Assembly: GCA_040218735.1 (NCBI GenBank)
Contig: JAVJQW010000038.1
Location: 160,001 to 224,000 of the forward strand
Reading direction: 5' to 3'
DNA length: 64,000 bases
Origin: Deltaproteobacteria bacterium
GTDB taxonomy: Bacteria; Myxococcota; Kuafuiibacteriia; Kuafuiibacteriales; Kuafuiibacteriaceae
The notes beneath the pieces are model-generated. The model did no database searches and was not told where the DNA came from. It was given only the letters and a program-made list of their open reading frames with translations. The translations under genes were made by a program, and so were the position numbers. Numbering within the stretch: the first letter of the stretch is position 1; every line of letters begins with the position of its first letter. Below, in pieces: positions 1 to 64,000 of the stretch.

Positions 1-4
1 AAAG

Positions 5-337
5 ATGGGCGCCGACGTCGGCGACGAGCTGAAGGCGACGCTGTCGCGGCTGGAGCGCGTCACGGAGCGCATCGAGGACATGCAAGCTCGCTTGCAGGCG
101 GCGTTCGGTTTGTTCGAGCGGTGGGGCGACGTCGCGGAGGCCGGGATGGTGAACGAACCGGCGACGATGAAGCGCATGGCGGGCAACATCCGAAAGATCG
201 CGGCGGACTTCGCCGACATGATCGAAGAAGGCACCGACCTCTCCGAAGAAGGCATGGACGACATGATGAAGGAGATGGAGAAGGGCGGAACGCTGCGCCC
301 GAAGAAGGGCGGCGCGAAGGACGAGCTGTTCGAGTAG
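5..337 (+). CDS. hypothetical protein, probably the C-terminal part of a gene that starts before the window
   Basis: Frame is open to the window edge; high-GC3 codons; helical, acidic sequence; TAG at 335-337. Confidence 0.6.
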   Translation: MGADVGDELKATLSRLERVTERIEDMQARLQAAFGLFERWGDVAEAGMVNEPATMKRMAGNIRKIAADFADMIEEGTDLSEEGMDDMMKEMEKGGTLRPKKGGAKDELFE

Positions 338-681
338 CTCGTTCTCTTGAATGGATCGCGGGATCGGTTCTTGGCGCCCGGGATCGTTCGTTCCACTGAA
401 GATACCGCTCAGATCGGCCTGGGATCCGGGGCTGCGGGGCCGAATCCTCGGGGGTGGTCCTGGGCCCCCCGAATAAGGGCTCGAAACGTGCTTTTTGCGG
501 GACTTTTCGGCCGCAACCTCGCGAAACAGGGGATAGATGGCCGATTTCGGCTTCTTTCGGCGCTCGGACCCGTTGCGCCCGTTCATTTCTTCCGATACGG
601 TCCGCGCCCATCACGACGGGGACGGTCTCCGTCGAAACGCCCCGTGAAGGGGCAAGAACGCAATCTCTGGAGGTTAACGGG

Positions 682-891
682 ATGGCCGGTAAGAAGAAGG
701 CGGGCGCCAAGAAGCCCAAGGAAATGCTCCTCGTGCAGAGCAAGGTGAAGGAATACGTCCGCGGGCAGGAGATGATGTGCTCGTCGGATCTCGTCGAGGC
801 GCTGAACGACCACGTCGCGTGGCTGCTCGACAAGGCCGTGGAGCGCGCGAGCGCGAACGGCCGCAAGACGGCGCGCGCGAGCGACGTCTAA
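682..891 (+). CDS. bacterial histone (Bd0055-like singlet histone fold) with Lys-rich N-terminal extension, 69 aa
   Basis: ATG at 682 preceded by GGAGG (669-673). MAGKKKAGAKKPKEMLLVQSKVKEYVRGQEMMCSSDLVEALNDHVAWLLDKAVERASANGRKTARASDV follows the Bd0055 pattern (LVxSKVK...L...A..A.A.GRKT....D). Confidence 0.88.
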   Translation: MAGKKKAGAKKPKEMLLVQSKVKEYVRGQEMMCSSDLVEALNDHVAWLLDKAVERASANGRKTARASDV

Positions 892-906
892 TCTAGGCGA
901 CCGCTC

Positions 907-924
907 AGCCCATCTCGATGGGCT
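907..924. terminator. hairpin between convergent genes, possible bidirectional terminator
   Basis: AGCCCATC-TC-GATGGGCT perfect inverted repeat between the histone stop (891) and the stop of the converging gene (923-925); no U-tract. Confidence 0.4.
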
Positions 925-2578
925 AGTTGGTACTTCGTGGGCGTGCGTCCGCACGCCGGTGCGTGCGCCCACGAGCACTCCACAGCAACGCGACGAACAC
1001 CCACCCCCAGGCGCTCTGCCTCGAACGTCGCGTCGAAGAACACGAACAACCCATCTCGTCCGCCGGCAACTTGGTCGGAGGGGCACAGCCGTCGAAGCGC
1101 GAGCAAAGCGATCCGCGCCCGTCGGTGTACGCGACGTACGCGGCGTCCATCGCGACGCGGAACGCCTCGTAGGGGGCGAGGTCGACGCTCGCGGCTGCTT
1201 CACCCGGGGCGGTGAGCACGACGTAACGAAGCGCGCGCTCCGCGACGCCCGGATCGCGCGGTCCGACGCGCGCGACGACATCCTCGATCGTCACGTCGAT
1301 CCGCCGGCCGAGGATCGCGGTCCCCACGGCGAGCTGCGCTTCGGCGGGGATCGCGGCGCCGTCCTCGGTGGTGGCGTCAGCGACGAAGAAAAACGGCGGG
1401 ACCTCGTCGGCGTCTGCGAGCCCGAGCCCGTACAGATCGAGCGGGGCGTAGCGCTCGTTCCTCGACTGCACGACGAAGCGCCCGGGGCGTGACTCGACGA
1501 ACCCGTGGCCACCGAGGACGGAGCCGTCGGTGTGCAAGAGCGCGTGCCAGTGCGCGCGCTGCCGGCCGAGCATCGTGACCGCCGCGGTCGAGCCGCCGAC
1601 CGTGGCCTCGAGGTGCGCGAGGTGCCGGTGCGCGATCTCGTGGAAGAAGAGCGCCTCGTCCTCGTCGCCGAGCTGCTTCATGTTGACGATGCCCTCGAGC
1701 CGCTCGACGCCGAACGCCGCGCGCTGATCCACGTCGTCGTCGCCGGTGCCCGCGACGTCGTCGAAGAACGGCACGTAGTAGGCCGGGCCGCCCGCGCCGA
1801 GATCGTCGAACGTGGTGAAGAGGACGATGACACCTTCGCCGTCCGCGCCCTCGTCGGCGAGGCGCGCCGTGATCCTCGCGAGGTCGTCGACCTCGTCGTC
1901 GAAGCGGATCCCGTAGGCGTCATCGATCCCGCTGACGAGACCGTCGCCCTCGAGCACGAGGAGCTCGCCGACGCGCGCGGTGAGGGCGTGGCCGGTGGTG
2001 CGGACGTGGTCGTTGGCGAAGCGGCGGGGCGTGTGGGTGCCGCGGTCGAGCGCGGGGGCGCAGGCGGTGAGGGCGAGGAGGAGGAGGGTGGGGATCGGGT
2101 TGGGGATCGGGATCGGACTCCGGATCGGATTCGGGATCGGACTCCGACTCGGATTCGGGATCGGATGCGGATGCGGATGCGGGATCGGATTCCGACTCGG
2201 ATTCGGGATCGGACTCCGACTCGGATTCGGGATCGGATTCGGGATCGGATGCGGATGCGGGATCGGACTCGGATTCCGACTCCGACTCCGACTCGGGATC
2301 GGGATCGGACTCCGACTCGGATTCGGGATCGGTTCCCGAGTCCGATTCTGTTCCTGAGTCCGATCCTGTTCCGGAATCCGCGCCCGAATCCGATCCCGTT
2401 CCCGAATCCGAGTCCGAGTCCGAGTCCGAGTCCGAGTCCGATCCCGCATCCGAATCCGCATCCGAATCCGCGTCCGAATCCGCGTCCGAATCCGAGTCCG
2501 CGGCCGATTCCGAATCCGCGTCCGATTCCGAGTCGGTGTCCGAGTCCGATCCCCTTCCCAACGCATCATCATCACCAC
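923..2578 (-). CDS. exported Zn-metalloprotease-like lipoprotein with MYXO-CTERM-like tail; true start unresolved inside the repeat tract
   Basis: Lipobox-like LLLLALTAC near 2060-2090; HEIAHRH (HExxH); C-terminal GCSC...[17 protein letters not shown]. The first ~160 codons of the ORF are translated microsatellite. Confidence 0.7.
2091..2555. repeat. degenerate hexamer microsatellite arranged as a large imperfect inverted repeat
   Basis: Left arm of GGGATC/GGATTC/GGACTC/GGATGC units; right arm of their reverse complements (GAGTCC/GAATCC/GCATCC); centre TCGGGA-TCGGT-TCCCGA at 2323-2339. Confidence 0.85.
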
Positions 2579-2652
2579 GGCCGCGATTCAGTACCGGGAC
2601 CCGGACCGGGACCACCACGGCCGCGATTCAGTACCGGGACCCGGACCGGGAC
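2573..2652. repeat. exact 40-bp tandem duplication (2 copies)
   Basis: CACCACGGCCGCGATTCAGTACCGGGACCCGGACCGGGAC at 2573-2612 and 2613-2652. Confidence 0.95.
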
Positions 2653-2725
2653 CGGGACCGGGTCCCCTTGCTTCGCTCGGGGTGGATATTGACGACCACC
2701 CCACCCCTCGTCATCCTCACCGGCG

Positions 2726-2941
2726 GTGAAGTTCCGACTCAAGCGCCGCGTGAAGAAGATGAACGTCTGCACGCGGTGCGAGGCGACGATGGACCGGCGG
2801 ACGTCCATCCCCGAGGGCGCCGGGCGGCGCTACTGGGGGGACGTCGAGCCGTACGTCTACGTCGGCGACGCCGAGATTCATCACTTCATCTGCACGGCCT
2901 GCGGCAACCTCACCGCGATCCAGTTCGCCGAAGCCGCGTAG
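2726..2941 (+). CDS. small zinc-ribbon protein
   Basis: CTRC...CTAC pair of CxxC motifs in 71 aa; typical codon usage; 5 nt before the next gene. Confidence 0.7.
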
Positions 2942-2946
2942 GCGCC

Positions 2947-3675
2947 GTGGCGGTCAAGGGTCCCAAGGACCGCGGCCCGCTCCCGCCGCGGGTCGATCCC
3001 CAGGCGCCCGACACCACGCCCCGCGAAGCCCCGCGCCTGGACGCCACGCGATGGCCCGGTGCGCTCGCGCCGAAGGATCACGACGCCCCGGGGCACGACG
3101 CCCTCCTCGGCGAGGGGCAGATCGGCGACCCCAGCGTCACGCCCGACGCGCTCATGCAGATGGGCTCCCTCGTGCGCGCCCGCCACCTCATGACCCTCCT
3201 CGCGCGACGGCGCGGGCAGATCGAGCGCGACGCGCTCGTCGCCGAGGTCGGCGATCTCCTCCTCGCGCTCGACCCCGCCGAGGCGCGTCGGCTCCTGTTC
3301 ACGATGACGCAGGCCGGCCGCATCGTGGACGTGTACCCGCTCGAGGTCTTCGACTACGTGCACCGGCGCCGCGCGCTCGCCGACGTCGAGTACGGCCCCA
3401 TCGTGAAGAACAAGGATGACCTCGAGGGCCGCGCGTTCACGCCCGACGACGTCATCCGACTCGAGCTCGCGGCGCTCGCCGTGCGCCTTCAGGCCCTCGC
3501 GCTGGAGGGCGGCCCCACCCCCGGCTACTGCCTCGCGCCCGGCCCGCCCGGTCGCTATCACCTCCAGTTCGACGCCCCCGGGACGTTTTCCCTGTTGCTG
3601 CGGGCCCAAATCCGCAAGAAGACTCGCCTCGAGCGCCTACGAATCCGCGTCGAGGACGCCGAATCGCCGCGCTGA
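2947..3675 (+). CDS. hypothetical protein
   Basis: GTG at 2947 in frame with ORF 2536..3675; Pro-rich N-terminus, then helical and beta regions. Confidence 0.65.
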
Positions 3676-3736
3676 ATGGTAGTATCCCGTGGGGACGGGG
3701 CGCCGGTGTGACCGCCGGCTGCGACGAGTGATTTCC

Positions 3737-6700
3737 ATGAACAGATCCGCTGCGCTCTTCTCGATCATCTTGCTCTCGGCGGCGTGTGGCTCGGGCGAAG
3801 ACCTCGGCGACGAGACGGTCCCGCGCGACGGCGGCCCCGACCGCCCGCCGGTCGTCCGACCCGACGCCGGCCCGGACGTCCCCGACGTCCCGCTGCCCAC
3901 CGTCACCAACGTCTCCCCCGCGACAGGCCCCGAGACCGGCGGCACCCGCGTGACCATCCGCGGCACGTCCTTCGCCGAACCCGCCGAGGTCTACTTCGGT
4001 GAGCTCGCCGCCAGCAGCGTCGTCGTCCTCGACGAAGTCTCCATCGCCGCGACCACGCCGCCGAACCCCGTCGGCGCCGTGAACGTCCGCGTGGTCACGC
4101 CCGGCGGCGAGGCCACCCTCGACAACGGCTTCACGTACCACCGCGAGCTCGTGCTCGACTCCGTCGAGCCGCGGCGCATCCCCGACGAGGGCGGCGTGCG
4201 GGTCATCGTCCGCGGCCGAGGTTTCGACGCCCAAACGATCGTGCTCTTCGATCGCCAACCGCTCCGCGGACAGATCCTCGTCGATGAACGACGCATCGAA
4301 GGTTACGCGCCCGCGCTCGAGCCCGGGCGCCCCGAAGTACGCGTCATCCACGTCGACGCCTCCGTGCGCCGCAGCGACGTCGTCTACGTCTATGGCACCC
4401 CCGACATCGACGCGGTCGCGCCCGGCTACGGCCCCGCCACCGGGCGCGCCGCGCAGGAGATCGCCGGCGACGGCCTGTCCGACGCCGACGAAGTCCGCAT
4501 CGGTCCGGAGGTCGCGGGCGGCCTCGAGCTCGCGGACGACACGCGCCTCGCGGTCACGTCCCCGGCGCTCGCGGTCGGCGTGCACGACGTGACGGTCGCG
4601 AACCAGGACACGTTCGGCACGCTCGTGGGCGGCTACATCGCGTACGATCCGAACGAGACGCAGACGAGCGTCCTCGGCGTCACGCCGCCGCGTGCGTCCA
4701 CCGCGGGGGGCACGGTCATCGCGCTCGTCGGGTACGGCTTCGCGCAGGACGCCCAGGTCGCGATCGCCGGGCAGCGCCTCCCGATCACCGCGCTGTCCGC
4801 CAACGCGGTGTCGTTCGTGCTGCCGGCGGGGCTCCCGGCCGGGCCGACGGACATCGCGTTCTTCACGCAGGGCCGCTCGATCAACGTGAACAACCAGCTG
4901 ACGCTCTTCGACCCGGTCGTCGTCGACAGCGTGGATCCCGCGACGGGGCCCGTCAGCGGCGGGACCGCGGTGACGATCCGCGGCTCCGGCTTCATCGCGG
5001 GGGCGAACGTGCGCATCGCGGACGTCCCGCTCGCGGATGTCGTCATCGTGAGTGACACCGAGATCACCGGCACCACGGTCGCCGGCGCCCACGGCGCGCA
5101 GGACGTCGTCGTGCGGACCGCCGACTCGACCGGCGTGCTCGAGGACGGCTTCTTCTTCGAGGAGGCGTTCGAGCTCATCGCCATCGAGCCGCGCGAAGGC
5201 TCGATGGCCGGCAACACCTACGTGTCGATCATCGGTCGCGGCTTCTCGGAGCCGGTGAGCGTCGAGTTCGACGGCGTCGAGGGCATCGACCCGGTGCTCG
5301 AGAACGGCTCGGTCATCGGCGTGCGCACCGCGCCCGCGAGCCCGGGGCTGGTCGACGTGGAGATCACGACGGGTGTCGAGCAGGTGTTGCGCGAGCGCGC
5401 GTTCCGCTTCTACGACCCGCGCCTCATCACCGGTGGCGCGTGGGGCGGGCCGATCGAAGGCTCGGTCAACGTGGCGGTGATGACGCGTCAGCGGCAGCCG
5501 CTCGCGGGCATGGTGGTTCAGCTCGGCTACGAGGCCGACATCCGCTACGCCGCCATCACCGACGAAAACGGCCTCGCGACCATCTCCTGGCCGGACGTCC
5601 GCGGCGCGCAGACCGTGACGGCCGGCGGGCCGCAGGTGGAGTTCGTGACGTTCATGGATCTGAACGCCAAGAACCTCACGATGTTCGCGGAGCCCTATCC
5701 GATGTCGATGCCCCCGGACGCACCGCTGCAGCCGTGCGGCGTCCCGGCGCCCCCGCCGACGGTCACGGGGCGGATCTTCCGCTTCAAGTCCGCGCTCGAC
5801 GAGCAGACGCGCCCGGGTTGGCAGCCGCTCGCGCGCATCACGTACACGCAGCAGAACGTCTTCACGCCGAACCCGCCGGAAGGGATGATGCCGCCGTTCC
5901 AGGAGGCCGAGGTGACGATGGAGGGCGGCGCCTACGAGATCGCGGTGATGCGCGCCGGCACGGTCGCGGTTTACGCGACGTTCGGGGAGTACAACCGCGC
6001 GACGGGGCAGTTCATCCCGAAGCGCATGGGGATCGTGCGCAACGTCCCGGTCGCGCCGGAGACGGAGACGTCGGACATCAACATCTCGCTCGACATCGAC
6101 CTCGACCAGACCACGGCCGTGCGCCTCGACGCGCCGCCGGACCAGCTGCCGGGGCCGACGATCAACGCGGTGTTCCCGTTCCTCAACCTGCAGTCGGACG
6201 GCGTCATCCCGTTCCCCGCGGTCGCGGTGTTCGGCGAGGGGCCGGTCATCGTGAACAACATGCCGCGCGTGGCGGAGTCGAGCTTCTACTACATGGGCGG
6301 CTCGTTCACGTGGGACGGGCAAGGTGGCTTGCGCAACCCGTACTCGCTCTCGTTCACGGAGAGCGGCGAGCCGCTCGAGAACGGCGTCGACATGGGGCCG
6401 TTCCTCCAGATGCCGCAGAACATCTCGCCGAAGCCCGGCGAGCTCACGGTGGACGGGAAGATCTCCTGGGACACCATCGGCGTCACGCCGGACATCACGA
6501 CGCTCAACGTCGTCGACGTCGTCGGCGTGAGCGGCTGCTGCTGCGACGACGAGCCGCCGCGCGGAAACCGCAACGGCCAGTGCGACGCCGGCGAGCCGGA
6601 GAACTGCGGCGGGATCCCGCAGCAGTTCAACCGCTGGAGCATCTTCGGCCAGGGCGGGCTGCAGAGCTACGCGATGCCGCGGATGCCGCTGTCCCTCACG

Positions 6701-6859
6701 GCGTTCGACACCCCCCGCAACTACGCCGTGCTCGGTCAGTTGGCGATCGCGCCGCGCTTCGACTACAGCGAGTTCATCTACAACCAGTTCTCGCCGTTCT
6801 TCTGGCAGAGCTGGGTGGTCTTCCAGTCGCAAGTGTTCGTGAAGGAAGAAACGGACTGA
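3737..6859 (+). CDS. large surface lipoprotein with multiple IPT/TIG domains
   Basis: Signal MNRSAALFSIILLSAAC; about six repeats of type V.P..G...GGT.VTI.G.GF; C-terminal beta-rich region with a Cys cluster. Confidence 0.88.
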   Translation: MNRSAALFSIILLSAACGSGEDLGDETVPRDGGPDRPPVVRPDAGPDVPDVPLPTVTNVSPATGPETGGTRVTIRGTSFAEPAEVYFGELAASSVVVLDEVSIAATTPPNPVGAVNVRVVTPGGEATLDNGFTYHRELVLDSVEPRRIPDEGGVRVIVRGRGFDAQTIVLFDRQPLRGQILVDERRIEGYAPALEPGRPEVRVIHVDASVRRSDVVYVYGTPDIDAVAPGYGPATGRAAQEIAGDGLSDADEVRIGPEVAGGLELADDTRLAVTSPALAVGVHDVTVANQDTFGTLVGGYIAYDPNETQTSVLGVTPPRASTAGGTVIALVGYGFAQDAQVAIAGQRLPITALSANAVSFVLPAGLPAGPTDIAFFTQGRSINVNNQLTLFDPVVVDSVDPATGPVSGGTAVTIRGSGFIAGANVRIADVPLADVVIVSDTEITGTTVAGAHGAQDVVVRTADSTGVLEDGFFFEEAFELIAIEPREGSMAGNTYVSIIGRGFSEPVSVEFDGVEGIDPVLENGSVIGVRTAPASPGLVDVEITTGVEQVLRERAFRFYDPRLITGGAWGGPIEGSVNVAVMTRQRQPLAGMVVQLGYEADIRYAAITDENGLATISWPDVRGAQTVTAGGPQVEFVTFMDLNAKNLTMFAEPYPMSMPPDAPLQPCGVPAPPPTVTGRIFRFKSALDEQTRPGWQPLARITYTQQNVFTPNPPEGMMPPFQEAEVTMEGGAYEIAVMRAGTVAVYATFGEYNRATGQFIPKRMGIVRNVPVAPETETSDINISLDIDLDQTTAVRLDAPPDQLPGPTINAVFPFLNLQSDGVIPFPAVAVFGEGPVIVNNMPRVAESSFYYMGGSFTWDGQGGLRNPYSLSFTESGEPLENGVDMGPFLQMPQNISPKPGELTVDGKISWDTIGVTPDITTLNVVDVVGVSGCCCDDEPPRGNRNGQCDAGEPENCGGIPQQFNRWSIFGQGGLQSYAMPRMPLSLTAFDTPRNYAVLGQLAIAPRFDYSEFIYNQFSPFFWQSWVVFQSQVFVKEETD

Positions 6860-6875
6860 CCCGAGGAGCGCGGTC

Positions 6876-8192
6876 TTGAAAACCCATCGTTCGAATCCAT
6901 GGCGCGCGCAGCTCGCCGTGAGCCTGTTCCTGTTCGCGTCCTGCGTGGTCGTCGCCTGTTCGTCCGGCGACGACGGCGAGCCGACGAACGTGTGTACCTC
7001 GGACGCCGAGTGCACCGCGCCGGGCACGCGCTGTGACGTCGCCCGTTCGGTCTGCATCTGCGTGACCGACGAAGCGTGCGACGAAGACGAGTTCTGCAAC
7101 AACGCCGGGGTCTGCCAGGTCGAAGCGGGCTGCACGTCGAGCACCGAATGCACCGAGCCCAACACGTACTGCGACATCTCGTCGGGGCAGTGCCTGCAGG
7201 GGCAGGGCATCCAACCGCAGGAGGCCTGCCGGCTCGCGTCGCACTGTCCCTTCGGCTACGTGTGCGACGTACCCGAGGCCACCACGGCGCTGATGACGCC
7301 GGTGGGGACCTGCGTCGAGGGCTGCTTCGACGACGGCGACTGCTCGCTCGGCGAGGTCTGCTTCGAGGGGCAGTGCGCGACGGGCCTGTGCAGCGCGGAC
7401 GCCTTCTGCGACTACGGCCAGCGCTGCCGCAACGCGAGCTGCGTCGACGACAACCGCGGGCCGTACTGCCGTTCCTGCTCGGTGCGGACGGCGATGAACC
7501 CGAACCCCTGCGACGACTACCGAAACTTCTGCCTGATCAACAACCGCGAGCTCGGTGGCTTCACCAACTTCTGCGGGGTCGACTGCTCGCTCGGCCAAGA
7601 GTGCCCGAACGGCTTCCAGTGCGGAGGCGTCGTGATCCTCACGCAGCAGCAGTGTCAGTCCGAGGCCGACTGCCGGTGCCGCCGCGAGAACATCCGCTTC
7701 GCGACGCAGACCTGCACGGTCGCTGCGACGTGTGACCCGCGTCTGCCGGACGGACGCCCCGACCCCGACGCGACGCGCTGTCTCGTCGCGGGCGCCGCGG
7801 ACTGCAACGGCGGCGTGCCCGGCGGCGACGGCATTTGCATCGTCCCGAAGGGTCAGCGCGGCGGCAACTGCACGTGCGTGACGAACGACGACTGCGGTGA
7901 AGACGGCGTGTGCGTCGGCGGCCTGTGCTGCGGCGGCAACGTCGAGCCGGAGGGCCCGGTGTGCGCCGGCGGCGAGGGCACGATCGCGGGCTTCTGCACC
8001 TGCGGCACCGACGACGACTGTCCGCGCGACAACTGCGACGGCAGCACGAACCGCTGCGCGATCACCGGTCTGCCGTGCACGCCGGGCAACGACGACTGCG
8101 GTCCGATCCCCTGCGTGAACGGTGGCTGCCTCATCGGCCGCAACTGCGCGCCGCTGCAGGGGCTCACGTGCTCGGAGGTGCTCGACCGGTGA
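6876..8192 (+). CDS. cysteine-rich repeat lipoprotein
   Basis: Lipobox VVAC; many C..D.DC/C..G.C repeats; 16 nt downstream of the IPT/TIG gene. Confidence 0.85.
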   Translation: MKTHRSNPWRAQLAVSLFLFASCVVVACSSGDDGEPTNVCTSDAECTAPGTRCDVARSVCICVTDEACDEDEFCNNAGVCQVEAGCTSSTECTEPNTYCDISSGQCLQGQGIQPQEACRLASHCPFGYVCDVPEATTALMTPVGTCVEGCFDDGDCSLGEVCFEGQCATGLCSADAFCDYGQRCRNASCVDDNRGPYCRSCSVRTAMNPNPCDDYRNFCLINNRELGGFTNFCGVDCSLGQECPNGFQCGGVVILTQQQCQSEADCRCRRENIRFATQTCTVAATCDPRLPDGRPDPDATRCLVAGAADCNGGVPGGDGICIVPKGQRGGNCTCVTNDDCGEDGVCVGGLCCGGNVEPEGPVCAGGEGTIAGFCTCGTDDDCPRDNCDGSTNRCAITGLPCTPGNDDCGPIPCVNGGCLIGRNCAPLQGLTCSEVLDR

Positions 8193-8689
8193 GCGAGGAC
8201 CGCGACGCGCACCTGACGCGCCTCGCCGAGATCCAACGTGCGCGGAAGGTTCGCACCGTGGGCGGCGCGCTCACGTCCATCGCCGTCGGGCAGCTGTTGT
8301 TCGCGGCCTTCGCGTTTGGCCACTCGCGCGGCCCGGTGCCGCTCCAACCCCTCGAGCTCCTGATCGGGATGGGCCTCGCGCTGGTCTTCGGCGCGGTGCT
8401 CGCGGTGGTGACCACGCGCCGCCGCCTGGAGACCACGTCGAAGTTCGTGCTGCGTCTGACCGAGGGCCGCCACCGCCGCCGCGTCGCGGTGTTCTCGGAC
8501 TTCTTCACGATCGACCAGGAGGTCGTCCTGGGCGGGACGGTCGAAACGCTCGACGTAGAAGACGACAAACTCGTCCTCCGCTACATCGATCCGCGCTTCG
8601 ACGGCCCGGTGCTGCGCGAGCTCGAAGGGACGCCGAATGTGTTGGGGCGCCTCGTCGACGCGATGAAACCGAAGCCCGCCGCGACCTGA
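8189..8689 (+). CDS. hypothetical membrane protein (2 TM)
   Basis: GTG at 8189 overlaps the upstream TGA; two hydrophobic segments. Confidence 0.7.
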   Translation: MSEDRDAHLTRLAEIQRARKVRTVGGALTSIAVGQLLFAAFAFGHSRGPVPLQPLELLIGMGLALVFGAVLAVVTTRRRLETTSKFVLRLTEGRHRRRVAVFSDFFTIDQEVVLGGTVETLDVEDDKLVLRYIDPRFDGPVLRELEGTPNVLGRLVDAMKPKPAAT

Positions 8690-8695
8690 GCCGAT

Positions 8696-9475
8696 TCAGT
8701 CGACGACAACGACGGGCACGACGAAGAACCAGACGTCCTCCTGCCCGACCGCGGCTTCGAAGCTCTTCTCCTTCGTGTCGTAGCTCGACGTCGCCGTTCC
8801 GGTCGCCAAGGCCGCGATGCGTTCGTCCGACGGCCGGGCGTCCTCACGCGCCACGTACACGACGAGTGTCCATTCGCCCGCGGGCGGGAGCACCACGTCG
8901 GCTTCGCCTCGGTAGCGGAACGAGCCCCCCTCTGCGCCTTGAAGTGCGAACGAACGCCGTGTGTCTCCCGCACCGACCCAGAAGCCCTCGGCGCGAATCG
9001 GCCCGCTGAAACGCGTGGCCGGGCGGACGATGAGATCCAGCGGGTCGCTGTTGCGCAGGAGGACGGCGCGCTCCGTCGACGCCACATCGGCGCTACGGTG
9101 GGTCTGTTGGATCGGCCGGAGCGTCACGTTGTACTCGGGCAGCGCCCCGTGCTCGACGGTCATCGGCGCGGGCAGCGTGACCCACAGGGCCAGGGCTGCG
9201 GCGACCGCCGCGAGGGCGCCCCCGGCGATCCGCCAGCTCGATGCACGCGAGCGGCTCGGCGCCGAAGCCGCGACGGAGGGCCACACGCGCTGCGCCGACG
9301 CCGAGGCTGCGTAGGTCTCCCCAACGGCGGCCTCGGCCTCGGCCCAGCGATCGTAGAGCCCGCGGCAGTCGGCGCAGGTGCGGAGGTGCGCACGCAGCGC
9401 TGCCTGCTGCGCCGCGTCGACCTCGCCGCCCACGAACAGGTCGCGGACGAGCGCCTGGGCCTCGTCATGGTTCAC
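8696..9475 (-). CDS. zinc-binding (zf-HC2/ZAS) transmembrane anti-sigma factor
   Basis: HLRTCADC (HxxxCxxC); TM segment IAGGALAAVAAALALWV; extracytoplasmic C-domain; overlaps the 3' end of the ECF gene. Confidence 0.85.
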   Translation of the reverse strand: MNHDEAQALVRDLFVGGEVDAAQQAALRAHLRTCADCRGLYDRWAEAEAAVGETYAASASAQRVWPSVAASAPSRSRASSWRIAGGALAAVAAALALWVTLPAPMTVEHGALPEYNVTLRPIQQTHRSADVASTERAVLLRNSDPLDLIVRPATRFSGPIRAEGFWVGAGDTRRSFALQGAEGGSFRYRGEADVVLPPAGEWTLVVYVAREDARPSDERIAALATGTATSSYDTKEKSFEAAVGQEDVWFFVVPVVVVD

Positions 9476-10037
9476 TGAGCCACCCCTGATCCTCGAAGAA
9501 CTCCGCGAGGCGTCGCTTGAGGCGCCGCAGGGCGCGCTGGACGTGGTCCCGAGACATGCCGATTCGTTCGCCGATCTTGGCCTGGCTCAGATCCTCCTGG
9601 AACCGTAGAGCGCAGATGCGTTTGTCCTCCTCGGAGAGACTTTCGAGAAACGCCCGAACTTGTGCGGCTCTTTCTTCGGTCACGAGCTTTTCCTCGGCGG
9701 ACTGGACGGGGAGCGCCGCCTCCGCCCACCGAATCTCGACGTCTTCATCCGGGATCTCCCGCGACTGACGGCCCGTGTATTGGAGCGTGGTGAAGAAGGC
9801 GATCCGCATCAGGTAGGGCTCCGCGGGGCGCGTCGGATCGTAGTTGCCCTTGTCCCACTGCTCCGTGAATCGACCGAACGTCTCCTGCAGGATCTCTTCG
9901 CGGTCGAACGCGCTGACCACGCGCACGAAGCGGTTTTCGCCGCTCTTGTTGTAGTACGAGAAGCCGCTCCGGAGTCGTTGGAGGATCCGAGGGGCCGTCA
10001 CCTCGTAGATCCGCTCTAGCTCCCCTCGATGGACCAT
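9465..10037 (-). CDS. ECF RNA polymerase sigma factor
   Basis: Region 2-like EEILQETF; region 4 FLESLSEEDKRICALRFQEDLSQAKIGERIGMSRDHVQRALRR; ATG at 10037. Confidence 0.88.
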   Translation of the reverse strand: MVHRGELERIYEVTAPRILQRLRSGFSYYNKSGENRFVRVVSAFDREEILQETFGRFTEQWDKGNYDPTRPAEPYLMRIAFFTTLQYTGRQSREIPDEDVEIRWAEAALPVQSAEEKLVTEERAAQVRAFLESLSEEDKRICALRFQEDLSQAKIGERIGMSRDHVQRALRRLKRRLAEFFEDQGWLSEP

Positions 10038-10129
10038 CGTCTGCGGCCGCGTCGCGGCGCGACGACAGCATAGCGAAAAAAGATCGATCGCAGGCGCACA
10101 GGTCGCGGCCCTCGCCCAAACATACAAAC

Positions 10130-11170
10130 GTGACGACGCTGGACCACGCCTGCTCACCCTCGAACCGTCCGCCGCTGGAGCTCGTGCCCTCCCTGCACGC
10201 GGTCGTTCGTCCCCGGCCCATCGTTCAGGTCCCCGCTATGGCTTCGCTGTACGCTCGGGTCGATCGGCTCGCGCGCTGGCCCAAGCCGGTGTTGATCCGA
10301 GGGGAGACCGGCGTGGGCAAGGAGCTCGTCGCCCACGCGTTGCACGAGCGTGGGCCACGCCAAGCGGCGCCCTTCGAGGCGGTCAACTGCGGCGCGCTTC
10401 CGCCCAACCTCGTCGAGGCGACGCTCTTCGGCCACACGCGGGGCAGCTTCAGCGGCGCCGTCGAGGACCACCCCGGTCTGATCGTGGCGGCCGGCGTGGG
10501 CACGCTGTTCCTCGACGAAGTCGGCGACCTCCCGATGCCGGCGCAAGCTGCCTTGCTCAGAGTCTTGTCCGAGGGGATGGTCAGGGCGGTTGGCGCGACC
10601 TACGAGGTCGCCGTTCGTGCGCGCGTCGTCGCCGCGACGAACCGCGACCTCGACGCGATGTGCCGCGCCGGTACCTTTCGCGAAGACCTGTACTTCCGGC
10701 TCGCGGGGATCACGCTGGAGGTCCCGCCGTTGCGGGAGCGCGTCGCGGAGATTCGTGCGCTCGTCGAGCAGACGATCGAGGTCACCAACGCGACGGTCCC
10801 GACGTGTGTTCGCGGCGTCTCTCCCGGCGCCCTTCACCTCCTCGAGCGCTACCGCTGGCCGGGGAACGTGCGTGAGCTCAAAGGCGTCGTGGAGCGGGCG
10901 ATGGTCTTCTGCGATACGCCGCAGCTCGAGCCCCGCAATCTTCCGCCGGCCATCGTCGACGGTTCGAAGCAGCACCGCACGGGCGAGGCCGTGACCGGAG
11001 ACGATCTCAAGAGCCGCGTCCGCCGCTTCGAGGCCGAGGTCATCGTCGGCAAGCTGAACGAAGGACTCACGCAGGCCGAGGCCGCGCGCCAGCTCGGCGT
11101 TCCGCTTCGGACGCTCGTGGACAAGATGAAGCGCCTCGGGATCCGCGCGCGTCCGGACTTTCAGGTGTAG
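10130..11170 (+). CDS. sigma54-dependent enhancer-binding protein (AAA+ and Fis-type HTH) with no N-terminal sensor domain; start may be 10238
   Basis: GETGVGKE, VNCGA, GSFSGA (GAFTGA variant), TLFLDEVG, FREDLYFRL, WPGNVREL, C-terminal HTH. Confidence 0.92.
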   Translation: MTTLDHACSPSNRPPLELVPSLHAVVRPRPIVQVPAMASLYARVDRLARWPKPVLIRGETGVGKELVAHALHERGPRQAAPFEAVNCGALPPNLVEATLFGHTRGSFSGAVEDHPGLIVAAGVGTLFLDEVGDLPMPAQAALLRVLSEGMVRAVGATYEVAVRARVVAATNRDLDAMCRAGTFREDLYFRLAGITLEVPPLRERVAEIRALVEQTIEVTNATVPTCVRGVSPGALHLLERYRWPGNVRELKGVVERAMVFCDTPQLEPRNLPPAIVDGSKQHRTGEAVTGDDLKSRVRRFEAEVIVGKLNEGLTQAEAARQLGVPLRTLVDKMKRLGIRARPDFQV

Positions 11171-11182
11171 CTCCGCCGAGCT

Positions 11183-13930
11183 CTACCGAACGAAGACCCG
11201 CAGGCTCTGCCACTCGGGAGTCGGGTCCGCTCCGTGAACCGAACGTTGGTACATCCGCGCCAGGTCGTCGGGCGACGTCCCTCGGTAGAGCTTCGACACC
11301 AACGCCTTCGCGTGATCGTCGGCGATCGCGCGGCTCGCGCCCACGACGACCTCGGCGCCGGACAGGAGGAACGCGTGCGCGAGGGCCAAGCTCTGACCGG
11401 CGTCGTGGCTCGAGTCTGCGGTTTCGCACCCGGCCAAGAACACGTGCGGAGGGACGCGCGCGAACGCGAGGATGTCCGTCATCGTCAGCGCGGTCCCCTT
11501 CGCCAGCCCCAGCTCGCTCTCGAACCCATCTTGCGCGGACAGACGCGCGTGCCCGGCGAAGTGCGCGAGTTGTAAGCCCGGTCGTTCGAGGTGGGATCGT
11601 ACGGTCGGAAGATCGGCATCGCCGCCCAGGAGCAGCTCGGTGTCCCAGCGGGCATCGACGAGCAGTCGATGGACCGCCTTCGCCTCCTCACGCGCACGCG
11701 GGAGGTTCGCGGCGGGGTCGCCGACGATCAGCGCGCGCCGGCGGGCCTCGACGCGGCGAGGCGGTCGGGGGGCGAGGTCCGCCCCGTAGACGACCTCGCG
11801 CTGGGCGACGAGCGCCGAACCATCGAACGGGAGCGCGTGGAAGTCGACCGAGAGCAACGCGCCGTACGGCAGAATGGTCACGCGGCGTGCACGTCGAATC
11901 GCGCGGGCGAACGGGGAGAGGAGCCGTCGTGCGAGCGCGCGCTCGTCGAGCGCGCTGAGGTCGGCCGATTCGATGCGGCGCATGACGGTGCGTGATGTGT
12001 CGATCGAGAACCCGACCCAGCCCGTCGACGTCGGGTGGAACAGGAGCAACACCTCGTCGTCGTCTGGGGGGCGCAGTCGTGCGTCTCGATCTCGGGCGTC
12101 CCGTGCGAGCGCCGCAAGCGCTTGTTCGAACGCATTGGAGACCGCGCGCACGTTCGCGGCGCGCTTGGCTTTGACGGCGTCGAGCTCCTTCCCCGAGAGC
12201 GTCCAGGCGTGCTCGAGACCGGTCGCCCCGGCGTCGCGCGCGGCGCGGTACTTCGCGAGCGCTTCGTACCACCGCGTTCGTGACATCGGGTCGAGCTGCG
12301 CGACGCGGCTCGCCCAGTCGAGGATCTGAAGCGCTCGCCGCCGGCTCCGTCGAGCGGCCCGAGCGGTCTCCTCGGGCGCGCCGTGCTCGGCCTGCAGGCC
12401 GACCAGCATCCGCGCGCTCTTGGAGAGGAGACGGATGGACGCGTCACGGCCCTCGCCGAAGGGGATGACGAGGAGCTTCTCGTCGACGAGGCGCTCCGCT
12501 TCTTCGAGGTGTCGAATCGCACGGTCGCGCGCGCCCTGCGCGATCGCGACCTCGGCCAGACCAACGGAGGCAAACCAACGAAACAACGCGATGTCCCCGA
12601 GCTCCGCGAGGCTCGCCATCGTTTGATAGGACCGGGTGGCTTCGGCCCACGCGTGGACGCGCGTTTGGATGCGCGCCTTCAGGTGGATTCGGTCGAGTGC
12701 TTCGCGCGGGCTCGGGTCCGAGGTGAGGCGTTCGGCCTCGTCCAACGCCGTTTGTGCCGACACGTCGTCCCCCGCGTTGATGTAGCCCCGCCCGAGCGCG
12801 ACGAGTGCGTTGGCGCGCGTCGCAGCGCGCGGACAATCGGCCGCGTACATCGCGACGGCTTGCCGTAGACGGTCGAGCACCTCCGGGGGCGTTGTGGCAC
12901 CGAGGGCCTCGGCCTCGAGGACGCCGTGGAACGCGCCGTTGTAGAACGTGGCGGCCCGAACGCACGGTTCGCCGCCGGCGTACTGCAGGGCGAGCGCGTC
13001 GTGTCGTCTTGCGTCTGCGAAGCGGCCCATGCGCAACAAGAGCCCCGCGCGGAGAGAGTGACTTGCGACCAACAGCCAATCGATGCCGAGACGCTCGGCG
13101 AGTCGGATGGTGTCGAGCTGCCTCGAGAGCGCAGTGCGGAAGTCGCCGTAGTCGAAGGCGATATTGGAGAGGTAGTACGAGCGAAGTGGTGCGGCGTCGT
13201 GAAAGTCGGCGGCGATCGCGCCGAGGGGCTCGAGCATCGCCGTTGCTTCAGCGAACCGCGCCTCACGGGTGAGGAAGTGCGCGGCGGCGGCGCGATCGTC
13301 CGTGACCGTCTGGAGCAATCCGGCCTGAGTCGCGAGCTCGATCGATGCGCGCAGGTCGTCGATCCCGGCGTCGACCTCGCCCCGCCAGTAGCGGATGCGT
13401 CCGCGGAGACCGAGCGCGTGCGCGCGGACGCTCGCCTCGGGTGCGTCGAGCAGCGATGTGATGACGTCGAGCGCCTGGTCCAGATCCTGTCCGCTGCGGA
13501 GCTCACGCGCTCGTTTGATCTCGGGATGGAGGGTCGAGGGGGTGACTCGGAGCTCGGCGACCACCCGACCGTTCGCTCGAGTCACCAGGGTCGCGCCCGA
13601 TGCGCCCCCCGGGTTTGGGGGTCGTGTGCGGAGCTGCCATCCGTCTTGGACGCGCCGGATCGAGCGTTCGAGCGGTCGATCGTCGAGGGACACGGCGACG
13701 GTCGCGGACGCCGGCTGCGCGACCCACAGGACGAGCTCGCCGCCGGGCTCGATCTCGCACTGACCCCCGCTGCGCACCTCGCTGCAGCCGGACACGAGCA
13801 CCTCGCCGGGCGGCGCGGGCCTCGACGCGGTGAGCGCGCGCGGTGCGGGATCGTCCGCGCCACGGATCGCGGCGTAGGCGGCGATCGCTGCGATGACGAC
13901 GAGCGCAGCGATTCCCTTTCGAGGCAGCAC
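11183..13930 (-). CDS. TPR-CHAT (caspase-like) protease with N-terminal membrane anchor or signal
   Basis: N-terminal hydrophobic segment; helical TPR-like middle; C-terminal LPRAREEA, HFAGHA (His) and FLAGCET (Cys) CHAT motifs. Confidence 0.9.
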   Translation of the reverse strand: MLPRKGIAALVVIAAIAAYAAIRGADDPAPRALTASRPAPPGEVLVSGCSEVRSGGQCEIEPGGELVLWVAQPASATVAVSLDDRPLERSIRRVQDGWQLRTRPPNPGGASGATLVTRANGRVVAELRVTPSTLHPEIKRARELRSGQDLDQALDVITSLLDAPEASVRAHALGLRGRIRYWRGEVDAGIDDLRASIELATQAGLLQTVTDDRAAAAHFLTREARFAEATAMLEPLGAIAADFHDAAPLRSYYLSNIAFDYGDFRTALSRQLDTIRLAERLGIDWLLVASHSLRAGLLLRMGRFADARRHDALALQYAGGEPCVRAATFYNGAFHGVLEAEALGATTPPEVLDRLRQAVAMYAADCPRAATRANALVALGRGYINAGDDVSAQTALDEAERLTSDPSPREALDRIHLKARIQTRVHAWAEATRSYQTMASLAELGDIALFRWFASVGLAEVAIAQGARDRAIRHLEEAERLVDEKLLVIPFGEGRDASIRLLSKSARMLVGLQAEHGAPEETARAARRSRRRALQILDWASRVAQLDPMSRTRWYEALAKYRAARDAGATGLEHAWTLSGKELDAVKAKRAANVRAVSNAFEQALAALARDARDRDARLRPPDDDEVLLLFHPTSTGWVGFSIDTSRTVMRRIESADLSALDERALARRLLSPFARAIRRARRVTILPYGALLSVDFHALPFDGSALVAQREVVYGADLAPRPPRRVEARRRALIVGDPAANLPRAREEAKAVHRLLVDARWDTELLLGGDADLPTVRSHLERPGLQLAHFAGHARLSAQDGFESELGLAKGTALTMTDILAFARVPPHVFLAGCETADSSHDAGQSLALAHAFLLSGAEVVVGASRAIADDHAKALVSKLYRGTSPDDLARMYQRSVHGADPTPEWQSLRVFVR

Positions 13931-14104
13931 GAGCGTTCGGGGCGGTGGGATCCGGCGTCAGGCGCCGCGTCGTCACCACCGCGCCGGAAACGTTGCACCT
14001 TCGCACGGAGCGATCAACGACCGCGCGCGGGGAGGTGGTCCCCGACGCGAGGCTGACCTTCCGGCCGGTGGATCCACTGGCGGACTACGGCTAGGGTCGG
14101 CGCG

Positions 14105-14770
14105 ATGAAACGTTGGATGGGGTGGGTTGGGATCGGTTTGGCCCTCGGATGTCAGAGCACGAATCAACAGGCGAACGACAAGGCGGCTTCGGCCCCGGCG
14201 GCGTCTCCCGCGACGCCCGCGGCGGCGCTTGCGAAGGGTGGGCAGACGTTCTGGATGTCGCCCGGAGGGCTGAAGATCTTCAAGGACGCGGGCGGCGGCG
14301 AAAACAAGCCGTGTAAGAACTGCGTCCTCGACTTCTCCGACGCGTCGAACCTGAACGTCGTCATCACGATGGACGCGGACGATGTGGACTACCCGTTCCT
14401 GCCGATGGCGTGCGCCGTGATCCAGACCTACGACAAGGACGGGGAGTTTCACGCCTACGTGGTGCTCGAGTCGCCGCCCGCCACCGGGTTCGAGAAGAAC
14501 GAGACGTACCCCTCCAAGGTGAAGTCCGAGGCGGCCGCGTTCGACGCGAAGAAGGTCAAGTCCGCGTCGATCCACTTCATCGGGACGAAGTTCGAGCCGG
14601 CCGACGGCGCAAACGCCGAGAGCCGCCCCGTGGCCCGGGACGACGAGGGAAAGATCGTCGAGCGCTTCGCCAACGGCTTCGACAAGTTCACCGATGCGGA
14701 CGGCAACGAAGTGGGGACGTCACCGAAGGAGCTGCACGAAACGGGTAAGAAGTGTAGCGACTTCTACTGA
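14105..14770 (+). CDS. hypothetical lipoprotein
   Basis: Lipobox LALGC; Ala/Pro linker; strong codon bias. Confidence 0.8.
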   Translation: MKRWMGWVGIGLALGCQSTNQQANDKAASAPAASPATPAAALAKGGQTFWMSPGGLKIFKDAGGGENKPCKNCVLDFSDASNLNVVITMDADDVDYPFLPMACAVIQTYDKDGEFHAYVVLESPPATGFEKNETYPSKVKSEAAAFDAKKVKSASIHFIGTKFEPADGANAESRPVARDDEGKIVERFANGFDKFTDADGNEVGTSPKELHETGKKCSDFY

Positions 14771-16236
14771 CAGGACGTGCGCAGCGGGGCATCGAGGCAC
14801 GCATCGACGGGCGCGAGGACGGTGTCCGCGTCGGCACCCGCGACGTCTCGGATCGCTTCGTAGAGGTGACACCGCGTCAGGAAGCCGTGGCGATGCGTCT
14901 GCGCGAGTCGTTTCAATAGAACGTCGTGCCGTTGCGCTCCGAGGTCGTGTCGGAGCTTCTTCATCGCCAGCCCACCCATCGAGTACGCCGACTCCGGTGT
15001 GTGCCGTGAGAACGGCCCCACCGCGTCGAGTTTGTCGGGGATCGCGCAGCCGTAGCTCAACGCGGCCGGCGTCTCGGTCTCCAGCAGCGAGGCGAGGCCT
15101 TCGTCGATCCATCCGTCCGTCGCGGTCGGCGGACGGGCGCTCCGCCCCAGCCACTGGTGGGCGACCTCATGGCGCAGGCGGTCGTCGGAGGCCCCGAGCG
15201 GGAGCCACAGCGCCCCGGCGTACTCCATGCCGCGTGAGGTCCCGGCCTTCCTCGGGCCGACGTCCACGACGAGCCGGTCGAAGGGGAACGGCCCGAGGTG
15301 CTTCGAGAGGCCTCGGATCGCCGCCTCTACCTTCGCGTGTATGTCCGCTATCGATGGTCGATGCCTCGCGGCGCGGCGACGTGAGACGTGGATTTCGATC
15401 GCCGGAAGGTACGTCTCCGCCTCCGGACCGGAGGAGGCGGGGAACGTCTGGGCGTCGGCGTTCGCGGTGAGGTGCAGGTAGAACGACGCGGTGTTGAACC
15501 AGGACGGGAACTGGAGGCGCCACCGCCGTCGGTCGGGGTCGAACGTGGACGTCGTCGCGTTGCTGAACAGCGCATAACTTCGTTCGCTGTCGTCCTTCAG
15601 CGTGAGGTCGAGCTTCAGCGCGAACGTGTCGAACTCGAAGTTGGATGGGAAGTAGCGGTCGGCGAAGAACACGGTGTTTGCGCTGCACTTCTTCTTGCAC
15701 CGCGACGTATCACTCATGTGGAAGACCAACTCGATGCCGCGTTGGGCGAAGTCGTCGAACGACGGCGGCACCCGATACGCGAGGCGAAGCACGTACGGAC
15801 GAGACCGGGGCACGAGCTCCTTGTCGAGGTCGAGGAGTGCGACCTTCGGGTCGACCCGCTCCGGCTGCGTCGGCCGCACTCTGCGGAGCGTCGCCGGCTC
15901 GAGGCGTCGGCCATCGAGGGCGAGCGCCGTCGCCCGAGGGTAGAGCTCGAAGTAGGGGCGGCCGGGGCGCTCGACGACGAAGCGCACCTCCGCGGTGGCG
16001 TCGATGTGTCCGGAGCCCGCGTCGGCCACGTAGGTGACGTGGACGTCGAGGATGTTCACCGGCACGGCGCGCAACGTGCGACCGCCACGGTCATACGAAA
16101 AGGGCGGCGGCGCGTCGTCGAAGTCGCTCGAGGACGCTGCGTGAGACGCCGTGGAAGGCAGCGCGTTCGCGAGGAGCGCAGCCGCGAAGATCGACGCGAG
16201 CAGCGCCAAGAAGACGTGGAGGCGACCGCTACCCAC
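14764..16236 (-). CDS. secreted M1-family (gluzincin) aminopeptidase
   Basis: Signal peptide; GMEY, HEVAHQW and WIDEGLA motifs. Confidence 0.88.
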   Translation of the reverse strand: MGSGRLHVFLALLASIFAAALLANALPSTASHAASSSDFDDAPPPFSYDRGGRTLRAVPVNILDVHVTYVADAGSGHIDATAEVRFVVERPGRPYFELYPRATALALDGRRLEPATLRRVRPTQPERVDPKVALLDLDKELVPRSRPYVLRLAYRVPPSFDDFAQRGIELVFHMSDTSRCKKKCSANTVFFADRYFPSNFEFDTFALKLDLTLKDDSERSYALFSNATTSTFDPDRRRWRLQFPSWFNTASFYLHLTANADAQTFPASSGPEAETYLPAIEIHVSRRRAARHRPSIADIHAKVEAAIRGLSKHLGPFPFDRLVVDVGPRKAGTSRGMEYAGALWLPLGASDDRLRHEVAHQWLGRSARPPTATDGWIDEGLASLLETETPAALSYGCAIPDKLDAVGPFSRHTPESAYSMGGLAMKKLRHDLGAQRHDVLLKRLAQTHRHGFLTRCHLYEAIRDVAGADADTVLAPVDACLDAPLRTSCQ

Positions 16237-16262
16237 CCGCTTACGTCACTCGGGGGCGCGCG

Positions 16263-16763
16263 TCAGTAGGTGACCTGTACGACCTTCGTCTTCGCGATGC
16301 GGTCGTGGAGGCACTGCTGGGTGTCGCCGAAGATCATCAGCGCGTCGATCAGGCCGACGAACGAGCCGACGAAGGGGAGCATCGAGAGCGCGGTGACGGC
16401 CCAGATGCGGAGGACGACGCCCGTGACGAAGTCGATGTCGCTGCCGTCCTCGCGGACGATGCGGATGTTCATCCACTTCTTCGCGAGCGACTGGCCGGTG
16501 GTCGAGATGAGGTACCACTGGTACCCGGTGATCGCGAGGACGAGCAGCACGCCGAGGCCGATGGCGGCTTCCTCCTGTTCGAGCGTCGCGAGGATGACCG
16601 CGGGGAGCACCGCGGCGGCCACGAGGAGGCCGTCCACGATCGCCGCGACGAAGCGCGTGCCGCGCTGTGCGAGCGGCGCGTCGTCGAAGACCTCCTGCTC
16701 CATGTAGCCGTACGGGTTCGGGTCGGAGCGGGGGGCGTCGAAGGGGTTCGGCGAGCTGGTCAC
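16263..16763 (-). CDS. RDD family membrane protein
   Basis: RFVAAIVD, GQSLAK..M.IRIV, LHDRIAKTKVV; N-terminal NPFDAP; GTG at 16763. Confidence 0.9.
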   Translation of the reverse strand: MTSSPNPFDAPRSDPNPYGYMEQEVFDDAPLAQRGTRFVAAIVDGLLVAAAVLPAVILATLEQEEAAIGLGVLLVLAITGYQWYLISTTGQSLAKKWMNIRIVREDGSDIDFVTGVVLRIWAVTALSMLPFVGSFVGLIDALMIFGDTQQCLHDRIAKTKVVQVTY

Positions 16764-16806
16764 GGTCCGGCCACTGTACCGGGCCGCCGCTCGGATGCCC
16801 ACCGCC

Positions 16807-18921
16807 TCAGCGGCGGCGTCGCAGGACGAACGCGAAGAGCACGAGCGCCGTGATCCCCAGGCCGCCGCGTGGCGTGCCGGTGTGGGCACATTCACAGCCG
16901 TCGTCGTCGAAGACGAACGGGCGCCCGCCGTCCGCGGCGCCGCCGTCAGTGCCTACGCCGGGCACGAACCCAGCGTCGACGCCGCCGTCTCGCGGATCAC
17001 CGCCGTCTCGCGTGCCCGCGTCGACGCCGGCTTCGGAGTCGTCGTCGCCGCCGTCGCGCGTGCCCGCGTCGCGCGGCGCGGGGCCTGCGTCGCGTCCGCC
17101 GTCCGAGCCGCCGTCGGGCATCGGGCCCACGCCGCCGTCCCGGCCGCCGTCCGGATCGTCCGGTCCGCCGTCGGGGCCGCCGTCCGGATCGTTCGGTCCG
17201 CCGTCGGGTCCGCCGTCCGGACCGCCGCACGTATCGACGTTTTGGCACACGGTGCCGACGCAGCTGTCGACGGTGCACGCGTCGCCGTCGTCGCAGTCGC
17301 TGTCGAGCACGCAGCAGCCGGCGCCCGCGTACTGGCAGGTGTTCGTGCCGAGATCGCAGGTGTCGGTGGTGCAGGCCATGCCGTCGTTGCAGTCCGCGTC
17401 GGCTTCGCAGCAGTTCGCGACGTTTGCGTACTGGCAGGTGTTCGTGCCGAGATCGCAGGACTCCGTCGTGCACACCGAGCCGTCGTTGCAGTCCGCGTCG
17501 GCGACGCAGCAGGCGCCGATGACGGGGTTCGAGCAGGTGCCGCCGGGGCCGGAGCAGACGTCGGCGGTGCACACGTCACCGTCGGTGCAGTCGCCGTCGG
17601 TGAGGCAGCACCCGGCGACGGCGCTGTTCGAGCACAGGCCGGTCATCGTGTCGCAGCTGTCCGTCGTGCACGCGTTCCCGTCGCTGCAGTCCGCGTCGGC
17701 GACGCAGCAGCCGGGGACCGCGGCGTTCACGCAGGTGTTCGTCGCGAGGTTGCAGCTGTCGGTCGTGCAGATCGAGCCGTCGGTGCAGTCGGCGTCCGCG
17801 GTGCAGCAGCCCGCGATCGGGTTCGACTGGCACATCCCGCCGGGGCCCGGCGTGCAGACGTCGGCGGTGCAGACGTCCGCGTCGTCGCAGTCGGTGTCGA
17901 CGTAGCAGCAGCTCGCGATCGCGGGGTTCGTACAGGTGCCGCCGGGGCCCGAGCACACGTCGGCGGTGCAGGGGTCGCCGTCGCCGCAGTCGGCGTCGAC
18001 GTTGCAGCAACCGGCGATCCGTGCGTTGTCGCAGCCGCCGGGCTCGGCGCAGCTGTCGGCGGTGCAGAGGTTGCCGTCGTCGCAGTCGAGCGGAGCGGGT
18101 GCGGGCGTGCAGCTCGCGGCTTGGCAGGTCTCGGTCCCGTTGCACGCGACGCCGTCGGGGCAGGGGGTGTTGTCGGGGATGGTCGCGTCGACCGGGCAGA
18201 ACGGGTTGGCGCCGGAGCAGACCTCCTGCGGATCGCAGACGTCGGTCGACGCGCGGCACACGGTGCCGCCGGCGACGAAGCCGTCGGCGGGGCAAGCTAC
18301 GTTGACACCGTTGCAGAGCTCGTCGACGTCACACACGTCGACGGCCGGGCGGCAGTTGGTGCCGGCCGGGGAGATCGTGTTCGCGGGGCACGCGACGCTG
18401 ACACCGTCGCAGGTCTCGGCCGGGTCGCAGCCGCCCGCGGAGCCGCGGCACGGACGGCCGACGGGGTAGAGTTGGTCGGCGGGGCAAGCGGCGCCGAGGC
18501 CGTCGCAGATCTCTTGCGGGTCACACGTCCCCGCGGACGGTCGGCAGAGCGCGCCGTTCGGGAGGAAGCTGTCGGCGGGGCACAGCCCGTCCTGGCCGGT
18601 GCACACCTCCGGCTCGTCGCACAGCCCGCCCACGGCGCGGCACACGAAGCCGGCCGCCTCGAACTGATCGGCGGGGCACTGGCCGACGGCGCCGTCGCAC
18701 ACTTCGGCGATGTCGCAGGTGTCGACCGCGGCGCGGCAGACGGTGCCGACCGGCTCGATGGTGCAGGTGGGGGAGCAGCAGTCGCCGGCCGCGAGGTTGC
18801 CGTCATCACAGGCCTCGGGCGGCTCGAGCACCGCGTTCCCGCAGACCTGCGCCCACGCCCCGGCGGGGGCGACAAAACTCGCGACGAAGGCGGCCGACGC
18901 CAAGCGAACGAACGGAGACAT
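16807..18921 (-). CDS. Cys-rich surface protein with disintegrin-like and CxDGxxCTxDxC repeats and a MYXO-CTERM tail
   Basis: Signal peptide; CGN..E..E.CDDG; six CR.....CD..E.C.G....CP.D/N; nine CxDGxxCTxDxC-type repeats; DGG/DAG linker; GCEC-TM-RRRR. Confidence 0.9.
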
Positions 18922-18997
18922 CCACCGGCTAGAGTCGGCCGCCCCGACGGCGACTGGCGTGGTGTGTTTCGAACTGAGCCACTGCTAACGTGGCGAC

Positions 18998-19396
18998 ATG
19001 GGGACGAAGACGGCGGCCTGCGCCTGCGGACAGCTCACGGTGACCGTGGAAGGGGACCCGGTGCGGCTCTCGATGTGCCACTGCTTCGAGTGCCAGCGAA
19101 GGACGGGCAGCGTCTTCGGCGTGCAGGCGCGCTACCCCGTCGAGCGTGTGAAGTCGTCCGGGGAGGCGTCGGTCTACGAGCGCCGCGGCGACGAAGGGAA
19201 CCTCATCCGCTTCTCCTTCTGCCCGACCTGCGCGACGACGCTGCACTGGGTGATCGACGCCCAGCCCGAGCTCGTCGCGGTGGCGGTGGGCGCGTTCGCG
19301 GATCCGAGCTTCGGTGCGCCGACCGTGTCGGTGTACGAGGACCGCCGGCACGGCTGGGTGAACCTGTCCGCGATGGCGATCGAGCACTGGGACTGA
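18998..19396 (+). CDS. GFA/CENP-V family Zn-binding protein
   Basis: CACG, CHCFECQR and FCPTC motifs. Confidence 0.92.
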   Translation: MGTKTAACACGQLTVTVEGDPVRLSMCHCFECQRRTGSVFGVQARYPVERVKSSGEASVYERRGDEGNLIRFSFCPTCATTLHWVIDAQPELVAVAVGAFADPSFGAPTVSVYEDRRHGWVNLSAMAIEHWD

Positions 19397-19397
19397 C

Positions 19398-20357
19398 ATG
19401 GAAGCCTCGGACATGGAGTCGGTGCGGCTCGACATTCACGGTGCGAGGCTGACGATCACCGGGCCCACCAGGGTGCGCTCCACGGTCGAGACGCTGTACG
19501 CCCCCTTTATCTCCGAGACCGGGGACGCGGTTGGCGTGCGCCTCGACGTCGTCACCGATGAGGCAGCGCGTCCTCGGCTCGACGACGTCGATACGGGTGG
19601 CCGACGTATCGACGGGCCGATGGGGCCCTGCCTCCTGCACCTCCACCCCCCGGACCGCTCGGTGAGCTTCGCGGGTCGAGGTGTACTGACCGTCGTCGAG
19701 GCGGGGCCATCGACGCTGTGGCTTCTGGATCCCGAGGACCCGGTGGTGGAGTTCATGTTGTCGTTCTCGATCTCGGAGCTGATCAAGTCGCAGGGGGTCT
19801 ATGCGATGCATGCGGGCGCCGTCGCGTGGGCAGGGGCGGGGGTGCTGATTCCCGGCGGGAGCGGGTTCGGCAAGAGTACGACGACGGCTGCGCTCGTCCA
19901 GGGCGGCTTCGAGCTGCTGTCGGACGATCAGCCGTTCGTTCGGTGGCAGGCGGGTGCGCCCGAGTTGTTGGCGTTCCCCGCGCCGCTCAAGCTGGGGCCC
20001 GAGAGCGTCGAGCGGCTGGCGGGGCGCGTGCCGACCGCCGACGGTTCGTCGGCGTCGAAGCGCCCGGTCGACGTGGGCCCGGACCTCGGTGGCCGCCAGG
20101 CGCACCGAGCGCGACCCCGTGTTCTGCTCATCCTCACGCTTACGCATGGCCTGCAGAGCTCCCTCGAGCCGGCGCAGAAGACGGCTGCGTTCGAGGCCTT
20201 GCTCGCGCACTCGCTCTTTGCCTTCGATCCGCGGCTCACCCGAAGGCAGTTCGAGCTGCTGGGGTCCGTGGTTCGCGCCGCCGACGCGTACCACCTGAGG
20301 GTCGGCCGGGATCCTCGCGACGTCGCCGCGCTGCTCAAGGCGGCGATCGCCCCTTGA
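19398..20357 (+). CDS. HPr-kinase-related kinase (type found in lasso/RiPP clusters)
   Basis: MHAGAV, Walker A GGSGFGKST, LLSDD; adjacent to a PqqD gene. Confidence 0.85.
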   Translation: MEASDMESVRLDIHGARLTITGPTRVRSTVETLYAPFISETGDAVGVRLDVVTDEAARPRLDDVDTGGRRIDGPMGPCLLHLHPPDRSVSFAGRGVLTVVEAGPSTLWLLDPEDPVVEFMLSFSISELIKSQGVYAMHAGAVAWAGAGVLIPGGSGFGKSTTTAALVQGGFELLSDDQPFVRWQAGAPELLAFPAPLKLGPESVERLAGRVPTADGSSASKRPVDVGPDLGGRQAHRARPRVLLILTLTHGLQSSLEPAQKTAAFEALLAHSLFAFDPRLTRRQFELLGSVVRAADAYHLRVGRDPRDVAALLKAAIAP

Positions 20358-20372
20358 TGTGGGTGACCAAGC

Positions 20373-20666
20373 TCAGGGCTCTGCGCGGATGAGGCCGGAT
20401 CGCTCGAGTGTATCGAGGAGCCGAGTGACATCGTCCTTCAGACGAGCGCGCGGGACGTCGAAGACGGCGTCGAGCGCATCCACGATCTGTTCGAGGGTCG
20501 CTGGCGCGGCCTCCAGTCGTTGCCAGACGACGCCGCCGACCACGTTCAGCGTGAAGTGTCGCCCGGTGCGCAGGTCGAGGACCACGCTCCCGTCGGCGAG
20601 GTGCTCGGCGGCGACCTCGGTCGCGACGCGGAGCTCACGGTTCTGATTCTTCTCGGAGGCAGTCAT
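20373..20666 (-). CDS. PqqD-family RiPP recognition element (RRE, lasso B1-like) no. 1
   Basis: 97 aa; VVLDLRTGRHFTLNVVGGVVWQRL...DDVTRLLDTLERSGLI. Confidence 0.92.
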   Translation of the reverse strand: MTASEKNQNRELRVATEVAAEHLADGSVVLDLRTGRHFTLNVVGGVVWQRLEAAPATLEQIVDALDAVFDVPRARLKDDVTRLLDTLERSGLIRAEP

Positions 20667-21828
20667 AGGTGAGCCATCGGTGCCAGTCGAACGCCGTCAC
20701 GGGGCCCAACATCAGGGCGCCGGCGGAGAGCGCGGCGTCCGCGATGACGCGAGCGCGGGTCGTTCCGTCTTCGAGCTGAAGATCGAAGCGTGTATCGGGG
20801 TGGGTGTCCATCATTCGGGCGAGGCGACGAAGACCGTCACGTTTGCGGTCGTAGCTGAGCGGGAGCAGCGCGACACTCGTGCCACGACGTACGCAGCGGA
20901 GACCGCCGATCGTCTCGTAGCTCGAGAGGAGCCGGGCGATTTTGCGCGCGCGGAAACCGACGCGGTCCTCGAGCTGGTAACGGAGCCGCTCGGCGTCGGG
21001 GGCGAGGACGCGCTCCGCGATCTGGGTCCCGACGTAGACGGCCGTGAGCGCCCGCGCTCGCCCCGCTTCGTCGAGCACGTCGTCGAGGTCCAGGCCGTGG
21101 GCCAGCAGCGCGACGAGGTCGGCGACGCGAAAGAGGTCGAAGCGACCACCGTCACCCAATAGCTGCGTGCAGAGGTGGACGAAGACGTCCTCACATCGAG
21201 CGGCGAGCGCTGGCGTCAGCGGGCCCTCCGTCGCAGTGGCACGAGACAGCACGCGGCGAGCGTCGAGGGTGAAGGCTTGCCCGCGCGGATGGACCAGCGC
21301 CCAGTGCAGGTCGACCGTCATCGCGCCCGAGCGGCAGAGCTCGACCTGATGGGACGTCCTCGGGGCGGGGGGACCGTTCGGCGTGTCGTAGCCGAACGCC
21401 TCGAAGGTCGACACGGCAGCCGAGACGTCGTTCGGGCGGATCAAGAGGTCGACATCGCCGAGACGTCGTTGGCCCGGCGAGTACACACGCCCCAGGAGCG
21501 CGCTCCCCTTGAGTAGGACGGTTTGGATACCGCGGACGTCTAGCTGCTGAAGGATCGGGCGCAGGGTCCGCGTCGTAGCCTCCTCCTGGGCTGCAAGGCG
21601 GAGCAGGCAGGCCGAGGCGAGTCTGCGGATCTCGAGCGGGGCGTCCAACGCGCGTTCGTCGAGGAGGTGGCGCGCGACCGCTCCGTGGACCCCGCTGCGC
21701 TGAGCCAGGTTCAGGGCGTCGTGCCAAGAGAAGTCCGGTGCCTTCGTCAGGCGTACCGCGGCGTCTCGGAGGGCGCGAGGGAGGGCGGGGCGGGCGAGCG
21801 TGACGACGAAGGCGCGTGTCGCACCCAT
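20635..21828 (-). CDS. nucleotidyltransferase family protein (NTP_transf_5-like)
   Basis: VLLKGSAL, RRLGDVDLLI, VDLHW; ATG at 21828. The ORF-track extension upstream overlaps the B2 gene and is probably not real. Confidence 0.88.
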   Translation of the reverse strand: MGATRAFVVTLARPALPRALRDAAVRLTKAPDFSWHDALNLAQRSGVHGAVARHLLDERALDAPLEIRRLASACLLRLAAQEEATTRTLRPILQQLDVRGIQTVLLKGSALLGRVYSPGQRRLGDVDLLIRPNDVSAAVSTFEAFGYDTPNGPPAPRTSHQVELCRSGAMTVDLHWALVHPRGQAFTLDARRVLSRATATEGPLTPALAARCEDVFVHLCTQLLGDGGRFDLFRVADLVALLAHGLDLDDVLDEAGRARALTAVYVGTQIAERVLAPDAERLRYQLEDRVGFRARKIARLLSSYETIGGLRCVRRGTSVALLPLSYDRKRDGLRRLARMMDTHPDTRFDLQLEDGTTRARVIADAALSAGALMLGPVTAFDWHRWLTYDCLREESEP

Positions 21829-21876
21829 GGCCTCGCTGGCAGCCGCGAAACGCAATGTTAGGCTCCCGCGGACTCG

Positions 21877-22329
21877 ATGAGCGTACGGTCGAACGGTCGG
21901 CGCGCCGCGTTGTTGGTGCGGGTTGCGGCGACCATGAGCGTGGTCTCGGTTGCGCTGCGGTTCGAGACGACCCAGGACGTCCTTCGCCGGATGCTTGGAA
22001 CGTGCGCGTTGCGGCGCCCGGAGCGCGCAACCCTCGACCGTGTACGTCGGTACGTCGACCTGTTGTTGTTTCGGATTCCGTTTCCAGGGGCTGACGGTCG
22101 CTGTGTGCCTCGCTCGATCGTCATCGCGCGGTTTGCGCGCCAGCTCGGGTTCGACGCCCGCGTGCAGTTCGGGATCCGACGGACGTCGGATGGGCTGATG
22201 GGGCACGCGTGGGTCGTCATCGACGGAGCACCGGTCTTCGAGGCGCCCGGGAAGGTCGAGCAGTTCGAAGAGACGTTCCAATTCCCGACGGGTGGCCGGG
22301 TTACGAGCGTCGCCCCCGACATCAGGTGA
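21877..22329 (+). CDS. lasso peptide B2-type leader peptidase (transglutaminase-like)
   Basis: RCVPRS (Cys), VQFGIRR, GHAWV (His), following VIDG. Confidence 0.88.
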   Translation: MSVRSNGRRAALLVRVAATMSVVSVALRFETTQDVLRRMLGTCALRRPERATLDRVRRYVDLLLFRIPFPGADGRCVPRSIVIARFARQLGFDARVQFGIRRTSDGLMGHAWVVIDGAPVFEAPGKVEQFEETFQFPTGGRVTSVAPDIR

Positions 22330-23218
22330 GTGCCCGGAATGTTCGCTCGGTTTCGGCGAGCGCCGCGTCGAGGCTCGGCGTTGCGCGGGACTTACGTACG
22401 TACTCGGCGAGGAATGCGGCGCGCAGGTGGGCCTTCGCGACGCCCTTGGTTCCGCGGCGTTCGATGGCGGCGAACTGCGCCTCGAGGTGGTGCGCGAAGC
22501 CGATCCGCGCCTTGTGGGCGTCGCGGGACTGCGAACCCGGAACGACGCGATAACGGTAGAGTGGTGCGTCGACGAAGGCGACTTCGGAGACCTCCTCGAG
22601 TTTGTAGACCAGGTCCCGATCCTCCGCGTACTCGAGCGCCGGATCGAGTCCGGCGGTTTGCGCGTAGGCGCTCACACGAAACGTCTTGAGGTGGCTGACG
22701 TAGCCGTCGGTCAGCGCTGACCGCCCGGGGGGAATCGCGCGGCACGTCCCCGGCTCCTCCGTTCCGTCGTCCGCGAACGTGGTGTAGTTGGTGTAGACGA
22801 GCCCCGCCGACGGGTGGGCGTGATAGGTGGCGAGGACCCGCTCGGTCGCCGTGGGGGCGAGCATGTCGTCCGCGTCGAGGATGCCGACGACATCCGTCGA
22901 AGCCTCCCCGATGAGCCGAATCAGCGTGCGGATGTAGCCGACATTCGAGTCGTTTTGGATGAGTCGGATCCTGGAGCCGACGTGACGTCGGATGCGGTCG
23001 ACGGAGGCGTCCGTGCTGGCGTCGTCGCAGACGATCGCTCGCCAGCGCTCGACGGTCTGACCTACGAGGGAGTCGAGGCAGTCGTCGACGTAGTCGGCGT
23101 TGTCGTAGTTTGCGATCAGATAGGTGATGAGGCGATCGGGCGAATCGATCGGCGGCGACATCGGAGCAAGAGGTGCCAGCGGGCGCGCGCCGGGCCAACC
23201 CGGCGCGCGATGGTTCAT
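22322..23218 (-). CDS. glycosyltransferase family 2
   Basis: LIANYDNADYV..CLDSL, VCDDASTD, ILDADD (DxD), AED.DL. Confidence 0.93.
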   Translation of the reverse strand: MNHRAPGWPGARPLAPLAPMSPPIDSPDRLITYLIANYDNADYVDDCLDSLVGQTVERWRAIVCDDASTDASVDRIRRHVGSRIRLIQNDSNVGYIRTLIRLIGEASTDVVGILDADDMLAPTATERVLATYHAHPSAGLVYTNYTTFADDGTEEPGTCRAIPPGRSALTDGYVSHLKTFRVSAYAQTAGLDPALEYAEDRDLVYKLEEVSEVAFVDAPLYRYRVVPGSQSRDAHKARIGFAHHLEAQFAAIERRGTKGVAKAHLRAAFLAEYVRKSRATPSLDAALAETERTFRALT

Positions 23219-23370
23219 TCGGGGAGGGGGGTCGGGGCGGGCGTCGTCGGGCTGCTGCTCGACGACTGCGCCGTCACGTCGAGGAGCAGATCATGCTCGA
23301 CGATCGCCGGAGCCTCGTAGGCCAGCTTGGAGGCGGGCGCGTTGGCGTTTTTGTTCTCGTTGGTGCTCAT
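23215..23370 (-). CDS. putative RiPP precursor peptide, 51 aa (not in ORF track)
   Basis: Hand translation: MSTNENKNANAPASKLAYEAPAIVEHDLLLDVTA|QSSSSSPTTPAPTPLPE. YxxPxI and Thr(-2) lasso-type leader motifs; GGGAGA upstream; stop overlaps the GT2 start (ATGA). Confidence 0.82.
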   Translation of the reverse strand: MSTNENKNANAPASKLAYEAPAIVEHDLLLDVTAQSSSSSPTTPAPTPLPE

Positions 23371-23493
23371 GATTGGTTCGATGTTCTCCCAGTCTTGGCG
23401 TATGCAGACACGAATGTGTGACTGCGTGAAACGATCCCTGACTTACTGGCCAGGCCGAAAGGAGTCAACCCGTGCCGTATTCCGCGATGGGGC

Positions 23494-25323
23494 TTACCCT
23501 TGGTCGCTCTGCGCGCGCCACATCTGTGCGTAGCGTCCGCCCTGGGCGAGCAGTGCCGCGTGCGTCCCGCGTTCGACGATGCCGTCCTCTCCGAACACGA
23601 GGATTTGGTCGGCGCCTCGGATGGTTCCGAGGCGGTGCGCGATGACGATCGTCGTCCGTCCCTCGCGCACGCGGTCGAGCGCGTCCTGAACCGCTCGTTC
23701 GTTCTCGCTGTCGAGGGCGCTCGTGGCCTCGTCGAGGATCAGGACATCCGAGCTGCGCAGGAGCGCCCGTGCGATCGACACCCGTTGCCGCTGTCCGCCC
23801 GACAGGAGGACGCCCCGATCTCCAAGGTGGGTGTCGAGCCCCGCAGGGAGGGTGTCGAGGAGGGCGTCGAGTTGGACGGTTTCGAGCACTTGGCGCAGGG
23901 CGTCGTCGCCCGGGCGATCGTCGAGCCCGAACACCAGGTTCTCGCGGAGGGTGTCGTGGAAGAGCACGACGTCCTGCGTGACGACTGTGATGCGCTCGCG
24001 CAGTTTGCGGAGGTCGAGCTCGCGGATGTCGACGCCGTCGAGGAAGATCTGATTCGGCGGGCAGTCGTAGAGCCGGAGCAGGAGGGACGCGACCGTCGAC
24101 TTACCGCACCCGGAGGGGCCGACGAGCGCGGTGGTCTCGCCGGCACGAGCGACGAACGAAACGCCATCGAAGACCGAAGTGCCATCGGCGTAGGCGAACT
24201 TCAGCCCTCGAAACTCGATCGCGTCGGTGAGCGGGCCCATCGGCTCACTTCCGGAGGCCACCAGCCCCTTGTCGTCGTCGGTCAGGACGTCGGCGAGTCG
24301 CACCAGCTGGGGGCGGACATCGGCGAGGGCGACGCGGAACTGGCCAAACGCCTCGAACGTCGGCAGCGCGCGCCGCGCGACGAGGAGGAACGCGCAGAAC
24401 CGTGACAGCTCCTGCGTCCCTCCACTGTCGGCTTGCCACACCGCAAACCCGGCGAGGGCGAAGAGCGCCGCGAAGCCGATGGCCTTCTGTAGCGGGGCCA
24501 CGATGTCGGTGGTCTTGACGCGCTTCAAGGACAGCGCTTGGCGCCGGTCGAGGAGGGTGACGTAGTCGTCGACCGCCGAGCGCTCGCGCGAGTAGGCCTT
24601 CACGAGCGGGATCGACGTCAACGCGTTGAAGACCTTTCGATTGGTCTCCATCTCGTTGACCTTGATCGCGTCGGCGACCTGATTCACGCGTCGTACGAGC
24701 CGGTTGAGCGCGATGTAGAGGACAGGGCCGACGGCCAGGAGGACGAGCGTCATGGAAGTCGAGATCGCCAACAGCACGGCGAATAGGGCCGCACCGCGGA
24801 CGACGTTCGACACCAGCGTCTCGGACAGCCCCATGACCCGGAGGATCGCGCTGCTGTAACCTAGCGTGGTCTGCACGTCCGCGGACGAACGTGCGTCGAA
24901 GTAGGCCTTTCCGAACCCCAGGTACCTCTCGAGCAGCGCGCCCTGCGTGCGCAGGAAGTACCTCGCGTCTCGCGCGTAGGCGGCGATCGCCGCCGCGTAG
25001 GTCGTGAGCGCCTGAAGCGTGAGCAACACGAAGATGAGCAGCAGCAACGTGAGGAAGCTCCGCGCCGTGCTCCAGGACTCGAGCGCGAGCTCGAAAGGCA
25101 ACACGGATCGGACCGCGGCGATCGCGGGCCGGGACCAGACCTCGTCGAAGGTGCCACGTGCGATGCCGTCGCCGAGCGGGACGAGGAGCGCCATCGCCGC
25201 GCCGTCGAGCGCCGCCGCGACGAAGTTCGCGCCGAGCGTCGGGACGTAGTGGAGCGGGCGTGCACCGGTGACTTCGACGCCCCAGCGCAGTAGGGCGCGA
25301 AGTGAGGGAGCCGGTGCCGTCAC
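23494..25323 (-). CDS. ABC exporter, fused TMD-NBD (MsbA-like, no C39 peptidase domain)
   Basis: GPSGCGKS, LSGGQRQR, ILDEATSALD, IAHRL; N-terminal TM helices. Confidence 0.95.
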   Translation of the reverse strand: MTAPAPSLRALLRWGVEVTGARPLHYVPTLGANFVAAALDGAAMALLVPLGDGIARGTFDEVWSRPAIAAVRSVLPFELALESWSTARSFLTLLLLIFVLLTLQALTTYAAAIAAYARDARYFLRTQGALLERYLGFGKAYFDARSSADVQTTLGYSSAILRVMGLSETLVSNVVRGAALFAVLLAISTSMTLVLLAVGPVLYIALNRLVRRVNQVADAIKVNEMETNRKVFNALTSIPLVKAYSRERSAVDDYVTLLDRRQALSLKRVKTTDIVAPLQKAIGFAALFALAGFAVWQADSGGTQELSRFCAFLLVARRALPTFEAFGQFRVALADVRPQLVRLADVLTDDDKGLVASGSEPMGPLTDAIEFRGLKFAYADGTSVFDGVSFVARAGETTALVGPSGCGKSTVASLLLRLYDCPPNQIFLDGVDIRELDLRKLRERITVVTQDVVLFHDTLRENLVFGLDDRPGDDALRQVLETVQLDALLDTLPAGLDTHLGDRGVLLSGGQRQRVSIARALLRSSDVLILDEATSALDSENERAVQDALDRVREGRTTIVIAHRLGTIRGADQILVFGEDGIVERGTHAALLAQGGRYAQMWRAQSDQG

Positions 25324-26267
25324 GGCGCGTCCTCGGGGTGTCGCTCGGACGACAGACGGAGGAGGTCGAACCTCGCGAGGGAAGGGTCGAGCGGGCGGAG
25401 CAACTTCGCGAGCTTCAGGCCGGCGACGACCGGGCCGTGGTGCGTCATGAAGTGGGCCCGAGGCCCGCGCTCGATCGCGAGACAGCGCTGCGCGGCTTCG
25501 ACGACGTCATCGGCATCGTCGAAGAATGCGCCCGTGTCTTCGTTGACGTAGTGCCACCCACCGAGGATGCCGCGATGAACCAGCACGGGACGGTCGAGGC
25601 ACAACGCTTCGGCGATCACGCGCGGGGAGGCGTCCGTCGCGGATGCGACGAGGAGTAAGCGCGCGCGCCGCATGTGCGCGAGCAGCGGAAGCCACTCCAT
25701 CTGAGGGACGACGGTGGCACCGGCCGGAGGCGAGCAAACATCGGGATCGGGCCCCACGATCAACGTCGTGAGTCCGAGCGTCTCGTGCAGTCGGTCGATC
25801 GCAGCGACGGCTCGGTTCCAGCCCTTCACGTCACGGTGCACCTCATAGGTCCGCCACTGCTCGAGGCAGACATAGACCAGGTCGTGCGTCGGCCCCTCCA
25901 GCTCGATGGTCTCCATGCGGCGCGGGGACACGTCGGTCGGGCTGGTGAAGTCCGACTGTGGGAGGAACGCAACCGGGGTGTCCGGCGGAAAGTACGACTG
26001 GGGATCGCGGAAGCAGTACGCCCAAGCATCCGCGACCGACCGTTGGGCGGCGCTGTTGGGATCGTCGAGCGTCCCTGGGAAGTCGAGGAAGCTCGTGAAG
26101 CCGACGATCCGAAACCGCTCGCGGTACTTGGCGTGCTCGTTTCGCCAGGTGTCCCGCATGAGCGGGCACCACAGCGCCATCCAGTCGGTGGGTTCGCCGT
26201 GTCGGCCCGTCACCCTGAGGAAGGGGTGGCTCAGCTTGTGCGAGGCCTCGCTCCCCTGGGACGTCAC
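25320..26267 (-). CDS. glycosyltransferase (GT-B/GT4-like C-terminal domain)
   Basis: LLVAS..DASPRVIAEAL...PVLV and NEDTGAFFDD resemble the GT-B nucleotide-sugar binding end; GTG at 26267 overlaps the PqqD stop; own stop overlaps the ABC start. Confidence 0.75.
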   Translation of the reverse strand: MTSQGSEASHKLSHPFLRVTGRHGEPTDWMALWCPLMRDTWRNEHAKYRERFRIVGFTSFLDFPGTLDDPNSAAQRSVADAWAYCFRDPQSYFPPDTPVAFLPQSDFTSPTDVSPRRMETIELEGPTHDLVYVCLEQWRTYEVHRDVKGWNRAVAAIDRLHETLGLTTLIVGPDPDVCSPPAGATVVPQMEWLPLLAHMRRARLLLVASATDASPRVIAEALCLDRPVLVHRGILGGWHYVNEDTGAFFDDADDVVEAAQRCLAIERGPRAHFMTHHGPVVAGLKLAKLLRPLDPSLARFDLLRLSSERHPEDAP

Positions 26268-26548
26268 GACGAGGACGCCTCGATGACGAGGCCCGCGTCG
26301 AGGAGCGAACGCACCAACCGGGTGACATCGTCTCGGACCTGCGTCTCGCCGGCGTCGAACCGTGTGCAGATCGCTGCCACCGCTTCCTGGAGCGGGCGGC
26401 GCGCTTCGAGGACGCGCCAGACTTCGGAGCCTGTCGCGTTGAGCGAGTAGTAGACCTCGGTGTCGAGGTTGAGGATGACGGCCTCGCCGTCGATCTCGGT
26501 GGCGCGGGCGTGGTCGGTCGGGATGAAGGTACGGGCGAAGTCGACCAT
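26264..26548 (-). CDS. PqqD-family RRE no. 2
   Basis: EIDGEAVILNLDTEVYYSLNATGSEVW...DDVTRLVRSLLDAGLV. Confidence 0.95.
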   Translation of the reverse strand: MVDFARTFIPTDHARATEIDGEAVILNLDTEVYYSLNATGSEVWRVLEARRPLQEAVAAICTRFDAGETQVRDDVTRLVRSLLDAGLVIEASSS

Positions 26549-26584
26549 GCGCGTGCCCTAGCACAAAAACACCGACGTGAGGTG

Positions 26585-27805
26585 TCAGGCTGGCCCCAGC
26601 CTTCCGAAGTCGTAGCCCGTCGGCTCCTGGAACATGCGCAGCCCGAACTCCGGGACCGCGGCCATCAAGTGGTCGAAGATGTCGGCCTGGATGGCTTCGT
26701 AGTTCGCCCACGCGATGTCGTTCGAGAAGACGTACAGCTCGATCGGGACACCCTTGGGGCCGGGCTCGAGCTGGCGCACGAGGAACGTCATGTCGTCGTG
26801 CAGCTTCGGGTTCGTCTTCAGGTAGGCGGTGACGTAGGCGCGGAAGGTGCCGACGTTCGTGAGGCGGCGGCCGTTGACCGGGCTGTCCTCGAGCTTCTTG
26901 CCGGCGTTGGCCTCGGCGAGCGCGGACTTCTTCTCTTCGAGGTACGGCTTCAGCACCTCGATCTTCGAGAGGTTCGCGAGCTCCTCGTCGGTGAGGAAGC
27001 GGATGCTCGACGCGTCGAGCGCGATCGCGCGTTTGATGCGGCGCCCGCCGGACTCCGTCATGCCGCGCCAGTTCTTGAACGAGGACTCGATGAACGCCTT
27101 CGTCGGCACGCTGGTGATCGTCTTGTCCCAGTTCTGAATCTTGACGACGTGCAGCGCGATGTCGACGACGTCACCGTCCGTCCCGAACTGCGGCATGCTC
27201 ACCCAGTCGCCGATGCGAATCATGTCGTTGGTCGCGATCTGAATGCTCGCGACGAACGAGAGGATCGTGTCGCGGAAGACCAACAGCAGGATCGCGGTCA
27301 TCGCACCGAGGCCGGACAGCAGGCCCCACGGTGACTGGTTCAGCAGCGTCGCGAAGATGACGATCACGCCGATCAACACCGCGATCAGCTTGATCACCTG
27401 GATGTAGCCCTTGATGGGCAGCTCCTTGGCGCGATCGGTGCGGTTGTAGATCAGGTTGCCCGCGTCGAGCACGCGCCCGAACACCATGATCAAGACGGCG
27501 AGGATGTACGCGAGGAGCAGTCGCTGGACGATGCCCTCGGCCTCTTCGCCGAACGTGTACGCCGCGTAGTACGCGATCAGCGCCGGCGCGATCCAAGCGA
27601 GCGCGTTGAAGACGCCGCGCTCCTCGATGACGTCGTCCCACTCCCACTTCGTGCGTTTGATGATCGCTTGGACGATGCGCAGGACGATGCGCTTCGCGAT
27701 GACGTACGCGATCGTCGCGATGACCACCAACCCGACGAGCGCGGCGATGCGACGCCCGTAGGGGATCTGGTCGAGGTACCCCAGCCACTGCTCGAGATCG
27801 TTCAC
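26585..27805 (-). CDS. mechanosensitive channel, MscS family (YbdG/MscM-like)
   Basis: GLGAMTAILLLVFRDTILSFVASIQ, IGDW..MP.FG.DGDV.DI, NWRGM.ESGGRRIKR. Confidence 0.95.
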   Translation of the reverse strand: MNDLEQWLGYLDQIPYGRRIAALVGLVVIATIAYVIAKRIVLRIVQAIIKRTKWEWDDVIEERGVFNALAWIAPALIAYYAAYTFGEEAEGIVQRLLLAYILAVLIMVFGRVLDAGNLIYNRTDRAKELPIKGYIQVIKLIAVLIGVIVIFATLLNQSPWGLLSGLGAMTAILLLVFRDTILSFVASIQIATNDMIRIGDWVSMPQFGTDGDVVDIALHVVKIQNWDKTITSVPTKAFIESSFKNWRGMTESGGRRIKRAIALDASSIRFLTDEELANLSKIEVLKPYLEEKKSALAEANAGKKLEDSPVNGRRLTNVGTFRAYVTAYLKTNPKLHDDMTFLVRQLEPGPKGVPIELYVFSNDIAWANYEAIQADIFDHLMAAVPEFGLRMFQEPTGYDFGRLGPA

Positions 27806-28443
27806 GGCGCCCCCCCGGTCGTGCTCGTCTTCACCGGCGGAGCGTCTGCGTACGCCCAGATCTTCAGGTTGTCCCAGCGGATCCGGTTCTGCCAGTTGGA
27901 CAGCGCGAGGCGGTCGTGGCCCGGACCGGAGAGCGGCTCGGGATCGTTGAAGGTCAGGTACAGCTTCCCGTCGATGTACCAGCGGATGTCGCCGCCCTTC
28001 TTCTCGATGCGCCAGCGGTAGGTCTGGTTACCGGTGACCCGGGTCGGCGAGGTCTCGACGCGGTCCTTGCCGTGTTCGTCGAGGCGCGCGATCGCCGAGA
28101 TCTGGTTGTTCCACCCGCCGAGGATGAACACGTAGCCGGACTGGTGCGTACGCCCGTCGGTCATCAGCTCGATCTTGGAGTCGACGGTGCGGGTCTCGGA
28201 GCGCACATCGACCTCGACGACCACGTCGGCGGGCAGCGCGACCTTCAAGAAACACGGCGCGTTGTTCGCGCCCGTCGAGTAGGCGTACCCGTTCTCGATC
28301 ATCCACTGACCACCCGACGCGTACCAGTCGGGGCCGAGCTCGGCGCGCTCGAAGTCGTCCGAGTAGGGGAGGGAGCCGACCGACTCCGCCTTCTTCTTAC
28401 ACGCGAAGAGGGCGAGCACGGCGACGAGGAGGATCCGACGCAT
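27802..28443 (-). CDS. lipoprotein with a probable beta-sandwich (ConA/LamG-like) domain
   Basis: Lipobox LFAC; YSDDFER...W...GG.W.I; beta-rich sequence. Confidence 0.75.
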   Translation of the reverse strand: MRRILLVAVLALFACKKKAESVGSLPYSDDFERAELGPDWYASGGQWMIENGYAYSTGANNAPCFLKVALPADVVVEVDVRSETRTVDSKIELMTDGRTHQSGYVFILGGWNNQISAIARLDEHGKDRVETSPTRVTGNQTYRWRIEKKGGDIRWYIDGKLYLTFNDPEPLSGPGHDRLALSNWQNRIRWDNLKIWAYADAPPVKTSTTGGAP

Positions 28444-28491
28444 GGCTCGGGTCCTATGAAATGCGGGTGGCGCTGTCGAGGGGCGAGGAAA

Positions 28492-29712
28492 CTACGGGCG
28501 GAGCTCGGGACAGAGCAGCCCCTCGGAGGGCGCGCAGCCGGCGCCGATCAGGCAGCCGCCGTCCTGGCAGGTCAGCGTGCAGTCCGCGGCCGTCGAGCAG
28601 GTGCGACCGGAGTTGAGGCACGACCCGCCGTTGCAGAGGCACTCGTTGCCGCGCGAGCACGGGCGGCCGTCCGTGATGCAGAGGTTGTTCTGGCACAGCT
28701 CGATCGGCGCGCACTGGCTGTCGTCCTGACAGGGGGCGCCGCTGCCCGCGCACGAGGCCTGGCAGGGCAGCGCGGTGCAGTCCGCGTCGGTCGCGCACGC
28801 GCGCAGGCCGAAGCCGCCGCACGAGCGCTGACACTGACCCGGGAACCGATCCGGCGAGCACTCTTCGTTGCTCTGACACGTGCACCACCCGCGCGTCGCG
28901 GCCTCGCCGAGGCGGCACTCGCTGCCGGGGTTGCAGTCCGAGCTCTGGGTGCACTCGTTCTGCGTGGGCACGACGATGCGCACGCAGTTGTAGCCGTTCG
29001 GGCAGTTTGCTTCGTCGTTGCACTCCGTGGAGCAGAACGCCGACGCGCCGGTCTCGGGGCGGTTCGGATCGTACTGGTTGTTCGTCAGGCAGAAGCCGTT
29101 CGGGCTCGGGCACTCCGCCGGACCGTTCTCACACGGCTGGCAGTTCTCGTTGCTCGGGAACGGCGCGCACGTGCCGTTGTTGCAGACCTCGCCGTAGTCG
29201 CAGAACGACTTGTCGCCGCACGTCCCGGACAGGCACGCGCCGAGCGCGGAGCCGTCGGTGACCGTGCATGCCGAGTACAGCTGGCAGTCGCCGTGGCCGT
29301 AGCAGCCCGCGACACACGCGCCCGACGCCGGGTCACACACGAAGCCCGGATCGCAGTGCACGAGGCTCCCGCACTTCGTCAGCGCGATGCAGTCTCCGGA
29401 GCCCACGTCGCAGTACGTGTTCGGCTCGTCGCTGCAGTCGGCGGTCGTGCGGCAACCGGAGCGCGCCTGGCAGACGCCCTGCGAGTTGCACTCCTCGCCG
29501 GGGTTGCACGCTTCGTCGCTGCGGCAGATGCAGATGCCGACGGAGTCCGCCGCGCCGGTGATCTTACAGGCGGAGCCCACCGGACAGTCGGCGTCCGCTT
29601 GGCACTCCCCTACGAAGTTTCGTTGCTGGTTGCACGCACCGGCGACCGCCGCCAGCGCGAACGCGAGGACTAGGACCTTGGGCTTCACGTCTTCGACTCT
29701 CTTCTCGATCAC
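28492..29712 (-). CDS. cysteine-rich repeat lipoprotein, paralogue of 6876-8192
   Basis: Lipobox AGAC; shares CIC..DEAC...E.CN..GVCQ, PNTYCD..SG.C, FCL.NN and GGCLIG..CAP..GL.C.E with 6876-8192. Confidence 0.87.
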   Translation of the reverse strand: MIEKRVEDVKPKVLVLAFALAAVAGACNQQRNFVGECQADADCPVGSACKITGAADSVGICICRSDEACNPGEECNSQGVCQARSGCRTTADCSDEPNTYCDVGSGDCIALTKCGSLVHCDPGFVCDPASGACVAGCYGHGDCQLYSACTVTDGSALGACLSGTCGDKSFCDYGEVCNNGTCAPFPSNENCQPCENGPAECPSPNGFCLTNNQYDPNRPETGASAFCSTECNDEANCPNGYNCVRIVVPTQNECTQSSDCNPGSECRLGEAATRGWCTCQSNEECSPDRFPGQCQRSCGGFGLRACATDADCTALPCQASCAGSGAPCQDDSQCAPIELCQNNLCITDGRPCSRGNECLCNGGSCLNSGRTCSTAADCTLTCQDGGCLIGAGCAPSEGLLCPELRP

Positions 29713-31253
29713 TGCAGCGCCGCGTCACACGACAGCGCTTCGTCCCCGGGCGCGATGCGGTAGGAGACCTGGATGTCGGCGTCGGTCGGCGGCACGAACG
29801 TACCGTCGAAGAACACCGCGTTGCCGCCGGCTTCGTAGACCCACCCGGAGGCTCGGTTGTTGGCGATGACCTCGCCGTTGACGCGCACGCAGACCGGCAC
29901 CTCGGGGGTGTCGCAGTTGCCCTCCGCGTCCTCGACGCCGCAGCAAACACCCTTGCTGCAGTCCGGGAACTTCGTGAGCTCGAACTTCCGCGACAGTCCG
30001 GCCGCCTCGAACCCGAGCGCGTTGAGCACGCGACCGTAGTCGGCGTCGCAGATCGAACCGAAGATGCCGTTGCGCTCCAGCAGCTGCAGGAACAGGTCGC
30101 CCTTCAGGTTGCACGCGTTGTTCTCGCAGGTGACGCAGCCGATGTCGTCGCCGCACTTGAAGTTGCCGCAGTCCTGGTCGACCTGGCACTGACCGGACGG
30201 GACACAGACGCCGGGGAGGTTCGGCACCGGCGCCTGGCAGGCCTGGCCGGTCGGGCACGTGAGCCGCGTGCCGTCGCAGACGCGGAACTCGCCGGAGAGG
30301 CCGCGCGAGTACATCGACAGCGCGACGTAGCGCGTCCCCGGGGCGGCGAACTGCGGGGCGGAGCAGCCGCCGGGGTTGGTGCCGGACGCGTCGGTCGACG
30401 GCGGGCCGACGATGCTCGACAGGGACACGAGGCCTTCGTTGCCCGGGCCCTTCAGCGTCTCGAACGTGCGGTAGTAGTAGGTCGGCTCGCCGAACGACTG
30501 GTCCTCCTCGTCGGAGACGAAGATGATGAACAGCGAGGCGTCGGTCCGCAGGAAGCCCTGGTTCCGCGAGGGCATCGCGACGGACATCATCGCGTCGCGG
30601 TCGTAACCCTTGCCGACGGCGATCGACGCCGCGGTGAAGCCGGACTCGCGGCCGCCGCCCGCGGTGCCGACGTCGACGATGCGCGCGAAGGCCGCGGGGG
30701 CGTTCGGCGTCGTCGGCGTGACGAAGGTGATCGCCTGGTTCATGTCGCAGAAGGGGTTCGCGGGGTCGGTGCACTCGGCGTTGGAGCCCTGACAGTAGGT
30801 CGGCGTCTGCGTGGTGGGCGTGGCGCCGCTCGAGGGCACACACACGCCGGCGAGGCGGAGCTGGCCCTTGTCGATCTGCTGGTTGGCCTCGGTGATGTCC
30901 GTCGAGATGACGCCGATGTGATAGTCCGGCGGGTTACACGGCTGACCGGAGCCGCGGCAGGTCCGCGTGTCGAAGTCACACAGGTCGTTGTCGACGCCCG
31001 TCCCCTGGCACAGCGTGAGGCCGGAGATGAAGCGCTCGAAGTTGGTGGCGAGCAGCTGCTGCTCCTCGACCATCGAGTCCGAGTTGTCGACGACCCAGAG
31101 GATGTCGACGAGCGCGGCGGGCTTTTGTTTGAGCTCGTCGATCTGCACCTCCGGCTCGGGGAGCCGGACGAAGACCGGATCGTCCTGGCAGGCGCCGAGG
31201 GCTGCGCCGGTGGCGGCGAAGAGAACGAGAGCGCTGAATCGACGTACCATCAT
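29709..31253 (-). CDS. vWA-domain lipoprotein with Cys-rich insertions
   Basis: Lipobox LGAC; VDILWVVDNSDSM (MIDAS DxSxS); IIFVSDEED. Confidence 0.85.
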   Translation of the reverse strand: MMVRRFSALVLFAATGAALGACQDDPVFVRLPEPEVQIDELKQKPAALVDILWVVDNSDSMVEEQQLLATNFERFISGLTLCQGTGVDNDLCDFDTRTCRGSGQPCNPPDYHIGVISTDITEANQQIDKGQLRLAGVCVPSSGATPTTQTPTYCQGSNAECTDPANPFCDMNQAITFVTPTTPNAPAAFARIVDVGTAGGGRESGFTAASIAVGKGYDRDAMMSVAMPSRNQGFLRTDASLFIIFVSDEEDQSFGEPTYYYRTFETLKGPGNEGLVSLSSIVGPPSTDASGTNPGGCSAPQFAAPGTRYVALSMYSRGLSGEFRVCDGTRLTCPTGQACQAPVPNLPGVCVPSGQCQVDQDCGNFKCGDDIGCVTCENNACNLKGDLFLQLLERNGIFGSICDADYGRVLNALGFEAAGLSRKFELTKFPDCSKGVCCGVEDAEGNCDTPEVPVCVRVNGEVIANNRASGWVYEAGGNAVFFDGTFVPPTDADIQVSYRIAPGDEALSCDAALQ

Positions 31254-31408
31254 GGATTCCATACCGTGCAAGCAGGCAGCGTGGCGGATGCGAGGCCCCG
31301 CCGCCATGAATTTCGGGGTTGTTAGTCGTCTGGACCGCCCCTGTCCATCCGCAGCTTGGCCCCTTCTGCCTTGACTGCCATACCCAACACCCCTACCTCC
31401 CTCGGACC

Positions 31409-33196
31409 GTGAGCAACCCCTCCCAGCTCCCCGAGCCCGTACGTTTCGATTCCATGCCGCTGTCCGAGGACGCCGCGGCCGGTCTGAAGGCGCTCGGGTA
31501 CGAGTTCGCCACCCCCGTCCAGGCCGCCGTCTTCGAAAAGGCGATGGCCGGCGGCGACCTGATGGTCCAGTCCAAGACTGGCACCGGAAAGACCACGGCC
31601 TTCGGGCTGCCCGTCATCGAGCGCATCAAGATGGAGGCGGCCTCGGTCGACCCCCAGGCGCTGATCCTCTGCCCCACCCGCGAGCTGGCGATGCAGGTCG
31701 CCGAGGAGCTCGCCGAGCTGGGTGACCCCAAGGGTGTGCGTGTCCTCCCGATCTACGGCGGCGCGCCGATGGGGCCGCAGCTCAAGAGCCTCAAGGCCGG
31801 CTGCGACGTCGTGGTCGGGACGCCGGGTCGTGTGCTCGACCACATTCGGCGCCGCACGCTGCGCCTCGTGCACGCCCACACCGCGGTGCTCGACGAGGCC
31901 GACGAGATGCTGTCGATGGGTTTTTGGGAGGACGTCACCGCGATCCTCGGCCAGCTCCCCGACCAGCGGCAGACGCTTCTGTTCTCCGCGACGCTCCCCG
32001 ACGAGATCCGCAAGACGGCGCTGTCGTGTATGCGCGATCCGGAGACGGTCGACATCTCGCGCGACGAGCTGACCGTCGAGAACATCACCAACATCGCGTA
32101 CGAGACGGACGACCGGCTGCCGAAGCCGCGGAACCTGTTGTACGTGCTCGAGGTCGAGCAGCCCGAGAACGCGATCATCTTCTGTAACACTCGCGACGAC
32201 GCTTCGATCATCGCGGCGTTCCTACGGCGGCAGGGGCACCACGCGTTGTGCCTGTCCGGTGAGCTCGCGCAGCGCGATCGCGAGCGCGTGATGCGGCGGA
32301 TGAAGAACCGCGACCTGAAGTACCTCGTCGCGACCGACATCGCGGCGCGCGGCATCGACATCTCGGAGCTGTCGCACGTGGTGAACTACTCGCTGCCGCA
32401 GTTCACCGAGGTGTATCTGCACCGCGTCGGCCGCACCGGTCGCATCGGGAAGAAGGGCACCGCGGTGTCGCTCGTGAGCGGGCGCGACGAGATGACGTAC
32501 ACGGAGCTCACGCGGAAGTACGGCATCGACTTCGAGAAGAAGGAGCTGCCGGAGTTCGACGAGATCCAGAAGATGCAGGCCGAGCGCGTGGCGGCCGAGC
32601 TGCTCGTCGAGGCACGTGACACGGAGATCACGTCGTTCCTGCGGCTCGCGGACCACCTGAAGCAGACCGAGCCGGGCACCGAGGTCATCGCGTACCTGCT
32701 CAAGCGGTACTTCTCGTTCCTGGAGGAGAAGCGCCTCAACGAGCCGATCGAGATCGGCGGCGACAAGAGCAAGAGCCGCGACAAGGACCGCAGCGAGCGC
32801 AAGCGCAAACGCCGCGATCGCGAAGAGGACGTGGCGCCCGTCGAGGACGACGACGACGGCGATGACGACCGCCCGAAGAAGCGCCGCAAGCGGAAGCGCA
32901 AGAGCCGCGACAAGGAAGACGAGCCGATGCCGCCCGCGCCGAGCGGTGACTGGGTGCGCCTGTTCATCAACCGCGGCAGCAGCGACGGCTACGACGAAGG
33001 CAAGCTGCGTTCGCTGATCGACGACGTCAGCGGCAACAACGCGTCGGATGCGATCGGTCGCATCCAGCTGCGTCGCACGCACGCGTTCGCGGAGGTCACG
33101 GAGCAGGTCGCGACCGCGTCGATCGACGCGGCGGAAGAGGGCGTCGAGCGAGAGGAGAAGCCGGTCGCCATCGAGCGCGCGAGGACGCGGGGATGA
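31409..33196 (+). CDS. DEAD-box RNA helicase (DeaD/CsdA-like, DbpA-type RNA-binding C-domain)
   Basis: TPVQ, KTGTGKT, PTRELA, DEAD, SAT, HRVGRTGR; C-terminal VRLFINRG..DG...IGRI. Confidence 0.95.
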   Translation: MSNPSQLPEPVRFDSMPLSEDAAAGLKALGYEFATPVQAAVFEKAMAGGDLMVQSKTGTGKTTAFGLPVIERIKMEAASVDPQALILCPTRELAMQVAEELAELGDPKGVRVLPIYGGAPMGPQLKSLKAGCDVVVGTPGRVLDHIRRRTLRLVHAHTAVLDEADEMLSMGFWEDVTAILGQLPDQRQTLLFSATLPDEIRKTALSCMRDPETVDISRDELTVENITNIAYETDDRLPKPRNLLYVLEVEQPENAIIFCNTRDDASIIAAFLRRQGHHALCLSGELAQRDRERVMRRMKNRDLKYLVATDIAARGIDISELSHVVNYSLPQFTEVYLHRVGRTGRIGKKGTAVSLVSGRDEMTYTELTRKYGIDFEKKELPEFDEIQKMQAERVAAELLVEARDTEITSFLRLADHLKQTEPGTEVIAYLLKRYFSFLEEKRLNEPIEIGGDKSKSRDKDRSERKRKRRDREEDVAPVEDDDDGDDDRPKKRRKRKRKSRDKEDEPMPPAPSGDWVRLFINRGSSDGYDEGKLRSLIDDVSGNNASDAIGRIQLRRTHAFAEVTEQVATASIDAAEEGVEREEKPVAIERARTRG

Positions 33197-33900
33197 AGAA
33201 ACGCGCGAACACGACGTCGCAGCGCATGTCGCGGGCCAAGACGGTCAAGCGCAAGGGCAAGCTGCCGCAGACGGCGACCACCAAGACCGAGCAGGCGATG
33301 GTGGATCGGCTCCAGACCTTGGAGCCGGGTTCGCAGCGGTACTCCGTGCTGGTTTCGGCGATCGAGTTCAAGCGTTCCTGGGTGCAGCTCGCCCGTCACC
33401 TGACGGAGTGTCGGCGCACCAACGCGTTCAAGGAGTGGGGCTATCGAACCTTCGAGGCCTACGCGCAACACGAGTTGCACATCCGTCGCGAGACGGCGCA
33501 GAAGCTCGTGCGTGGGTTCGACTTCCTCGCGTCGCACGAGCGGCCGCTGCTGACGCAGGCGACGGAGTCGCAGGAGGTCACGCAGCTGCCGAGTTATCAG
33601 GCGCTCGACATCCTCGCGGAGGCCCGCCAGAACCCGTACCTCCCCGAGAGTGACTACCAAGAGATCCGCGACCAGGTGTTCCGGGAGGACACGCCGCCGA
33701 ACCAGCTCAAGAAGCTGGTGCGCGAGCGGGCGCCGGAGCCGCCCAAGCAGCAGGACGAAGATCCCACGGCGCGCCTGCGGAAGTGCCTCGCGCTCGCGGA
33801 GCGCCTCTACGGCATGTTGCTCGAGGAAGACGTCCCGGAGGCGGTGAGCCACCCCGTCGAACAGACCATAGGCAGCCTTCGCCGTTTGATCGAAGAGTGA
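33193..33900 (+). CDS. hypothetical protein
   Basis: ATGA overlap with the helicase stop; helical; WGY.TFE.Y...EL motif. Confidence 0.8.
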   Translation: MKKRANTTSQRMSRAKTVKRKGKLPQTATTKTEQAMVDRLQTLEPGSQRYSVLVSAIEFKRSWVQLARHLTECRRTNAFKEWGYRTFEAYAQHELHIRRETAQKLVRGFDFLASHERPLLTQATESQEVTQLPSYQALDILAEARQNPYLPESDYQEIRDQVFREDTPPNQLKKLVRERAPEPPKQQDEDPTARLRKCLALAERLYGMLLEEDVPEAVSHPVEQTIGSLRRLIEE

Positions 33901-33905
33901 ACCCG

Positions 33906-35963
33906 ATGCGTCGCTGGCTGGTCGCGCTGTTCACATTGACCGCTTGTGCGGGGCCGCTGAAGTCGTCGATCTCTCCGGCGGATCTGTTGCGGCGGGTCGA
34001 GGACGCCGAGGCACGTCGCGACGCCGCGTCGCCCGCGGTCGCGCGGGCGCTGGGGCGCCAGGAGGAGCGGCTCCGCATCGCGGGGTTGATGACCCTCGCG
34101 CGCACGGAGGCGGTCGGGACGTCCTCGCTCGCGCGGGTGCTCGTCGGGGATCGGGATCCGAAGGTCGCGACGTGGGCGGCGTTCAGCCTCGGGCAGATCG
34201 GTGACGCCGCCGTGACCGCGACGTTGCTCACCGCCGCGGACTCGAAGGCGTCGGTGGTGCCCGATCAGATCTTGCTCGCGTTGGGGCGCGCCGGGACGGC
34301 GACGACCGCGCGGCTGTTGATTCCGCACTTGTCGGACGACAGCGCGCCGGTGCGCGGGGCGGCGGCGCTGGCGATCGGCCTCATCGCGAAGCGCGACCTC
34401 GAGCCGCTCGCGCCCGACCGCTTCGAAGCCGCGCTCGCGCCGCTGCTCAGCGACGCGGATCGCGACGTCCGCTTCGGCGCGACCTACGCGTTGATGCGTT
34501 TGGAGAGCCCGGGCGCCGCGGTGATGTTGATCCGCCTGCTCGCGGACGCCGACCCGGAGATCCGCGCCAACGCCGTCTACGGTCTAGGGCGCGCGCACTC
34601 CGCGCCGCAGGTGCTCGACGCGGTGATGGCGGATCCGGACTGGCGCGTCCGCGTGCAGCTCGCCCGCGCGCTCGGGGAGATCGCCAAACACGACGAGAGC
34701 GACGCACCCGCGGCGTCGATTCGCCTGGGGGCCCTCGGCACGAAGTCGTTCGCGCGGTTCAGGAAGGGCGACCCGCTCGCCTCGGGACGCGCGACGCACG
34801 TGTTGCTCGCGGTGGCGGACGCTGCGGCGCAGTCGCCGAAGTTCGGGCGCAAGGTGCTCGAAGGGCTGGAGAGCGCGCCGTGGTCGATGGACGGGCTCGC
34901 AGAGGCGTCGATCCCCGACGTCGCGCGGGTGCAGTGCCGCGTCGCGTACCACCTCGATCGCATCGACGAGGAGATCAAACGCGTCCGCACCTGCGGGAAG
35001 CCGAGTTACCCCGAGTGGGCGCGACAGGTCATGGTCACTCGGCTCCTCGCGGCCCGCGGTGGGGCGCGGTCGATCCAGTCGCTGGTCAACCTCGCGTCCG
35101 GACAGGACCCCAAGGTTCGCGTCGCCGCGATCCTCGCGCTGGGGACGATCGAAACCCGAGAGGCGACGGAGGCGCTTCGCCCGTTCGTGCGGAGCAACGA
35201 CGCGTACGTTGCGACCGCGACCGCGGAGATCCTCGCGCGGCCGGCGCGCGCCGGTCTGCGGTACGACGGGTTGGTCTCCGACCTGGGGGCGACGTTGGTG
35301 TCGACCATCGAAGACCCGGACTCCTCTCGCGTCGCCCTCGTGCTCGACGCCATCAAGAACCTGGGGTCTGCGGCGGCGCCGCTGTTGGGCACCCTCGAGA
35401 AGCTCGACACGGACCCGCGAATCGCGATCCGTCGGCGGGCGGCCCAGGCGCGGGCGGCGATTACGAATACACCCGTCGCGTTCTCTCCCCTGAAGACCGC
35501 ACCGGCGGCGGCGGGTCCGACGCCGACGCGTCGCGTGCGTCTCGCGTTCGACACCGTGCGCGGAACGGCGGTGATCGAGCTGTTCGGGGACGTGGCGCCC
35601 AACACCACCGCGAACCTCGTCGCGCTCGCGGCCCAGGGCTTCTACACCGACCTCACCTTCCACCGGGTCGTGGCCGACTTCGTCGTGCAGTCGGGTTGTC
35701 CGCGCGGTGATGGGTGGGGGATCGGCGGTTCGGTGATCCGCGACGAGACGTCGCCGCTCCCGTTCGTGCGGGGCGCCGTGGGGATCGCGACGAACGGTCG
35801 AGACACGGGCGGCAGCCAGATCTTCGTCATGCACGCGCACCACCCCCACCTGGAGGGTGGCTACACGTTGGTCGGGCAGGTGTTGGAGGGCATCGAGGTG
35901 ATCGATGCGCTGCAGGAGGACGACCGGATCCTCGGCGTTCGTTTACTCGCTTCCAAACCCTGA
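33906..35963 (+). CDS. HEAT-repeat lipoprotein with C-terminal cyclophilin-type PPIase
   Basis: Lipobox LTAC; repeated L.D.D..VR..A..ALG; FY..L.FHRVV.DFVVQSG.PRGDG, DTGGSQIF. Confidence 0.92.
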   Translation: MRRWLVALFTLTACAGPLKSSISPADLLRRVEDAEARRDAASPAVARALGRQEERLRIAGLMTLARTEAVGTSSLARVLVGDRDPKVATWAAFSLGQIGDAAVTATLLTAADSKASVVPDQILLALGRAGTATTARLLIPHLSDDSAPVRGAAALAIGLIAKRDLEPLAPDRFEAALAPLLSDADRDVRFGATYALMRLESPGAAVMLIRLLADADPEIRANAVYGLGRAHSAPQVLDAVMADPDWRVRVQLARALGEIAKHDESDAPAASIRLGALGTKSFARFRKGDPLASGRATHVLLAVADAAAQSPKFGRKVLEGLESAPWSMDGLAEASIPDVARVQCRVAYHLDRIDEEIKRVRTCGKPSYPEWARQVMVTRLLAARGGARSIQSLVNLASGQDPKVRVAAILALGTIETREATEALRPFVRSNDAYVATATAEILARPARAGLRYDGLVSDLGATLVSTIEDPDSSRVALVLDAIKNLGSAAAPLLGTLEKLDTDPRIAIRRRAAQARAAITNTPVAFSPLKTAPAAAGPTPTRRVRLAFDTVRGTAVIELFGDVAPNTTANLVALAAQGFYTDLTFHRVVADFVVQSGCPRGDGWGIGGSVIRDETSPLPFVRGAVGIATNGRDTGGSQIFVMHAHHPHLEGGYTLVGQVLEGIEVIDALQEDDRILGVRLLASKP

Positions 35964-35973
35964 AGCCCGTACG

Positions 35974-38082
35974 ATGTGGTCGGTGGAGCTTACGCCGACG
36001 CTCCGCGCGCACCTCGACGCGCTCGACCCCTACCTCGAAGATCCGACCGTTTCGGAGATCTTGGTGGCCGGGCCGGACCGCGTCTTCGTCACGCAGGACG
36101 GGGCGAGCCGCCCGGTGGAGATCGCCCTCGGCGAGGCGCGCCTGCGGTCGATGGCGGACCGCCTCCTGCGGGCGATGGGCCCCCGCCCGCGCGAGCAGAG
36201 CGCGGTGCAAGTCGGGCGGATCAGCGACGATCTGGAGGTCACGATCATCGGCCCGCCGCGCGGGCAGCGGTGCCCGATGGTGCGTGTCGTTCGCCGCACC
36301 GCGGCGCCGCGCACCCTCGACGATCTGGTGACCTCCAACGAGGCGAACACACGCCTGCGCGGTGTCCCGGAGGCGCGCGCCTCGGTGCTCTTCACCGGCC
36401 CCCACGGCGCGCCGCGGATCGACCTCGTCGTGGCGATGGTGGCCGAGTGGTCCGCGTACGGGCGGGTGCTGGTGCTCGACGCGGAGGACGGGCCGCTCGC
36501 GACGTCCGGGGCGGCGGACCTCGTGCTCGATCCCGAGGTGGGCGGCGGCGCGATTCAGGCCGTCGCGGCGGACGCGGTGGTGGCGTTCGATCCCTCGCCG
36601 ACGACGTGGTCCGATCTGCTCGCCTCGGGCCGCCCCGTGGTGGCGTCGATCGAAGCGCCCGACGGCGAGACCGGACTGATGCGGGTCATGGCGCGCGTGC
36701 TCGCGGGGCGCGCGGAGCTGTCGCGCGCGGCCGCGGAGGCGCTCGTCGAGTCGGCGTTTTCGGTGGTCGTCGAGCTGTCGGCGGCGCCGGGGGCGGCGCC
36801 GGTGCTGCGCATCGGGCGCGCCGCGTTCCGCGGGGACGGGCTCGCGTTCGAGACGCAGTCCTCCGGCCGGCCCGTCCGTGTACCGGACACCACCGATCTC
36901 CCGGCGCCGGCGCACGACGTGATGTCGCCGGCGTCGGCGCCCAACCTCGAGGTCCCCGAGCCCGCGGAGGACGCGGTCCAGGCGGCGATGCTCGACCTCA
37001 TCCCGGAGGACCTCGTCAGCAAGTCCTTCGTGCACGAGCTCGACGATCCGACGGCGGACTCGGTCGACCTCGACACGGGTGACGTCGACGAGACCGCGCG
37101 GGGCGACGCGACGCCCGCGTTCGCGGTGAAGGTGCCGGTCATCGACGTCCCCGACAGCAAGGTGATGACCGACGGCGAGGACCAGACGCAGTTCGCGCCG
37201 GACCCGCAGTCGGACGAGCGCACCACGAACGACCCGGCCGGACCGATGATCGACGGCGAGGTGATGGCCGCGTTCGACGCGGCGGTGGAAGCGGTGGAGG
37301 CCGCCGAGTCGTTGGTCGACGTCGACGCGCTCGAAGAGGAGGAGGACGTCGAGGTCGACGAGGACCCGACCGCGGAGCCCTTCGACGAGATGCAGACCGA
37401 CGACCGGGCGCGGAGCGGGCCGAAGCGCCGCGTCCCGAACGAACGCACGCCGACGGAGATCGGACCGCCCAACGGGAACGAGGGCTCGGCGTGGGCCGCG
37501 AAGGCGTACACGGCGGCGGCCGGGGTCGGGAACGTCGACATCCCGGAGGACGAACACCGCGAGCTGTCGTCGCCATTCGAGCGGTTCGACGACCAGGACA
37601 TCCGCACCTCCGCGCAGGAGCTCGCGCCTTCGCTCGACCCGTTCGATGCGCTGGACGCGCCGACGGGGCACGGTGACATGCGCGCGCTCGCGGAGCGCAC
37701 GCTCGGCGTCGGCGCGCGGATGCCGGCCGGGCTGAAGGAGCCTTCGGTCGACGACGTCTACGACTCGCGGGTGCACGCCGAGGTCGAGGACGTGGGTGCG
37801 CCGCGGTTGGGCTCGGGGTTGGTGGAGGAGTCCGATGAGGAATGGGACGCCGAGGGGCCGTCGCTGATCATCGACGGGCCTCCGTCGCTCGCGCGCCGCG
37901 GTCCGGATCCGGACCACACCCGTACGGGCGCGCTCGGTCCCGACGCCACGGCGCCGGTCCCGAACCGCCCGAGTCGGCGGCCGCGCCAGGGCGGGTCGGA
38001 GCACGGGGCGTCGAACGATCGCGAGGCGCAGGAGGAGCGTCGGCCGGTGCGGCGAAAGCCACCCGGGCGTTCCCTTGACTAG
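35974..38082 (+). CDS. degenerate CpaF/TadA-like ATPase domain plus long acidic low-complexity tail
   Basis: N-terminal LDPYLEDPTVSEILVAGPDRVFV is typical of CpaF/TadA; the Walker A position reads TGPHGAPR with no GKT. Confidence 0.75.
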   Translation: MWSVELTPTLRAHLDALDPYLEDPTVSEILVAGPDRVFVTQDGASRPVEIALGEARLRSMADRLLRAMGPRPREQSAVQVGRISDDLEVTIIGPPRGQRCPMVRVVRRTAAPRTLDDLVTSNEANTRLRGVPEARASVLFTGPHGAPRIDLVVAMVAEWSAYGRVLVLDAEDGPLATSGAADLVLDPEVGGGAIQAVAADAVVAFDPSPTTWSDLLASGRPVVASIEAPDGETGLMRVMARVLAGRAELSRAAAEALVESAFSVVVELSAAPGAAPVLRIGRAAFRGDGLAFETQSSGRPVRVPDTTDLPAPAHDVMSPASAPNLEVPEPAEDAVQAAMLDLIPEDLVSKSFVHELDDPTADSVDLDTGDVDETARGDATPAFAVKVPVIDVPDSKVMTDGEDQTQFAPDPQSDERTTNDPAGPMIDGEVMAAFDAAVEAVEAAESLVDVDALEEEEDVEVDEDPTAEPFDEMQTDDRARSGPKRRVPNERTPTEIGPPNGNEGSAWAAKAYTAAAGVGNVDIPEDEHRELSSPFERFDDQDIRTSAQELAPSLDPFDALDAPTGHGDMRALAERTLGVGARMPAGLKEPSVDDVYDSRVHAEVEDVGAPRLGSGLVEESDEEWDAEGPSLIIDGPPSLARRGPDPDHTRTGALGPDATAPVPNRPSRRPRQGGSEHGASNDREAQEERRPVRRKPPGRSLD

Positions 38083-38115
38083 GGCGCGCTGTCGGCGGAC
38101 GACGACCAGGTTGTC

Positions 38116-38577
38116 ATGGGATCCACCTCCCGAGACGTGGCGCACGATCTGTCGCGGCTGATCCGCGGCGACATCGACGTGCGCGACTTCCCGTGGCTCG
38201 ACGACAAGGAGCGTCGGGCCCTCGGTGCGCTCGGGATGTCGATGATGAAGTCCGGCAAGGCCGACATCGCGAAGGCGGCGTTCGGCGTGCTGATCGATCT
38301 GGAGCCCGACGACGCCGTGCACCGGCTGATGTTCGGGCACGCCTGCGCCCTGTTGAACGAGGTGCAGGACGCGTTCGTCAGCTTCGGCAAGGCCATCGGG
38401 CTCGCCTCGCAGGACGAGGCGCAGCACGAGGTCGCGAGCGAGGCGTTCCTCGCGCGGGGGGATCTGCTCCTGCGGCTGGGGCGCACGGTGGAGGCGCGGG
38501 CGGACCTCGCCGACGCGGCGACGCGGATGGCGGATCCGGTGCGGAAACGGTCGCTCGAAGCCTTCTTGGCGCAGTGA
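38116..38577 (+). CDS. small TPR protein (SycD/LcrH chaperone-like)
   Basis: 153 aa; G.....A...F..L..LEP, G.......A...F..AI.L, RG..L..LG...EA..DL. Confidence 0.75.
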   Translation: MGSTSRDVAHDLSRLIRGDIDVRDFPWLDDKERRALGALGMSMMKSGKADIAKAAFGVLIDLEPDDAVHRLMFGHACALLNEVQDAFVSFGKAIGLASQDEAQHEVASEAFLARGDLLLRLGRTVEARADLADAATRMADPVRKRSLEAFLAQ

Positions 38578-38668
38578 AGGAAGATCTTGCGACTTGGTGC
38601 GTACATGTGGTTGTATATCGGAGTGTGGCCTCTATTAAGGAGGCAGCGCGAAGCGACAGGAGGCGACT

Positions 38669-39382
38669 TTGGCGGATAACACGATCGGCAAGGGCCAGCG
38701 GGGTGTGATCCCCGGACTCCCGAACACGAGCGACGTTCGGCCGACGCGGGCCGACGACGCCCAGCAGATCGGGAACGTCGCGCCCCGCGCGATCGACGCG
38801 CAGGAGCTGCCCCGGCACGAAGTGCTCGCGCAGCCGGCCGGTCCGATTCGGAAGCTGGTCGACGAGTCGCTCGCCAAGCTGGGCGACAGCCGCTACGGCG
38901 GCGCCGCCACGAGCACGTTCCAGCTGCTGATCGGGACCCTCGGGGCTTCGGCCGCCCAGGTGAAGTCCTCCGAGATCGCCGATCAGGCCGTCCGTGAGCT
39001 GCGCTCGACGTACGCGAGCATCCTGCGGGGCGCGGCCGACGTCACGCCGGACCGCATCCGGATGATCAAGGACGACGCGCCGGCGCTCATCAAGCTCGCG
39101 GTCCAGGCCATGGACGACGGCAAGAGCTCTGCGCAGGAGATCATCGACGGCGCCCGGAAGATGGGCGAGTCGTTCGCCGAGGTCTTCGCGATGACGCCGC
39201 AGGACCGCAAGGCCTTCATCGCCAAGCGCCGCGAGGACATGGCGACCGAGCGCGCGCAGCTCTCGAAGGGCTCGGTGGCCCTGGAAGCCGCCAAGATCAA
39301 CGCGCTGGACCGCATCGACGCCGTCACGGACATCCTCGCGACCCTCGAAAAGTACGTCGCCTTCCCGCAGATACCCTCGTAA
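38669..39382 (+). CDS. hypothetical helical protein
   Basis: TTG start with AGGAGG upstream; strong codon bias; no signal peptide. Confidence 0.8.
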   Translation: MADNTIGKGQRGVIPGLPNTSDVRPTRADDAQQIGNVAPRAIDAQELPRHEVLAQPAGPIRKLVDESLAKLGDSRYGGAATSTFQLLIGTLGASAAQVKSSEIADQAVRELRSTYASILRGAADVTPDRIRMIKDDAPALIKLAVQAMDDGKSSAQEIIDGARKMGESFAEVFAMTPQDRKAFIAKRREDMATERAQLSKGSVALEAAKINALDRIDAVTDILATLEKYVAFPQIPS

Positions 39383-39442
39383 CGCATTTCTGGACGAATG
39401 CCCCTCGACACAGCCGGCCCGCTCGGGTGACGTTCCGCGCCC

Positions 39443-40279
39443 GTGGGACGAAGCGCCGATGTCGAAGTCCAGGTGGTCGCCGCGCTCAAGGAGCTGGGGC
39501 TGACCGCAACCGAGGGGAAAGCGTACGTCGCGCTCCTCAAGAACCACCCCGCGACCGGCTATGAGCTGGCGGCGCGCTCGCAGGTGCCGCGCTCCGCGAT
39601 CTACGGCGTCCTGAAGAAGCTCGAGGCCGTGGGCCTCATCAACGCGATCCAGCAAAAGCCCGCGAAGTTCGTGCCGTTGCCCCCCAAGCGGCTCTTGGAG
39701 CTGATGGAGTCGCGCTTTCGGCAGAACCTCGACACCCTGGAGGGGGCGCTGTCGCAGTTCTCGGTGGAGGGCCCGGACACCGTCACGTGGACGTTCGTCG
39801 GGTACGGGCCGATGCTGGAGCAGGCGCGCGCGCTCATCGAGCGGACGGACCGGACGTTGTACGTGTCGGCCTGGCGCCGTGAGATCCTCGCGCTGGAGGC
39901 GCCCCTCAAGGCGGCGGTGGCGAACGGCATCGACGTGGTGGTGTTCTCGTTCAACCGCCTCCCGCAGGGCATCGGGCGGACCTTCTGCTACGACATCCCC
40001 GAGGACGAGCTCGAGGCGTACTGGCCGCACCGGATCATCCTGGTCGGGGATCGCCGACACCTGCTGGTCGGCGGCGCCGAGGCGACCGAGGACAACCGGA
40101 GCGTGGTGACCGAGGAGACGCCGCTGATCGAGGTCGCGGTTTCGAACCTGGTCCTCGACCTCACGCTGTACGGGCAGCGCACGGGCACCGACCTCGGGCC
40201 GGTTATCGAGCGCCTGACCCCGCCGCTGCCCCCGGTGGAGGCGCTGATTCCTCGCGCTTCGGGGTTGACCCCGGCGTGA
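39443..40279 (+). CDS. TrmB-family transcriptional regulator
   Basis: LGLT..E.KAY.ALL...ATGYELA..SQVPRS.IY.VL..L winged HTH. Confidence 0.92.
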   Translation: MGRSADVEVQVVAALKELGLTATEGKAYVALLKNHPATGYELAARSQVPRSAIYGVLKKLEAVGLINAIQQKPAKFVPLPPKRLLELMESRFRQNLDTLEGALSQFSVEGPDTVTWTFVGYGPMLEQARALIERTDRTLYVSAWRREILALEAPLKAAVANGIDVVVFSFNRLPQGIGRTFCYDIPEDELEAYWPHRIILVGDRRHLLVGGAEATEDNRSVVTEETPLIEVAVSNLVLDLTLYGQRTGTDLGPVIERLTPPLPPVEALIPRASGLTPA

Positions 40280-40394
40280 TCGCACGCACAAACACCCAGT
40301 GGGCGCCGAGATGCGTCTACAAGGGTGCTAGAGATTGACGCGGCGGCGGCCGGATGATGGTGTGCCCGCCGCCCCAGGGAGGCAGCTAAAACTC

Positions 40395-41711
40395 ATGCAA
40401 CTACGATTCTATGGCCTTCTCCTCACTTCCATGGCTGGTCTGGCCACAGCCTGCGGTAACCCCGCGATCGACCCCAACGCAACGTATGCGGCGGTGGGCA
40501 CGGCGCTGAGCGCGGACGGGACGCCCATGGCGGACGTCGAGGTCCGGATGCTCAAGTACTGGAGCGACAGCCGCCTCCTCGAGCCGACGACCGAGCAGAT
40601 CTTCGCCGACGCACCGCGCGGCGACGACGCGGTGGGTTTCAACATCGAGCTGGTCACCACGACCCGCACGGGCATGGATGGCGCGTTCCGGTTCGAGGTC
40701 CTCGGCGAGGACATCTCGCTGCCGGGCGGGTACTCGACCGCGGACGGTCTGGTGGAGGGCGCCAAGGTCGTCCTCGTGATCCGCGACCCGAACGACACCC
40801 TGAAGCGCTCCGGTATCTACACGTACCAGAAGACCTTCATGCGCGCGGACGCCGAGTGGGGCGCTGGCCAACTGCAGATGTGGGACTCGGCCGCGAGCGC
40901 CGACTTCTCGGACGCGCTGACGACGGGTCTGCTGCGCCTCTCCTGGAACGCGATCGAGCGCGGCTCCTCGCAGGTGAAGAACAAGTACCGCATCTCGGTC
41001 GAGGGGCCGTCCGGCAACACGCCGCGCCTGATCATCCGCTGTAACGAGGGTGACGTGGTCGAGGGGGGCTGCTCCCCCGCGGGCACCGGTCAGCTGGAGC
41101 GCTACCTGTCTGCGTTCTCGGTGTACTCGTTCTATTCGGACGCCAACGGCGACGTCGCCGCGTACATCCAGGCGAACAGCCCGAACTACCGCTTCGTCTC
41201 GCGCTTCACGGTGACCGAGCCGGTGCCGGACATCACCGCCATGCGTGATCCGGTCGGCCTCGAGGGCCTGTGGGCGGTCGGCACGGGCGCGGACCAGGAC
41301 CTCCTCGGGACGCGCGCCGACGACGGCGACCCGAAGACCCGCGAGACGATCAACAACATGGCCACGGCCATCTACGCGGACCTCGAGCTCGCCGAGATCA
41401 CCGACTCGGGCCTCTTGAACTCGCTCGTGAAGAACGCGGAGAACGCGTGCCTCGTCCTGGAGTTCTCGGTCACCAACTTCGCGGACCTGACGGCGGCCAA
41501 GGCGGCCGGCGACGCGATGTGGACCCAGAAGGGCAAGGCCTGCGGCGAGAACGGCGCGCGCAACGAGATGAGCACGCTGGTCAGCTTCGACACCACGGCG
41601 TCGGAGTCGGTCGTGGCGGGCTGGATGCGGATCCGCGCGGTGAACGACGGCGGCGTCGGCACCCCGACCATCGACGAGGTCGGCGAGGTCGCGGTCTACA
41701 CCCTCCCGTAG
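40395..41711 (+). CDS. hypothetical lipoprotein
   Basis: ATG at 40395; lipobox ATAC; GT...DGTP...V.V and T..DG.F beta-sandwich-like start. Confidence 0.8.
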   Translation: MQLRFYGLLLTSMAGLATACGNPAIDPNATYAAVGTALSADGTPMADVEVRMLKYWSDSRLLEPTTEQIFADAPRGDDAVGFNIELVTTTRTGMDGAFRFEVLGEDISLPGGYSTADGLVEGAKVVLVIRDPNDTLKRSGIYTYQKTFMRADAEWGAGQLQMWDSAASADFSDALTTGLLRLSWNAIERGSSQVKNKYRISVEGPSGNTPRLIIRCNEGDVVEGGCSPAGTGQLERYLSAFSVYSFYSDANGDVAAYIQANSPNYRFVSRFTVTEPVPDITAMRDPVGLEGLWAVGTGADQDLLGTRADDGDPKTRETINNMATAIYADLELAEITDSGLLNSLVKNAENACLVLEFSVTNFADLTAAKAAGDAMWTQKGKACGENGARNEMSTLVSFDTTASESVVAGWMRIRAVNDGGVGTPTIDEVGEVAVYTLP

Positions 41712-41799
41712 AACGCTTGCCTTGTTGATCGACCATCACATTGTCGAGTAGACGGCCGGGGTGGTTGGCCCATCCCGGCCGTCGTCGTCTCTAGGCGGC

Positions 41800-43155
41800 G
41801 TGATCGGTGGCGCTCTTGCGCGTTTCTTCCGCGCGGTGACGCCTGACCCCTTCGTCCTCGCCATCCTCCTCACGCTCCTGACCGGGCTGCTCGCGCTGGC
41901 GCTCACGGACACGACCGTCGACGGCGTGATCACCGGGTGGCAGGGGCCCTCCGGCTTCTGGAAGCTCCTCGCGTTCTCCATGCAGATGTGCCTGATCCTC
42001 GTGACCGGGCACGCGCTCGCGAGCACGCCGCTCGTGCGGCGTCAGATCGCGGCGGTGGTTGCGCTCCCCAAGAGCGCGGGGGCGGCCGGCGCGTTGGTTG
42101 CGTTCGTCGCGATCGCGACATCGCTGTTGAACTGGGGCCTCGCGCTGATCGTGGGCGCGCTCGTCGCGCGTGAGATGGGGCGCTCCTGTCAGCGCCGCGG
42201 CGTGCGGGTGCACTACCCGCTGCTCGTCGCGGCCGGGTACACCGGCCTCATGTGCTGGCACGGGGGCTTTTCGGGGTCGGCGCCGCTGAAGGTCACCACA
42301 CAGAAGGACCTCGTGGAGCTGCTCGGCGCCGAGCTCGGCGCGCGCACCGCGCCGCTGTCGACGTTCGAGACGATCCTGAGCCCGATGAACCTCGTCATCT
42401 CGGGCGGCCTGCTCGTGCTCGTGCCCGTGGTGATCTGGTTCCTGTCGCCGCGCGGCGACGACGAAGCGGTCGGCATCGAGGTCTTCGACGTCGCGGAGGA
42501 CACCCCGCCGGCGCCGGTGACGCCCGAGACCGTGCCGGAGCGGCTGGAGCAGAGCTTCTTCGTCACGCTGCTCTTGGTCGCGCCGCTCGCGTACGGCCTC
42601 GCGCTGTACTTCGTAAAGAACGGTCTGTCGAAGCTCGACCCGAATGCGGTGAACCTCGTGCTCCTCACCGCGGGGTTGCTCTTGCACAAGACCCCGCGCG
42701 CGTACCTGAAGGCGGTGCAGGACGCGGTGGCGGGGTGCTCGGGAATCATCCTGCAGTTTCCGCTGTACGCGGGGATCATGGGGATCATGGCGACGTCCGG
42801 GCTCGCGAAGCTCTTTGCGGGGTGGGCCGCGTCGACGGCGTCGGCGAGCAGCTATCTGGTGCTGACCTTCCTGTCGGCGGGGTTCATCAACTTCTTCGTG
42901 CCGAGCGGCGGCGGGCAGTGGGCGGTGCAGGGGCCGATCGCGGTGCAGGCCGCGGAGATGGTCGGCGTGCCGTTTTCGTCGGCGGTCATGGCGGTCGCGT
43001 ACGGCGACCAGTGGACGAACATGCTGCAGCCGTTCTGGGCGTTGCCGTTGTTGGGCATCACCGGCGTCACGGCCAAGGACATCATCGGTTACACGGCGTT
43101 CATCATGTTCGTGGCCGGACTGTGGTTGATGGGGGGGCTCGTGCTCCTCGGTTGA
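41800..43155 (+). CDS. atoE: short-chain fatty acid transporter (AtoE family)
   Basis: PDPFV.AILLT, FSMQM.LILVTG.ALA, WHGG.SGSAPL, FVPSGGGQW.VQGP, GDQWTNMLQPFWALP. Confidence 0.92.
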   Translation: MIGGALARFFRAVTPDPFVLAILLTLLTGLLALALTDTTVDGVITGWQGPSGFWKLLAFSMQMCLILVTGHALASTPLVRRQIAAVVALPKSAGAAGALVAFVAIATSLLNWGLALIVGALVAREMGRSCQRRGVRVHYPLLVAAGYTGLMCWHGGFSGSAPLKVTTQKDLVELLGAELGARTAPLSTFETILSPMNLVISGGLLVLVPVVIWFLSPRGDDEAVGIEVFDVAEDTPPAPVTPETVPERLEQSFFVTLLLVAPLAYGLALYFVKNGLSKLDPNAVNLVLLTAGLLLHKTPRAYLKAVQDAVAGCSGIILQFPLYAGIMGIMATSGLAKLFAGWAASTASASSYLVLTFLSAGFINFFVPSGGGQWAVQGPIAVQAAEMVGVPFSSAVMAVAYGDQWTNMLQPFWALPLLGITGVTAKDIIGYTAFIMFVAGLWLMGGLVLLG

Positions 43156-43166
43156 GGGGCGACGTC

Positions 43167-43913
43167 ATGTCGAAGTCGAAGGTCGTCGCCGCTTTCCGTC
43201 GTCACGCGGGCGCGGCGCTCAAGGCGCAAGGCTTCGCGGGCGGGCGTGGGCACTACGTGCGCCGCGAGGGCGCGGTCACGCAGGTCATCGAGCTGCAGCA
43301 CTCGATCTACGGCGGTCGGGTGACGGCGAACCTCGGGCTCGACCTCGAGTGGCTCAAGCCGTACGTCCGCTGGATCCCGACGCCGCAGGTCGGCCCGCAC
43401 GCGCACGACGCGACGCGCTGGGTGCGCGTGGGCATCGTCAGCCCGGCGAAGGCCGACGTGTGGTGGTCCTTCGGTAGCGAGGACGAGATCGACGGCTGCG
43501 CCAAGAACCTCGCGCGCGCGGTGCTCGAGTACGGGGTGCCGTGGCTGGACGACAAGAGCGGCCGCGACGCGTTCCGCAAGTACGCGGAGGAGAAGCTCGC
43601 GCGCTCGCAGTCGTCGATGCGCCCGCACGGTAGCTTCCTCGAGCTGCGCCTGATGGCCGCGGTCTGCGCGTGGCGCGGCGAGCTCACGCTCGCGACCGAG
43701 CACGCGGGTCACGCGGCGGCGCTGTGGAACGAGGAGCGCGCGCGCCTCGTGAACGCGCGGACGATGTACAAGAAGCGCCACCCCGAGCAGCCGCGCCTCG
43801 CCGGCGTCCCGAACCTCGTGCGGGAGCTCGAGCGGCTGATCACGCCGGGGAGCGCGCGGCAGTTCGTGCCGCCGAAGAAGAAGAAGGCGACGGCGAAGAA
43901 GAAGCCCGGCTGA
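43167..43913 (+). CDS. hypothetical protein (DUF4304-like)
   Basis: ATG at 43167; LK..GF...Y.R...QVI.LQ.S...T.NLG...PW pattern. Confidence 0.7.
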   Translation: MSKSKVVAAFRRHAGAALKAQGFAGGRGHYVRREGAVTQVIELQHSIYGGRVTANLGLDLEWLKPYVRWIPTPQVGPHAHDATRWVRVGIVSPAKADVWWSFGSEDEIDGCAKNLARAVLEYGVPWLDDKSGRDAFRKYAEEKLARSQSSMRPHGSFLELRLMAAVCAWRGELTLATEHAGHAAALWNEERARLVNARTMYKKRHPEQPRLAGVPNLVRELERLITPGSARQFVPPKKKKATAKKKPG

Positions 43914-43935
43914 TCACCGTCGTCACCGGCGCGTC

Positions 43936-44577
43936 TCAGAAGACAAACGTGGCTTCGCGTTCGTACGCGGTGTCCGAGTCCGTGCGCGGGAACGACAGCG
44001 TCGGGACGCGCCTGACGAGGCACCGCGCGATGCGGCGCTCCGCGAGGTTGTCGACGTCGCGGGGGCGCGCGTCGACCACCTCGCCGGTGGGGGCGATGGT
44101 CAGCGCGAGGGCGAGCGCAGACGCGTCGTCGCCGCGGCGCGCGCAGCGGTGCGGGGCGGTCCAGTCCGCGATGGCGGCGCGGAAGTCTTCGTCGGAGAGG
44201 ATGGTGGTCTGGCTTCGTTCGACGCCGACCCAGTCGCCATGCGTTCGTTCCAGGTCGACCGACGGGAGCGCGTCGTCCTTCAGCGCGACCCCGATGTCCT
44301 CGGACGCCGCATCGGTCGCGCGGGTCTTTCCGACGTCGCGTGCGTCCGGCGGCGGGAGCGTGTCGGGCGTATCCGCCGAGCTGCGCGCCGCGACACCGTC
44401 GCTCGCGGTGCGGAGGCGAGTCTGGTCGAAGTCCGCGTTGTGGATCTGCGGTGCGACGACGAGCGCGGGGCGTCGTTCACCCCAGAGGTTCCAGCTCACG
44501 AGCGCGGCGCCGAAGAACACCAGCAACCAGGTCAGGCCGGCGACGGCGTACTTCAGCGGGTGATGCGGTGTCTTCAT
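43936..44577 (-). CDS. membrane-anchored protein with AgmX/PglI (TonB-C-like) C-terminal domain
   Basis: One TM segment; C..R...LTIAPTGEV...CL......FP...FVF ending. Confidence 0.7.
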   Translation of the reverse strand: MKTPHHPLKYAVAGLTWLLVFFGAALVSWNLWGERRPALVVAPQIHNADFDQTRLRTASDGVAARSSADTPDTLPPPDARDVGKTRATDAASEDIGVALKDDALPSVDLERTHGDWVGVERSQTTILSDEDFRAAIADWTAPHRCARRGDDASALALALTIAPTGEVVDARPRDVDNLAERRIARCLVRRVPTLSFPRTDSDTAYEREATFVF

Positions 44578-44676
44578 GCCCCTTCGGAGGAGCAAGGCAC
44601 GATCCAGGCGGAGCGCGCCGCGCAAGCGCGGGCGAGTGAGGCACGATGTCACGCGCCGTCGGTCTGCTGTGACGCG

Positions 44677-45372
44677 CTAACGCGCCCACCAGGGTTTCTT
44701 GTCGCGCTGCGGTGGTGGCGCGCGCGTCGTCGTCGACGTCTGCGCCGCGCGGACCTTCGCGAAGGGGACGATCATGTGGCGGTCGTGATCCCAAGCGAGC
44801 ACGCGCGAGTAGCCGGCGAGGTGCGCGCGGTCGTCGAAGACCGGCATCCCCGCGTTCAACACCACGTCGACGCGCGGGTGCCCTTCGTACTCCGCGAGCT
44901 CGCCCGTCTGGGTGACGACGGTGTGCAGCACGCCGGCTTCACCTTCCGTCGAGATGAGCGCGAACAGCTCCATGTCGACCTTCCACGCCGCGGTCGAAGG
45001 TTTCGCAGGGACGAGGCCGATCTTCGCGAGGGGGGCGTCGGTGTCGAGCAGCGCGACGCGACGCTCGAGATCGAGCAGCGCGAGCTTCGCGGTCAGCTTC
45101 CCCTGGGGCCCCTGCACGGTGACGCGGTCCGCGCCCTTCACGAGGTGTGCGAGCGCGACGAGGCGACGCGGACCGATCACCGCGCCGTAGGCCGAGCGAG
45201 GCTCGGGCGACAATGGGCCCTCGCGCTTCGGGGTGACGCTGAGGAAGGCGACGTGTTTCCGAAGGACGCGGGACAGCGCGTCCATGTCGGACGCGTCGAG
45301 CGCGCGGTAGCGGCGATCGTCGGCGTGGGCGGCGCTCGCCACGAAGACGAGGAGCAGCGCCAGTCGCTTCAC
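44677..45372 (-). CDS. secreted trypsin-like (HtrA-type) domain protein, probably inactive
   Basis: Signal peptide; VALAHLV.GADRVTV; RRVALL in place of D.ALL; NAGMPVFD in place of NSGGP. Confidence 0.65.
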   Translation of the reverse strand: MKRLALLLVFVASAAHADDRRYRALDASDMDALSRVLRKHVAFLSVTPKREGPLSPEPRSAYGAVIGPRRLVALAHLVKGADRVTVQGPQGKLTAKLALLDLERRVALLDTDAPLAKIGLVPAKPSTAAWKVDMELFALISTEGEAGVLHTVVTQTGELAEYEGHPRVDVVLNAGMPVFDDRAHLAGYSRVLAWDHDRHMIVPFAKVRAAQTSTTTRAPPPQRDKKPWWAR

Positions 45373-46649
45373 GACTCCTCCCCGAGCGGGACGAGGGTCC
45401 CTCGGTCACGCACGTGGGGGCGCCCCGGCTCGATGTGCTCCGGGACGGTGTGGATGATCTCGTCGGGGCGCATCACGATCACCGTGTCGTTCGGGATCTC
45501 TCGCCCGCACTGCACGATCATCTTCGCCGCCATCTTCGCGCGGTGCCCGATCACGGAACCCAGGAACGCGCGCTCGGAGCTGACCAGCGCGCCGTCCTTG
45601 TTCACCTTCACGTGGCCGATGAACTTCGCGTCGACGAAGGACGCCCAGTTGTTGATGTACGCGCCGCGACCGATCAGACAGACCTGCAGCTTGTAGTTGC
45701 CGACCGTCGCGTCCGGGTAGATCACGTTGCTGACCAGGAACGCGTTCTCGCGGATCAGCGCGCCTTCGCCCACGACGCAGTTGAGCAGCACCGCGTGGTC
45801 CTGCACGACGGCTCCCGCACCCACGATCGAGTTTCGGACGCTGGCGTTGGCGCCGATCTTCACGCCCTCGCCGAGGATCGACGCGGAGACGTACGCGCTG
45901 GGGTGCACCGACGCGCCCTTGTGCTTGTAGACGAGCCGGTCGAGGAGCTTGAACTTGTTCAGCGAGAACGTCGTGAGCGCGCGCCACAGGCCCCACAGCG
46001 GTTTGCGGCGGAGCAGCTCGACCCACCGAACACCGAACGCGATCTGGTTGAGCCACAACACGTGGACCCAGTGCTCGATCGACACCACCAAGGTGGAGGT
46101 GATCGGGTAGAGCAGGGTGGCCTTTTCGCGTTCGCCGATCGTCGGCAATGGGATCGGCGCGACGATCTCGCGCTTCGGGACGTCGACCGGGGTGGCTTCG
46201 ATCCGGCGCAGCCAGGTCACGCCGTCCTCGCCGTCCGCCGGCTCGGGGAGCGTCGCGCCCTCGACGAGGAGGACGTCGTGCACCACGGCGTCGCCGTTCT
46301 TGCGCACCGACTGGAGCGGGAGGGTGTAGTCCACCGAAGCGTTGAGCGTCAGGCTGAGCGCGGCGGGCCGCGATGTCTGCCGCGCCGCCTTCAGGAAGTC
46401 CTTCGCGGCCTTCTCGCTGAGGTAGATTCGATCGAGGAGCAGCAGCACCGGGCGGCCCGCGGGGGCCTCCTTCACGAGGCGCATCGCCTCCGAGGGGTCG
46501 GCGGCGACGACGCGTTCGAACTTCATCCGCGCGAACGTCGAGCGCTGCGTCTCTTCGATCGTCTCGCCCGAGAAGTACGCTTCGCGCGCGGGGTCGCCGA
46601 ACGGTGAGATCACCGTGTCGGTGGTGAGGACGACGGCACGGCCCTTCAC
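45369..46649 (-). CDS. left-handed beta-helix (hexapeptide repeat) protein A
   Basis: VHPSAYV..SILGEGVKIGANASVRNSIVG; GTG at 46649 overlaps the upstream stop. Confidence 0.82.
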   Translation of the reverse strand: MKGRAVVLTTDTVISPFGDPAREAYFSGETIEETQRSTFARMKFERVVAADPSEAMRLVKEAPAGRPVLLLLDRIYLSEKAAKDFLKAARQTSRPAALSLTLNASVDYTLPLQSVRKNGDAVVHDVLLVEGATLPEPADGEDGVTWLRRIEATPVDVPKREIVAPIPLPTIGEREKATLLYPITSTLVVSIEHWVHVLWLNQIAFGVRWVELLRRKPLWGLWRALTTFSLNKFKLLDRLVYKHKGASVHPSAYVSASILGEGVKIGANASVRNSIVGAGAVVQDHAVLLNCVVGEGALIRENAFLVSNVIYPDATVGNYKLQVCLIGRGAYINNWASFVDAKFIGHVKVNKDGALVSSERAFLGSVIGHRAKMAAKMIVQCGREIPNDTVIVMRPDEIIHTVPEHIEPGRPHVRDRGTLVPLGEES

Positions 46650-47773
46650 GCGAGCTCCTCCGCGATCTCTTCGGGGACATAGTCCGGCGCCACGTCCGCG
46701 ACGGGGACCATCGCGCCCTCGTGCCAGATCATCGGCGTGCCGGGCGGGGCGTCGTGGATCGCAAAGACACTCTCCTCCTTGCGCATCACCACGGTCGTGC
46801 GGTTCGGGAGCCCGCGGCCCGGAGCCAAGATCGTGCGCGCGCCGAGCACCGAGCCGTGGCCCGCGCAGCCGCCCAGCTCCTTGCGGCCGGTGTCGACCGA
46901 CGCGCCGCCGTGGTCGACGAACACCGTGCCGTCGAGCTGCTCGTTCCAGAAGATCACGCCGGTGGTGAGGAACACGTCGTGGCCGAGCACGGAGTCCGCG
47001 AAGCCGAGGTTGGTGAGGGTGCCCCCGCCGAGCGCGACCATCTCGGAGAAGCTCGCGTCGGCGAGGGTGTGGGTGTCGCGGCCGAGCACGGCGTAGCGGC
47101 ACTTCGTGAAATCCGAGAGCTGGCAGCCCGCGCCGATGAAGCTGCCTTCGATCGAACACGACGCGCCGATCTGGACGTCGTCGCCGATGACCGAGCCCTC
47201 GACCCGCGCGCTGGGGTGGATCTGGACGTTGTCGCCGATGACGTTCTTGGTCGGTCGCTTCTGCAGGCGGCGCACGAGCGCGGGCCACAGCCACAGCACG
47301 TGCACCCAGTGTTCGACGTGCATCGCGAGGACGCCGTCGTCGACGAGGTCGATGTGGTGGGGCGGGGGACCGACGCGGATCAACTCGCGGCGGCGGAGCG
47401 TGACGTCGACGTCGACCTCGACGGGGACACACGCTGATCGCACCGTGTCGAGGTCGCCGTCAGGGGCGTCGAGGAAGAGGTCGAGCACGAACCGATCACC
47501 GTCGCGGCGTGCGCCGGACACCGCGAGGTACTTCGCGAGGGGAGAGCCGACCGGCACGGCGAGCGCGCTCGGTCCGCGCGCCTTCGCGGCGAAGGCCGAC
47601 CAGATCGGCGCGCTCGCGAACGCGTAGTCCGCGCGCGTCGCGCGCGCCGGGGCCACGCCGCTGTTGTCGAGCTGTTGGGCTGCGAAGGTTTCGAAGGTTC
47701 GATCCAGACAGAGCAGATCGCCGACGCGGTCGCCGAAGGGAAGGATGCGAGTGTCGAGATCGATCACGCGCAC
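46646..47773 (-). CDS. left-handed beta-helix (hexapeptide repeat) protein B, paralogue of A
   Basis: VIGDNVQIHPSARVEGSVIGDDVQIG; shares PFGD and EHWVHVLWL with protein A. Confidence 0.82.
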   Translation of the reverse strand: MRVIDLDTRILPFGDRVGDLLCLDRTFETFAAQQLDNSGVAPARATRADYAFASAPIWSAFAAKARGPSALAVPVGSPLAKYLAVSGARRDGDRFVLDLFLDAPDGDLDTVRSACVPVEVDVDVTLRRRELIRVGPPPHHIDLVDDGVLAMHVEHWVHVLWLWPALVRRLQKRPTKNVIGDNVQIHPSARVEGSVIGDDVQIGASCSIEGSFIGAGCQLSDFTKCRYAVLGRDTHTLADASFSEMVALGGGTLTNLGFADSVLGHDVFLTTGVIFWNEQLDGTVFVDHGGASVDTGRKELGGCAGHGSVLGARTILAPGRGLPNRTTVVMRKEESVFAIHDAPPGTPMIWHEGAMVPVADVAPDYVPEEIAEELA

Positions 47774-47811
47774 GGCGCCCCAGCCGACCACGGGGCGCCG
47801 TTTTCGTCGAG

Positions 47812-48594
47812 TTACTTGACCAGCGCGAGGCGGTTGCGGGTCGCGATGCGCTCGCGCTCCGCGAGCTCCTTCTCGATGTACATCGTCCCGTTCTCGATGC
47901 AGTTCGCCATCATGTCGATGAGGAGCTGCTCCATGTGCTTCTTCGAGAGGCGCAGGGTGTCGTAGTAGCGCTGGCGCTCGGTCGCGTGGAAGACGACCGG
48001 CATGTACCCGTGCCGGATGAGCACGTAGTTCACGAGCAGGCGGCCGGTCTTCCCCGTGTGGTGGCTGAAGGGGAAGATGCTCATGTACTCGTGGTGGAGG
48101 TGCGCGGCGAAGCGCACGGCGTCGTCGTCCTCCGGATCGTTCTCGATCGCCCAGTCGAACAGCTTCTGGACGCGGCTCGGTATGACCTGGGGCTGCGCGA
48201 TGTCGTGGAAGTACGCCCGGTGCAACGGGATGTCCTTCCGGTAGCGCGCCGGCTGGAAGTCCGGGTCGTGCGAGCCGAGCGTCGCGTGGATGCGGCGGAC
48301 GAGGGCCATGTCCACCTTCCCGCCCTCGGCGGCCTCACGCCGGACGAGGCTCACCGCCAGGCGCTGGTTGCGAATGTCGTGGTAGGTCTCCGGGGCGATC
48401 GGGCGGCCCTTGAGCGCGCTCGTCAGCTCCGCGTGTGTGAGAACGATCCCTTCCAGGGCGTTCTCATGGTAAATCCAGGAAAGCTCGAGCTCCCGTAGAA
48501 ACCCTTGCCAGATGTCCGGGTGCGACGCCGCCAGCTCCAGTAGATCCTCCGTACGGTCGTCGATGTCCCGAAACGCTTCCCGCTTGATCGTCAT
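47812..48594 (-). CDS. Fic-domain protein with non-canonical active site
   Basis: YHENALEG (class II inhibitory-helix position); H...MSIFPFSHHTGKTGRLL in place of HPFxDGNGRxxR. Confidence 0.85.
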   Translation of the reverse strand: MTIKREAFRDIDDRTEDLLELAASHPDIWQGFLRELELSWIYHENALEGIVLTHAELTSALKGRPIAPETYHDIRNQRLAVSLVRREAAEGGKVDMALVRRIHATLGSHDPDFQPARYRKDIPLHRAYFHDIAQPQVIPSRVQKLFDWAIENDPEDDDAVRFAAHLHHEYMSIFPFSHHTGKTGRLLVNYVLIRHGYMPVVFHATERQRYYDTLRLSKKHMEQLLIDMMANCIENGTMYIEKELAERERIATRNRLALVK

Positions 48595-48968
48595 TAGGTT
48601 CTCTCCCCCGAGTCCCAAGGTCCGAGTGTTTCACGCCCGAACCACATCTGAAATATGGTCGCCGTAAGCATTCGATCTCACGACGTAGATCAGCGATATC
48701 GAGTTGATTTCCAACCTGTCAACGCAGCCGATGTGAACCCTGATACGCCGATGTCGGACCCTGTAACCGGCTGATAACGCTTCGTTTTCACGGCTCGCCC
48801 GTGAAACATTCGGGGGGTGTGAACCGGGGCTCGGGTGGGCGAAAAGCGTTAGTGGTTGCAGGAGGTTATCAGGGGTCGGACAAACGTCCGACCCTGTGGA
48901 CAACGTGTGTTTCACTGTGTGGACCACACGGTCCAACCGCCGCCGTCGACGGCTCTGCCACACGGATC

Positions 48969-48995
48969 CGGTCCGATTCGGGCCGATTTTTTTTT
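48969..48995 (+). terminator. intrinsic terminator-like hairpin plus T-tract, with no + strand gene upstream
   Basis: CGGTCCG-ATT-CGGGCCG stem (one G.U pair) followed by A and nine T. Confidence 0.5.
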
Positions 48996-49065
48996 GAAAT
49001 TTTTTGGTGTCGGCGACCGTTCGGAAGGGTTTCGGCCGCGAGCTTCGACCCGCGCGCGCCGTTTT

Positions 49066-49983
49066 TCAGACGAAGCTCAGCCACTCGGGGTGGCTTTCGT
49101 CGTTCCCGCGGACGGCATCGAAGTACGCCTGCTGCAGCTGCTCGGTCACGGGACCGCGGCGGCCCGCGCCGATCCTACGCCCGTCGATCTCGCGCACCGG
49201 CGTGACCTCCGCGGCCGTCCCGCACAGGAAGACCTCGTCCGCGATGTACAGGTCACTGCGCGTGAAGCGCTCCTCGCGCACCGTGAAGCCCGCGTCCTTC
49301 GCGAGCGTGATGATGCTCGAGCGCGTGAAGCCCGCGAGGATCGAGGCGCCGCGCGGCGGCGTGAACAGCACGCCGTCCCGCACGATGAACAGGTTCTCGC
49401 CGCTGCCCTCCGTCACGTAGCCGGCCTGGTCGAGCAGGATCGCCTCGTGGAAGCCGTTGTTGATCGCCTCGCGCTTCGCGAGCACCGAGTTGGTGTACTG
49501 CCCGCAGATCTTCGCCTTTTCGTAGTGGGAGCGGACCCCCATCCGCGTGTAGCTCGACACGCAGCACCGCACGCCCATCTCCAGCGCTTCGTCCCCGAGG
49601 TACGCGCCCCACGGCCACGCGGCGATCGCGAAGCGGACCGCGTTGTCGACCGCGGCCACCTTGATCGATCCCTCGCCGAGCCAGATGAGCGGCCGCAGGT
49701 AGCCCTCGTCGAGCGCGTTCTCCCTCAGGACCAGCTTGCAGGCCTCGTTGATCTGCTCGACCGTGTACTTCACGTCGATCAAACAGATCCGCGCGGAGTC
49801 GAGGAGGCGCTTCGTGTGGTCTTCGAGCCGGAAGATCGCGGTCTTTCCGCCGGCGGTCTTGTACGCGCGGATGCCTTCGAACACCCCCAACCCGTAGTGC
49901 AGCGTGTGGCTCAGGACGTGCGTCGTGGCCGCCCCGTAATCGACGACTTCACCGTCCAACCAGATGCGCTTGGCGTCCTGCAT
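49066..49983 (-). CDS. ilvE: branched-chain amino acid aminotransferase
   Basis: LHYGLGVFEGIRAY, KAKICGQY, EGSGENLF, ILAGFTR, GTAAEVTPV. Confidence 0.97.
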   Translation of the reverse strand: MQDAKRIWLDGEVVDYGAATTHVLSHTLHYGLGVFEGIRAYKTAGGKTAIFRLEDHTKRLLDSARICLIDVKYTVEQINEACKLVLRENALDEGYLRPLIWLGEGSIKVAAVDNAVRFAIAAWPWGAYLGDEALEMGVRCCVSSYTRMGVRSHYEKAKICGQYTNSVLAKREAINNGFHEAILLDQAGYVTEGSGENLFIVRDGVLFTPPRGASILAGFTRSSIITLAKDAGFTVREERFTRSDLYIADEVFLCGTAAEVTPVREIDGRRIGAGRRGPVTEQLQQAYFDAVRGNDESHPEWLSFV

Positions 49984-50051
49984 GCCGGACACCCAAACCT
50001 GCGCCAGGCCAGCCGGTCAAGGAACTTCGACCGTACTGTATCTATCCGGAA

Positions 50052-51488
50052 TCAGGGGAGAGTGAGGGGTTCGAGCATCTTCTGGACGAACGGTCCCTGC
50101 TGCGCGAATTCGGCCTTCCCGCGGCGGATCGCCTGGTCCACCGCGCGGCGCTTCGGCACCAGCGAAGTGGGCGAGAGCGTCCACCGGTACGTGAACACGT
50201 GCTGCGCGAAGCCCCGCTCCTTGGCGACGTTCTCCGCCGCGATCCGCTGCAGCGGGAGGAACAACACGTTGCGCCCGATCTGGGGGGCAAAGCAGTCCAG
50301 CCCGAGGATGAACGCGTTGCGCGTCCCGAGGTGCCCGGACTGCACGTGCTCCCACGCCGCCCGCGCCGGGACGTTCGCCGCGATGCCCCCGTCCGCGAAG
50401 TAGTCGACGCCGTGGTGCTCCATCAGCGAGCGCATGATCGCGTGCATCCGCGGGTCGTCGCGCGTGATGTCGTACTGGATGACCACCGGCAGCGCCGACG
50501 AAAAACCCACGGCGTCGATCACGTCGAACGCCTGCGACATCGTCTCCGCGCCGAGCGGAATCTGCGTGAGCGCACCCGGCGTCGCGACGAGCTCCGACAG
50601 CAGCGACACGACGTTGCTCATCATGTCCTTCAGGTGCAGCAGGCGCCCGAGCGCCCCGCGTCGAATCTCGCGCCGGAACATCCGCTCGTACTCGTCGACC
50701 TGACGCACCGCCTCGCGGCGCACGCCGGTCACGACGCAGATGAACGGGATCGGCATGTCCTGCAGGCGCTGCGTCTCGCCGTCCATACCGACGAAGAACC
50801 GCGACAGCGCCGACCGCAGGTAGAGCCTCAGCGCCCCCGGCATCGCGTAGCGGGTCTCGGCGTCGAGGATCCGGAAGATCTTCTTGAACGTGAGCCCGTG
50901 TGTCACCGCCCGCACCGTCTCGTCGCGGTAGTGCACCTCGCGCGCGCGGAAGAGGCCGAGGATCGATCCGATGCTCGAACCGCTGATCAGCTTGGGCGTC
51001 AGGCCGAGCGACTCGAGGACGCTGAAGGTGCCGAGGTGCACGTACCCGCACCCCCCTCCGCCCCCAACGGCGAGGACGAGCGCCTTCTCGGTGAGCTCGC
51101 GCTCGAGGTCGGCCGCGTCGAGGCGGCCGAGGAACTGCGAGCGCAGCCCGTCGCGCGCCGTCCTCAGGTGCGGCTCGAGCGCCTGCGCGTCGGTGCCCAG
51201 CGCGCGCGGATCGAGGCCCTTTGCGCGCAGGATGCGGTCGGCGAGCGGGCGCACGCGATCCCGGAACGTGCCGAGCTGCGGACCGACGACGACGGGATCT
51301 TTCGAAGAAATCACCCAGAGGCGGGCAAGATTCAGCGCCTGCCGGAGTATGACCTCATGAGTGCGAGGGAGGCGGTCGGGGCGCTCGACGAGCGCGTGCA
51401 CGAGCGCGACCTCGGCCTCGTCGAAGGGACGGAGCTGTCGATAGCGTTCGGCGAGGTCGGGGCGCACGTCGGGAGGGATCGCGACCAA
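50052..51488 (-). CDS. patatin-like phospholipase; start approximate
   Basis: GGGGGCG, GSSIG nucleophile motif, DGG motif. Confidence 0.9.
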   Translation of the reverse strand: MVAIPPDVRPDLAERYRQLRPFDEAEVALVHALVERPDRLPRTHEVILRQALNLARLWVISSKDPVVVGPQLGTFRDRVRPLADRILRAKGLDPRALGTDAQALEPHLRTARDGLRSQFLGRLDAADLERELTEKALVLAVGGGGGCGYVHLGTFSVLESLGLTPKLISGSSIGSILGLFRAREVHYRDETVRAVTHGLTFKKIFRILDAETRYAMPGALRLYLRSALSRFFVGMDGETQRLQDMPIPFICVVTGVRREAVRQVDEYERMFRREIRRGALGRLLHLKDMMSNVVSLLSELVATPGALTQIPLGAETMSQAFDVIDAVGFSSALPVVIQYDITRDDPRMHAIMRSLMEHHGVDYFADGGIAANVPARAAWEHVQSGHLGTRNAFILGLDCFAPQIGRNVLFLPLQRIAAENVAKERGFAQHVFTYRWTLSPTSLVPKRRAVDQAIRRGKAEFAQQGPFVQKMLEPLTLP

Positions 51489-51532
51489 CCTCTCGACGTT
51501 AGAAGGCTTTGCGGTCGCCTGCCAACTTGAGG

Positions 51533-52348
51533 ATGAGTACTTCGATTCTGCCTGATGACTCGGTCGTGATTCGCCTAGCGCGGGAAACGATCCATCTGAG
51601 CGCCAAGACGGCGGCGATCCACGTACGCGCCGTTCATCCGCGCCGCGACCTCGGGGGTTCACTCCTCGCCGCCTACCCGCTGACCTCCGCGGAGCGCGTC
51701 CGCTTGCGGCCCCTCCTGGACGGCCGGGTCACGCTCACCCTGGAGCTGCGCGGCGGCACCACGGTCTCGCTCGGCGAGGCCCCCGGCCAGGACATCGCGA
51801 TGGTCACCGCCCGCGTCGTGGCCGACGTCACCCGCTGCATGGTCGAGGTCTCCGGGCCCGCGACCGCCGTGAAGGCCCACCTCTACGAGCCGACCGGGCG
51901 CCTGTACTGGGACGAGGGCACGCTCCCCTCGCTCGCCCGCGATGACGAAGAAGATCCCGACACCGATCCGCCGGACGGCTGGCGGCCGCCCCCGGATCTG
52001 ACACCCCCGCCGGTGATCGTCCGCGGCGAGCCGGACCCCGTGGTGTCCTTCCCCGCGGCCCGCGCCGAACCGCCGGAGCCCGAGGCCCCGGTCGCGCCCC
52101 GCATCATCCGGGGCCAGCCCGAACCGCAGGCGCCCGTGTTCCTCGATCTGCTCCGCGAATCGCAGATGTACGAGCCCGTGATGCCCACGCCGATGGAGGA
52201 TCCCGAGAAGGATCGCGCCACGCAGGTCGGCATCGGAGGTTGGCGCGGCCGCTCCACCACGGGCACCCGCCTGCGCGCGATCTACGAGATGCTGCGCCTG
52301 ACGTCGGAGCGCCTCCCGGTGGCGACCGAGAGCCTGGCCCTCCTCTGA
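51533..52348 (+). CDS. hypothetical protein with Pro-rich C-terminal half
   Basis: ATG at 51533 after GAGG; typical codon usage. Confidence 0.7.
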   Translation: MSTSILPDDSVVIRLARETIHLSAKTAAIHVRAVHPRRDLGGSLLAAYPLTSAERVRLRPLLDGRVTLTLELRGGTTVSLGEAPGQDIAMVTARVVADVTRCMVEVSGPATAVKAHLYEPTGRLYWDEGTLPSLARDDEEDPDTDPPDGWRPPPDLTPPPVIVRGEPDPVVSFPAARAEPPEPEAPVAPRIIRGQPEPQAPVFLDLLRESQMYEPVMPTPMEDPEKDRATQVGIGGWRGRSTTGTRLRAIYEMLRLTSERLPVATESLALL

Positions 52349-52400
52349 GGACAACTGAAGCAACCTCGCAAGGTGTGAACCCGATAATGCACCTCGGGTC

Positions 52401-53597
52401 ATGCCAGTCACGAACGCGATGAAGAAGGTCCTCGGTGACGGCGTCGTCGAACGCCGCGAGGTCCCCCAGCTCTCCCAAGACATCGGCCGCGGCACACGCG
52501 CGTCGGACCTGAGGAAACTCGCCGGACCGCAGTTCGTCGACGCCCTCGAAGGGGGCACCGGCGACGACCTCGTCCGCCTCGGCCGCCAGCACGGCGTCGA
52601 GCTGCGGTTCACCGCGCCGGTGAAGGACATCGCGGGCGCCGGCGACATCCTCGCGGGCCGCGCAACCCTGAAGCGCGGCGGCACGAACCGCGAGGCCTCC
52701 GTCGTCGCCGTCCAGCGCGGCTTGATGGCGCTGTCGAGCCGAATGCAGCAACCGAAGATCGCGCTGCCGAACTGGGGCGCGGACGGGGACTACGGCGGCG
52801 AGACCGAAAAGGCCGTCGTCGCGTTCCAGACGATCTACGGCGCGGCCCACGGGCTGACGCCGAACGGCGAGGTCGACGACAAGACCGCGAAGCTCCTCAA
52901 CGACATGGTCGGCCGCACGTCGGTGCCGAAGCTCCTCGTCGACGAGGTCGGCGCGATGGCGCCGAGCAAGAAGACCGTGCTCGCCGCGTGTGACTTCCTC
53001 CTCAAACACGACGCGCGCTTGTACGGCACGCAGTCCGACTGGCGCTGCCGCGATCCGAAGCACCCGCAGTTCTCCCAGGCAAACGCGGTGAGCGACACGA
53101 GCGGTCGCTACTGCGACGTGTCGATGAACGGCAGCGGTTGGAAGTGCAACCTCGCGCTCGGCACCGCGCTCTACCTCGCGGGCTTCGAGCCGCCGCGGTA
53201 CCCGAGCGGCGCGTACCCGATCGCCACGGAGCTGTACCGCTACACGAAGTCGATTCAGGGACGGAACGCTCGCGACCACGTCGAGCTCGACCTGAAGGCG
53301 CAAGTCAGGAACCTCGATCAGATGAGCGCCGACGAGCGCAAAGCGAAGATCGCCGCGCTGATCGATCAGGCGGAGCCGGGCCAGCTGCTGATCGTCGACC
53401 ACGGCTCGGGTGGCGGCGCCGACGGCGGTCACTGTCGCATCGTCCGAGATGTCTCGGACTGGAACGGTGGGCGCGGGACGATCCGCTGCTTCCAGGCGTC
53501 GAGTCGCGCGGCGCTCGACAAGGACCAGGTGCTCTCGGACTTCACGAGCGAAAAACACGTCTACCTGCTCGAGGCGAACACGCCGCGCGAAGCCTGA
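52401..53597 (+). CDS. peptidoglycan-binding domain protein with putative Cys-His hydrolase C-domain
   Basis: LKRG...V..VQ..L...GADGDYGGETEKAV.AFQ...GL...G.VD..T (PG_binding_1); WKCN ... PGQLLI...GGHC.IV. Confidence 0.8.
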   Translation: MPVTNAMKKVLGDGVVERREVPQLSQDIGRGTRASDLRKLAGPQFVDALEGGTGDDLVRLGRQHGVELRFTAPVKDIAGAGDILAGRATLKRGGTNREASVVAVQRGLMALSSRMQQPKIALPNWGADGDYGGETEKAVVAFQTIYGAAHGLTPNGEVDDKTAKLLNDMVGRTSVPKLLVDEVGAMAPSKKTVLAACDFLLKHDARLYGTQSDWRCRDPKHPQFSQANAVSDTSGRYCDVSMNGSGWKCNLALGTALYLAGFEPPRYPSGAYPIATELYRYTKSIQGRNARDHVELDLKAQVRNLDQMSADERKAKIAALIDQAEPGQLLIVDHGSGGGADGGHCRIVRDVSDWNGGRGTIRCFQASSRAALDKDQVLSDFTSEKHVYLLEANTPREA

Positions 53598-53660
53598 CCG
53601 ATCCTGAAACCAGGGGCGGCCGATTGAACCGACCCCGGACTCCACGCTACCCGTCGAGTC

Positions 53661-54698
53661 ATGCTTCGCCGGTTCGCCTGGGTCCTCCTCGTCTTCGGGT
53701 GCGGGGGCGAATCATCCACCCTGATCGCGGTCGACACCCCAACGGACGCCGACGTCTCGCTCACGTCCGCGCCGCCGGCGACGGTGCAGTCGCTCGGCGC
53801 GCCGTACCCGATCGTGCTCGCGCACGGGATGTTCGGCACCGACCGCTTCGCCGACGTGCTGGAGTACTGGTTCCGGATCCCGGGGCACCTCGAAGCGCAG
53901 GGCGAGGTGGTGTTCGTCGCCGAGGTCGATCCGCTGAACGACTCGACGACGCGCGGGCTGCAGCTGTCCGCGTTCGTCGACGAGGTCCTCGCCGAGACCG
54001 GCCACGATCGCGTGGTGTTGATCGGGCACTCGCAGGGCGGCCTCGACGCCCGCGTCGTCGCGTCCACCTATCCGAACAAGGTCGCCACCGTGGTGACGAT
54101 CGCGACACCGCATGTTGGCAACGAGCTCGTCGACGGATCACTCGGGCTCCTCGACAATCGTTTCGGCGCGCTCGCGACCGACGCGCTTGCCGCGGTGCTC
54201 GGTCCGTTCGTGTACGACCGCGACGAGGATCTCGACGTGCTCGCCGCGTTGAATCAGGTGTCGACCGAAGGCATGGACGCGTTCAACCGCGACTACCCGG
54301 ACGCGGCGGGCGTCGACTACTTCTCGATCGCGGGTCGCACGGACATGGTCGGGAGTGACCACGCGGCGTGCGCCGCACCCGCGGCGCCGGCGTTCGTTTC
54401 GCGCTGGGACGACGAGGACGACCCGGTCAGCCTCGCGATGCGGTTGTCGGAGGATCTCGCCGACGGCAACCCGATCGGGTCGCGCCCCAACGTGCTGCCG
54501 AACGATGGGTTGGTCACCGTCGACAGCGCGCGTCACGGGACCTTCCTCGGTTGCATCCCCGCCGATCATCTCGAGCAGATCGGACAGCTCGTGGGCGCCG
54601 ATCCGGGGTGCGCTTTGATTCCTCCGCGCTGCAACGACTTCGCGTACCTCGAGTTCTTCGCGCAGCTCGCGGACTGGCTGCGCAGCGAAGGGTACTGA
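53661..54698 (+). CDS. triacylglycerol lipase (lipoprotein)
   Basis: Lipobox VFGC; YPIVLAHG, GHSQGG, NDGLV, DHLEQIG. Confidence 0.93.
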   Translation: MLRRFAWVLLVFGCGGESSTLIAVDTPTDADVSLTSAPPATVQSLGAPYPIVLAHGMFGTDRFADVLEYWFRIPGHLEAQGEVVFVAEVDPLNDSTTRGLQLSAFVDEVLAETGHDRVVLIGHSQGGLDARVVASTYPNKVATVVTIATPHVGNELVDGSLGLLDNRFGALATDALAAVLGPFVYDRDEDLDVLAALNQVSTEGMDAFNRDYPDAAGVDYFSIAGRTDMVGSDHAACAAPAAPAFVSRWDDEDDPVSLAMRLSEDLADGNPIGSRPNVLPNDGLVTVDSARHGTFLGCIPADHLEQIGQLVGADPGCALIPPRCNDFAYLEFFAQLADWLRSEGY

Positions 54699-54738
54699 GA
54701 CTCCCCGCGCGCCCGGTTGGTGTTATGGTCCGGGTTCG

Positions 54739-55347
54739 ATGAACGCCGGCCTCTTCCTCCTGCTCCTCGCCCCGGCCGCACCGAACGCACCGAGCTACGA
54801 ATCGCTGGCTTCGGAGGCGACGCCCGTGAACAACCTCGGCCGGTACCTCGAGGACTACCTCGGTGACTGCGACCACGACACGCCCGGCTTCGACAAGAAG
54901 GGCTGCGAGTCCAAACAGCAGACGGTCCAGAAGCAGAAGAACGGCGACCTCATCAAGATCGTCGTCGACGATGTCCGCGACCAGCTGAGCTTCGCCGGGT
55001 GGGACGATCGCAAGCGGGCCTACCGACTTCACCTCACGCCGCTGTTCCCGGAGCGCGACGTCGCGTTGACCGTCGGGAAGCCCCGACGTCTGACCGCCGA
55101 TGGCCGGCCGATCCTCAAGAACATCCCGCTGTGGGTCGAGCTTCCGAAGGGGGAGGCTGACTTTGCCTTCCGCCGGAGGTTGGAGCGTGGCATGGTCCGC
55201 CTCGAGTTGCTGGTGCGGCCGAAGGGGCCCTGGAAGAAGGCCAAGGGAGACGAGACGCTGCGCGGCCTCGAGGTGAAGCTCGTGGGCTTGCGCCTGCTCC
55301 CTGCGCGCGGCGCCGGTCAGCTCTACCAGCAGGTCTACACACGATGA
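54739..55347 (+). CDS. hypothetical exported protein
   Basis: Short signal-like N-terminus; two Cys; typical codon usage. Confidence 0.75.
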   Translation: MNAGLFLLLLAPAAPNAPSYESLASEATPVNNLGRYLEDYLGDCDHDTPGFDKKGCESKQQTVQKQKNGDLIKIVVDDVRDQLSFAGWDDRKRAYRLHLTPLFPERDVALTVGKPRRLTADGRPILKNIPLWVELPKGEADFAFRRRLERGMVRLELLVRPKGPWKKAKGDETLRGLEVKLVGLRLLPARGAGQLYQQVYTR

Positions 55348-55928
55348 GCGAGGCACCCAAGGACCCTCGCGCCGCGTTCCGCGCGGCGCTCGAGGACGAG
55401 GCCGTCCACAACGCGGCGGATCGGATTCGCACCACCGACGGCGCGCCGTCGTTGTCGCAGATGCTCGAGCTGGGGCGCGCGCTCTCCGCGGCGTGCGGCG
55501 CGAGCGAGGACGCTGCGCGTCTGCATGCGGAGCTCGTCGGGTACCAGGAGGCGGCGACGCCGATCCCGGACGAGCGTAAGGCGATCGGTTTCGCGAGCCC
55601 GTTCCCCGTGCGCGCGCTCGACATGGGTCTGCTCGATCCGGAGGAGATCTTCCTCGCGAACCGCGAGAAGTTCTCGCAAGTCACGTTGACGATCGGGCAG
55701 CCCGTCGAAGAGCTCGAGACCGCGCTCTCGCAGATCCGTCAGGGCGGCGTGCTCGCGCTCAAGGTGCCGGCTTCGGAGATCACGCAGGAGTCGGCGTCGA
55801 CCGACGAGGAGACCGAGGTCTTCATCTACATCCTCCCGCGCGAGATTCAGCGCATCGTCGACGCCGCGCGCGCGCGCGCGCTGGATGCGGTGATTCGTCG
55901 CATCGTGGATGCGGCGTCCGCATCCTGA
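55344..55928 (+). CDS. AbiTii-like domain protein (tentative)
   Basis: LSQML....L...ELVGY.....IPDER, IGQPVEELE and IQRIVDAAR.R.LD resemble AbiTii motifs; ATGA overlap with the upstream gene. Confidence 0.55.
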   Translation: MSEAPKDPRAAFRAALEDEAVHNAADRIRTTDGAPSLSQMLELGRALSAACGASEDAARLHAELVGYQEAATPIPDERKAIGFASPFPVRALDMGLLDPEEIFLANREKFSQVTLTIGQPVEELETALSQIRQGGVLALKVPASEITQESASTDEETEVFIYILPREIQRIVDAARARALDAVIRRIVDAASAS

Positions 55929-56043
55929 GATGACTTCGCATCCTCGGCGTGTACTCACTGCCGATTCTCCATCCCTTTTTGATTCCCTGATCAGGTGGCC
56001 AGTTGTTGCGCCGAGCCGACCGCTGTCACCGTAGATCTCGGAC

Positions 56044-56607
56044 ATGGGTGCCGACGTCATCCCGCTCGCGGACTGTGAGCTCGCCGACGCCATCGAACGG
56101 GGTGCGCTGGACGACGTGACGCGTGCGCTTCAGCGTGGCGCGTCGTTCGAGCCCGACCCGGTCGACGGTGTGCTGCCGTTGCACCGCGCGATCATCGCGC
56201 AGCACGTGGAGATCGTCTCGCACCTTTGCGCTTCGGGCGCCGACCCTTCACGCGCCGACGACAACGGCGCGAACGCGCTCGACCTCGCGGCGACGCTCGA
56301 CTCCGTCGCGGTCGTCGCCGTGTTGATCGCGTACGGTGCGCCGCTCAACGGGCGCGGGGACGAAGGGTACACGCCGCTGATGAGCGCGGCGGGGCGCTCG
56401 TTCGAGATCGCGACGTTGTTGGTGAGCATGGGCGCCGACTTGAAGGCGCTCAACGATGACGGCCGAACGGCCCTGCAGGAAGCGTTGGCGCTCGGCGATC
56501 TCGCGACGGCCGACCTGATCTTGTCGGTCGACGATCCCGAGCAGATCAGCGACGCGGAGGACCGCCCGCGCCACCGCCGGGCGCGCCCTGCATCATCATC
56601 TCTTTGA
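56044..56607 (+). CDS. ankyrin-repeat protein
   Basis: PLHRA, GANALDLAA, GYTPLMSAA, GRTALQEA with GAD/GAP turns. Confidence 0.92.
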   Translation: MGADVIPLADCELADAIERGALDDVTRALQRGASFEPDPVDGVLPLHRAIIAQHVEIVSHLCASGADPSRADDNGANALDLAATLDSVAVVAVLIAYGAPLNGRGDEGYTPLMSAAGRSFEIATLLVSMGADLKALNDDGRTALQEALALGDLATADLILSVDDPEQISDAEDRPRHRRARPASSSL

Positions 56608-57352
56608 AGCCGAGCTTCTTGTAGGCCTTCGGCGCGGTGAAGTTCGACGCCGGAGCGTTGTCCTTCTTCATCTCCTGCACCTCGGTCGTCGAGGCGATCG
56701 CCTGCGGGCCGAGCATCATCGTGCGCTTGGTGCGGAGCGGGAAGCCGTAGTCCGCGACCTGCAGGAGCACCATCGAAGCGGCGCCCGCGCCGACGCCGGC
56801 CTTCTTCAGCTTGGCGGCGAGTTTCTTCGCATCGTTCCGGAACGCGCTGACGTCGACGTCGACCTTCGCGGACATACACGCCTCGACCTCACCCTCGGGG
56901 CCTTCCCACGTGTAGATCTGGCAGGTGCGCCCGGCGACCTTGTCCTTCTTGCCGGTCTTCTTCACCGACAGGTCCGCCTTGCGCGCCTTCTCCTGCTTCT
57001 CGAGCTGCGCCTCGATCGTCTTGCGGACGTTCTCCGGCATGTTCGGCAGCTGCGCCCGCATCTGCGCGATCATCTCGTTCTGCATCTTCACGAGCTCTTC
57101 GAGCGTGACCGACGCGAACTGTTTCTTGCCGTGGTCGACCATCGTGAAGTCGCCGGACAACAGATCGATGATGATGGTCGTCTGGTCCGGGTTGTCGACG
57201 CGCAGCTTGTGGTGGCCGTAGGCCATCTGCGACATCTGCTTGCCGCCCTTGTCACCCATCGTGTGGGACTGCTTGGCGGTCCAGCCGGCGAACGCCGTGG
57301 AGGCCGCGAATGTGAGGGCACCGACCGCGGCGACCGTGGAAACAAAACGCAT
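56546..57352 (-). CDS. exported protein (DUF4412-like)
   Basis: Signal peptide ..TAFA; KKTGKKDKVAGRTCQIY, GFPLR, F..PK.YKK motifs; ATG at 57352. Confidence 0.8.
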   Translation of the reverse strand: MRFVSTVAAVGALTFAASTAFAGWTAKQSHTMGDKGGKQMSQMAYGHHKLRVDNPDQTTIIIDLLSGDFTMVDHGKKQFASVTLEELVKMQNEMIAQMRAQLPNMPENVRKTIEAQLEKQEKARKADLSVKKTGKKDKVAGRTCQIYTWEGPEGEVEACMSAKVDVDVSAFRNDAKKLAAKLKKAGVGAGAASMVLLQVADYGFPLRTKRTMMLGPQAIASTTEVQEMKKDNAPASNFTAPKAYKKLGFKEMMMQGAPGGGAGGPPRR

Positions 57353-57443
57353 CGTCGGCGGGTAGCACGGGGTAGCGACAAGGGTCAAAGCAAGGAAGAT
57401 CTGCCGTTGCGCTATGACGCCTCTTCGGAGTAGCGACGCCTCC

Positions 57444-58496
57444 GTGAAGGTCGCGCTCGTCGGGTTTCGTGGCTCCGGTAAGACCACGGTGTTCAACGCC
57501 CTCACGGGGCAGTCCGCGGAGACCGGGTTCGGCAAGAAGGGCTCGTCGAACCTCGGCCGCATCCAGGTCCCGGACGAGCGCATCGACAAGCTCACCGCGA
57601 TCTACCAGCCGAAGAAGACTACACGCGCGGAGATCCAGTTCGTCGACGTCGCCGGCCCCGAAGACGCCGAGCGCGGCGCCGCGTCCGGCCTCGACCCCGC
57701 GCTCGTCGCGCTGATCCGCGAGGCCGACGCGCTCGTGCACGTCGTCCGCGGCTTCGACAACCCGATGCTCGAAGGCGGCCCCAAACCCGCCGCGGACCTC
57801 TCGGGCTTCGACGACGAGCTCGTCCTCACCGACAACGTGCAGGTCGAAAAGCGCATCGAGCGGCTCCGAAAGGAGAAAAAGGGGCCCGAGCTGGAACTCA
57901 TGGAGAAGCTCCTGGGTCTGCTTGAAGAAGGGAAGGCGCTCCGACGTCATACCTTCGCCGCCGAGGAGCTGCACACGATGTCCGGGTTCGGGTTCTTGAG
58001 CATGAAGCCGGTGCTGTGTGTGTTGAACCAGGGCGAGGACGAGATCGGCAGCCCCGCGCCCGACGACGTGGTCGCGGCCGCGAAGGAGCGGGACGTCGAC
58101 CTCATCTCGATGTGCGCGACGATGGAAGCAGAGATCATGGCGATGGAGCCGGACGACCAGGTGGCGTTCCTCGCCGACTACGGTCTGTCCGAGCCGATGC
58201 GGTCACGCTTCATCGCCGCGGCGTACGGCCTCCTCGATCTCATCAGCTTCCTGACCAGCGGCGAAGACGAAGTGCGCGCGTGGACGATCCGTCGCGGCAC
58301 GAACGCGCGCAACGCCGCCGGGAAGATCCACTCCGACCTCGAGCGTGGCTTCATCCGCGCGGAGGTCACGGCCTACGACGACTTCATCGCCCTCGGCAGC
58401 GAGGCGAAGGTGAAGGAAGCGGGTAAGCTCCGCCTCGAAGGCAAGGACTACATCGTACAGGACGGCGACATCATGCACGTCCGCCACAACAGTTGA
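57444..58496 (+). CDS. ychF: YchF/Ola1 family ATPase (divergent P-loop)
   Basis: VPDERID.L..IY.PKK, FVDVAG, EVRAWTI, AAGKIHSDLERGFIRAE, RLEGKDYIVQDGD. Confidence 0.93.
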   Translation: MKVALVGFRGSGKTTVFNALTGQSAETGFGKKGSSNLGRIQVPDERIDKLTAIYQPKKTTRAEIQFVDVAGPEDAERGAASGLDPALVALIREADALVHVVRGFDNPMLEGGPKPAADLSGFDDELVLTDNVQVEKRIERLRKEKKGPELELMEKLLGLLEEGKALRRHTFAAEELHTMSGFGFLSMKPVLCVLNQGEDEIGSPAPDDVVAAAKERDVDLISMCATMEAEIMAMEPDDQVAFLADYGLSEPMRSRFIAAAYGLLDLISFLTSGEDEVRAWTIRRGTNARNAAGKIHSDLERGFIRAEVTAYDDFIALGSEAKVKEAGKLRLEGKDYIVQDGDIMHVRHNS

Positions 58497-58509
58497 GGAC
58501 GAATCGATC

Positions 58510-59094
58510 ATGAAGAAGACGGCATTGCTCTTTGCGTTCACCTTCGCGCTCGGCGCGACGACTTCCGAGGCCCGCGCCGAGACGCACGGGTTGTACTTCT
58601 CGCAGGCCGGCGCGCTCCTCGCGTACGCCGACGCCGAGCTCAAGGTGCTCTACGGCGCCCTGACCGCGAAGGAGTTCGACCCGAAGCTCACCAAGGACAC
58701 CGTGGCCGAGCTCGACCGCACGCTCGCCGCGGCGAAGCGCAGCATCGACCGCAGCATCGCGCTCCTCCCCGAGTCGCAGGGCAAGGTGGCGCCCGAGCTC
58801 GAGAAGCTCCGCACCGCGATCAAGCAGTGCGAGGACGCGCTCAACAAACTCGGCAACGACATCACCGAGCAGACCGGCTCCACCGAGGAGGCGGAGGCCG
58901 AGCTCGGCTCGCGTCCCGAGGAGAACCTCGACGAGGAGCCGCCGCAGCGCGATTGGGAGCTGCTCAAACGCGGGACGGGTTGGCTCGGCGTCGACCTCAA
59001 GGACGCGCGCAGCAAGTACGGCTCGGTCGCGCGTAAGCTGCGCCTGAAGTCGCTGCGTTCGCCGCCGAAGCCGCGCGGCAAGCGCCCCGAGTGA
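58510..59094 (+). CDS. hypothetical secreted helical protein
   Basis: Signal peptide ..ARA; GAGGA upstream. Confidence 0.8.
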   Translation: MKKTALLFAFTFALGATTSEARAETHGLYFSQAGALLAYADAELKVLYGALTAKEFDPKLTKDTVAELDRTLAAAKRSIDRSIALLPESQGKVAPELEKLRTAIKQCEDALNKLGNDITEQTGSTEEAEAELGSRPEENLDEEPPQRDWELLKRGTGWLGVDLKDARSKYGSVARKLRLKSLRSPPKPRGKRPE

Positions 59095-61107
59095 TCACTT
59101 CGGTGCGAGCGTCGCGACCACGTTGATGGAGCGACGCTCGTCCGGACGCACCCGACGCTCCCAGGGTTCGTGCCCGTCCGCGAGGATGCGGAGCACGTAG
59201 AAGCGGTTGTCGAACGCGTGCGGCAGCACGAGCGGCGTCGTGCCCACGAACCCGTTGTCCAGCTCCACCGACGCCCCCGACGGGTTGCTCATCACCGTCA
59301 GATACCCCTTCGTCGTCGGCTGCGGCGCCGTCGTGCGCGGCGGCTCGACCGGCGGTGGCGGAGGCGGCGGCGGCGTGACCGCGACCGACGTGCCGGCGTC
59401 CGGGGTCGGCGTGACCCCCGCGTCGAGCACGGCCATCGGCTCGATCTCGTCGGTGGGCGTGCTCGTCCGCGACGCGATCGCGATCCCCAGGCCCACGAGC
59501 ACCACGACCGCCGCGCCGATCGCGACGTAGCGCCCGATCGATCCGCCGTCCTCGATGATCACCGGCGGCGTGGGGCGCGACGAGCGCGGTGCGCTCGAGT
59601 CCGCCGCCGGCAACGCGTCTTGCAGGCCCTCGAACTTGCTGTCGTCGATGACCGGCGCGGTCGGCGCCGGACGTCGGTCGTCGCTCGGGGTCGGCAGACG
59701 CAGCCCCGACGATGACGGCGGGCCCGACGGCTTGGGCGGCTCGGGCGCCGGCAGCGGCGCGGCCTTCGGCGGCTCGGACACCTCGGGCGTGGCGAACTCG
59801 GCGGCGGCCGCGCGCGCGATCTCCGGCACCTTGTTGATCCCGGTGACCTCCTGCTGGAGCACCGATCCCCAATCGCCGAACGCAGGCACCGGCGACGAAC
59901 CCTCCGAGGCGGTCAGCGGCGTCGCCGCTGGCCGTCCGACGGAACGTGCCCTCGGCCCGAGCGAAGCGAGGTCCGAAGATGGGGTACCGACGACCGGTGC
60001 GTTGTCGAGCTGCGTCGCCTCGACGTGGGCGTCGGGCATCAGCGGGTTGGTCGCGACGACGGTCTTCGGTGCGTCCTCCTCCCGCGGCGCGGAGTCGAGG
60101 AGCTGGCCGAAGGTCGCGGCGTCGTGGTCGGAGGTGAGCAGCGCCATCGGGCCGCGCCCCACGTTCGGCGGGACCGCCGCGCGCATCACCGCCGCGAGCT
60201 CACGGGCGCCGCCGGGTTGGAGCCCGACCGATTCGAGCTCGTCGTAGATCGCATCCGACAGCTCGATCGCCGTGGAGAAGCGGTCGTCGCGGTTGGGCGC
60301 GAGGGCGCGCTCGAACAGCGGGAGCAGGCCGGGGCGGCCCGCGACCACCGGCGAGGACAGCGACGGCGGCTGACCTTCGATCGCACGCTGGCAGACCAGC
60401 GCGGCCGTGAGGTGGTCGAGGTACGGCCGGCCCGTGACCAGCTCGTAGTACAGGACGCCGAGGCTGTAGACGTCGGCGCGGCGGTCGAGCGGCTCCCCGC
60501 GCGCCGCCTCCGGCGCGAGGATGCGGAAGCGGTCCACCTCGTTCGTGAGCGGCGGGAGGAGCATCGCCTGGATCGCCGGCAACCCCGGGCCGAGCACCGC
60601 GACGGAGCCCCCGGGCGCGAGGAGGACGGCCCCCTTGTGGACCTCGCCGTGGACGCGGAGCGGGGCGTCGAACCCCGGCGTGTCGTTGATCTGCTGGAGC
60701 AGCCCCGCGGCGGTGATCGCGACGGACGCCGCGAGCGGGGCGCCGAGCGGCTGCTTCTTGTGGCGCAGCGCCGTGAGGAGGGTGTCGACGCGCATCGCGC
60801 CGTTCGACACCGGGTCCAGGAGGATCGTGACCCGCCGCCCCGACACCTCGACCAGGCGCGGACCGATCACGCCCTCGATCGGTGCGTTGGCGGCCTGATG
60901 GCCGGCCTGGGTGATCACATCGACGTCGGCCGGGTCGAGCGGCGCCCGCAGATCGAGCTGGACCGCGAGCAGATGGCCCTGTCCGCCCGGCACCGACCTG
61001 AAATCGATGGTGCGACGCGATATGGTCTTACGCAGCTCGTCCCAGCGGAGCACCACGAAGGTCGGTACCTTACGTGGATCGCGGCGTGGGAAAAAGGGGG
61101 CTTTCAA
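59095..61107 (-). CDS. membrane pseudokinase with PEGA domain; start uncertain
   Basis: Kinase C-lobe motifs LAPE and DRRADVYSLG retained, but HGE in place of HRD and GPG in place of DFG; TM; PEGA L.V.SNPSGASVELD..FVGTTPL. Confidence 0.85.
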   Translation of the reverse strand: MKAPFFPRRDPRKVPTFVVLRWDELRKTISRRTIDFRSVPGGQGHLLAVQLDLRAPLDPADVDVITQAGHQAANAPIEGVIGPRLVEVSGRRVTILLDPVSNGAMRVDTLLTALRHKKQPLGAPLAASVAITAAGLLQQINDTPGFDAPLRVHGEVHKGAVLLAPGGSVAVLGPGLPAIQAMLLPPLTNEVDRFRILAPEAARGEPLDRRADVYSLGVLYYELVTGRPYLDHLTAALVCQRAIEGQPPSLSSPVVAGRPGLLPLFERALAPNRDDRFSTAIELSDAIYDELESVGLQPGGARELAAVMRAAVPPNVGRGPMALLTSDHDAATFGQLLDSAPREEDAPKTVVATNPLMPDAHVEATQLDNAPVVGTPSSDLASLGPRARSVGRPAATPLTASEGSSPVPAFGDWGSVLQQEVTGINKVPEIARAAAAEFATPEVSEPPKAAPLPAPEPPKPSGPPSSSGLRLPTPSDDRRPAPTAPVIDDSKFEGLQDALPAADSSAPRSSRPTPPVIIEDGGSIGRYVAIGAAVVVLVGLGIAIASRTSTPTDEIEPMAVLDAGVTPTPDAGTSVAVTPPPPPPPPVEPPRTTAPQPTTKGYLTVMSNPSGASVELDNGFVGTTPLVLPHAFDNRFYVLRILADGHEPWERRVRPDERRSINVVATLAPK

Positions 61108-61108
61108 C

Positions 61109-61984
61109 GTGCGGATCGCGAGTGTTTCAGACCTTCATACCGACTACCCCGAGAACCGGGACGCGGTGGTGAAGCTCGCCATCGCGATCCACGAGGGCGG
61201 CGCGGACGTCCTGATCGTCGCGGGCGACGTCTCCCACAAGAACGACCGCATCCGGCGCGCGCTCGCCGCGTTGAAGGAGGCGGCGCCGATCGTCGCGTAC
61301 ATCCCGGGCAACCACGACCTGTGGTTCGACGTCCCGTTCGCCCCGGCGCGCGAGGACCTCGACACCTGGCAGCGCTACCGCCACGAGCTGCGCGACGTCG
61401 CCACCGAGGTGGGCGCCCACTACCTCCCGGCCGGTCCGCTGTACGTCGAGGACGTCGCGATCGTCGGGACCTGCGGTTGGTACGACTACTCGCTCATGCC
61501 GCAGGCGCTGCGCGAGGGCGTGGGGATCGAAGCGCTGGAGAGCAAACAGTACGGCGGCGTGATGTGGAGCGACGCACGTTTCATCGCGTTCCGCGACGCC
61601 GACAAGAACCTGATGCCCGACGTCGACGTCGCGCGACAGATGGAGCGCGAGCTCCTCGCGCACGTCGCCCAGGCCGAGGAGAAGGACGGCGTCGAGCACA
61701 TCATCGCGGTCACGCACCACCAGCCGTTCGACCGTGTCGTCACCCACACCGGCCAGATGCCGTGGGAGTTCTTCTGCGCGTTCATGGGGAGCGAAGGGCT
61801 CGGCCGCGTCATCACCAGCAGCGACAAGATCCACCACGCGATCTACGGCCACACGCACATCGTCGGCGATCATGACGTCGATGGCGTTCGGGTGTTCGGG
61901 ACGGCGCTCGGTTATCCGCGGGAGCGGAAGGGCCTCAGCGAAGACGAGATGGTCGCGAGCCGGGTGGGGTGGATCGACCTGTGA
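61109..61984 (+). CDS. calcineurin-like metallophosphoesterase
   Basis: SDLH, AGD, PGNHD, THH.P, GHTH; GTG at 61109. Confidence 0.93.
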   Translation: MRIASVSDLHTDYPENRDAVVKLAIAIHEGGADVLIVAGDVSHKNDRIRRALAALKEAAPIVAYIPGNHDLWFDVPFAPAREDLDTWQRYRHELRDVATEVGAHYLPAGPLYVEDVAIVGTCGWYDYSLMPQALREGVGIEALESKQYGGVMWSDARFIAFRDADKNLMPDVDVARQMERELLAHVAQAEEKDGVEHIIAVTHHQPFDRVVTHTGQMPWEFFCAFMGSEGLGRVITSSDKIHHAIYGHTHIVGDHDVDGVRVFGTALGYPRERKGLSEDEMVASRVGWIDL

Positions 61985-61986
61985 CC

Positions 61987-63630
61987 TCAGCGCTCGAGCG
62001 CGTCGAGCTTCTTGCAGATCTTCCCGTACGTCTTCGGCGTCAGCGCGCCGTCGCCGGCGAGCTGCATTCGCAGATCGATCAGCTCGCTGTCGAGTGAAGC
62101 GTCCTTCGACGCTTCGAGCCGGCGCTGCACCTCGGCGACCCGGCGACGTAGTCGCCACCTCGACCAGTCGATCTCATCGACGTGGCTCAGCACCTTCGCG
62201 CTCGCACGTTCTCGCGCCGCCGGCGACTTGGCGGTGCGCAGCGCGCGGACGCCCGGGACGTGATGTTGGTGGGTGAGGTCGCCCCGCTCGAGCCCCTTCG
62301 CCGCGAGCGCGGTCTGCAGACGCTCGGCGCCCGACGGCTCTGCGGTCCGTGCGAGGTCGGGCGCGGGCTCGACCGGACGCCGACGGCGGGGACGCGGCTT
62401 CTTCGGGGCGGGTGCCTCTTCGGTCGGCGGCTGTTCTGAAGGCACCGCGCGCGCCGAAGGGAGCGCGCTCGCCGAAGGCACCGCACGCGCCCGTACCTCG
62501 GGCGCTCTTGCCGGGGGCCCCTCGGTCGAGCTCGGGAGCGCGAAGAGCAGCAGCACCGCGGTCGAGACCAGCGCCAACGCGAGCAGCACGTACGGCGCGC
62601 GGCTCGGCTTCGGCATCGCCTCCGGGGGCGGGAGGACCGCGGCGCGCGTCGCCTCGGAGGTGTCCGCGACGTGGGTAGCGGCCGCCTCGGGTTGGAAGTG
62701 CTCGCCCAGCCACGCCGCGACCTCGTCGCGGGTCGCGGTCGGGATGCCCGTCGCCCGTAGCGCCGCGGCGAACCGAGCGGCCGTCGCGAAGCGATCCGCG
62801 GGGGCCTTCGCCAGCGCACCGTACAGGACCTCGTCGATCGCGGCGGGGATCTCGGGGCGGAGCGCGGACGCGCTCGGCGCGGCGCGCACGGTGATCGCGG
62901 CGAGCGCTTCGCCCACCGGCAGCTCCTCGATGACCGGTACGAGCGTGAGCATCTCGAACAGCACGACCCCGAGCGCGTACAGATCGGTGCGACGGTCGAC
63001 GCGCTCGCCGGCGGCCTGCTCCGGGGAGAAGTACTCGACGGTCCCGACTAACACCTGCTGCCGGGTCTCGAAGTCACCGACGGACGCACGCGCGACGCCG
63101 AAGTCGATCACCTTCACGTCGCCGTCGAAGGTGAGCATCAGGTTCTTCGGCGCGAGGTCGCGGTGCACGATCGACAGCGGCGCGCCGTCGGGGCCGGTCG
63201 CGTCGTGGACGTAGGCGAGGGCGTCGAGCGTCATCGTCGCGATCGCCATGACGATCGGGAGGGGCATGAACGTGTCACGCTCGCGCAGCGCGCCGATCAC
63301 GTCGGCGAGATCGACGCCCGCCACGTGCTCCATCGCGATGTAGAACGCGTCGTCGACGAAGCCGGCGTCGAGGGTCTTGGCGACGTTCGGGTGGTCGAGG
63401 AACGCGGCGACGTGCGCCTCGCGGACGAAACGTTTGTGCGCGACCTCGTGGTCGACGAGCGCCTCGGTCAGTCGCTTGAGCACACACGGCCCGGGCGCGC
63501 CCTCGCGCTGCGCGAGCCAGACCTCGCCCATCCCGCCGCGACCGATCGGCGCGAGGAGCGCGTACCGCCCGAACGTCCCGCGCGGCGTCGACCGGCGGCG
63601 GATGACGAGCGTCTGCTCCACGTGCGCCAT
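61987..63630 (-). CDS. membrane Ser/Thr protein kinase
   Basis: GRGGMGEVW, VLK, HRDLAPKN, DFG, YFSPEQ; TM and C-terminal extracytoplasmic region. Confidence 0.95.
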   Translation of the reverse strand: MAHVEQTLVIRRRSTPRGTFGRYALLAPIGRGGMGEVWLAQREGAPGPCVLKRLTEALVDHEVAHKRFVREAHVAAFLDHPNVAKTLDAGFVDDAFYIAMEHVAGVDLADVIGALRERDTFMPLPIVMAIATMTLDALAYVHDATGPDGAPLSIVHRDLAPKNLMLTFDGDVKVIDFGVARASVGDFETRQQVLVGTVEYFSPEQAAGERVDRRTDLYALGVVLFEMLTLVPVIEELPVGEALAAITVRAAPSASALRPEIPAAIDEVLYGALAKAPADRFATAARFAAALRATGIPTATRDEVAAWLGEHFQPEAAATHVADTSEATRAAVLPPPEAMPKPSRAPYVLLALALVSTAVLLLFALPSSTEGPPARAPEVRARAVPSASALPSARAVPSEQPPTEEAPAPKKPRPRRRRPVEPAPDLARTAEPSGAERLQTALAAKGLERGDLTHQHHVPGVRALRTAKSPAARERASAKVLSHVDEIDWSRWRLRRRVAEVQRRLEASKDASLDSELIDLRMQLAGDGALTPKTYGKICKKLDALER

Positions 63631-63669
63631 CCTAACGGCGATACATACTTCGTGGTACGATTCGTCGCC

Positions 63670-64000
63670 GTGTGGAGTCTGGGCCTGCTCCTGTCCAGCG
63701 CGCCCGTCGTCCTCCATCTGCTGAACGCCGAAGGCCTCCCGCCCCGCGGGGCGACGGAGGTCATGACGCAGATGGCGGTGGGGATCGAGGCGGCGACGGG
63801 GCGTGACGTCGCGCTCGACGACAGCACGCGCTGCGAGGACGCCGAGGTCTGCGCCGGAGCGATCGGTACGCGTTACGCGACGGACGATGTCCTGCTCGTG
63901 CAGCTCTTCGGCGCGGTGCAGACGGGGCGCGCGCGTGTGCTGCTCGCGGATCGAACGGGAAGGACGCAGCGTCGCGTCGACCTCGACTTCCCGCGTGACG
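63670..64000 (+). CDS. hypothetical protein, truncated by the window end
   Basis: GTG at 63670 opens VWSLGLLLSSAPVVLHLL...; no stop seen before 64000. Confidence 0.55.
   Translation, partial: MWSLGLLLSSAPVVLHLLNAEGLPPRGATEVMTQMAVGIEAATGRDVALDDSTRCEDAEVCAGAIGTRYATDDVLLVQLFGAVQTGRARVLLADRTGRTQRRVDLDFPRD

Follow-up and report, generated by a model that had tools for sequence, protein, structure and literature searches.

RESULTS

The histone gene and its signals

The window, i.e., the whole 64,000-nucleotide stretch of DNA analyzed here, carries close to its first letter a stand-alone gene whose product is a small histone-fold protein, hereafter P0001 (Table 1). The initial annotation had described a 69-aa gene with a good ribosome-binding site, a 344-bp upstream spacer and a downstream hairpin, buried in the ORF track within a longer frame, and all of these points were borne out: the gene runs from ATG to TAA without interruption, the Shine-Dalgarno motif is properly spaced, and in the mechanical ORF list the histone frame begins earlier, at a GTG at 454, for a length of 145 aa. 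An in-frame internal Met codon is found at 724 (Met15). The spacer is presumed to hold the promoter and the 5' leader of the histone gene; within positions 300 to 1100, a promoter scan found no sigma-70-like promoter and an Rfam search at E ≤ 1 found no match. Downstream of the stop codon, the RNA is predicted to form not one hairpin but two, with a folding energy of −49.8 kcal/mol for positions 886 to 990 (z = −3.79; 0 of 200 shuffles folded equally well), the first of which (~900 to 931) contains a 7-bp G+C-rich core where 907 to 913 pairs with 918 to 924. Both hairpins are free of a T-run, and a consensus scan for terminators on the plus strand returned none; this region could possibly act as a terminator devoid of a U-tract.

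Table 1 Positions of the histone gene, its signals and the parts of its product in the window
Feature	Position	Strand	Basis or remark
Spacer of 344 bp 5' of the histone gene	338..681	+	FecR-domain gene ends at 337
Shine-Dalgarno GGAGG	669..673	+	8 nt 5' of ATG 682; read from sequence
Histone gene, 69 codons + TAA, protein P0001	682..891	+	Read from sequence; ATG 682, TAA 889-891
N-terminal tail, residues 1-14 (6 Lys, 1 Glu; net +5)	682..723	+	Sequence; AlphaFold2; homologue alignment
Predicted alpha3-truncated histone fold, residues 15-69	724..888	+	DSSP on AlphaFold2 model
Predicted helix 1, residues 19-28	736-765	+	DSSP on model
Predicted helix 2, residues 35-58	784-855	+	DSSP on model
Predicted loop 2 and one-turn helix 3 (3-residue helix 66-68), residues 59-69	856-888	+	DSSP on model
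Codons of the predicted dimer-dimer interface and RD clamp, residues 55-68 (R55, N59, R61, S67, D68)	844..885	+	Four-copy model, HLp mapping
Two predicted hairpins 3' of the stop	900..974 (900-931, 935-974)	+	RNA fold of 886-990

Metatranscriptome assemblies provided sequences matching the gene. Run X19 yielded a 156-nt assembled contig on 541 to 697, with 12 differences and 1 gap, two contigs on 704 to 782 and 753 to 845 without differences, and another on 753 to 890, while run X20 yielded one assembled contig on 684 to 890; in run X24, no contig matched the histone region. Positions 300 to 540 and 912 to 1300 have no cover in these runs, a gap to which no weight is attached. The X19 and X20 contigs establish the presence of near-identical or related sequence in RNA libraries and are silent on start, strand and level.

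The genome to which the window belongs (11.6 Mb, 70 contigs, 96.5% complete) contains a single copy of the histone gene together with four genes of the HU/IHF family, and a search for DUF1931 in this genome at E ≤ 1 gave no match. The upstream neighbor, whose complete sequence was taken from locus L001, codes for a FecR-domain protein of 358 aa that looks secreted, and the downstream neighbor encodes an IPT/TIG-domain protein. A genome scan restricted to one genome per species retrieved 13 related loci (L003 to L015), all from Myxococcota or “Deltaproteobacteria” bins, in which the FecR gene recurs 6 times, the TIG gene 10 times, the gene at 2536 to 3675 of the window 8 times and the minus-strand gene at 923 to 2578 4 times. 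None of the flanking genes in the window and in these 13 loci suggests a link to chromatin or lysine modification.

P0001 has the fold of an alpha3-truncated histone

A homologue search provided 58 proteins, i.e., all 58 candidates passing E ≤ 0.001, with lengths of 64 to 87 aa, the named members of which come from Myxococcota or “Deltaproteobacteria” metagenome bins. The AlphaFold2 model of P0001 computed from these 58 homologues (mean pLDDT of 83) displays the succession of helix, loop, long helix, loop and short helix that characterizes alpha3-truncated histones, in which helix 2 is shortened and helix 3 measures only ~1 turn. Comparison of P0001 with the PDB by phmmer identified HLp of Leptospira perolatii (9qt0, E = 6.4e-9), HTkC of Thermococcus kodakarensis (9f2c, E = 1.2e-7) and Bd0055/HBb of Bdellovibrio (8cmp/8fvx, E ~1.2e-5), and Foldseek placed the same three proteins at the top of the structural matches (TM of 0.83 to 0.92 on the target, rmsd of 0.6 to 1.0; for HLp, TM of 0.90 and rmsd of 0.9), followed by the archaeal HPhA/HMfB, NF-Y and eukaryotic histones. 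The loop-2 R-x-T motif and the R-D clamp are present as R61, T63 and D68, which align with R55, T57 and D62 of HLp; across the 58 homologues, R61 and D68 never vary, T63 persists in at least 90%, and the other invariant positions are Q19, S20, K21, N59, K62, A64 and R65. P0001 is a bacterial histone-fold protein, as the initial annotation had proposed from its similarity to Bd0055. That similarity is itself real, but Bd0055 is not the nearest relative, HLp and HTkC being both closer by the E values given above.

This identity escapes the usual family models. A Pfam search with P0001 returned 0 families at E ≤ 10, neither CBFD_NFYB_HMF (PF00808) nor DUF1931 (PF09123) being matched, and the NCBIfam model archaea_histone (NF043032) scored 15.5 bits, below its cutoff of 50.

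P0001 carries the signature of face-to-face histones

Schwab et al. (2024; PMC11390915) divided the short “alpha3” histones into two groups. Face-to-face (FtF) histones are those for which a homotetramer is predicted with confidence, each dimer engaging with both of its sides; their conserved tetramerization residues are R41, N45 and R47 in D4GZE0. Bd0055-type “bacterial dimers” are described as devoid of the two FtF tetramerization residues (PMC11390915). The same source lists Myxococcota among the phyla having FtF histones and describes the lysine of the loop-2 R-K-T as lacking strong conservation in the profile of FtF histones, and as a feature that typifies the nucleosomal and dimer groups. 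For HLp, Hu et al. (2025; PMC12701072) reported a tetramer contact that brings R49, S52 and N53 from one chain together with R55, T61 and F63 from its partner, with R49, N53 and R55 conserved among the tetrameric bacterial FtF histones.

In the phmmer alignments, R55, N59 and R61 of P0001 coincide with R49, N53 and R55 of HLp, and Bd0055 has S and D where P0001 has R55 and N59. The whole set of HLp interface and clamp residues (R49, S52, N53, R55, T61, F63 and D62) maps to R55, A58, N59, R61, S67, V69 and D68 of P0001. A profile built from the 58 homologues and run against 1.84 billion representatives gave 1740 matches at E ≤ 0.001, of which 287 reached E ≤ 1e-10; when the 58 homologues were pooled with the best 150 of these 1740 matches and only single-fold proteins were retained, a set of 163 singlets was obtained. 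Within this set, R55 and N59 are both present in 160 of 163 proteins, and the full signature R, N, R, T, D at positions 55, 59, 61, 63 and 68, which P0001 itself possesses, is found in 156 of 163.

Modeling of four copies of P0001 gave a score of 0.85, compared with 0.00 for the best of 3 controls, a score that may owe something to the tetramers of HLp and HTkC already solved (9QT0, 9F2C), which the model could have memorized. Among proteins of known structure, 20 of 30 that were solved as pairs of one chain attained the mark applied here, against 1 of 23 single-chain proteins; this calibration of the complex-model tool was made with two copies, not four. The runs agreed in at least 89% of contacts with a partner pLDDT of at least 83, and the model comprises, in addition to the handshake contact (residues 14 to 69), a second contact with a copy belonging to the other dimer, predicted at residues 54-55, 58-59, 61, 65 and 67-68. 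The predicted homotetramer that defines the FtF class was thus obtained at the level of contacts.

One tendency of the FtF profile, which is not a defining feature, is absent from the clade: the profile has no strongly conserved Lys/Arg after the loop-2 Arg (R-x-T rather than R-K-T), and K62 is invariant in the 58 homologues. R-K-T also occurs in HTkC, whose FtF tetramer has been solved, and in other Myxococcota relatives loop 2 reads R-S-T or R-A-T. P0001 shows neither the lack of tetramerization residues nor the limitation to dimers in models by which the Bd0055 class is recognized. In view of the tetramerization residues, of the better matches to HLp and HTkC and of the modeled dimer-dimer contact, P0001 is filed in the FtF, HLp-like class, an assignment drawn from alignments and predicted contacts, and the Bd0055-type class proposed in the initial annotation had to be given up.

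The lysine-rich tail is conserved and very probably translated

The stretch preceding the fold contains 6 Lys in 13 aa (residues 2 to 14), exactly as first noted, and its residues 1 to 10, with pLDDT values below 50 in the AlphaFold2 model, are predicted to be disordered. The survey of tail conservation called for by the initial annotation revealed a tail kept throughout the 58 close homologues, with an invariant M1, while A2, K4, K5 and K10 occur in no fewer than 90% of the sequences; K4, K5, K10 and K11 stand out as strongly conserved. The motif of this 58-protein clade reads M-A-x-K-K-K ... K-K-P-K/R-E, where the second cluster (K10, K11, P12), located 27 to 36 nt into the gene, is as conserved as the first one. 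A KPKE stretch directly before helix 1 is also found in more distant relatives (P0060, P0093, P0097, P0098, P0175 and others).

An initiation at the internal Met (MLLVQ, 724), which would remove the tail, had been named from the start as the case that would undo this reading. Met15 is indeed present in at least 90% of the 58 homologues. However, GGAGG (13 loci) or AAGGAG (L012) stands 5 to 8 nt upstream of the tail start codon in 14 of 14 loci, i.e., the window and L003 to L015, and the upstream DNA apart from this Shine-Dalgarno motif has diverged among them. Thirteen of the 14 loci open the tail with ATG, and L013 does so with TTG. In L012, the codon at position 15 is not one for Met, and protein similarity among the 14 loci begins at the tail Met, the in-frame translations upstream of it being unalike. 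This pattern of ribosome-binding site, start codon and similarity makes a start at 724 unlikely: judging from these sequence comparisons, translation very probably begins at ATG 682 and includes the tail; a minor shorter product initiated at Met15 is possible besides the tailed protein. At the codon level, the tail lysines vary synonymously (AAG/AAA) and position 13 is either Lys or Arg (CGC, AGA), so that what is kept is charge and not A-richness.

The tail holds the net positive charge of the protein

In P0001, the tail (residues 1 to 14) has a net charge of +5 and the fold (residues 15 to 69) a net charge of 0. The same partition was observed across the 58 homologues, whose folds all lie between −1 and +1 (58/58) and whose tails, 9 to 17 residues long (median 14), range from −2 to +6 (median +4), with at least +3 in 53 of 58. 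The 5 exceptions (P0017, P0038, P0042, P0050 and P0057) have weakly basic or acidic tails. Since these 5 of 58, together with two genomes of another family (f30, see below), depart from the rule, a basic tail is not obligatory for the function of the fold. Altogether, selection appears to act on tail charge. Among representatives, no trend of charge compensation, in which the tail would be more basic where the fold is less so, was detected (Spearman rho = 0.06, p = 0.53).

In the HLp-DNA crystals, DNA is reported to be touched by the N-terminal end of helix 1 (A13, S14 and K15), K17, K21, T56 and T57 (PMC12701072). These residues map to Q19, S20, K21, K23, R27, K62 and T63 of P0001, each of which either never varies in the 58 homologues or is found in no fewer than 90% of them. 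Because the start of helix 1 corresponds to a DNA contact of HLp, the tail would leave the fold right at the predicted DNA contact. In the four-copy model, residues 1 to 13 made no confident contact. The first 6 to 7 residues of HLp are described as invisible in the crystals both with and without DNA (PMC12701072), and hence no structure shows such a tail on DNA.

Basic tails are common and variable among related histones

The premise of the initial annotation, according to which basic tails are typical of eukaryotic and some Asgard archaeal histones, proved too narrow. Schwab et al. (PMC11390915) have already published bacterial FtF histones with positively charged tails. Outside the close family, 105 single-fold representatives occur among the best 150 of the 1740 profile matches; with N-termini taken as annotated in the database, some of them clearly over-extended, tails of 8 residues or more with a net charge of at least +3 occur in 55 of 105, and tails of 5 residues or fewer in 14 of 105.

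Histone matches at E ≤ 1e-5 were found in 104 of 401 sampled genomes of the phylum, with marked differences between families: 16/19 in the family of the window (f1), 16/17 in f30, 11/18 in f3, 16/172 in f9 and 0/67 in f14. For 20 matches taken from 15 other families, the starts were chosen by ribosome-binding site and alignment, that of L037 being unclear. A start of the form M-A-(0-2 residues)-K-K was found in 13 of these 20, mostly with tails of 6 to 9 residues; L025 (f24) and L035 (f2), i.e., 2 of 20, have lysine-rich tails of ~25 to 35 residues, both f30 examples in the sample have acidic tails, and tail sequences differ widely from one family to another. Such tails are common and variable both in the profile matches and in this sample of 20, and the tail of P0001 is typical of the class. 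Since short M-A-x-K-K starts recur in other families, the 14-residue, two-cluster tail elaborates, as far as sequence comparison tells, on a short basic N-terminus that is widespread, and does so in a manner specific to its family.

DISCUSSION

A proposed tetrameric histone with a probable DNA-binding tail

P0001 has a histone fold, the residue signature of the FtF class, a conserved tail and a conserved ribosome-binding site in front of that tail. We propose a model in which it acts as an FtF histone tetramer equipped with a translated, disordered, DNA-binding lysine-rich tail, and we regard this model as the likely explanation of the locus as a whole. Two chains of 69 residues would associate into a histone handshake dimer, and two dimers would join into a closed tetramer, as in HLp and HTkC, by a surface composed of the last part of helix 2, of loop 2 and of the one-turn helix 3 (R55, N59, R61 and D68). 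By analogy with HLp, DNA would wrap around this tetramer, contacted by the N-terminus of helix 1 (Q19-S20-K21, K23 and R27) and by loop 2 (K62 and T63). The disordered 14-residue tail of each chain, with essentially all of the net positive charge, would emerge beside the helix-1 contact. The four tails of a tetramer would most likely provide non-specific electrostatic DNA binding and phosphate neutralization, thereby raising affinity and aiding compaction or bridging. Within this model, the tetrameric state in solution, the wrapping of DNA and the role of the tail are inferred.

Among known systems, HLp (PDB 9QT0-9QT2; PMC12701072) is both the best sequence match and the best structure match (41% identity). 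Common to HLp and P0001 are an alpha3-truncated fold, the residues of the tetramer contact (R49, N53 and R55 in HLp), the RD clamp R55-D62 (R61-D68 in P0001), the helix-1 DNA contacts S14, K15, K17 and K21 (S20, K21, K23 and R27 in P0001) and a flexible N-terminus. P0001 differs from HLp by a pre-core stretch ~6 residues longer and containing 6 Lys (query 12-68 aligned with chain 8-64), by R-K-T instead of R-T-T in loop 2, and by A58, S67 and V69 in place of S52, T61 and F63; moreover, tetramer formation and DNA wrapping are reported as demonstrated for HLp (PMC12701072), whereas P0001 is known from its sequence and from models. HTkC (PDB 9F2C), described in a preprint (10.64898/2025.12.06.692711), resembles P0001 in its short fold, its S-K-V-K in helix 1 and its G-R-K-T in loop 2 (46% identity over 56-57 columns, rmsd of 1.0), but it is archaeal, has no tail (59 residues) and carries a Glu at the position of N59.

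Weighing the alternatives

A different emphasis, compatible with the preferred explanation, would make the tail chiefly a regulatory platform whose lysines are reversibly acetylated or methylated to tune DNA binding, as on the tails of eukaryotic histones. In favor of such a role are the strong conservation of K4, K5, K10 and K11 within the clade and the predicted disorder of residues 1 to 10, which would leave them accessible; modified lysines are also on record for other bacterial nucleoid proteins (PMC5931751). The genome itself encodes two SET-domain proteins, and SET-domain genes are present in 176 of the 401 sampled genomes. Yet no modifying enzyme adjoins the histone gene between its FecR-domain and IPT/TIG-domain neighbors, tail sequences vary widely between families, and SET domains do not track the histone across the families of the phylum: histone and SET occur, respectively, in 16/19 versus 3/19 genomes of f1, 11/18 versus 0/18 of f3, 16/17 versus 1/17 of f30 and 16/172 versus 121/172 of f9. 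The idea of a dedicated SET methyltransferase for the tail was dropped because the two distributions run opposite by family, and we consider a chiefly regulatory role unlikely.

A speculative extension concerns the neutral-fold clade as a family-level group, probably of Myxococcota, in which DNA affinity would have been handed over to the conserved tail, so that charge-cancelling modification of a few tail lysines could switch chromatin binding on and off. We give this idea very little credit. If true, it would constitute a bacterial counterpart of histone-tail regulation, arisen independently of eukaryotes.

Bd0055/HBb of Bdellovibrio bacteriovorus (PDB 8FVX, 8CMP and 9EZZ), a dimer bending or coating DNA without wrapping it (PMC10627809, PMC11317129), offers the other structural template, and P0001 could be imagined as a dimer of this type with an unusual tail. 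Both proteins share the alpha3-truncated fold, S-K-V-K and G-R-K-T...D, including the R-K-T lysine K62 that P0001 has in common with the dimer class, and the match is significant in sequence and close in structure (rmsd of 0.6-0.7, 38% identity). Bd0055 has, however, only ~4 residues before the fold, and HLp and HTkC match P0001 better. The two tetramerization residues, absent from the dimer class as described in PMC11390915, are present in P0001 and in 160 of the 163 singlets drawn from the 58 homologues and the best 150 of 1740 matches, and R55 and N59 make a confident dimer-dimer contact in the four-copy model. A dimer of the Bd0055 type is in our view quite improbable.

It might also be argued that selection maintains an AAG-rich gene start at the RNA level, an unstructured initiation region favoring higher expression, with the lysines as a by-product. 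The DNA surrounding the gene is 60 to 73% G+C and the tail codons are almost all AAG, and the “MA-x-KK” starts in 13 of 20 sampled genomes of other families would fit this view. The exchange of Lys (AAG/AAA) for Arg (CGC/AGA) at position 13, which keeps the charge and not the A-richness, the equal conservation of the K10, K11, P12 cluster farther into the gene and the tails of 25 to 35 residues in other lineages, reaching far past the initiation region, speak against it and make it very improbable.

Finally, a main product of 55 residues starting at Met15 and devoid of a tail is hardly credible: its length would be close to that of archaeal FtF histones (55 to 59 aa in the leading entries of the Supplementary Fig. 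13 source data of PMC11390915) and Met15 is widespread and preceded by AAGGAA, but the tail start has its well-spaced motif in 14/14 loci, L012 dispenses with the Met15 codon, L013 keeps a TTG at the tail start, and the tail residues are conserved at the protein level. The AAGGAA ends 0 to 2 nt from ATG 724, too close for a ribosome-binding site, the usual spacing of which exceeds this distance.

The tail among basic extensions of nucleoid proteins

The preferred explanation, a tetramer with a DNA-binding tail, has likely functional parallels outside the histones. In Deinococcus, HU bears an N-terminal lysine/alanine/proline-rich extension on its small DNA-binding fold. The C-terminal tail of mycobacterial MDP1/HupB is described as a disordered basic extension, rich in Lys, Ala and Pro, that adds affinity and compaction (PMC5974015). 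By analogy, the tail of P0001 would most likely work like these basic extensions of nucleoid proteins, although MDP1/HupB and Deinococcus HU have an HU/IHF fold, much longer tails and no homology to P0001. The tails of eukaryote-type histones are likewise disordered and basic, but they are long and bear regulated lysine modifications; that of P0001 is short, with 14 residues, the first 10 of which have a pLDDT below 50. Compared with the positively charged tails known from bacterial FtF histones in general (PMC11390915), that of the 58-protein clade is set apart by its conserved sequence and by holding all of the net charge.

What is new here is a further FtF member; the class and its charged tails were known already, and the finding is largely expected. 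The current picture is left unchanged, since positively charged tails of bacterial FtF histones are in print (PMC11390915). Bacterial histones were recognized only in 2023-2025, bench studies deal only with HBb and HLp and address tails in neither, and our search of the literature on bacterial and face-to-face histones retrieved no experiment on a bacterial histone tail or on any Myxococcota histone. Against this background, the gene adds a well-supported tailed FtF histone from an 11.6-Mb bacterium with Myxococcota relatives, beside four HU/IHF-family genes. The clade represents a clean test case for the function of a bacterial histone tail, its fold being net neutral and its tail holding all of the net positive charge, and for this reason deletion of the tail should produce a large and easily measured effect. 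The clade also marks an annotation gap, as it is missed by the Pfam and NCBIfam models; relatives bear the name “hypothetical protein” in NCBI-sourced records and “histone H3/H4” in those of JGI.

Putative signal-bearing and other architectures among the relatives

Among the best 150 of 1,740 matches to the profile of close homologues, we observed eight relatives (P0060, P0073, P0093, P0097, P0098, P0175, and also P0111 and P0150), all encoded outside the window and its genome, whose N-terminus resembles a Sec signal peptide, namely, a hydrophobic stretch with A-x-A at its end, followed by S-K-P-K-E. P0060 ranks third among the profile matches (E value, 5.6e-31). Downstream of the putative signal, P0175 has a single FtF-like (face-to-face) fold and the others of the group have two, and these folds retain S-K-V-K and N-G-R-x-T-V-R-P-x-D. 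Judging from their sequences, P0060-type relatives may be exported histone-fold proteins. Schwab et al. (Nat Commun 2024, PMC11390915) mention only transmembrane histones in which the DNA-binding residues have been lost.

Tail-less doublets, i.e., single chains of ~117 to 134 amino acids holding two FtF-like folds, are frequent among the same best 150 of 1,740 matches (P0061, P0063 to P0070, and others), and some of them outscore most singlets in this search. In two further profile matches, P0177 and P0179, Cys-rich N-terminal domains precede the histone fold; both are probably members of the ZZ-histone category of Schwab et al. (PMC11390915). In other Myxococcota families, the same fold carries very different tails: lysine-rich and ~25 to 35 residues long at loci L025 (G096:C237) and L035 (G001:C64) of families f24 and f2, respectively, and acidic at loci L018 and L019 of family f30.

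The Pfam and NCBIfam models did not reach the clade of the histone studied here (P0001). Its relatives under NCBI names are "hypothetical protein," one cluster member (NCBI and other sources) is labeled "DNA-binding ferritin-like protein," and the JGI label for some is "histone H3/H4."

SET-domain genes

The genome under study has two SET-domain genes (see the table). Of 401 genomes sampled across the phylum, 176 had SET domains, chiefly those of family f9 (121/172); among 14 control genomes, one did. Across the 401 genomes, the distribution of SET domains did not match that of the histone.

Genomic surroundings of the histone gene

Two genes flank the histone gene, and the gene order is common to 10 of 13 related loci for the IPT/TIG protein and to 6 of 13 for the FecR-domain protein.

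Coordinates of features in the window and elsewhere in its genome
Feature	Location	Strand	Remark
1,056-aa protein, four IPT/TIG stretches	window 3689-6859	+	flanks histone
358-aa FecR-domain protein	L001 (own histone locus) 80-1156	+	flanks histone
SET-domain gene 1	G000:C59:222256-222630		locus L016
SET-domain gene 2	G000:C5:1407-1715		locus L017
Imperfect palindrome, ~470 bp	window 2088-2562		6-nt-period repeats
Palindrome arms	window 2088-2312 / 2338-2562		225 nt each, complementarity 73%
Exact tandem duplication, 40 nt	window 2573-2653

Two divergent genes have their conserved portions on either side of the palindrome; GC skew switches across it from +0.42 to -0.23, and within the long open reading frames of both strands it yields low-complexity translations.
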